Virus record (IMG/VR): IMGVR_UViG_3300046817_000630
Coordinates: 1 to 29,267 of that record
Length of the DNA stretch: 29,267 bases
Source: a virus
Taxonomy: Duplodnaviria; Caudoviricetes
Reading direction: 5' to 3' (one strand)
The first letter of the stretch is position 1. Each line of letters opens with the position of its first letter. Below are positions 1 through 29,267 of the stretch, piece by piece. A model generated the notes under the pieces. That model saw only the letters and a program-made list of their open reading frames with translations. It was not told where the DNA came from and made no database searches. Position numbers and translations under genes: made by a program.

Positions 1-1
1 T

Positions 2-652
2 CAGCTTGAGCAAGCAATTGGTCGTGAAGCAGCTATTTATTCTGGCAATCGATTGAAGGAAACCATTGGGCAGTTGAGCCAAACCGATCATGACTATCTG
101 ACGAGCCGGCGGCTCTGGTTGGCTCAATATGGATCCAATGCTGTTGTCCCGGCTGGCTACTCGAAGTACTGGCTCTGGCAATACACTGGGGATGGGATTG
201 GTCCGGAACCCCATGAAGTTGCCGGCATAAAAGGAACTGGCATTGATCTCAACGTGGTATATGGTGATACCACGCAATCACAACTGGTGGCTGAGTGGCC
301 AGGAAAGGGAATTAGTCCTATGGTAGATGTTCCAGTAGTCCCAACAGTCCCCGCACAGATCCAGGACCCGATTCCACAGATCATTGCCTTCCTGGAGGGC
401 ATCAAGAAGTTCCTACCCTTCATATCTGGATTGCCATTCGTCCCACCAGCTGTATCGGTCGGGGCCAATGCGGCCATTCCAATCATCGAGGAGGTTTTGA
501 AACTCATTGAATCATTCAAAACCAAATCAGGTGTTGATCTCTTCCAGACCATTGGCCAGCACATCCAAACTATTGGCAGTCAGGTCCAAACAGCCACAAC
601 GAAGGTTGCTCAGGCACCACCAACCTCATCTGAGGGGATGCCCAACTCATGA
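2..652 (+). CDS. Endolysin, GH25-like muramidase, 5'-truncated, with amphipathic C-terminal extension
   Basis: Frame open from base 2 (QLEQAIGREAAIYSGNRLK...). LWLAQY...WLWQYT...IDLN motifs match the C-terminal half of GH25 lysozymes. A holin-like gene follows. Confidence 0.8.
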   Translation, partial: QLEQAIGREAAIYSGNRLKETIGQLSQTDHDYLTSRRLWLAQYGSNAVVPAGYSKYWLWQYTGDGIGPEPHEVAGIKGTGIDLNVVYGDTTQSQLVAEWPGKGISPMVDVPVVPTVPAQIQDPIPQIIAFLEGIKKFLPFISGLPFVPPAVSVGANAAIPIIEEVLKLIESFKTKSGVDLFQTIGQHIQTIGSQVQTATTKVAQAPPTSSEGMPNS

Positions 653-1026
653 ACACATCAAGCATCAACACCGAACAGATCAAAAGCCTCGTTCGCTCAT
701 TGGTCTCAACATTCGGCGGTGTCATTGCTGGCTTCTTTGTTGGCAAAGGATGGTTCACATCTGATCAGGTGATGAGTGTTATCACGAGCGAGACCTTTAT
801 TGGACTGGCTGCATCTGGAATTGTAGCTGGATGGGGATTCATCACGCACTCTGAAAAGAATGCGGTTGCGGTTGTCGCAGACATTGCGGCCAATCCAGCA
901 TCACCAGTCAAAGGTATTATTGTTGAACCAACCCCTGCAGGCCAGGCCTTGGCTATGGCCATCCCTGCGCAAACCATTGTCCCTGCTGGCACCTCTGCGG
1001 CCTCTGCGATGGCAAAGCCGGCGTGA
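649..1026 (+). CDS. Putative holin (2 TM segments)
   Basis: Hydrophobic segments LVSTFGGVIAGFFVG and FIGLAASGIVAGWGFI. ATGA overlap with the endolysin. Confidence 0.7.
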   Translation: MNTSSINTEQIKSLVRSLVSTFGGVIAGFFVGKGWFTSDQVMSVITSETFIGLAASGIVAGWGFITHSEKNAVAVVADIAANPASPVKGIIVEPTPAGQALAMAIPAQTIVPAGTSAASAMAKPA

Positions 1027-1032
1027 TGTGTC

Positions 1033-1407
1033 ATGAGTACATCAGGTGCGGCTAGTTGGAGCAACTATGTTCCAACTGGGATTCTACTGATCGCGATCAT
1101 TGGCGGGTTTTGGCAACTGGCTGATCCCAGGGCAGAGCTGAGGGATATCAAAACCAACTACCTATCCCTGCGCGAGCACGATGAATTCGTTCGACGTTTT
1201 ACTGCTGACATTGCCAGGATCGAACGCGAGAATCGCGAACAGGATTCACAATTGGTGACCAAGGGCCAATTCGATCTGCATGATAAGAATGATGAGAAGA
1301 CTTACCAACTGATGGTTAGTCGGCTAGCTGCTATGCAGGCCCAGATCGATCTATTGATGAACCGCTCGTTGATACAACCGCCACCAAATGCAACCAGATC
1401 AAACTAG
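1033..1407 (+). CDS. Membrane-anchored coiled-coil protein (lysis accessory?)
   Basis: N-terminal TM segment (GILLIAIIGGFW) followed by a charged helical region; lies in the lysis cassette. Confidence 0.6.
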   Translation: MSTSGAASWSNYVPTGILLIAIIGGFWQLADPRAELRDIKTNYLSLREHDEFVRRFTADIARIERENREQDSQLVTKGQFDLHDKNDEKTYQLMVSRLAAMQAQIDLLMNRSLIQPPPNATRSN

Positions 1408-1418
1408 GGAGAACAGTC

Positions 1419-1589
1419 ATGTCGATAGGATTTATTTTTTGGTTGATCATGCTACTCTGCATCCTTTCATGGATGGGCGTTCGATGGGGTATGGTCACAG
1501 GACCATTCATTTATATGAACGAGTTTCTAATCTTCATTCTATTGTTTCTGCTCGGCTGGCACGCCTTCGGGTTCATCGTCCACGCCTGA
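1419..1589 (+). CDS. Small 56-aa two-TM membrane protein (not in ORF track)
   Basis: GGGAGA RBS, then MSIGFIFWLIMLLCILSWMGVRWGMVTGPFIYMNEFLIFILLFLLGWHAFGFIVHA*. Its stop abuts the stop of the convergent gene at 1590. Confidence 0.75.
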   Translation: MSIGFIFWLIMLLCILSWMGVRWGMVTGPFIYMNEFLIFILLFLLGWHAFGFIVHA

Positions 1590-2819
1590 TTATTCGAGCC
1601 CGTGCTCACTGCGGGGTCTAGGCCGATATGTATCGGCGGTTGGATCATGGTCCAGGATATTGGATCTGATCGCGGTCTCTAGAACGCGTTGGATTTTGTC
1701 ACTTGGGACTTTGGTTTGGAGGAAGTTCCAGAGCCTAGCAGAGTGTATGTTCTGCTTGTTGCTCTTGATCCAGAGATTCCAAACAAACATATGCAGTTCT
1801 TGAATGATCTGCGAATCTGAGCGTTGGACCATTTCCTTGAAGATGTCTGGCATTGTTTGCTCTGCTTGGATGAGCCAATTCAATGCTCGATGGAAGTCCC
1901 CTAACGTGATATAAAGAGAATGACCGCCACTAGCAGCAGAAACAATACAGAGACGGAGAAGGTGAAGAATCCGGCGGCTGTTATAAGATTCGAGCCTCGA
2001 ATGTTCGGGCTCGGGCGGGAAGCCGGAGTCGGCCCAGGCCTGAACCGCGAACATTGCATCAGGTTGCCAATCAGCTTCGCCAAACGCATTGAGCAGGGAT
2101 TTGAGACCATCCAACAGGACTCCAAATTGGGTTTGGTTAGCTGTTACCTTATCAAAAAGTCTGATGTTAAATTTTTCCCCAGAATAAACCATGATCATAC
2201 GTGTCATGAAGCCCATTCCCCAAGCTTCCTCAGGTAGTAATGAGGCTAGATAAGCTGGCTGGGTTCCTGCGAGGATATTAATTTGAGGATTGATAGCATC
2301 AATTTTTCTATTTCCAGTTCGTCGGGATTCGCGGTAGTTGCTATCGTTATCGTAGATCGCGTTGAGGAAATTGAGGAACTCCAGGTCGTGTGCGGGAACG
2401 AGAACTCCAAACTCAGATGCGGCAATTTGAAGTGAATGGTATTCAATGAGCGTTCCATTTGGAGGAACAATACATCTCTTGGCCGCGTGGAGTTCATCGG
2501 CCAGGCTCGCTTTTGTGACAGAGTGGCTGGCTACGTGGAGATCCTTGGTCGCGTACCAGAGCGCGTTGACATGGCGGATCGCCTGGCTTTTGCCAGTCCC
2601 AGGCTTGCCAACCAACAGTGTATACAGGGTTGGAAACACCTGAGTCCCAGCACTCACGATGTAGACACGTCTTTCGAGTGCGCCCGCAACGCATGTTATC
2701 GCGCTCCACAAACGGAAGATTTCGGGGCTAGGTATGCCAGATGTGTAATCGAGAAAGTCATTGATCCAATCCTTATGAGCCAGCTGTAGCTTGGGAATGA
2801 TCTTCTCGATGACGGCCAT
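1590..2819 (-). CDS. DUF3987-like P-loop NTPase, putative replicative helicase
   Basis: Walker A GKPGTGKS, degenerate Walker B (QIAASEF), NILAGTQP and GFMTRM motifs. Directly downstream of the DNA polymerase. Confidence 0.7.
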   Translation of the reverse strand: MAVIEKIIPKLQLAHKDWINDFLDYTSGIPSPEIFRLWSAITCVAGALERRVYIVSAGTQVFPTLYTLLVGKPGTGKSQAIRHVNALWYATKDLHVASHSVTKASLADELHAAKRCIVPPNGTLIEYHSLQIAASEFGVLVPAHDLEFLNFLNAIYDNDSNYRESRRTGNRKIDAINPQINILAGTQPAYLASLLPEEAWGMGFMTRMIMVYSGEKFNIRLFDKVTANQTQFGVLLDGLKSLLNAFGEADWQPDAMFAVQAWADSGFPPEPEHSRLESYNSRRILHLLRLCIVSAASGGHSLYITLGDFHRALNWLIQAEQTMPDIFKEMVQRSDSQIIQELHMFVWNLWIKSNKQNIHSARLWNFLQTKVPSDKIQRVLETAIRSNILDHDPTADTYRPRPRSEHGLE

Positions 2820-4320
2820 CAACCTGCCCTCCCCATTTCACCAGCCCCATCGGGTTACCATCGGCATAGAGCTTGTGCGCTGGGTCTGCGTTGGCCCAGT
2901 TGTAGCCAATCTTGCATTCGGAAGGGATGGTTATGGTGCGGTTGTTGGCAGTGATGGGTATTCTGGTGAGGGCGAGGACATTGGTTAGGATATCTGATTC
3001 GGTGGTTGGATTGTCTGGGTACTGGAACACAATCGCGTCATGGACCTGGCCCAGGATCTGTACTCTAGGCTCATGTTTCCAGACACGCCAGAGGGCGCAG
3101 TTCAGAATGTCACCGACTACTGATTGGGGTTCGAAGGCGATGGCTTCGCGTAGGGTGGCATCATCTCCTGGCCGACCGTAGAAGATGCGCTTGCGGCCAA
3201 GGATAGTGGTCAGGGATTGATGCAGCAATAGCTCCCGGCCGACCCAGGCCTGCCAGTGCCTGATCCCTGGAAAGGCCCCACCTGGGGTGCCGATCGGGCC
3301 ACAATAACTGGCCTGGAACTGGGCCATAACCCGCTCCTCGACCTTCAGATGCCGGGCCATAGTTCGTGGAGTACCGAAATAATTAGTGCCGTGCCCGCCA
3401 CGCTTAGACATATCGCGATAAGAAAAGCCACGGTAGAAGAGCACATCAGCAAGGACTCGATCGGCTTTGGGTTCGCCGGTCCAGCCAAGTCCTGGCCAAA
3501 CGAGTCTGGCTGTGGTTGTGTGGAGGTCGCCGGATTCGCAAGCATCAAGGTAAGTGGGGTCGTTCGCCACACGCCAGACCAAGAGTCCCACGACTCTAGA
3601 CTCTGCTTGTTCCAAGTCCAGGTAACATAATTTCCATGCAGGGTCGGCCACAAACATTCGACGCAGCTCTGGGGTGATGTTTTGTAAGTTTGTCCCGCTA
3701 CCATCAGCACTACTTGAGGAGGACCAGCGTCCCGTCTCTGTACCTGCAATGTTATAACTGGTTCGCATTCGGCCATCATTTGATATCTCCGTTTCAAAAA
3801 CAGACAGTTTCTTTGAAGTCTCCCGAATGGCCAAGATTGTATTGATGATTGGACGGGCATAGAAATAGTCGTAGAGTTTTTCCAATGCTTCGCGATTGGT
3901 CGAGATGGTCCGAACGCCTTTGTCGCTTTTGTATTGGACTGGCAATCGCATTCGATCATAGAAGAATTCTTTCATTTGTTTGGGACTGTTGGCATTCAAG
4001 TCCCGGTCCCAAAATGCCTGCCCGAATGCATTGAGGATCTCAATCAACACCTGCTTGCGCTTGGATAATAGGGTCTTGCCGTTGGCCCGCTCGATTGGAT
4101 CAATGAGCCAACCGCGTTCCATTAGCTCCAATGCTGGCGCTTGCATCCCACGTTCAAATGAATAGATGAGCGCGTTCGATTGATCATTCTTCTGCTGCAG
4201 CTGCCTTTCGAGCGTTTCAAATATCTCAAACGTGAGACAACAATCCAATCCATTGTAAACCTGATGCTGCGTGTGCGCATCGAGGTTGGGCGAGAGGGTT
4301 GAGGTTTGGATCCTGCTCAT
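2773..4320 (-). CDS. Family A DNA polymerase, polymerase subunit (starts with the ExoIII motif)
   Basis: TETGRWSS, NLQNI, motif A DLEQAESR, motif B KRGGHGTNY, motif C VHDAI; N-terminal YNGLD. ATGA overlap with the upstream gene. Confidence 0.93.
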   Translation of the reverse strand: MSRIQTSTLSPNLDAHTQHQVYNGLDCCLTFEIFETLERQLQQKNDQSNALIYSFERGMQAPALELMERGWLIDPIERANGKTLLSKRKQVLIEILNAFGQAFWDRDLNANSPKQMKEFFYDRMRLPVQYKSDKGVRTISTNREALEKLYDYFYARPIINTILAIRETSKKLSVFETEISNDGRMRTSYNIAGTETGRWSSSSSADGSGTNLQNITPELRRMFVADPAWKLCYLDLEQAESRVVGLLVWRVANDPTYLDACESGDLHTTTARLVWPGLGWTGEPKADRVLADVLFYRGFSYRDMSKRGGHGTNYFGTPRTMARHLKVEERVMAQFQASYCGPIGTPGGAFPGIRHWQAWVGRELLLHQSLTTILGRKRIFYGRPGDDATLREAIAFEPQSVVGDILNCALWRVWKHEPRVQILGQVHDAIVFQYPDNPTTESDILTNVLALTRIPITANNRTITIPSECKIGYNWANADPAHKLYADGNPMGLVKWGGQVDGRHREDHSQATAGS

Positions 4321-4928
4321 CCCCATTGCTCCGCAATGGCATTGGCAATTCCCTTGAAAGTGAGTGATCTCTTGAAGGACCGAAGTGGTCCGGGCCCCAT
4401 CCGGAATATTGCCTGTTCTGGGTACTTGTTATGATGCGTGGGAACCAGCCTTGGCAAACCCTTCAACCACAAGCAGGTTGATTTGCTCTCAGGTTCCCCG
4501 AACATCCACGGGTGAATGATCTGGGTAGGCCCTCTTCCAACCAACTGCCTCCCATGCCCGTGCATGATCGGGTTTTCTATTGCAATCCTTTCTATCGGTG
4601 CATTCAACAAAGTTGCAAAGAATCCCGCTGCGTTTTTCATGGCCTCCCAGCGAATCGGGTTCCTTTTGTATCCGGTCTCGTATAGCCACCTGACCCCACT
4701 GTTACACAAGAATGTACACTCCGGATGAGCTATCATCATATCCCATCTGTTGCCGATGACATTCCTGCAATCATCTTTTATGTGAAACTCAGGAAATTGC
4801 TGGCACTCTGCATAGGGCTTTGGAATATCTTCCAAGCCCAGGATGTCGCAGGACCAAGCATTGTGGCCCTTGCGCCTGAATGCGTCCCGGACGCGCCCGG
4901 ATATTTCACACGCGATCAGGATGTTCAT
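4317..4928 (-). CDS. Short phage DNA cytosine-5 methyltransferase-like protein
   Basis: ILIACEISG SAM-binding start, AWSCD, catalytic-loop AHPECT, IENP motif. Confidence 0.72.
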   Translation of the reverse strand: MNILIACEISGRVRDAFRRKGHNAWSCDILGLEDIPKPYAECQQFPEFHIKDDCRNVIGNRWDMMIAHPECTFLCNSGVRWLYETGYKRNPIRWEAMKNAAGFFATLLNAPIERIAIENPIMHGHGRQLVGRGPTQIIHPWMFGEPESKSTCLWLKGLPRLVPTHHNKYPEQAIFRMGPGPLRSFKRSLTFKGIANAIAEQWG

Positions 4929-5974
4929 TCATCATCACTCTTCAATTGATCACTGCTGCGCGAGCGCATGATCTTCCATGCAGGTTCATTCGTATAAATC
5001 GAGCCCATAAATCCAAGCCCCTTCAAAAGCTCCGGGTGCATTGCATGATGTAACAACATAGTATCGTGGAGTGAATTGATAACTGAGAGTCCGGCCCTCC
5101 GAATGTATTGTAAATCGTACAGTCCGTTCTGAAATATCTTGGGGTTTGGCAACATCAATAATCGTTGGACCCATCGCCATGCCTCGACCTCTTCGATTGC
5201 GGAGCGCCAGAAACTCTTATCGCCCATTCGATGATCGACAAATGGTATGACAAGAGCAAGCGCGCGCGAAATTCCAAAGCCGATGCATGTAATTTGGCCT
5301 CTAGATGTTTCAATATCGATAGCAATTGCTTTTGAGTTTTTGGCTTGAGCGTGGAAGGCGGCAATAGTTTCGAAGTTGGGATTGATGATGATTTCCCTCT
5401 GGGGACGATTGATTTGCGCATGTTCGCTCTCGATTTTGGCCTTCATCAGGTCTGCAATGACCACTGGCCGGAGATCCCACTGGCGAAAAATCGCGGCGGG
5501 ATGATACGTAGGGAGTATTTTCCCATACGGACTGGCGACTATGGTTCCTCTGATCTTACTGATGTTGGTTTGTCTGAGAACTGCCCAGCAGGCTGTGTTT
5601 CCGAGTGCGACGATGAGGTTGGGGTGAACAGATTGTAGCTCACCTCTAAGCCGTTCCAACTCGGGACGAAAGTCGTCTCTAAGGAAACGACCCGGTGACA
5701 GTGCGGGCATTTCATTAATAATGTTGCCGTCATCTCTTGTGCCAAGGAAGTGCTCCAGTTTGTTATTGGGCGGGCGGGTCCAAAGCACATTGGTCTGATA
5801 ACACTGGCGTTTGTCGATCTCGGCAATCTTGCAGAGTTCATGCAGGAGTTGGCCAGATGAACCAACAAAGGGAATGCCAGCTATCTCTTCACTCTCGCCT
5901 GGGGCCTCGCCCAACAATACTATCTTGGCATCCTTGGGCCCGTACGAAGTGATACAAGGTTTGAATAAGGTCAA
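4925..5974 (-). CDS. Uracil-DNA glycosylase (family 4-like) fused to the N-terminal part of a DnaQ-like 3'-5' exonuclease; N-terminal subunit of the split PolA
   Basis: UDG motifs GEAPGESE, PFVG, TNV, TYHPAA; then ExoI AIDIETS, ExoII FQNGLYD and HDTMLL. Confidence 0.88.
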   Translation of the reverse strand: MTLFKPCITSYGPKDAKIVLLGEAPGESEEIAGIPFVGSSGQLLHELCKIAEIDKRQCYQTNVLWTRPPNNKLEHFLGTRDDGNIINEMPALSPGRFLRDDFRPELERLRGELQSVHPNLIVALGNTACWAVLRQTNISKIRGTIVASPYGKILPTYHPAAIFRQWDLRPVVIADLMKAKIESEHAQINRPQREIIINPNFETIAAFHAQAKNSKAIAIDIETSRGQITCIGFGISRALALVIPFVDHRMGDKSFWRSAIEEVEAWRWVQRLLMLPNPKIFQNGLYDLQYIRRAGLSVINSLHDTMLLHHAMHPELLKGLGFMGSIYTNEPAWKIMRSRSSDQLKSDDE

Positions 5975-6210
5975 TCCAATAACTCCAACGTGATATCTCT
6001 GAGAATCTCAGTTGCATCGGCTGTTGCGACTGCCAGATTGGATTTGGAAATAACATAGCTGCTGAGTCCAATGACATTATTGCCAGTAGCGTCCAGTTCA
6101 AAGACCGCGACTCGGATCTCACCGTCGTTGCGAGTGAGGATGATACGGCCAAGCTTTGGGATATTGAATGGGATTTGGGCTGTTGGCATTGTTTTCATTT
6201 GGGACTCCAA
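5971..6210 (-). CDS. Hypothetical protein
   Basis: Fills the operon; its stop overlaps the start of the UDG-exo gene. True start may be a few codons downstream. Confidence 0.6.
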   Translation of the reverse strand: MESQMKTMPTAQIPFNIPKLGRIILTRNDGEIRVAVFELDATGNNVIGLSSYVISKSNLAVATADATEILRDITLELLD

Positions 6211-6213
6211 TCA

Positions 6214-6282
6214 ACAGGAGCGGATCGGGGACTTGGATGACCCGCTCCTGTCTTTCATCAGGGACGCATTACTGGCCCTGAT
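6214..6282 (-). terminator. Two tandem stem-loops after the SSB-like gene (terminator or processing site)
   Basis: ACAGGAGCGG(6214-23)/CCGCTCCTGT(6242-51) and ATCAGGG(6257-63)/CCCTGAT(6276-82). No clear U-tract. Confidence 0.45.
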
Positions 6283-6728
6283 TATCCTGCCGTGACATGT
6301 TCGACGCGATTGAAAAATTGACTGCCATCCTCAGAGGCTTTCATAGATACAGTAAGCAATACTGGAAGTCCCCTGGTCTCTGGGATTGCCTCGTTCATCG
6401 ATCGCCCCTTGGTCGGAATCTGCAGCACCTCAATGAACTCCTTGAGGCGAAAGATCGAGTCCTGGGTCAGATAAAACTGGGTATTGGGTTTCCACTTGGA
6501 CAAATCAATGGGAGTCCCATCGGTGTCTTTCAGTTGCTCGGGATCAATGTCATCACCTGGTTGAACCCCAGTGAACTGAAATTCAACGAATGGGGTGCCC
6601 TTTTTGGCTGATCTGCCAAATTTGTGCTCCGCAATTGTGGCATGATACGTGCCCGCTGGCTTGACCGGGGGCCGTTTGATCTGATCCATGGGCTGCGACA
6701 AGAGATTTGAAAAGTCCACTTGTGCCAT
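6282..6728 (-). CDS. DUF669-like ssDNA-binding protein (in-frame HTH extension possible to 6920)
   Basis: AAAGGAG RBS before MAQVDF. PAGTYHATI...FYLT...FRLKEF...FFNRV pattern is typical of phage DUF669/OB-fold proteins found next to Sak4-like ATPases. Confidence 0.65.
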   Translation of the reverse strand: MAQVDFSNLLSQPMDQIKRPPVKPAGTYHATIAEHKFGRSAKKGTPFVEFQFTGVQPGDDIDPEQLKDTDGTPIDLSKWKPNTQFYLTQDSIFRLKEFIEVLQIPTKGRSMNEAIPETRGLPVLLTVSMKASEDGSQFFNRVEHVTAG

Positions 6729-6903
6729 TGCTAACTCCTTTGATGTTTGTTCGATTAGGGTGATTCTCAGTTGTCTCTTCGTTGTATGATGCTTGCGAAG
6801 CGTATATGATACTGTGTGCGGGTTTACTCCTATCTGACGGTGGATGAGTTTTGCACTGAGACCCAGTGCGGTGAGCTGAAGGATGGATTGTTCGGTTTCG
6901 ATT

Positions 6904-7764
6904 TTAAGTGGGGTTGCCATTGGATGGTGCTCCGCGCACGGCCACAAAATACTCTGCCAATCCAGTCTCGATCCCGTACTTGGGCTTCACAACTGCTGGC
7001 GAACTATTCTTCAAACCCACGTTCTCGTGCGGGACCGTTCGTATAATTCTACGAGTCCCAGCGCCAGTCCCCTCGATATCGACAAGGAGCACTGAATTAA
7101 AGTACCGTCCGATAACTGGAGAGAGAGCTTTACCGGCTCCAGTTTCTGCATAGCCTTTTCGACTGCCCTCCTCTTCGACCGTGATCGGCCGCCCTTTCGA
7201 ATCAACCTCTTGGTGCGTTTTGGCGACCTCTCGAACATGGGATATGCAGATGACATTGGCTTTCACCATATCTGAATAGAGGGAGGCACATAGCTTTTCT
7301 AATAGCTGCTGGGCCGCAAAATAATCGCTCCAACCAGGAATATCCCCGACACGACCATTGAGATTAAGAATAAATCGAAGAGCAGCTTTTCCAGCAAAAG
7401 TAAGAGAGTCGATGACCAGGATGTCTTGGGTGGTCCAGGTTTCGATTTTTCCAATTCCATCGGGCCAGTCTCCAAGGATCTTGATGGCACGGGTCCAGGC
7501 AGTTGCGGTTGGAACAATGTTGATACCTGATATTCGTGAGCCATCGGTGCAGGTTTGGAAGTTGACTTTTTCCAACAACTCGGGTTTGTTTTTGGCTTTG
7601 AGAACATTGGCCAAGATATCCAGCCCATTGTCGAAGTCCAGGATTCTGAGATTGTATCCAGCCTCTACCAATGAGGCCAAGGCACCAGACTTGCCTACCC
7701 CGCTATCGCCCAACAAGAGCATCTTTGTTGTGACATTTGAACTGTGATCGGAGAGCGCGGGCAT
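6904..7764 (-). CDS. AAA_24/Sak4-like RecA-fold ATPase
   Basis: Walker A GDSGVGKS, ILDFDNG, Walker B LVIDSLT, ICISH. Confidence 0.8.
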   Translation of the reverse strand: MPALSDHSSNVTTKMLLLGDSGVGKSGALASLVEAGYNLRILDFDNGLDILANVLKAKNKPELLEKVNFQTCTDGSRISGINIVPTATAWTRAIKILGDWPDGIGKIETWTTQDILVIDSLTFAGKAALRFILNLNGRVGDIPGWSDYFAAQQLLEKLCASLYSDMVKANVICISHVREVAKTHQEVDSKGRPITVEEEGSRKGYAETGAGKALSPVIGRYFNSVLLVDIEGTGAGTRRIIRTVPHENVGLKNSSPAVVKPKYGIETGLAEYFVAVRGAPSNGNPT

Positions 7765-7765
7765 T

Positions 7766-8704
7766 TCAAACATCACCTCTTGCCACTAATGGATCCCACG
7801 TTCTTTTTTGGAACTGGGTCTCGTCGTTGAGGAAGGCTTCCCTGACTTCAGGACTGCGGGCGCAAACGGCTCTAAACTTGCAACCCCCATAGTTAAAACA
7901 AGCCGTCGTGTTCTGGGGCCAATAATTATCTTCCGCGTATTGTTCGGCTCTTTCAAGATAGGAACTAATATCTCTAATAAACTCGTCAAGCTGAGATTGT
8001 GTGCGCGAGATCGGCTGCCGTTGAAATCGACTAGAACCAACGAGTATTTGAGCGGCATCGAGGATGACTCCTTGGACGGGTGTTTCGCCGATGATTTTGC
8101 CAGCCAATGTGTACCAGGACATCTGGTTGTCGGGGCTGTATTGTTCGAAGTATCTGGAATTGAGTTCGTGTTTGGTGGTTTTGCGATCAATGACCCAGAC
8201 CCCACCACCTATTTCTCCGAGTCGATCCAGATGCCCGCACGCGATAGCGGCTTCGCCAGTCCCAAACCGATGAGGAAACTCATACCTGAAAGATAGCTCG
8301 ACAGCAGGGCGGCCATTGGCGAGTTGAATAGTGCGAATGGGATCGTCAGCAAAATGATCAAGATACCAAACGATAGTCCTAACCAGAGTGAAGCGATTTT
8401 TGTATTGATCGCCGGAGTTCCAAGGTCTTTGGAGTTTCTGATCCCAGGTCTTCGTAAGCGTATGCCAAACTGCGGCCCGTACCGCGTAATCGTGAGTGAG
8501 TCCTTCGGATCGTCGGTGATCGTATATCTCTAGGGCTTCATGGTAGGCAATCCCGAATGTAAGATGGAATGATCTCTGCTTGGGCTCATACCCACGAACG
8601 ATGCTATATTCATACATGCGTGGGCAGGTCTTGAGCGCAGTTAGAGACGTACTGTCCCAGGCATATTGTAGGGTTGGCAGTTTGGATGAAAAGGATGTGT
8701 TCAT
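7766..8704 (-). CDS. PD-(D/E)XK exonuclease, Cas4/AddB-like with Fe-S cysteine staple
   Basis: N-terminal CPR, GIAYHEALE, GHLDRL, VIDRKT, QMSWY, C-terminal CFNYGGCKFRAVC. Confidence 0.85.
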   Translation of the reverse strand: MNTSFSSKLPTLQYAWDSTSLTALKTCPRMYEYSIVRGYEPKQRSFHLTFGIAYHEALEIYDHRRSEGLTHDYAVRAAVWHTLTKTWDQKLQRPWNSGDQYKNRFTLVRTIVWYLDHFADDPIRTIQLANGRPAVELSFRYEFPHRFGTGEAAIACGHLDRLGEIGGGVWVIDRKTTKHELNSRYFEQYSPDNQMSWYTLAGKIIGETPVQGVILDAAQILVGSSRFQRQPISRTQSQLDEFIRDISSYLERAEQYAEDNYWPQNTTACFNYGGCKFRAVCARSPEVREAFLNDETQFQKRTWDPLVARGDV

Positions 8705-8946
8705 AGAACATCATCCAAGTTCAGATCATCGAGACTCAAATTTGGACTAGCTTTTTTGCCATTCGTTGGCTTGGACTTGGCAACTTTTTGTTCTTGGCCC
8801 CAACGAAGGCGTTCGGCACGAAACGCATTGACAATCTGCACACATCTTGGATCATCCGGGCCCGACCAGATGGATGGGTCCTGATTGAATAACTCTTCGA
8901 GACTATTCGGTTGGACCTGGCTGAGTGGGGATTCTGGCTCTGACAT
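8701..8946 (-). CDS. Hypothetical protein with acidic C-terminal tail
   Basis: ATGA-coupled to the nuclease; ends LSLDDLNLDDVL. Confidence 0.65.
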   Translation of the reverse strand: MSEPESPLSQVQPNSLEELFNQDPSIWSGPDDPRCVQIVNAFRAERLRWGQEQKVAKSKPTNGKKASPNLSLDDLNLDDVL

Positions 8947-9106
8947 TTTGATTGGTTTCCATTTGTTTGATTGCGCGGTGGAGGAGGTCTCGGATGAATT
9001 CGGTTGGGGGGATTCGGCGTCCTAGCAATAGCTTCAACTTGTCCCAATCGCCTCGATAGAACAACATTTCCCGGCGTTCGAGTTCGATTCTGGCACGCCT
9101 ATTCAC
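8903..9106 (-). CDS. Small basic protein, possible ribbon-helix-helix
   Basis: GTGA overlap with the upstream ORF; strand-helix-helix pattern (EFIRDLLHRAI). Confidence 0.5.
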   Translation of the reverse strand: MNRRARIELERREMLFYRGDWDKLKLLLGRRIPPTEFIRDLLHRAIKQMETNQNVRARIPTQPGPTE

Positions 9107-9273
9107 AGCCGTTCATCCCTCATTCGATCATACTCTGCATCTGGATCGCGCCACTGCAGGCCACACTCTCCGGTGCAACTGTCTGGTCGCCAGCCCTTGT
9201 GATTGGGGCCTGCGCCGCAGAACTCACAGCAATCATCGATGGGATTGTGGGCCTTCCAGCTATCATATGTCAT
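9103..9273 (-). CDS. 56-aa Cys-rich putative zinc-binding protein (not in ORF track)
   Basis: MTYDSWKAHNPIDDCCEFCGAGPNHKGWRPDSCTGECGLQWRDPDAEYDRMRDERL*; CxxC...CxxxC; exactly fills the gap between neighbours. Confidence 0.7.
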   Translation of the reverse strand: MTYDSWKAHNPIDDCCEFCGAGPNHKGWRPDSCTGECGLQWRDPDAEYDRMRDERL

Positions 9274-9484
9274 TGGGATTGGCCTTTACGATCCAGAGTT
9301 CTTCGTTTGGACAGATGGGCGAGACTCGGATTTGGAGCCCCGCCAATGATGGTTCGCCGGACTTGGATCGGGCCCTGTACAATGCCTGCTTCACCCGTTC
9401 GGGATCATCAACTGCGATGACAATACCAAAGGGCGATGCCAGGGCCTCGTACATGAGTTCTAACCAATTTGGTTCACTGTTCAT
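9263..9484 (-). CDS. Hypothetical protein
   Basis: MNSEPNWLELMYEALASPFG...ELWIVK; start is uncertain. Confidence 0.6.
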   Translation of the reverse strand: MNSEPNWLELMYEALASPFGIVIAVDDPERVKQALYRARSKSGEPSLAGLQIRVSPICPNEELWIVKANPNDI

Positions 9485-9536
9485 TGGCGGGGACATTTGG
9501 CAGGCGGGAAAATGGAGATAAACCCGCCAACCAAAA

Positions 9537-10103
9537 CTACTCTGCGGCCTGTGCGGTTGGAGCGGCATCGAGCGCGATTTGGTTTGATGCCTGGACCCGG
9601 CGCTCGGCCTCAGCCCTGATTGCTGGATACTGGCTGAGGGCCTGCCCGATCAATTCATTGCGCTTGGCCTTATCAACGGTGTTAACTCGAATGCCCCGTG
9701 CTCTGAGTTGTTCGCTGATCTTTTCCCAGGCCACCTTGGCTGCAACCTTATCAACTGGATTGACCTCTGGCTTGGCTGGCTTCGGTTGGGCTGGCGCTCG
9801 GGCCATTCCAAATTGGTATTTGGATGCATAGTCGGCAAATTCTTTGTCCAAAGCGGGCTTGTCCAAGACTGTGGTTGCCACATCTGCATCGTCGGCCAAA
9901 TTATTGGCCTTCTTATGGGCCTTCAACCTTGATCTGATCTTGGCCGCAAAATTGTTCCTCAGATTAGCTGCCAAATCCTGATTCAACTGCTCTGCCTCGC
10001 CCTCAGTCAACACATGCCCAATCTTGAATGGCTGCGGCGCACTAAAATTGAGCCCCTGAATCGTATACTCGATGTGGGGCGTTTCCTGTGTAACATCTAC
10101 CAT
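9537..10103 (-). CDS. Hypothetical Ala/Lys-rich protein (possibly abundant, DNA-binding)
   Basis: GAGGAG RBS, its own sigma70-like promoter, downstream hairpin. Confidence 0.75.
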   Translation of the reverse strand: MVDVTQETPHIEYTIQGLNFSAPQPFKIGHVLTEGEAEQLNQDLAANLRNNFAAKIRSRLKAHKKANNLADDADVATTVLDKPALDKEFADYASKYQFGMARAPAQPKPAKPEVNPVDKVAAKVAWEKISEQLRARGIRVNTVDKAKRNELIGQALSQYPAIRAEAERRVQASNQIALDAAPTAQAAE

Positions 10104-10140
10104 TGGTTTTACTCCTCAGTTGTGATGGGTGGAATTGATA

Positions 10141-10169
10141 AACCTAACCATTACAAATGGTTGTGTCAA
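10141..10169 (-). promoter_or_regulatory. Sigma70-type promoter TTGACA-N17-TAGGTT
   Basis: Perfect -35 and 17-bp spacer, intergenic. Palindrome AACCATT-N3-AATGGTT in the spacer; CATACGTATG at 10173-10182. Confidence 0.7.
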
Positions 10170-10184
10170 CATCATACGTATGTA

Positions 10185-10403
10185 TCATTGGCCAATTTCA
10201 TCAACTTCTATTACAACAGATGCATCATCAGGAATGTTCTTGAGATCATTGGTGATCGCGCGCTTGCGATCAGATAACCAATCCCGAAGAGCGGCCTTCA
10301 GATCAGCTGCATCATCGGTGCTGTCGTAGAAGATGCCCCTGAGATCCTCAGCTTCCATTTCCTCGTCCCAATCAATGTGCGCAGTAAACCTATATTTGGG
10401 CAT
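10185..10403 (-). CDS. Hypothetical acidic protein
   Basis: GGAG RBS; tiles the operon. Confidence 0.6.
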   Translation of the reverse strand: MPKYRFTAHIDWDEEMEAEDLRGIFYDSTDDAADLKAALRDWLSDRKRAITNDLKNIPDDASVVIEVDEIGQ

Positions 10404-10617
10404 CTTTTCGCTCCACTATGAGATCATTTCCAGAGATCTTGAACCGCAAGGGATTGAATTGGGCTTGGCCAGTAGCTCCAAGAAACCGACGCATCTTATA
10501 ACATGCATGTCTCCAAGTGATCGCGTCCTGGGCCCGTTCAAACGACACAGTTTGAGTCCCGTTCTTGAGGGCCGCACACATCAATAGATAGACTGAGCGC
10601 TCGGACGTGATCTTCAT
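10390..10617 (-). CDS. Hypothetical protein
   Basis: ATGA coupling to the upstream gene. Confidence 0.6.
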   Translation of the reverse strand: MKITSERSVYLLMCAALKNGTQTVSFERAQDAITWRHACYKMRRFLGATGQAQFNPLRFKISGNDLIVERKDAQI

Positions 10618-10943
10618 AGTGGCTTTAGTTCGTGCGACAACATCACATCGATTGTGTGTGAGAGTGACTCAGTTGCATTGATCGTGGTATTGGCAATCTC
10701 GGTGAAGTCGGAGATTTTGTCGCGGACTTGGTTGGCGCGCTCAGCAACGACGGATTCGAGTTTGTCCAACATTTGACGCGAGGCTTTGATTTTTTCCAGG
10801 ATATTGGACTCGATCAGGTCTACATTGCCGACCTGCCGATTGGCCAACGCTGAAGTTGTGCTCGGGCCTTTGATTGATTCAATTGCCCTGCGCACTTCGT
10901 CCGTGAGACCGGCCAACTTTTCCTCGCGCACTTCATCATTCAT
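10614..10943 (-). CDS. Hypothetical coiled-coil protein
   Basis: GAGGA RBS and ATGA overlap at MNDEVREEK; the longer track ORF overlaps other genes. Confidence 0.65.
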   Translation of the reverse strand: MNDEVREEKLAGLTDEVRRAIESIKGPSTTSALANRQVGNVDLIESNILEKIKASRQMLDKLESVVAERANQVRDKISDFTEIANTTINATESLSHTIDVMLSHELKPL

Positions 10944-11113
10944 GATTGGTCCTCTTCTGGTATGTTGTCTGAGACCGCGTGGGCTGGCATTGCTATCTGG
11001 GCCATTTTCCATCTGCGCAAAACCTCCTCTAATAACAAGATGTTGTCCTTGGCGAACCAAATGCTGGCTGCGTGGCGGAGCTTCAGTATCAACTCTGCAT
11101 CGGTCATTTTCAT
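10940..11113 (-). CDS. Hypothetical protein
   Basis: ATGA overlaps on both sides (MKMTDAELILKLR...). Confidence 0.6.
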   Translation of the reverse strand: MKMTDAELILKLRHAASIWFAKDNILLLEEVLRRWKMAQIAMPAHAVSDNIPEEDQS

Positions 11114-11370
11114 TTGGATGTGCCTTGGTATGGAAAGGTCCAACCATATCGATTGCAAAGCTCACAATGGAACCACGTTGGATGTGTTGGCTCCTCGAAG
11201 TGCATGGTTTGGGCATCGGGACTCTCAACGGCCAATGACACGGTTGGGGGCCGCTCATGCGATCGATGCATGGTCAAGAAATTGCAAACCCTGTGCTTCA
11301 CTGATGAATACATCTGCGCGCTCGGCGAGAGTTCGGCTAGGCAACTCAGACATACATATTTAGTGATCAT
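11110..11370 (-). CDS. Cys/His-rich hypothetical protein
   Basis: CLSC and CELC pairs; ATGA coupling. Confidence 0.55.
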   Translation of the reverse strand: MITKYVCLSCLAELSPSAQMYSSVKHRVCNFLTMHRSHERPPTVSLAVESPDAQTMHFEEPTHPTWFHCELCNRYGWTFPYQGTSK

Positions 11371-11876
11371 GTCTTCCTCAACATAAATGCCAAATGATGA
11401 TCGCCCATTTGATTGGCAGCAATGATGTCAAAGTTCTGCTTCCAATACCAACGATAGTCAGTTACTTGAAGGCCCTTTTCGAGTTGGACTGCATACCATT
11501 TCTGATTGAGCATCCAGAAGTGATTGGCACCAAAGAATCTTGTGTGTCCGGGGTCTGCGAACGCGTCCATTCCAATGGGGACGATGATTCCAAACAATCC
11601 GTCCACTTTCAAAATGCGATGGCACTCACCCATAAAGTCAAACCAGGCTTTCCAATCGCCTTGCTGACCGAAGTGCTCAAGCACATCATATGCACCGAGT
11701 TCGTCCCAATCATTTGACATGAATGGCAAGGGGAGTTTCTCAAGATTCCAGATGACATCTGCGCCGCACTCTGGGTCCATGTCCAATGTCCTGAGATCGC
11801 CCGCCCATTCGCTCATGGCAGTTAGCGAAACCTTTCTGACCCGTGAATTGCCACACCCAAGCAATAGTGATCTCAT
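11367..11876 (-). CDS. Class I SAM-dependent methyltransferase
   Basis: LLLGCG motif I, TLD, LPF, DVLEH, ECHRILKVDG, ADPGH. Confidence 0.8.
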   Translation of the reverse strand: MRSLLLGCGNSRVRKVSLTAMSEWAGDLRTLDMDPECGADVIWNLEKLPLPFMSNDWDELGAYDVLEHFGQQGDWKAWFDFMGECHRILKVDGLFGIIVPIGMDAFADPGHTRFFGANHFWMLNQKWYAVQLEKGLQVTDYRWYWKQNFDIIAANQMGDHHLAFMLRKT

Positions 11877-12436
11877 GCTTGGGCCCGCCTGCGATTCCAT
11901 AGAAATAGTCCGATGAACACAAGAGCGGGCCAGCCAGCGCCAAGGATTGGCCCAGGTACAGCTGCCAGAGAATTGAATGTTTGCGTGGGGGCCATGAAAA
12001 TGCCACTGGTCATCTGTGTTGTGTAATTGGCATTATTAATGATCTCGAACTCGCCTAACACACCGGGGGTCTGGGCGAATCCAACGCTTGTGGAAATGAA
12101 TGAACCGCCATCGAGATAGCCGGTTTGTTGAATGATATTGGGCCCGTTCAGATAAAATTCCCCATACCAACCTTGGCCGCCGAAATCATACGTGTGACCA
12201 TTGATTGTGATCGAGACATCGCTGATGGGATTAGCATTTGGATAGTGGTTGGCTAGGGGACCAAAGTTCGGCGTTCCAATGCACTCACAATCGTTGGCCG
12301 TCCAAGTCACCGAATAGGATTGGCCAGCCAATGACCCGCCGCCAAAGTAGTTGCCACCGTCCAGGCCCCACGTTGCGCCGCTGGGCGTCTGTGCGCCAGT
12401 TACCGGAGCAATGATCCCGCTGACTGTCCAAATCAT
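11873..12436 (-). CDS. PEP-CTERM/VPLPA-CTERM-like sorting-domain protein
   Basis: C-terminus AVPGPILGAGWPALVFIGLFLWNRRRAQA is motif + TM helix + Arg cluster; Gly/Thr/Asn-rich beta-type body. Confidence 0.75.
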   Translation of the reverse strand: MIWTVSGIIAPVTGAQTPSGATWGLDGGNYFGGGSLAGQSYSVTWTANDCECIGTPNFGPLANHYPNANPISDVSITINGHTYDFGGQGWYGEFYLNGPNIIQQTGYLDGGSFISTSVGFAQTPGVLGEFEIINNANYTTQMTSGIFMAPTQTFNSLAAVPGPILGAGWPALVFIGLFLWNRRRAQA

Positions 12437-12636
12437 TTTTTGACCTCTCGATCTGTTGATTGCAATGATCTCAAACGCAATTCAAAAGTCTTGCTTTTCA
12501 TTTCAATCAAAAGATTGGCGATTGTGTCCCATCTGATATCATCGCGCAACAAAACCAATTGGCGCGCGCTCGAAGCTGCCATATCCAGTGAGTCATTCAA
12601 TTGTCTAAACACGGTTGATTCGTCGATTTGTGCCAT
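12433..12636 (-). CDS. Hypothetical protein
   Basis: MAQIDESTVFRQL...; ATGA overlap downstream. Confidence 0.6.
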   Translation of the reverse strand: MAQIDESTVFRQLNDSLDMAASSARQLVLLRDDIRWDTIANLLIEMKSKTFELRLRSLQSTDREVKK

Positions 12637-12641
12637 TGACC

Positions 12642-13016
12642 CTACTCTGGTTTGACAAATGAGATTGCGGGCTGGCCAGATAGCAGGAATGTCAGGGTGC
12701 CCGACCACTCACTTACACCATCTCCGTCGCCGTTCAAATACTGCTGATCCATTATGGGAGCTATTGTCTCTGCGTCTGCCCTTGGAATGAACCCCAAATG
12801 AAGGGGTTCTTCGAATGGAATGTCAGAGGCCAATAGAAGGCTCGATACTGTATCGCCATGGTTCTCTTCCAATGACAATAGGACTTGAACTGCATTTGAG
12901 TCATAGGGATTGTCTGGTTGGCGCTTCAATAGAAGCTTGGTGCCTGATGAGAGATTCTCCAAAACCTGCTGGGCTGGCGGTCTAAACCTAGCCCCTACGA
13001 TTGCCAGTATTGTCAT
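12642..13016 (-). CDS. HIRAN domain protein
   Basis: IVGARFR, LKRQPDNPYDSNAVQV and LGFIPR motifs; GGAGG RBS. Confidence 0.85.
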   Translation of the reverse strand: MTILAIVGARFRPPAQQVLENLSSGTKLLLKRQPDNPYDSNAVQVLLSLEENHGDTVSSLLLASDIPFEEPLHLGFIPRADAETIAPIMDQQYLNGDGDGVSEWSGTLTFLLSGQPAISFVKPE

Positions 13017-13155
13017 GATTGTCCTCCGTTTGTTTCCATTCTGGGCCATCACACATGAGAATGAACAATACCAAGAATGGGAATAGCATCGCGAAGATGC
13101 AGATTGAAAAAATGCCCCGTGCGATCCTAGACATCAGGCATCGATCTAGTTGCAT
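12988..13155 (-). CDS. Small single-TM protein (not in ORF track)
   Basis: MQLDRCLMSRIARGIFSICIFAMLFPFLVLFILMCDGPEWK...RRG*; fills the gap, weak RBS. Confidence 0.45.
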   Translation of the reverse strand: MQLDRCLMSRIARGIFSICIFAMLFPFLVLFILMCDGPEWKQTEDNHDNTGNRRG

Positions 13156-13186
13156 CTGGATCTATTGCTCGCACGGGGTCCAAGCA

Positions 13187-13402
13187 TCACGTCAGGGCGG
13201 CTGATGCTTTGGTTTGGATTTCCTGGCCTAGCCATTCAATTGCCTTGGCCCTTGATTCGAAATGCATTGACCCGCCCGATCGCTTGCGCGAATAGAGCCA
13301 CCATCGCGCGCCATCAAACACCAATCGAATATCGCAATTCGCGAGCTTATAGAATGATGGGGACTCGATATCCCATTGAAGATCATTGATGGTGCGGGTC
13401 AT
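13187..13402 (-). CDS. Hypothetical protein
   Basis: ATGA coupling. Confidence 0.6.
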   Translation of the reverse strand: MTRTINDLQWDIESPSFYKLANCDIRLVFDGARWWLYSRKRSGGSMHFESRAKAIEWLGQEIQTKASAALT

Positions 13403-13605
13403 TGGGAATATCCCCGACGCCGACGCTTACATTCAACCTGATAATCAACCCAATTACGCAAAGCCCAACGCGCAGCTTGTAAGCGTTCTGTTTCCTCAGG
13501 AGTGTTGAGCCAGGAATGAGAATTGAGGGCCATTATCATAGGTCTGAGATCATTATCGCGTTGGCGATTTATGCCAAGTATATTTACAGCAGTAGTTGAG
13601 TTCAT
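13399..13605 (-). CDS. Hypothetical early protein
   Basis: ATGGAG RBS; downstream of a promoter-like region. Confidence 0.65.
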   Translation of the reverse strand: MNSTTAVNILGINRQRDNDLRPMIMALNSHSWLNTPEETERLQAARWALRNWVDYQVECKRRRRGYSQ

Positions 13606-13679
13606 ATTGGTTCTCCATTTGCATTTTGATCGCCTGACACGAGTGCGAATTGCGTTCGCTAGATTTGGCTAGGGTCTGG

Positions 13680-13724
13680 AGATTGGGGTAATATTGCCCC
13701 AATGTCCAATCACATTTCTGTGAT
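13680..13724 (-). promoter_or_regulatory. Promoter TGGACA-N17-CAATCT with upstream ATCAC-N6-GTGAT palindrome
   Basis: 22/23 identical to 17085-17107; hairpin ATTGGGG/CCCCAAT spans the spacer. Confidence 0.55.
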
Positions 13725-14020
13725 CAGCCGTTGGGAGGCTTGATTTTTTCAAACAAATTGGCCTCTGGCCCTGGCCCATAACTGGCCCCGATTTGTTCTA
13801 GGCACTCTCGCATGATCAAATCTGTGGCCGTGCCAGCTGGCCGAGTCCGGTTCACGTTCCTTCGATACGTGAGAGTCTGACGAACGCGCTCGGACTCATA
13901 ATTGGGAAGCCTAGGCAATAGTGCTGGCGCTTCGCTCTGTACAATGGCCACCAGCTCGCCCATTTCCACGATGAGCCTCTGAATGCGCTCTGTTGGATTA
14001 TTCTCAACTGCCCTTGGCAT
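13724..14020 (-). CDS. Hypothetical protein, paralog of 15444..16040
   Basis: Shared NNPT[DE]RIxRL N-terminus; ATGGAG RBS. Confidence 0.65.
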   Translation of the reverse strand: MPRAVENNPTERIQRLIVEMGELVAIVQSEAPALLPRLPNYESERVRQTLTYRRNVNRTRPAGTATDLIMRECLEQIGASYGPGPEANLFEKIKPPNG

Positions 14021-14033
14021 TTTTCATTCTCCA

Positions 14034-14468
14034 TCATTTGTAAACTGCAATTCCGCGATTATAACAACTATCAACCTCTGAACCCTCTGGAACATCATTT
14101 GGACGCATTATGTACAATGAGGCTCCTCTGGGATCGGTTTGGATGTATGGGCTGAAGCCCGGATATTTGGTTATTATCTTATTGAGTCTCTTGAGTGCAC
14201 CGCGTTCGAGGTCTGATATTGGGCTATAATGCGTGCGGCCCTCCCGATGCCCGATGCGTTCGCGGTAGGGTTTGCCTTTTTCATCATATACAAATGTCCC
14301 GTTGGACATATGACCGCGGACGATTGAGTAGGAACAGAAATCATTACTCATGCCGCATTCAAGTTCATGCCAATTGTGAAGCGTCATGCTGATCCTGCGT
14401 AATGCCACTGCGTCATTGTGTGTGATGCCAGCATTTGTTAGATATTCTATGACTTGATGATTTGTCAT
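14034..14468 (-). CDS. Hypothetical early protein (YIQTDPRG motif)
   Basis: ATGGAG RBS before MTNHQV. Confidence 0.7.
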   Translation of the reverse strand: MTNHQVIEYLTNAGITHNDAVALRRISMTLHNWHELECGMSNDFCSYSIVRGHMSNGTFVYDEKGKPYRERIGHREGRTHYSPISDLERGALKRLNKIITKYPGFSPYIQTDPRGASLYIMRPNDVPEGSEVDSCYNRGIAVYK

Positions 14469-14500
14469 GACTGAGTGCTCCATTTTGTGTGTGTGACCTA

Positions 14501-14896
14501 TCAACTCACAAAGAATGGCTTAGTTGGATCGCCGCGCCAATAATGACCACGATTAGTTACTAACCCATTATCAGCAAATGCACTCGGCTCAATTCCATTC
14601 TTCTCATAATAATCTTCCCGATCAGAATATGTTGAATAGAATTTCCCGTCCACCATACCGCCAAAGACTAGTTCATGGCGATAGGCATGGTCAATCAGAC
14701 AACGCCAATATCCATCTAGATATGATCTTACCCAATGGGGATATTTGTCCACATTATATTGCTTCAATATCGCATGTCTATTTTCTTCTAGTCTAGCGCT
14801 TGTTGAACCAAACTGTGTATGCGCGCTCATACAGTCTTTCAGTGATAGCAAGGCGCGATCACGAATGGCGAGTGATTGTGCGATTGATTTGCCCAT
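14501..14896 (-). CDS. Hypothetical early protein
   Basis: ATGGAG RBS; 131-aa ORF. Confidence 0.7.
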   Translation of the reverse strand: MGKSIAQSLAIRDRALLSLKDCMSAHTQFGSTSARLEENRHAILKQYNVDKYPHWVRSYLDGYWRCLIDHAYRHELVFGGMVDGKFYSTYSDREDYYEKNGIEPSAFADNGLVTNRGHYWRGDPTKPFFVS

Positions 14897-14935
14897 TTTG
14901 TTTGCTCCATTTGGTTTGACCGTGCATTGTGCATA

Positions 14936-15157
14936 TCATCCATTATCAGCATGACTCGCATAGCGATTTAGTGCTCTCAAGATGCCCAATTTTGTTGGCT
15001 CGATCTCGATCATATCTATTGTGGCATCATGACTATCGCCATTGTGATCTTCATTCCAAGCATCGACTGCCTTTTGTGCATCATTTTTACGGGTGTAGTA
15101 TTTAAACATAACACTGGTCCCGGCATCATGTAATATATGCACCTGATAGAATTTCAT
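14936..15157 (-). CDS. Hypothetical early protein
   Basis: Tiles the operon; AGGGG RBS. Confidence 0.6.
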   Translation of the reverse strand: MKFYQVHILHDAGTSVMFKYYTRKNDAQKAVDAWNEDHNGDSHDATIDMIEIEPTKLGILRALNRYASHADNG

Positions 15158-15158
15158 T

Positions 15159-15386
15159 CTATGCCCCTACATAAGAGGCATAGAATGTACCCATTTGCCC
15201 ATCGCGGCGTTTGGCTTTGTATGAATATACATGTACTCGACCAGCGGCTTTATAAACTGGATCGCGAACAAAGATAGACCCGCGATTGGCATGGTGCAAG
15301 ACGCAGTATGCGGGATCGATTGAGGATAGCATTTGATAATCCTCTGCGGCTTCACGGGATTTGAATGAGCGTCTGTGATTTGTCAT
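15159..15386 (-). CDS. Hypothetical early protein
   Basis: ATGGAG RBS. Confidence 0.65.
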   Translation of the reverse strand: MTNHRRSFKSREAAEDYQMLSSIDPAYCVLHHANRGSIFVRDPVYKAAGRVHVYSYKAKRRDGQMGTFYASYVGA

Positions 15387-15418
15387 TTGATTTCTCCATT
15401 AATTGAGCGTGCATTGTA

Positions 15419-15447
15419 TGGGTACACTAATAAAATGCGGCTGTCAA
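15419..15447 (-). promoter_or_regulatory. Possible promoter TTGACA-N17-TACCCA
   Basis: Perfect -35 overlapping the upstream stop; weak -10. Confidence 0.4.
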
Positions 15448-16040
15448 TCCTCCTGTGGTGCATCTGGTTTGTTTTTTGAAAATAAATCTTTCGGCGGTTT
15501 ATAATCATTCCCGGCTACGATATGCTCTGGCATTATAACAGCTGGATTTTTGCGAATGATATCATCAATAAGCTTTTGTTTCGCGAGCTTCTCCTCCGCC
15601 ATCATTTTGTTATCTTCGGCGATCTGTTTCGCTAGCTCATCATCAATATGATAGGGCATATCATGAGGCATGTTATATTCTGAGTTGGGACTATCAACCA
15701 TTACTGGATTGTTACGCTTTTGCGGGATTGGCTGGCGATGGCGTATGCGAATGCGCGGTTCATCCTTTTCATCTTGCATTGCGTCTCTATCGCGTATGTG
15801 CCTCATGCGCTCGCGCGCTCGGATCACATTTGGGCGCGTTCTCATATAGGTATTGCCTTGGCGTTGTAGCTCCAGGCGAAATTCAATCAATGAAGGCTTG
15901 GGCATGATATTGGGAAGAGAAATGCCATAATGCTGTACGCCCCGATACAAATCATCATATGCAGCTGATAGTTCATCGATTTCTGCCAGAAGCCTCAGAA
16001 TGCGATCTGTTGGATTATTGTTTGGGTTGCGCGCGGTCAT
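15444..16040 (-). CDS. Hypothetical Arg-rich protein next to the putative origin
   Basis: AGGAGG RBS before MTARNPNNNPTDRIL. Confidence 0.7.
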   Translation of the reverse strand: MTARNPNNNPTDRILRLLAEIDELSAAYDDLYRGVQHYGISLPNIMPKPSLIEFRLELQRQGNTYMRTRPNVIRARERMRHIRDRDAMQDEKDEPRIRIRHRQPIPQKRNNPVMVDSPNSEYNMPHDMPYHIDDELAKQIAEDNKMMAEEKLAKQKLIDDIIRKNPAVIMPEHIVAGNDYKPPKDLFSKNKPDAPQED

Positions 16041-16106
16041 AGCTAATCCTCCTATGGTTGTGGTGGCATGGGCCTTATTGATGGCACATGTTAACACCTG
16101 ATTATG

Positions 16107-16135
16107 TCTCTAGCATATTGATAGCCGTGCGTCAA
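16107..16135 (-). promoter_or_regulatory. Promoter TTGACG-N17-TAGAGA
   Basis: TTGACG ... GCTAGA resembles alphaproteobacterial housekeeping promoters. Confidence 0.5.
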
Positions 16136-16141
16136 CGTCTC

Positions 16142-16279
16142 CTAGTGATATGCCATCGCCTTCACGCGTTCACTAACCCTAGGTTGTGAGCCCTGCTATT
16201 TCTACTGAAAAAAAAAAAAAAAAAAAAAAAACTCTTTAAAGAGGGCAGGATTTCACTAAAGGCGATGGCATTTGACTAG
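16142..16279. repeat. 21-bp inverted repeat (19/21) enclosing an A24 tract; candidate origin or cis-site
   Basis: CTAGTGATATGCCATCGCCTT (16142-62) / AAGGCGATGGCATTTGACTAG (16259-79); A24 at 16208-16231; palindrome CTCTTTAAAGAG at 16232-43. Confidence 0.8.
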
Positions 16280-16358
16280 TTGACATTTCGTGTCAGCTAA
16301 GAAAATGGCCCACACAAACGAATGTGCGAGCCAAGTTCTCACAACCAAAAGCTTCTTT

Positions 16359-16466
16359 TCAATCCAAATCCAACCTGTCCGCGAATTTGGAACAAATCAA
16401 TCCAAGCGAAAGCCACAAAATCACGCCCGACATTGCGGCAACTTCAAATCCAAAAAGCCAGCTCAT
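16359..16466 (-). CDS. 35-aa TM peptide (not in ORF track)
   Basis: MSWLFGFEVAAMSGVILWLSLGLICSKFADRLDLD*; ATGGAG RBS; ATGA overlap. Confidence 0.5.
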   Translation of the reverse strand: MSWLFGFEVAAMSGVILWLSLGLICSKFADRLDLD

Positions 16467-16658
16467 TTTTCATTCTCCATTTCATTGGCGAAAATTTTGT
16501 ACCTGATCAGATTCTGGCGACATTGCTGCAAAATGCGCTGATTGCGCTCCTTGTCAGCTTGTGCTGTTTTTGCCAGATATTCGCGCATTTGGTCGTTCAT
16601 CTGATTTCTCCATTGTTTGAACACGCGCAATATACACCTAAAGCCAGCTCATTTTTCA
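16454..16658. repeat. 19-bp perfect direct repeat flanking the 45-aa gene
   Basis: AAAGCCAGCTCATTTTTCA at 16454-16472 and 16640-16658. Confidence 0.9.
16463..16600 (-). CDS. 45-aa protein (not in ORF track)
   Basis: MNDQMREYLAKTAQADKERNQRILQQCRQNLIRYKIFANEMENEK*; ATGGAG RBS. Confidence 0.6.
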   Translation of the reverse strand: MNDQMREYLAKTAQADKERNQRILQQCRQNLIRYKIFANEMENEK

Positions 16659-16853
16659 ATCCTCCCCAATAAAATCAAGTCCGCCTTCAATGTCACAAAC
16701 GCCTTCTAAACAATCCATATTGTCTGCGTCTTCAGTCACAACAATCTTGCCGCCGTGGCATATTCCGCGAATTATGCGGATTGCCTCGTCACGACTGGCC
16801 GCTTCAATTTTGAGGGTCGTCAACAATGTGATGCTAAATGAATATTGTTTCAT
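16656..16853 (-). CDS. Hypothetical early protein
   Basis: GGGGGA RBS and ATGA overlap at MKQYSFS. Confidence 0.6.
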   Translation of the reverse strand: MKQYSFSITLLTTLKIEAASRDEAIRIIRGICHGGKIVVTEDADNMDCLEGVCDIEGGLDFIGED

Positions 16854-17035
16854 GATTGATCCCCCCAAAGTCCGAGCTTACCATTCTGCATTTGATATTC
16901 ACCAATAGGTTGACAATCAATCCATTCACCTCCTTTTGCCAGAATGCGCACTGACCCGTCTTTGTCAATGCGTATACCATAACCATTGGATTTATAGAAG
17001 TTTAGAACTTCGATCGCAGTTGCTGTACGGATCAT
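16850..17035 (-). CDS. First gene of the leftward arm, hypothetical
   Basis: ATGGAG RBS before MIRTATAIEVL. Confidence 0.6.
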   Translation of the reverse strand: MIRTATAIEVLNFYKSNGYGIRIDKDGSVRILAKGGEWIDCQPIGEYQMQNGKLGLWGDQS

Positions 17036-17062
17036 ATCAGTCTCCATTGTTTGAACACATGC

Positions 17063-17107
17063 AACATACACCTGTCCCCTGCATATGTCCAATCACATTT
17101 CCGTGAT
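17063..17107 (-). promoter_or_regulatory. Leftward promoter TGGACA-N17-TATGTT with ATCAC-N6-GTGAT site
   Basis: Near-consensus hexamers with 17-bp spacing; the palindrome abuts the -35. Confidence 0.65.
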
Positions 17108-17287
17108 TATTGTTTCATACAGATGATGATTGCAGGCTCACAGTCCCAAGCGGCTGCGCGTACCAGGGTACCGGCGCGTGAACGCGAGACCATCCATTTT
17201 CAAAACCTCGACCTGGGGGTGGGCCCCCCAATGGGGTGGCCGGCCGTGGCGCCCACCATCAACCTCAATTTTGTGTAACCAAACACT

Positions 17288-17346
17288 ATACGTATGGGCA
17301 TTTCAATCGGGTGTTTTGGGTGGGTGTCATACGTATGGGCGTTTCA
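17288..17346. repeat. 18-bp direct repeat with palindromic ATACGTAT core (putative operator)
   Basis: ATACGTATGGGC[A/G]TTTCA at 17288-17305 and 17329-17346. Confidence 0.8.
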
Positions 17347-17378
17347 TTAGTATTGTGGGCAATGTGTAATACCAGATG

Positions 17379-17407
17379 TTGACTTTCGGGTTTTTGCTTT
17401 GTAGCTT
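17379..17407 (+). promoter_or_regulatory. Rightward promoter TTGACT-N17-TAGCTT
   Basis: Located at the head of the + strand packaging/structural arm. Confidence 0.6.
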
Positions 17408-17424
17408 CGCACGGCGAAGCAGCA

Positions 17425-17637
17425 GTGAGCGGGTCCATCAAACAAAAGGAACCAGTTCGGCACGAAGCCAGCGCGCGGAATCGGCGCAAGGCCCTGCACA
17501 ATGCGGAGTGTTTGCTCGAAGAGGTGCTGTTTCTACAGAGCGAGGCAATTAAGCATCTGACTAATCTGAAGTATTTGGTTCATCGCGCCAATACATTGGT
17601 TAATCGGCTCAAGGGCGAAGTGATACAGGACAAATGA
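17425..17637 (+). CDS. Hypothetical protein
   Basis: First + strand ORF; ATGA-coupled downstream; start uncertain. Confidence 0.5.
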   Translation: MSGSIKQKEPVRHEASARNRRKALHNAECLLEEVLFLQSEAIKHLTNLKYLVHRANTLVNRLKGEVIQDK

Positions 17638-17786
17638 CCGAAGTTGAGATCCTACGCCAGGGCCTACAGGAGATCGCCAGCGCGCGTTTTGTCGGCGACC
17701 AAACCCCTGAGCAGTCCATTGCCTTTCTCCAGAGACGCGCCCAGGAAGCTCTGGATGCAGCTGAATTCGCAAAGACAACCAAATGA
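17634..17786 (+). CDS. 50-aa protein (not in ORF track)
   Basis: MTEVEILRQGLQEIASARFVGDQTPEQSIAFLQRRAQEALDAAEFAKTTK*; AGGA RBS; ATGA overlaps at both ends. Confidence 0.65.
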   Translation: MTEVEILRQGLQEIASARFVGDQTPEQSIAFLQRRAQEALDAAEFAKTTK

Positions 17787-18016
17787 TTGGGGAATGGCTC
17801 AGCAGGCGCACCTTCAAAGAGCGGCTTCTCGCGGAGCTAAAGCGATCCAATGACATCGCACAAGCCAACCAAAGCCGAACTGATAATCTGGGCGATTGCA
17901 GTTATTCCACTATTTATGTTGATGATGATCGCGTTCGGCTACGGGCTCGAACAACTCATGATGCAAGCCATCGAGACTCACCACTAAGAAGGCCTGGGGC
18001 CCCAAAATGGATATAG
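17783..18016 (+). CDS. Hypothetical protein
   Basis: ATGA coupling. Confidence 0.5.
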   Translation: MIGEWLSRRTFKERLLAELKRSNDIAQANQSRTDNLGDCSYSTIYVDDDRVRLRARTTHDASHRDSPLRRPGAPKWI

Positions 18017-18690
18017 GTATCCAGTTCAAGCCGCCTCCGGCACGGGGCCGCAAGAAAATGGTATTGAACGCGACCAAGACGCGCGATCTGACCGAAGCCG
18101 ATGTAGGAGCACTATGGGATGTACCAGAAGGCGGTCTCGAATCCGAAGCCAATCCAGTTCTTAAAATCCGAAACACTCATCATGCGCTTGCACGGCTACT
18201 CGCTGAGGGACGTAAGCAGGTCGAGGTGTCCGCAATTACAGGCTATTCCCCTTCTTACATCTCCACCATTCAACACGACCCTGCGTTCAAGAATCTTGTC
18301 TCGTATTATCGGGGCCAAGTAGAAGAACAGTTTACATCGGTTCACGAAAGGTTGGCGGCTCTCAGTATGTTATCGGCTGAAGAGCTTCAGGCCAGACTCA
18401 CAGAAAACCCTGAGGAATTCACCATCCGCGAACTCAATGATCTATTGACATTAGCTGCTGATCGAACGGGCTTTGGGCCCCAATCGCGCAATGTCAATGT
18501 GAATGTAAATGTTGACTTTGCATCCCGGCTCGAATCTGCGCGGCGGCGAGCCGGTATCGGGGCCTCAGATTCCTCCTCGGTTGCCCCGAATGGGCCGCAG
18601 CCAGGTCCCATGCTTGAGTTGCGGCCCAACAACTCACCAGAAACACTCATGAGGGAACTATCCACCCAGAATCTATTCGAGAAAGAATGA
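18007..18690 (+). CDS. HTH protein, putative terminase small subunit
   Basis: HHALARLLAEGRKQVEVSAITGYSPSYISTIQHDPAF HTH, helical middle, NVNVNVNV beta tail; upstream of TerL. Confidence 0.65.
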   Translation: MDIGIQFKPPPARGRKKMVLNATKTRDLTEADVGALWDVPEGGLESEANPVLKIRNTHHALARLLAEGRKQVEVSAITGYSPSYISTIQHDPAFKNLVSYYRGQVEEQFTSVHERLAALSMLSAEELQARLTENPEEFTIRELNDLLTLAADRTGFGPQSRNVNVNVNVDFASRLESARRRAGIGASDSSSVAPNGPQPGPMLELRPNNSPETLMRELSTQNLFEKE

Positions 18691-19100
18691 TGCTGCGGTG
18701 GTCAGGCTGCAGGCACGCACAAATCGTCCATGAACTCAAACAACTGAGGGAACAAATGGCTGTAGATTTTCAAAAACTCCGCGATCAACTGGCCAAGAAT
18801 ACCGATGTGATTGGCTCGGCCAAAGCCCTGCTTCAGAAGCTGCTGGCTGAGGTTGAGACCATCGCTACGACGGCTGATGCTGCCACCCAGAGCGCGCTCA
18901 ATGATCTCACCACCCAATTCACTGCCCAGACCGATGATCTGGCCACGGCAGTTGCTGAGGGAACGGCCTCTGATCCTGGTGGCGTTCCAGCGGCTCCTGT
19001 GAGCCCACCGGCTGCGCCGTTCGCGCCCAAGGCCCCAGCACCCTCGCCCGAGCCAAACGATCCCTTGGCCAGCCCAACGACCACAGACCGATCCCTCTAG
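18687..19100 (+). CDS. Hypothetical coiled-coil protein with Pro-rich tail
   Basis: ATGA overlap; alternative start at MAVDFQK. Confidence 0.65.
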   Translation: MMLRWSGCRHAQIVHELKQLREQMAVDFQKLRDQLAKNTDVIGSAKALLQKLLAEVETIATTADAATQSALNDLTTQFTAQTDDLATAVAEGTASDPGGVPAAPVSPPAAPFAPKAPAPSPEPNDPLASPTTTDRSL

Positions 19101-19136
19101 TGTTCAGAGCAGGCGATCCAATGTGGGCGGTTCAAC

Positions 19137-20639
19137 GTGTCTGACGAACAGGCATCCCTCATAGAGGACCTCGCACGGCTCAGTGCGGACCCCTACAAAT
19201 TTGTGCTCTGGGCCTTCCCCTGGGGCGAGCCCACAACCGAACTCGAAACCAAACTAGGCCCCGAACCATGGCAAGAATCACTCCTCAAAAAGATCCGGGA
19301 CGGGCTTCTGAGCCCAACCCAGGCTATCCAAATTGCCGTAGCTTCAGGTCACGGGATTGGCAAATCTGCATTTGTCGCCTGGATTCTCCTCTGGGGAATC
19401 TCAACCTACGAGGACGCGCGTGGGGTTGTAACCGCAAACACCGAAAATCAGCTCAAAACTAAAACCTGGGTAGAATTGAACAAATGGCATCGATTATTCA
19501 TAGCAAAGAGTCTATTCGAGGTAACAGCTACTAAACTGTGTTCGAGGGACCCCGCTCATGCTGACACTTGGCGAATTGATATCGTTCCTTGGTCCGAGCG
19601 AAATACCGAAGCTTTTGCAGGAATGCACAACAAAGGTAAACGGATCATCGTGGTCTTCGATGAAGGTTCTGCGATTCCAGATATCATCTTCGAGACTACA
19701 GAAGGTGCACTTACTGATTCCGACACACAAATCATCTGGCTCATCTGTGGAAACCCTACTCGTAACACAGGTCGATTCAAAGAATGCTTCCCCGGCGGCA
19801 AATTCGCCCACCGCTGGCAATCCATCCAAGTAGATTCCAGAGATGTTTCCATCACCAACAAGGGCCAGATCGACAGATGGATCAAAGACTATGGAGAAGA
19901 TTCCGATTTTGTCAGAATTCGCGTTCGAGGGGTGTTTCCAAGAGCGGGTTCATTGCAATTCATCCCCTCCAACATCGTCGACGAAGCTGCACAACGGGAA
20001 CTATATGTACACCTTCATGACCCCTTCATCATTGGGGTTGATGTCGCTCGGTTTGGTGACGACGCATCTGTTATCTACTTCCGAAAAGGTCGAGATGGCC
20101 GATCGATTTCTCCTATCGTGTTGCGGGGCGTCGATACAATGACCCTGGCGGGCAAAGTCAGTCAGGTTTATTTGCAATACCGGGCCGATGCAGTCTTTGT
20201 GGACGGCGGTGGTGTCGGAGGCGGCGTAGTCGATAGATTGCGCCAGCTACAATGCCCGGTCTGGGATATTCAGTTTGGTGGCAAATCAGATCAACTCCGA
20301 ACCGAAGGTGATGGCACCATCTATGCCAACAAACGCGCCGAAATGTGGGGCGCGGGCAAAGAATGGCTCAGAGCAGGCGGCTGTATTCCAAATGACCAAC
20401 AATTCAAACAAGAACTGATCGGGCCCGAGTACGGCTTCAATGGTAGGAACGAGATTCAACTCGAACGCAAAGAGGATATGAAGAAAAGAGGCTTATCGAG
20501 CCCAGATATTGCCGATGCCTTCATGTTGACCTTTGCCTACCCAGTCATTCCCCACTCTCTAGCTGGTCGTGAAGGAATCCAAGAGCCCAGATTCGAGTCT
20601 GAGTATAATCCATTCGACAAAGCACTGGAGACGGTGTAA
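19137..20639 (+). CDS. terL: Terminase large subunit
   Basis: Walker A SGHGIGKS, Walker B VVFDEG, GNP coupling motif, nuclease motifs GVDVARFGDD and SPDIADA. Confidence 0.95.
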   Translation: MSDEQASLIEDLARLSADPYKFVLWAFPWGEPTTELETKLGPEPWQESLLKKIRDGLLSPTQAIQIAVASGHGIGKSAFVAWILLWGISTYEDARGVVTANTENQLKTKTWVELNKWHRLFIAKSLFEVTATKLCSRDPAHADTWRIDIVPWSERNTEAFAGMHNKGKRIIVVFDEGSAIPDIIFETTEGALTDSDTQIIWLICGNPTRNTGRFKECFPGGKFAHRWQSIQVDSRDVSITNKGQIDRWIKDYGEDSDFVRIRVRGVFPRAGSLQFIPSNIVDEAAQRELYVHLHDPFIIGVDVARFGDDASVIYFRKGRDGRSISPIVLRGVDTMTLAGKVSQVYLQYRADAVFVDGGGVGGGVVDRLRQLQCPVWDIQFGGKSDQLRTEGDGTIYANKRAEMWGAGKEWLRAGGCIPNDQQFKQELIGPEYGFNGRNEIQLERKEDMKKRGLSSPDIADAFMLTFAYPVIPHSLAGREGIQEPRFESEYNPFDKALETV

Positions 20640-20821
20640 TGCCAAGTACATCCGCGAAGCAGGCACATTTTATGGCGGCTGTGGCTCACAACGCGGCATT
20701 TGCGAAGAAGGCCGGAGTTCCACAATCAGTTGGCAAGGAATTTAACAACGCCGACCAACGTAAGAAGAAAAAGAAATCAACCAAGGATGTGTTCTATCCC
20801 AAATCAAAAATGAATGACTGA
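20639..20821 (+). CDS. Small basic phage protein
   Basis: GGAG RBS; MPSTSAKQAHFMAAVAHN...GVPQSVGKEF. Confidence 0.75.
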   Translation: MPSTSAKQAHFMAAVAHNAAFAKKAGVPQSVGKEFNNADQRKKKKKSTKDVFYPKSKMND

Positions 20822-21041
20822 TATGAGCATCTTTAATCAGCCAGCTACTCAGAGTGCCTATGGCGGAGCCCCCACACCGCCAAGCGTCCCATCAACTCCA
20901 AGTCCACCCTCGTTCGGGACATCTCTCATTAACAAGGCCTCTGCACCCCAATCGTACGGCTTCGCCCAATCAATCCTCACATCCGCCCAGGGCGATCTCA
21001 AGCCACTATCCACAGCCAAGAAAAGCCTGCTAGGCCAATGA
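20814..21041 (+). CDS. Small Pro/Ser-rich virion-associated protein preceding the portal
   Basis: ILTSAQG...KKSLLGQ ending is typical of pre-portal genes in this type of head module. Confidence 0.65.
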   Translation: MTDMSIFNQPATQSAYGGAPTPPSVPSTPSPPSFGTSLINKASAPQSYGFAQSILTSAQGDLKPLSTAKKSLLGQ

Positions 21042-22708
21042 GTTCACAATTTCCATTGAGAGAGCAATTGGAAGGCAGACTGGCCGGTCTGCGCACGGAG
21101 CGATACTCATGGTGGACCCATTGGGCAGAGTTGGCCAGATTCATTCTCCCTCGTCGCTACCGATGGCTGATCACACCCAACCAGATGAATCGGGGTGCCA
21201 TGATCAATGGTGCCATAATCGATTCTACTGGTACGATCGCTGCTCGTGTGCTGGCATCTGGCATGATGAGCGGGATTACATCCCCTACACGACCCTGGTT
21301 TAATTTGACGCTCGAAGGGTATGACAAAGACGAAGTTAACTCGGTCAATATCTGGCTAACTGAGTGTCGCCGCCGCATGATGCGGGTTTTTCAAGAATCA
21401 AACTTTTATAACTGCATTGCGGTCTGCTATGCCGATCTGGCCGTCTTTGGAACGGCCCCAATGCTCATCTATGAGGACTTCGAAAATGTAATCTGGTGCT
21501 GCAACCCGTGCGCGGGCGAATACTACTGCGGCAACGACCAATATGGCATGGCCCATATCTTCTATCGCGAAATAACCCGAACCGTCTCACAGATGATAGA
21601 AGAGTGGCCGGGTAAGGTCTCACAGAGCGTCGAGAATCTGGCCAAGATGGGCGGAACGGGACTGGTCAAGGAAATCATTGTTTGCCATGCCATCCAGGCC
21701 AATGATGGCCAAGGTGGGATCAACAAAAAGTTCCCATGGGCAGAGTTCTATTGGGAGCGAGGTTCACCAACTGAGCAGGAGTTCCTCTCAAAGCGAGGCT
21801 TCCATGAGTGGCCCGGTATTGTACCGCGCTGGGATATATCGGGAAATGATGCGTACGGGCGGGGCCCAGGCATGGACGCGCTCGGGGATATCAAGCAATT
21901 ACAACAAGAAACGCGTCGAAAGGCCCAAGCCATCGATAAGCTGGCGAATCCTCCAATGGTTGCCGATGTGGAGCTTAAAAATGCTCCAGCATCAACTCTC
22001 CCCGGTGGCGTTACTTATATTTCTCGCAAAGATGGAGCGGGTTTCAAGCCAGCATATGAAAACTTCAGACCGCCGATCCAGGAGTTGATGGCCGACATTG
22101 CAGAGGTCCAGAAACGGATCAAGGGGATATTTTTCAACGACTTATTCCTGATGTTTCAAGAACTGCAGGCAGAACCTCGCTCGGCGGCTGCGGTTGATGC
22201 ACGGCGTGAGGAAAAGCTGGTAATGCTCGGGCCCGTCCTCGAACGCTTCCAGACCGAAGCTCTTGACCCCGCCATTGACCGCCTGTTCGGCATTATGATG
22301 CGAGGTGGTCTACTGCCCCCGGCTCCGCCAGAGATTCACGGCAAGCCCATCCAAGTCGAATACTCATCCATGTTGGCGGCAGCCCAGAGCGCAGCCAGTA
22401 CAGCTGCCATAGAACGTGTATTCCAACTCGTTGGCAACCTCGCAGCAATCCATCCAGAAGCCCTAGATGTCCCCAACTGGGACGCAAGTATTCAAGAGTA
22501 TAGTTCATTACTTGGCAATGATCCCAAGCTAATGAACACGCCAGAAGTCATTGCTGCCATGCGCGCCCAGAAGGCCCAAGCACAGAAGTTGCAATATCTG
22601 ACCGATGTTGGCCAGGGCGCAGCCAAGGCAGGCAAGACACTATCCGAGACTGATCTTGGCGGTGGCCAAAATGCATTGCAAGCTATGATCGGCGGAGCCC
22701 AACAATGA
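21038..22708 (+). CDS. Portal / head-tail connector (T7 gp8/BPP-1 type)
   Basis: IIDSTG...LASGMMSGITSPTRPWF, SNFY, FGTA, PRW...YGRGPGM, EEKLVMLGPVLER. Confidence 0.93.
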   Translation: MSSQFPLREQLEGRLAGLRTERYSWWTHWAELARFILPRRYRWLITPNQMNRGAMINGAIIDSTGTIAARVLASGMMSGITSPTRPWFNLTLEGYDKDEVNSVNIWLTECRRRMMRVFQESNFYNCIAVCYADLAVFGTAPMLIYEDFENVIWCCNPCAGEYYCGNDQYGMAHIFYREITRTVSQMIEEWPGKVSQSVENLAKMGGTGLVKEIIVCHAIQANDGQGGINKKFPWAEFYWERGSPTEQEFLSKRGFHEWPGIVPRWDISGNDAYGRGPGMDALGDIKQLQQETRRKAQAIDKLANPPMVADVELKNAPASTLPGGVTYISRKDGAGFKPAYENFRPPIQELMADIAEVQKRIKGIFFNDLFLMFQELQAEPRSAAAVDARREEKLVMLGPVLERFQTEALDPAIDRLFGIMMRGGLLPPAPPEIHGKPIQVEYSSMLAAAQSAASTAAIERVFQLVGNLAAIHPEALDVPNWDASIQEYSSLLGNDPKLMNTPEVIAAMRAQKAQAQKLQYLTDVGQGAAKAGKTLSETDLGGGQNALQAMIGGAQQ

Positions 22709-23358
22709 CCGATGTAATCCCCATCAAAAAAGAATGGCCCTTCATCTGTCTGGGTGTCCCCTGTGGCTCCATGTGCCACAGCGAATTCATGCAATCAATC
22801 TGGGCCATTGGCCGTCAATACCCTGGCAAACAGGGCCTCATCAAAGGTCACTCCTCCATCATTGTGAATGCCCGAAATCAAATCATTGAAGCCGCCCAAA
22901 TGTTAAAACCCGACTATATCTTGTTCCTCGACTCTGATATGACCTTCCCCCAAGACACACCAAAGCGGCTCCTGGCCCATGGGAAAGACATTGTGTGTGC
23001 TACTTACGTGCGCCGTGGTCCTCCCTTTGATTTACTGGGTCATAGCTCAACTCCTGATATTCGAACTGGTTTGGTCGAGATGACGCACATTCCAACGGGA
23101 TGTTTATTGGTAAAGACATCTGTTTTTGAGTGTTTAAAGAAGCCCTACTTCAGACTGGAGCCAGATGAAGAGGTTGGAATTACACATGGAGAGGATTTCA
23201 TCTTCACCCGCATGATGCTGGCGCATGGGCATTCGGTTTGGTGCGATCTCGATCTCTCAGAGGAGATTGGGCATATGGTTCAGTATGAATTGAAGCCAGC
23301 AGACGCTAGGCGCATGGCAGAGGCTAATGCTCCTGAAAAGGCCATTGTAAATGGCTGA
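22705..23358 (+). CDS. GT-A fold (GT2-like) glycosyltransferase
   Basis: ARNQI, LFLDSD (DxD), TGCLLVK, GEDFIF, terminal GH. Confidence 0.8.
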   Translation: MTDVIPIKKEWPFICLGVPCGSMCHSEFMQSIWAIGRQYPGKQGLIKGHSSIIVNARNQIIEAAQMLKPDYILFLDSDMTFPQDTPKRLLAHGKDIVCATYVRRGPPFDLLGHSSTPDIRTGLVEMTHIPTGCLLVKTSVFECLKKPYFRLEPDEEVGITHGEDFIFTRMMLAHGHSVWCDLDLSEEIGHMVQYELKPADARRMAEANAPEKAIVNG

Positions 23359-23659
23359 TGAAGTTGAAATCGATGTATCGGACCCGAAGCAGGTCGAACG
23401 CAGACGCAAAGACACCAGACAGGCCGCACTTGAGCGCAACGAAACGATCAAAAATGTGATGCAAATTCAGGGCTTTCGCAAATGGATGTACGAGATCTTA
23501 TTGAGCGCCCGCATTGGATCCAATCCCTTTTCGAGCGATGCACTTTTGATGGCGCACTCGTGCGGGGAAATGAATGTTGGGTTGCAGCTGAGATCGGCGA
23601 TCGAATCGGCCGCGCCAGAACTCTATCTTCAGATGATGAGGGAAAATAACCATGGCTGA
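23351..23659 (+). CDS. Bbp19-like protein
   Basis: VMQIQGFRKWMYEIL...GEMNVGL...PELYLQMMREN; lies between portal and scaffold. Confidence 0.7.
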   Translation: MADEVEIDVSDPKQVERRRKDTRQAALERNETIKNVMQIQGFRKWMYEILLSARIGSNPFSSDALLMAHSCGEMNVGLQLRSAIESAAPELYLQMMRENNHG

Positions 23660-24305
23660 TGAACCAGTTGCAGTAGCTGCAACACCAGCTCCAGTTCCAC
23701 CCGTACAGGCACAACCGGCTCCTACGCCTGCACCAGCAACCTCAGATCCGGTCCCCGTTGGCGACGCCAAACCAACCATCGCCAGCGAAAAGGCTGAGTC
23801 CAAGACTGAGGCTGCTGCTCTTTTTGATCCCAAGACATACAAAGCACCAGAGGGGGCTTCAGTTGATGAAAAAACTCTGAGTGACTACGCCGCGATTGTG
23901 AATGATGACAAACTGTCTCCTTCTGAACGCGGAACCAAGATGCTCGACCTCTACAACTCGGCCATGAAAACGGTAGGCGAGTCCTATACCAAAGCCTGGA
24001 CCGACACTAACGAGAAGTGGGTCAATGAGGTGAAAGCCGATCCTGAGATCGGCGGATCCAAGTTTGAACCCACAAAACAGATGATATCGAAGGCGATTGA
24101 CACAATGGGGCCCACAGTGGCTTCGGCGTTCCGCCAATCACTCGATATTACTGGTGTTGGAAACAATCCAGCTTTCATCAGGGGTCTAGCCGTGATGGCT
24201 AAGGCTCTGACTGAGGGAAGCCACGTTGCGGGCGGGCCTCCCAGCGGCAAGGAAAAATCCGTCGCTGAGATCTTCTACCCGTCCATGAATCAAAAGGACT
24301 CATGA
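23652..24305 (+). CDS. Capsid scaffolding protein
   Basis: Pro/Ala-rich N-terminus, ADPEIGG, GVGNNP, C-terminal AEIFYP; immediately precedes the MCP. Confidence 0.75.
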   Translation: MADEPVAVAATPAPVPPVQAQPAPTPAPATSDPVPVGDAKPTIASEKAESKTEAAALFDPKTYKAPEGASVDEKTLSDYAAIVNDDKLSPSERGTKMLDLYNSAMKTVGESYTKAWTDTNEKWVNEVKADPEIGGSKFEPTKQMISKAIDTMGPTVASAFRQSLDITGVGNNPAFIRGLAVMAKALTEGSHVAGGPPSGKEKSVAEIFYPSMNQKDS

Positions 24306-24306
24306 T

Positions 24307-25374
24307 ATGGCCGTACTAGGCACGGGCGCGCTCACCTACGCCGATTGGGCGAAGCGCGTTGATGATGAAAATGGGCAGATGAAGATTGCCAGGATCGTAG
24401 AGATTCTGTCACAATCAAACGAAATCCTCTTGGACATGCTCGCAATCCAGGGGAATCTCGTTACAGGCCACAAGACCACCATTCGAACTGGCTTGCCCAC
24501 GGCAACTTGGCGCTTGCTCAACTATGGTATCGTTCCTACGAAGAGCACCACGGCTCAGATTGTCGATACGTGTGGCAATCTGGAAGCCGAATCTCAGCTC
24601 GATGTTGATGTTGCCAAACTCAATGGTGACTCAGCAGAGTTCAGACTCTCGGAGAGCCGTGCGTTCCTCGAAGGTATGAACCAACAGATGGCCTCAACCC
24701 TCATCTATGGCAGTACAGCAGTCAACCCAGAGCGGTTCACAGGCCTCGCTCCTCGATACAACACCGTGACCACAACCTCTGCCCTGACTGCCTACAATGT
24801 GATCGATGCTCAGGGCGTTGGCGCTGACAACACCTCGATCTGGGTTGTCACCTGGGGCGCGGACACAACCACATGCATCTTCCCCAAGGGTTCGAATGCG
24901 GGCCTCCAACACACCGACATGGGCAAACAACGTGTCCAAGACGTAACCCAGACCTTCGCCACCGGTGCCTACTTCTGGGCCTGGGTGGATCACTTCAAAT
25001 GGGAACTTGGCATGTGCGTCAGAGACTGGCGCTACAATGTTCGCATTTGCAATATTGACGTCTCGGATCTGTCGACTGTGAATGCGGCCAACATCATCAA
25101 TGCTCTGATTCGGGCCTTCAATAGACTCCCTACGACGAGCCCAATGCAAACGACGACCCAAACCTCTGATGCACCCTCGATCCAGGGTGCGATGGGCCGA
25201 ACGGTCATCTACTGCAACCGCACTGTGAAGACCTTCCTCCATCTACAGGCTGTGAACAAAACCAACGTCTTGCTTCAAATTGAGCAATTTGCTGGTCGTC
25301 CCGTGACTACCTTCCTTGGGATCCCGATCCGCACGGTTGATGCTATCACCAACGCCGAAGCACGGGTGACTTGA
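24307..25374 (+). CDS. Major capsid protein (Bbp17-like, HK97 fold)
   Basis: LTYADWAKR, TTIRTGLP, FTGLAPRY, VRDWRY, FLGIPIR...EARV. Confidence 0.92.
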   Translation: MAVLGTGALTYADWAKRVDDENGQMKIARIVEILSQSNEILLDMLAIQGNLVTGHKTTIRTGLPTATWRLLNYGIVPTKSTTAQIVDTCGNLEAESQLDVDVAKLNGDSAEFRLSESRAFLEGMNQQMASTLIYGSTAVNPERFTGLAPRYNTVTTTSALTAYNVIDAQGVGADNTSIWVVTWGADTTTCIFPKGSNAGLQHTDMGKQRVQDVTQTFATGAYFWAWVDHFKWELGMCVRDWRYNVRICNIDVSDLSTVNAANIINALIRAFNRLPTTSPMQTTTQTSDAPSIQGAMGRTVIYCNRTVKTFLHLQAVNKTNVLLQIEQFAGRPVTTFLGIPIRTVDAITNAEARVT

Positions 25375-25423
25375 TGAATAGACATCAGCCTATGAGTGAA
25401 ACCCAAACCAAGGAACATACATC

Positions 25424-25888
25424 ATGATCATGGACGGACTCCTTCTGTTCTCGTCGGCTCAAAACCTGACCACGGGAACCATCGCAAGCACAAACGTGAT
25501 TGACTTGCTCAATGCGCGCAACATGGGCGTTGGTGATGACCCGGCATTGAAGATTGCCTGCTTCATCACAACGGCCTTCACGACAACGGACTCTGGAACT
25601 CTGACAATCCAGGCTCAGGGCTCGACCGACAATTCAACATATACGGTATATGCTGAATCAAGGGCCTATGCTGCTGCTGAGCTGGTCGTGAATGCCAAGC
25701 TGTTCCCGATCGATTGGCCTGCCAACGGCCTCTGGAATAGCCTTGGTAATGATCCCCAGCCTCGCTATCTGCGCCTCGCCTACGTAATGGGCTCGCTGCA
25801 CTTCACGCCCGGTGCAGTAACCTCTGCACTCGTTCTCGACCGTCAGGACTCGATCAACTATCCTGCCGGTATCTACATCACCAACTAA
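25424..25888 (+). CDS. Bbp16-like capsid cement/decoration protein
   Basis: MIMDGLLLFS...STNVIDL...RYLRLAY; directly after the MCP. Confidence 0.8.
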   Translation: MIMDGLLLFSSAQNLTTGTIASTNVIDLLNARNMGVGDDPALKIACFITTAFTTTDSGTLTIQAQGSTDNSTYTVYAESRAYAAAELVVNAKLFPIDWPANGLWNSLGNDPQPRYLRLAYVMGSLHFTPGAVTSALVLDRQDSINYPAGIYITN

Positions 25889-25900
25889 GGAACAGAACCC

Positions 25901-26548
25901 ATGAAAAAACTTCTGCTCCTCTCCTCTGCCCTGGTTGGAGTGGCCCTCGTGGCCACTTCCATTCACGCACAGGTCAATACAGTTCCACAGGTCGGTGTGC
26001 TGTCCAACTATCAAGGCAAAACCACATACTCATCGGCATTCGTTGGACTCGTGCCAGTCACATCTGGAACCGATGTGATCTGTATCGCCGGTTCGGCGAC
26101 CAAAACTGTGAAACTTCAGAGTCTCAAGATCTCTGGAACCACAGCAACTGCAGTACAATCACTGCCAGTTGTTCTACTGAAACGAACGGTGGCTGATACA
26201 GGTGGAACGGCAGCCTCAACCACTGCCAACCCTGGCACGACGACTCAGATCATGAGCCGCTCGGCCACCAATGCAGCAGCCAGTGCCACACTCATCTCCT
26301 ATGTGGCCAATCCAACTATCACCGACACTGCCCCAACCTACTTGGATGCAGCTTCGTTGACCATGCCAGTAGTAACAACTGCAGCTATCATTGTGCCCTT
26401 GGTCTTCGACTATGCCAGAGACAATGCCAATCTATTGCAGCCACCAACCTTGACTGGAGCTGCAATGCAAATCTGCGCCAACATCCAGGGCGTTACAGTC
26501 ACTAATGCCTCTGTTTGGAATGGCTCGCTCACCTGGACTGAGGAATAG
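25901..26548 (+). CDS. Signal-peptide-bearing Thr-rich beta protein (decoration-like)
   Basis: MKKLLLLSSALVGVALVATSIHA|Q; 2 Cys; ends LTWTEE. Confidence 0.75.
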   Translation: MKKLLLLSSALVGVALVATSIHAQVNTVPQVGVLSNYQGKTTYSSAFVGLVPVTSGTDVICIAGSATKTVKLQSLKISGTTATAVQSLPVVLLKRTVADTGGTAASTTANPGTTTQIMSRSATNAAASATLISYVANPTITDTAPTYLDAASLTMPVVTTAAIIVPLVFDYARDNANLLQPPTLTGAAMQICANIQGVTVTNASVWNGSLTWTEE

Positions 26549-26553
26549 CGAAC

Positions 26554-26955
26554 ATGCAATATCGACTCGACGCTCAACACTACATCGATGATATGTTGCT
26601 GGAACCTGGAACCGTCATTGGAGATGATTCTGGCAGCATCGCCTATCGCTATGTGCAGGACACTGATGATGGCAGGGGTGGTGTGGCCAAAAAGGGTTCC
26701 CCGCGCCCGCCCTCACGACAGATGACCCCACTCGATGATGAGGCCAAAAAGTTGTACTCGGACTACTTTGGAACGACCGCGCCCGAACGCGATCCGACCA
26801 AGGCGATTCCAGTACAGGGTACGGGCTCAGAGGCCAAGGTTCTTCCGCCAGGCGCTCCAAGGCCTGGGCTCGATGATCACTACAAAAGACCCATGGTGAA
26901 TGAGCCAGACTCCAAACCCAAACCAATGTTCTCCCCGCCCGAAGACAAAAAGTAA
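26554..26955 (+). CDS. Hypothetical head-region protein
   Basis: YRL..HYIDD.LL..G and MTPLDDEA; no signal peptide. Confidence 0.7.
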   Translation: MQYRLDAQHYIDDMLLEPGTVIGDDSGSIAYRYVQDTDDGRGGVAKKGSPRPPSRQMTPLDDEAKKLYSDYFGTTAPERDPTKAIPVQGTGSEAKVLPPGAPRPGLDDHYKRPMVNEPDSKPKPMFSPPEDKK

Positions 26956-26966
26956 GGACCACGCTG

Positions 26967-28496
26967 ATGAAACTCAGGACATCGCTTATCATCGCATCTG
27001 GCCTTGTCCTGGGTGGCATTGGCCTCGCCCCATTGGTGGCTCAGGTCCTCCCACAACCTGGGCCGCCAGTTCCCATTGCATGTGCATACAATGCATCTCC
27101 AGTCACTCTGACTGATGGCCAAGCTGGCTGGGTCCAATGCACTAATGCGGGCAAAGTCCAAGTTGATGCATCAGTCACAGCAACTGCCTCAATCACTGGC
27201 TTTCCAGGTGCCAGTCCAACAACTGGTACACCAATCTCGGTAACGACGGGTGGCGTAACAGGAACATTGCCATCTGGTGCGGTTGTGGTTGCTTCTAATG
27301 TTGGGACCACCAATCTTGCCTATTGCAAACTGGGCGCGACTGCAACCACCAGTGATCAGCCATTGGCTCCTAATGGTGGCTGGTTTGCCTTTACGGTTGG
27401 TGGCGCTACACAACTGACTTGCATAACAGGAACATCTACAACTACTGTAAATATGGTTGGTGGGTCGGGCCTACCAACTGGAACGGGTGGTGGGGGTGGC
27501 GGTTCGTCGGGCGGTGGTGGCGCGATCACAGCCGCCTCAGGATCATATGCCTCGGGCGCGCTCTCATCAGGTTCGGTTGCTTCGGGCGCGTTCGCTTCTG
27601 GTGCTCTGGCATCCGGTTCGGTTGCTTCTGGCGCTATGGTTGATCTCGGCGCAGTTGCCGATGCAGCTTCCACAGCTGGCGGTACTGGAACTCTCTCAGC
27701 CAAACTACGATTGATGACCACACAATTGGGTAGTCTAACTTTGGCACAGGGCTCAACCACGAGCGGTCAAACGGGCAACCTTGCCATGGGTGCAGTTACA
27801 ACAGCTTCACCAAGCTACACAACTGCCCAATCCAGTCCCCTCAGTTTGGACACAACGGGTGCCTTGCGCGTTAATGTAACTGCTGGTGGTGCTGGTGGTG
27901 GTGCTGTCACAGTTGCCGATGGGGCTGATGTCACCCAAGGTGCCAATGCCGATGCAGCAGCAACAGCAGGCAGCACCGGAACCGTTTCGGCCAAACTCCG
28001 ATTGGTGACCTCACAGCTTGGCACGATCGCAACCAACACAGGCTCGGCCATTCCAGCTGGATCAGCGATCATTGGCAAAGTCAGTATTGATCAGACTACC
28101 CCAGGCACAACCAATGCCGTTCAAACAATCGCTGGCACGACGGGCGGCTCATCCACAACTGGAAACATTGCTGCCAACAACACCACAGCAGTCGTTGTAA
28201 AGGCCAGTGCCGGGACGCTCTATGGCGTTCAGATGTATGGCATTGGCTCTGCGCCAGCCTATTTGAAAATTTACAACGCCACATCTGCAACATGCGGGTC
28301 TGGTACTCCAGTCAAGCGTCTGATGATCCCAGCAGCCTCAACTGCTGCCAACGGTGCTGGCTCTAATATTTCGTTTGGCGATATCGGAATTGCCTTTGGA
28401 ACTGGCATCACCTACTGCGTCACTACCGGCATCACCGATGCCGACACGACAGCACCAGCCGCCTCGACGTTCCTTGTGAATCTGGATTGGAAGTGA
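26967..28496 (+). CDS. Signal-peptide-bearing Gly/Ala/Thr-rich fibre-like protein
   Basis: MKLRTSLIIASGLVLGGIGLAPLVA|Q; 6 Cys; internal repeats; C-terminal beta domain VKASAGTLYG...AYLKIYN. Confidence 0.8.
   Translation: MKLRTSLIIASGLVLGGIGLAPLVAQVLPQPGPPVPIACAYNASPVTLTDGQAGWVQCTNAGKVQVDASVTATASITGFPGASPTTGTPISVTTGGVTGTLPSGAVVVASNVGTTNLAYCKLGATATTSDQPLAPNGGWFAFTVGGATQLTCITGTSTTTVNMVGGSGLPTGTGGGGGGSSGGGGAITAASGSYASGALSSGSVASGAFASGALASGSVASGAMVDLGAVADAASTAGGTGTLSAKLRLMTTQLGSLTLAQGSTTSGQTGNLAMGAVTTASPSYTTAQSSPLSLDTTGALRVNVTAGGAGGGAVTVADGADVTQGANADAAATAGSTGTVSAKLRLVTSQLGTIATNTGSAIPAGSAIIGKVSIDQTTPGTTNAVQTIAGTTGGSSTTGNIAANNTTAVVVKASAGTLYGVQMYGIGSAPAYLKIYNATSATCGSGTPVKRLMIPAASTAANGAGSNISFGDIGIAFGTGITYCVTTGITDADTTAPAASTFLVNLDWK
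27534..28022 (+). repeat. Coding repeats: 7x pentapeptide [AS]SG[SA]x and 2x 28-aa unit
   Basis: Pentapeptides at 27534-27638; 28-aa units at 27648-27731 and 27939-28022 (22/28 aa identical). Confidence 0.85.
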
Positions 28497-29266
28497 TGCG
28501 CTACATTCTATCTGTAGCTCTGCTGATCGTTGGTATTCTCTGTCTTGAACAGAGGCCCCGCGCACAGTTATCTATGACTGGAGTTGGTGGGGGCTTCGGT
28601 GGAGCCGCTGCCTACCAAGGCCCCGGCGACATCATCCCCGGTGCAATAGCTTGGTGGGGTTTGCGCTGCTACACTGCAGCCTACACTGGAAATGTCGCAG
28701 ACATCTATTCGCCTTCAGATGCCCTACACACATTGCTTACGTGTTCAATAGGCGGTGGGATCAACGAAACCATCACCCCACTAGCAACAACCTGCGCAGT
28801 TAGCTGCACAGTCCAAACTCTCTATGATCAGGCTGGTCTTACTTCGTGTGATAATGGTGTGCCAGCAGAATGCGACGCGATCGAGGCTACAGAGGCAAAC
28901 CGGCCTACTCTTTCTCTATCTTGTGTGGGCGGTCGATATTGTATGCAAGGAAGTGGAAGTCAGGCTCTAAAAACGCCCGCTCTTGCCAGTCCTGCTTCTC
29001 AGCCAAACTTTGTAGCACAAGTAGTTGACCGTACGGGGAATTTTACAAGTACAAGCGGTGTCTTTGGCGATATCAATGGGCTGGCTGCTTTTGATTTTGC
29101 TAACAGTACAAATATGCTTCTACTATATGCTGGTGCTTCACTCACAGCAACAGCTGCAGACAGCACATGGCATACCGTACAGTTTACACTAAATGGAGGT
29201 TCATCCGAAATCATAGTAGATGGCGGAACTCCTACTACTGGAGCTGCAGGCGCAGGGGTAATGTCT
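28496..29266 (+). CDS. Signal-peptide-bearing ConA/LamG-like (arabinofuranosidase-B-like) protein, 3'-truncated (not in ORF track)
   Basis: Starts at the TGATG overlap and is open to the window end: MRYILSVALLIVGILCLEQRPRA|QLSMTGVGGG...YQGPGDI..AWWGLR..TLYDQ..WHTVQFTLNG..IIVDG; 8 Cys in the visible mature part. Confidence 0.78.
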   Translation, partial: MRYILSVALLIVGILCLEQRPRAQLSMTGVGGGFGGAAAYQGPGDIIPGAIAWWGLRCYTAAYTGNVADIYSPSDALHTLLTCSIGGGINETITPLATTCAVSCTVQTLYDQAGLTSCDNGVPAECDAIEATEANRPTLSLSCVGGRYCMQGSGSQALKTPALASPASQPNFVAQVVDRTGNFTSTSGVFGDINGLAAFDFANSTNMLLLYAGASLTATAADSTWHTVQFTLNGGSSEIIVDGGTPTTGAAGAGVMS

Positions 29267-29267
29267 G

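Follow-up and report, generated by a model that had tools for sequence, protein, structure and literature searches.

Predicted signal peptides and paired cysteines in a head-module gene cassette of a soil podovirus

By the standard account, tailed phages assemble entirely within the cytoplasm and are finished before lysis, and export of phage appendages would therefore be unexpected. Capsid decoration and head-fiber proteins usually lack a leader and are produced and folded in the cytoplasm. The products of three genes (A, C, and D) in the head module of a short-tailed soil phage do not have this usual leaderless state, as all three carry predicted signals. Are these proteins exported and, if so, do they end up on the virion? 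From their sequences, we consider it highly probable that A, C, and D are exported and disulfide-folded in the periplasm. That they then bind virions at lysis is, in our view, somewhat better than an even bet, given their slot among the head genes, their domains in common with signal-less virion fibers, and their lack of anchors.

The cassette and its products

The window (the whole stretch of DNA that was analyzed, 29,267 nucleotides) is part of a complete 49-kb genome of an epsilon15/BPP-1-like podovirus, with a PF12236 portal, a GP7-type major capsid protein (MCP), a Bbp16 cement protein, and the adaptor-nozzle-core protein order. Its MCP is 43% identical to that of BPP-1 and 41% identical to that of epsilon15. 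A complete genome identical to the window (G001) shows the full length of gene D. Between the cement and the tail adaptor genes sits a cassette composed of A, C, D, and two further genes just past the window end (Table 1). The genes of the head-tail run have the same orientation and are tightly spaced, and the start ATG of D overlaps the stop codon of C; promoter and terminator scans performed no better than on shuffled sequence. The same phage also carries two signal-less tailspikes and one signal-less tail fiber. The assignment of a host from the lysin is weak.

Table 1. Head-module features by position in the window
Feature	Position	Strand	Basis or details
MCP, epsilon15 gp7/BPP-1 Bbp17 type, no signal	24307..25374	+	PF20911, E 3e-132
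Bbp16-type cement protein, no signal, 1 Cys; defines the slot	25424..25888	+	PF21190, E 1e-10
Gene A, 215 aa: predicted signal, N-terminal arm, single jelly-roll, Cys61 and Cys192	25901..26548	+	
A, predicted Sec/SPase I signal, 23 aa, cleavage before Gln24	25901..25969	+	Conservation in relatives
A, Cys61, in strand 58-63	26081..26083	+	Kept in 120/120 relatives
A, Cys192, in strand 190-194, predicted partner of Cys61	26474..26476	+	Kept in 120/120 relatives
Gene B, 133 aa, without signal, without Cys	26554..26955	+	
Gene C, 509 aa, mosaic fiber, predicted 25-aa signal	26967..28496	+	Cys39/58 motif; beta domain 81-170 (Cys120/152); Gly/Ala/Ser/Thr-rich shaft; C-terminal jelly-roll 393-509 (Cys443/484)
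C, C-terminal tip domain, common to mosaic proteins nearly all with predicted signal	28143..28493	+	
Gene D, truncated at the window end; signal of 23 aa predicted; eight mature Cys	28496..29267	+	

Signals were called by our own n/h/c heuristic combined with family conservation, and cysteine parity was counted on mature proteins after predicted cleavage. The initial annotation of this locus had proposed Sec-type signals in three of the four genes after the cement gene. This holds for A, C, and D, which have a basic n-region, an uncharged hydrophobic stretch, and Ala before Gln, with D being atypical: its cleavage region has Pro at -3 and a charged c-region and does not pass the heuristic. The D homologue in a sister locus (L002) has a canonical A-x-A site. 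The surrounding structural proteins (B, MCP, cement, scaffold, portal, and terminase) are signal-less, as had also been claimed, and the mature cysteine counts are even as reported (2 in A, 6 in C, and 8 in D, which still has eight at its full length of 303 aa in G001). However, parity within a single genome is weak evidence, because the portal (8), tailspikes (10 and 12), adaptor (4), and nozzle (6) of the same genome also have even numbers of cysteines though signal-less.

The predicted structures fit the suggestion of the initial annotation that these are beta-rich decoration, fiber, or lectin-like proteins, but the fold matches stay at a generic level (Z below 9) and do not point to decoration proteins in particular; folds of this type are widespread and reveal no function. 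The model of A is a single jelly-roll (mean pLDDT 89.7) with the signal as a helix (residues 2-23) and a conserved N-terminal arm at approximately residues 24-37; from the strand order of jelly-rolls, Cys61 and Cys192 would lie on neighboring strands. Its best fold match (Z 8.7) shows no preference for decoration proteins, and a structural neighbor in BFVD, Bcep43 gp01, is without a signal and has one Cys. The Atlas neighbors of A are unnamed viral clusters, with DUF6143 at 0.92. C has two confident beta domains of jelly-roll type, with a generic best fold match (Z 7.8) and no Foldseek PDB match at E <= 0.001. D is probably a ConA/LamG-like or GH54-like beta-sandwich. It has no Pfam match (Laminin_G_2 at E 0.008 falls below the cut-off), and 40-48% of the members of its Atlas neighbors carry PF09206, the catalytic domain of GH54 arabinofuranosidases, which we treat as a lead only. 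No Pfam, PHROG, or NCBIfam family was found for A, B, or C, and no sequence match to a solved structure for the A profile, D, or fiber F, which has a predicted signal and Cys88/124. Among 50,697 cultured phage records there were no homologues of A, C, D, or a signal-less A found in a related locus (L004).

Signals and cysteine pairs across relatives

Given that parity in one genome says little, we turned to families. Among the best 120 relatives of A, 117 are signal-positive by the heuristic and all 120 have exactly two mature cysteines. The predicted cleavage site is similarly constrained, with Gln24 in 120/120, Ala at -1 in 111/120, and Ala at -3 in 106/120, and the properties of the signal are conserved while its sequence drifts. 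In the non-redundant set of core head proteins (scaffold, cement, portal, terminase, MCP, and B), 0 of 127 are signal-positive, versus 31 of 33 A orthologues. Downstream proteins in related loci have even and odd cysteine counts in a ratio of 90:10 if signal-bearing and 55:68 if signal-less (Fisher's test with kinship ignored, p = 4e-13).

The A domain extends over 3,938 clusters at 50% identity. From a search with a profile built from signal-bearing proteins, we retained the 136 of 148 new, distant rows that span both cysteine columns; 60 of these 136 have a signal, so the pattern is common. An odd cysteine count occurs in 0/60 signal-bearing and 29/76 signal-less members. In the two columns themselves, signal-positive proteins have both cysteines (48) or neither (12) and never a single one, whereas signal-negative proteins have both in 4 cases, a single one in 26, and neither in 46. 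The co-occurrence of signal and cysteine pair in homologues, which the initial annotation had put forward as a check, is thus found. A kinship-aware test of this association is underpowered, with four independent pairs on supported branches (p 0.5). Some distant A relatives have a cysteine pair flanking the arm.

The tip domain of C behaves in a similar manner. In its set, 109 of 120 proteins are signal-positive, with mosaic N-termini and an even number of mature cysteines in 107 of the 109. Both tip cysteines are present in 115/120 and absent together in 4; all 11 signal-negative rows retain both, and most of these rows look like mis-called starts. At the family level, signal and cysteine pairing exceeds chance.

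Could the N-termini instead be hydrophobic assembly peptides or mis-called starts, with folding in the cytoplasm and oxidation of the cysteines by air after lysis? The signals are heuristic calls, the D site is atypical, and other phages have virion disulfides without reported signals. In particular, the disulfides of 7-7-1 and crAss001 are described without mention of a signal peptide in the available portions of these papers, so export is no evident requirement for virion disulfides. Nevertheless, we regard this explanation as very improbable, given that signal properties are kept though the sequence is not, with A-x-A followed by Gln; that none of the 127 core proteins is signal-positive; that the cysteine pair tracks the signal in distant A relatives; and that twin-arginine signal variants occur among cassette-type proteins. 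Export with disulfide pairing, the central proposal of the initial annotation, is strongly supported at the level of sequence by signals conserved as sequence drifts and by cysteine pairs that are either invariant or lost together.

Possible destinations of the proteins predicted to be exported

The position of the cassette is more constant than its presence. A lies directly after the cement gene in 69 of the 72 A-bearing loci with cement in view, and A follows cement in 23 of the 74 cement loci examined. Of the 51 loci without A, 16 have another signal-bearing gene in the post-cement slot. Outside the sister loci, the nearest cement (59%) comes from two loci, and neither of these has a signal-bearing ORF within 4 kb. 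The cassette is optional and dispensable in many relatives. B is the ancestral cytoplasmic gene and stands directly after cement in relatives without the cassette. The cassette is also hypervariable across loci, and in relatives it includes some proteins with GDSL or Vps10-like domains.

The cassette proteins could be exported and disulfide-folded without ever being virion-bound. They would then be released at lysis as free adhesins, enzymes, or self-assembled fibers or lattices, serving as decoys, loosening or binding matrix polysaccharide, or keeping progeny close to hosts. In such an assembly, A would be a pilin-like jelly-roll equipped with a connector at its N-terminus. An optional and hypervariable cassette is consistent with such products, as are the GDSL and Vps10-like domains, the resemblance of D to GH54/ConA, and the fold neighbors of A, which include, besides cement and turret proteins, satellite-virus capsids (Z 8.1, rmsd 4.4, 137 aligned) and the Ena pilin (Z 7.3, rmsd 5.0, 108 aligned; level with jelly-rolls that are unrelated). 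A free product, however, has no need of a fixed post-cement slot. The Ena pilin has cysteines in its N-terminal connector for inter-subunit bonds, whereas the arm of A has none in 120/120 close relatives. Furthermore, fiber F shares a 135-residue domain (46% identity) with a signal-less tailspike that occupies the same slot in a sister genome (G002). The tailspike counterpart lacks both cysteines, and the shared domain matches PHROG tail-fiber and virion-structural families. We therefore regard a free product as unlikely, although it is the strongest competitor of virion binding.

The A domain, too, turns up in virion-type settings: numerous long proteins without a signal end in it as their C-terminal tip, and it occurs close downstream of the MCP gene without a signal in one locus (L004) and immediately after the MCP gene with a signal in another (L079).

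Across loci, cassette-type proteins have a transmembrane segment in 0/133 cases and lipobox-like sites in only 2/133; these two belong to relatives and can be read as SPase I sites. The lack of anchors does not fit membrane-anchored lysogenic-conversion or exclusion proteins of the Bor/Lom/Cor type. A broader role at the envelope of the infected or carrier cell, as periplasmic or surface adhesins, in receptor masking, or in superinfection exclusion, has a precedent in the MAT fibers of Bdellovibrio, phage-fiber-like signal-peptide proteins that can serve as bacterial surface adhesins (PMC10769870), and integrases are present in both of the cultured carriers that were checked (BcepC6B and PBR31). 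Yet there is neither a transmembrane segment nor a convincing lipobox, the genes are co-oriented and closely spaced within the head-tail run, and one pattern scan of GTDB genomes found no A relative. In this genome, no integrase was found among 34 ORFs, among a set of 15 ORFs, or by a crude motif scan, in which small ORFs were partly covered; its absence from the tested ORFs leaves little room for a lysogen-surface role. An action on the cell envelope is, in our judgment, improbable, and more so than a free product.

We therefore lean toward a reading in which the exported cassette products join finished particles as outer head decoration and fibers. The cassette would be expressed late, together with the head genes. 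Sec export and cleavage by SPase I before Gln would expose the conserved N-terminal arm, and enzymes of the host Dsb system would oxidize the cysteine pairs; host enzymes are proposed because no phage Dsb gene was seen. The mature proteins would be stored in the periplasm as soluble oligomers. We are confident in cleavage, oxidation, and storage taken jointly. Docking onto capsids or cytoplasmic adaptors would follow once the inner membrane is opened by the holin, or else upon release, and this step at lysis we hold to be only slightly favored. T4 Hoc and Soc, lambda gpD, and the P22 tailspike all bind finished particles in vitro. Head fibers of crAss001 are documented to dock via short N-terminal arms (PMC10172136). 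A complex prediction pairing mature A with a dimer of cement (score 0.00, mark 0.32) gives no evidence either way, the cement alignment contains no feature that is common to A-bearing phages and present in this phage's cement, and a crude search for the mature arm in other cassette proteins gave 22/103 loose matches and no clear motif. The appendages may serve as additional, disulfide-hardened carbohydrate-binding structures for attachment or soil persistence, besides the ordinary signal-less tail fiber and tailspikes.

More generally, the chances seem to us about equal either way that tailed phages can build a particle from two compartments, a cytoplasmic HK97 head and tail and a modular outer coat of jelly-roll decorations, fibers, and lectins that leaves by the Sec route (with some members using Tat), is folded by host Dsb enzymes, and is fitted in a last maturation step set off by lysis, with signal and cysteine pair gained repeatedly by ordinary fiber domains in thousands of uncultured soil phage proteins. 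If exported appendages do join particles in this way, there is an unrecognized last maturation step at lysis, and host range and stability of phages come to depend on host Sec, Tat, and Dsb as well; the annotation of phage genes with signal peptides would change too. A literature search outside the subscription journals, made mostly on titles and abstract openings, found no paper on export of tailed-phage virion parts.

Comparison with known systems

The head modules of epsilon15, BPP-1, and BcepC6B have the same core genes in the same order as this phage (portal, scaffold, MCP, cement, small gene, adaptor, nozzle, core proteins, and tail fiber). In BcepC6B and Caulobacter SR18, the interval from cement to the first tail gene holds a single small gene; here, as many as seven genes with signals are inserted into it. 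The KHP40 cement (7dou), the HFTV1 turret (8qpg), STIV A223 (6bo3), Pam1 (7eel), and crAss001 gp21/gp29 resemble the cassette proteins in having single jelly-roll domains, a gene beside that of the MCP, and a short N-terminal arm. The matches to KHP40, HFTV1, STIV, and Pam1 are generic (Z 6-8), and A, C, and D differ from these proteins in their predicted signals and invariant cysteine pairs.

Among cultured phages, BcepC6B gp19 (annotated as a tail fiber; 4 Cys) and Xanthomonas phage PBR31 gp35 (annotated as a putative structural protein; 2 mature Cys and 1 in the leader) resemble the cassette fibers in their signal-like N-terminus and Ala/Gly/Ser/Thr-rich fiber. The main text of the PBR31 paper neither names gp35 nor discusses its signal. 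Unlike the cassette, each is a single gene after the tail spike or fiber rather than on the head side, and no homology to A, C, or D was found.

The filamentous phage protein pIII is a virion protein that is Sec-exported and oxidized in the periplasm, but it is anchored in the membrane, where Ff assembles without lysing the cell. The cassette proteins, in contrast, are predicted to be soluble, and the head is of HK97 type and built in the cytoplasm. MAT fibers are like C and F in combining a signal peptide with mosaic phage-fiber-like adhesin domains, and the tip of C has a generic likeness to that of Bd2133 (Z 6.9, rmsd 3.5, 103 aligned). In the MAT paper (PMC10769870), however, MATs are encoded on the bacterial chromosome, sit on the cell surface, and carry a conserved domain of ~130 aa behind the signal, while the genes described here lie in the virion module of a complete phage genome. 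Milano, judging from the title of a reference, is another disulfide-stabilized tailed phage. In 7-7-1 and crAss001, disulfides harden virion parts, many of them linking core subunits, and the available text on both mentions no signal peptide; in the phage studied here, by contrast, the cysteine pairs appear to be intradomain and confined to signal-bearing accessories.

Phage type and gene order

Over every stretch compared, the window is identical to G001, a complete genome of 49,174 bp with terminal repeats, from which genes past the window end were taken. Family matches of the portal (PF12236), MCP (PF20911) and cement (PF21190), together with an MCP 41-53% identical to those of epsilon15, BPP-1, BcepC6B and their kin, mark the phage, as judged from sequence, as an epsilon15/BPP-1-like podovirus. 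It has its own DNA polymerase A; the gene for it and one for a UDG plus 3'-5' exonuclease are separate, and a methyltransferase-like gene lies between the two. The ORFs scanned yielded no integrase. More than half of the sampled words are present in three rhizosphere metagenomes (five possible source runs left out), all from 2023, which may represent one campaign. The six GTDB relatives of the lysin (39-49% identity) come from Alphaproteobacteria (three), an unplaced member of Pseudomonadota (one) and Thermoanaerobaculia (two).

The gene order in G001 places five predicted exported genes among ordinary cytoplasmic appendage genes. Elsewhere, in an AT-richer, gene-poor zone between divergent gene blocks, a stretch of ~33-43 bp is repeated close by in both G001 and the sister genome G002, and is perhaps regulatory or an origin. 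A glycosyltransferase-2-like gene (weak PF00535, phrog_1574) lies between portal and scaffold; only a few related loci have it, and its product might modify proteins of the virion or exported ones. Locus L082 encodes a core protein of 1,742 aa in which LPD22 and an ART-PolyVal-like domain score close to the Pfam cut-off; its counterpart in the sister genome is shorter.

Gene order in G001 and coordinates of other features (L numbers, viral loci; L001 lies in G001)
Feature	Coordinates	Position in G001	Predicted signal and size
MCP		position 1	
Cement		after MCP	
A	window 25901-26548	after cement	signal
B	window 26554-26955	after A	
C	window 26967-28496	after B	signal
D	window from 28496, past window end	after C	signal; 303 aa
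Two pectate-lyase-like tailspikes		after D	without signal
134-aa gene		after tailspikes	without signal
Fibre F	L001:11891-13962 (with next gene)	after 134-aa gene	signal; 611 aa; six Cys
77-aa coiled-coil gene		after F	signal
Adaptor, nozzle, core proteins		in this order after 77-aa gene	
Conventional tail fibre		after core proteins	signal-less
GH25 lysin		after tail fibre	
DNA polymerase A to exonuclease region	window 2773-5974		
Repeat	window 16597-16639		
Glycosyltransferase-2-like gene	window 22705-23358		
Large core protein	L082:6557-11785		1,742 aa
Cassette members with twin-arginine-like leaders	L008:9518-12109, L009:1434-2267, L013:2699-3733, L036:12253-13110		
Small beta protein before fibre	L001:11490-11894		signal-less
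Second small beta family, example	L006:13132-13482		signal-less; family 116-133 aa
A-domain genes in unrelated phage types	L076:1481-2092, L078:9266-10432, L079:8999-10414		signal

Predicted signal peptides and paired cysteines across families

The initial annotation had described Sec-type signals and even mature Cys counts in A, C and D, and their coordinates, leaders and Cys counts were reproduced on re-check. Signal calls were made with an n/h/c heuristic, which was positive for 31 of 33 A orthologues and for none of 127 core head proteins (non-redundant set). The heuristic fails on window D because its c-region is atypical; D of the sister genome has a canonical cleavage site. Within this single genome, even Cys counts carry little weight, as several proteins without a signal show them too.

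There are 812 A relatives among 3,070 candidates. In the best 120 of the 812, the heuristic is passed by 117, exactly two mature Cys (positions 61 and 192) are present in all 120, and leader sequences are free to vary while retaining Ala-x-Ala and then Gln (Gln in 120/120). That leaders stay uncleaved, a reading that the atypical c-region of window D would favour and this retained motif speaks against, seems very improbable. Gln is also the predicted first residue after cleavage, at the heuristic's site, in 53 of 133 signal-bearing cassette proteins (L001-L075), and N-terminal cyclisation of cleaved Gln-first proteins is a possibility.

A profile search with A gave 3,938 clusters, and 136 of 148 new, distant rows span both Cys columns (12 dropped). 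Among these 136, signal-positive rows have both Cys in 48 cases, neither in 12 and a single one in none, versus 4, 46 and 26 for signal-negative rows. Whole-protein Cys counts are even in 57, zero in 3 and odd in 0 of the signal-positive rows, and even in 24, zero in 23 and odd in 29 of the signal-negative rows; many of the rows are related to each other, and the search profile is biased toward signal-bearing proteins. In a fast tree, signal-plus-pair rows are nested several times among signal-less ones (22 signal changes, 14 pair changes), and the pattern suggests that signal and pair were gained repeatedly (independent-pairs test, P = 0.5, with 4 supported pairs only).

For the C tip, the best 120 of 198 matches (one a shortened call of C itself) include 109 signal-positive proteins; both Cys are present in 115, lost together in 4 and in a gap in 1. 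Mature Cys are even in 107 of the 109 despite unlike N-terminal halves. The 11 signal-negative rows retain both Cys and mostly resemble wrong starts, so this set offers no true contrast. Across related loci (five unrelated phage types excluded; 922 ORFs from a custom script, 537 after redundancy reduction at 80% identity), the downstream proteins with a signal comprise 90 with even, 10 with odd and 2 with zero Cys, and signal-negative ones 55, 68 and 44, respectively (even/odd contrast, P = 4e-13, kinship not corrected). No transmembrane segment was found in the 133 signal-positive proteins of these loci, and two carry lipobox-like leaders; set beside these counts, a role at the cell envelope is unlikely. 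Twin-arginine-like leaders occur in four, and some large fibres may, from these motifs, be exported folded via Tat. Some relatives (L020, L068, L072) encode an extra signal-bearing, even-Cys protein of 520-650 aa directly upstream of the large terminase.

The model of A (mean pLDDT 89.7) starts with a leader helix, continues with an arm of lower certainty and ends in one jelly-roll, in whose strand order Cys61 and Cys192 would lie on neighbouring strands. The proteins closest to it in structure are uncharacterised ones from Caudovirales (E 8e-13, TM 0.68). Matches of A to solved structures are generic: a nanovirus capsid (Z 8.7, rmsd 3.6, 130 aligned), STNV (8.1, 4.4, 137), Ena pilin (7.3, 5.0, 108), the HFTV1 turret (7.0, 3.6, 105) and KHP40 cement (6.8, 3.5, 112). 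Ena pilins carry Cys in the N-terminal connector. The C model has confident beta domains at 81-170 and 393-509 with a poorly modelled shaft between them, and matches with Z <= 7.8, including the STIV turret A223 (Z 7.6, rmsd 3.7, 91 aligned) and the Bd2133 fibre tip (Z 6.9, rmsd 3.5, 103 aligned). A ConA/LamG- or GH54-like D is a lead only. The signal and paired-Cys feature is real, family-wide and surprising, and cassette products are very probably exported and disulfide-folded.

Cassette slot and links to virion parts

A lies directly behind cement in 69 of the 72 loci with cement in view (7 of 79 A loci lack a cement match), and in the other three the two are separated by one signal-bearing gene. 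A search that started from cement yielded 512 loci; of the best 80, 6 were too short, and the other 74 include 23 with A. Another signal-bearing gene fills the slot of A in 16 of the 51 loci that lack it. The two loci that, sister loci aside, have the closest cement among these best 80 lead directly from cement to B, with no signal ORF within 4 kb. Many cassette-free relatives have a B-like gene next after cement; in BcepC6B and SR18, a single small gene occupies this position. The signal-bearing genes between cement and tail adaptor, here called the cassette, therefore form an accessory insert that shows a preference for one slot.

Many long signal-less proteins end in an A domain as C-terminal tip. 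In L004 the domain occurs a few genes after MCP without signal or first Cys, and in L079 it is signal-bearing directly after MCP. In the sister genome, F's slot is occupied by two signal-less tailspikes. In one of them a 135-residue domain is 46% identical to its counterpart in F; both of the Cys that F has there are missing from the tailspike copy, and the domain matches PHROG tail-fibre and virion-structural families. These sequence relationships would favour a virion role, and we lean slightly toward attachment of cassette products to virions; that they are free extracellular products is considerably less probable. Signal-bearing A-domain genes in unrelated phage types occur in settings that include tail modules and the vicinity of lysis-like genes.

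Proposed route and known systems

We propose that the cassette would be expressed late and its products exported by Sec, with leaders cleaved before Gln, Cys oxidised by host Dsb enzymes and mature proteins kept soluble in the periplasm. Lysis would then bring them together with finished particles, to be decorated via N-terminal arms or cytoplasmic adaptors. Just ahead of a large signal-bearing fibre there is almost always a small beta protein without a signal, either of one family or of a second one of 116-133 aa, which may act as a cytoplasmic adaptor of the exported fibre. The 77-aa coiled-coil product, possibly an exported chaperone, is paralleled by a signal-less 97-aa gene after the cytoplasmic tail fibre.

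Ff pIII is a virion protein that is Sec-exported and oxidised in the periplasm, Hoc/Soc and gpD decorate finished particles in vitro, and the P22 tailspike adds to finished particles. BcepC6B gp19 and Xanthomonas phage PBR31 gp35 have signal-like leaders and paired Cys; gp35 is not named in the accessible part of the PBR31 paper (PMC10975493). In crAss001, head fibres dock through residues 1-38 and 1-58 and the tail contains disulfides, with the word "signal" absent from the main text as available (PMC10172136). Phage 7-7-1 has a disulfide network in its capsid, and signal peptides go unmentioned in the available portion (PMC12796354). All 21 Bdellovibrio MAT fibres are preceded by a signal peptide, according to the accessible text (PMC10769870). 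The available texts on phiCbK (PMC3556154) and RcGTA (PMC5026251) hold nothing relevant, and no description of an export route for tailed-phage virion parts was found in open-access literature. Taken individually, cassette proteins represent variations on decoration and fibre proteins already known; a periplasmic maturation route for virion parts of tailed phages, with particle attachment as its proposed final step, would, if true, be new.
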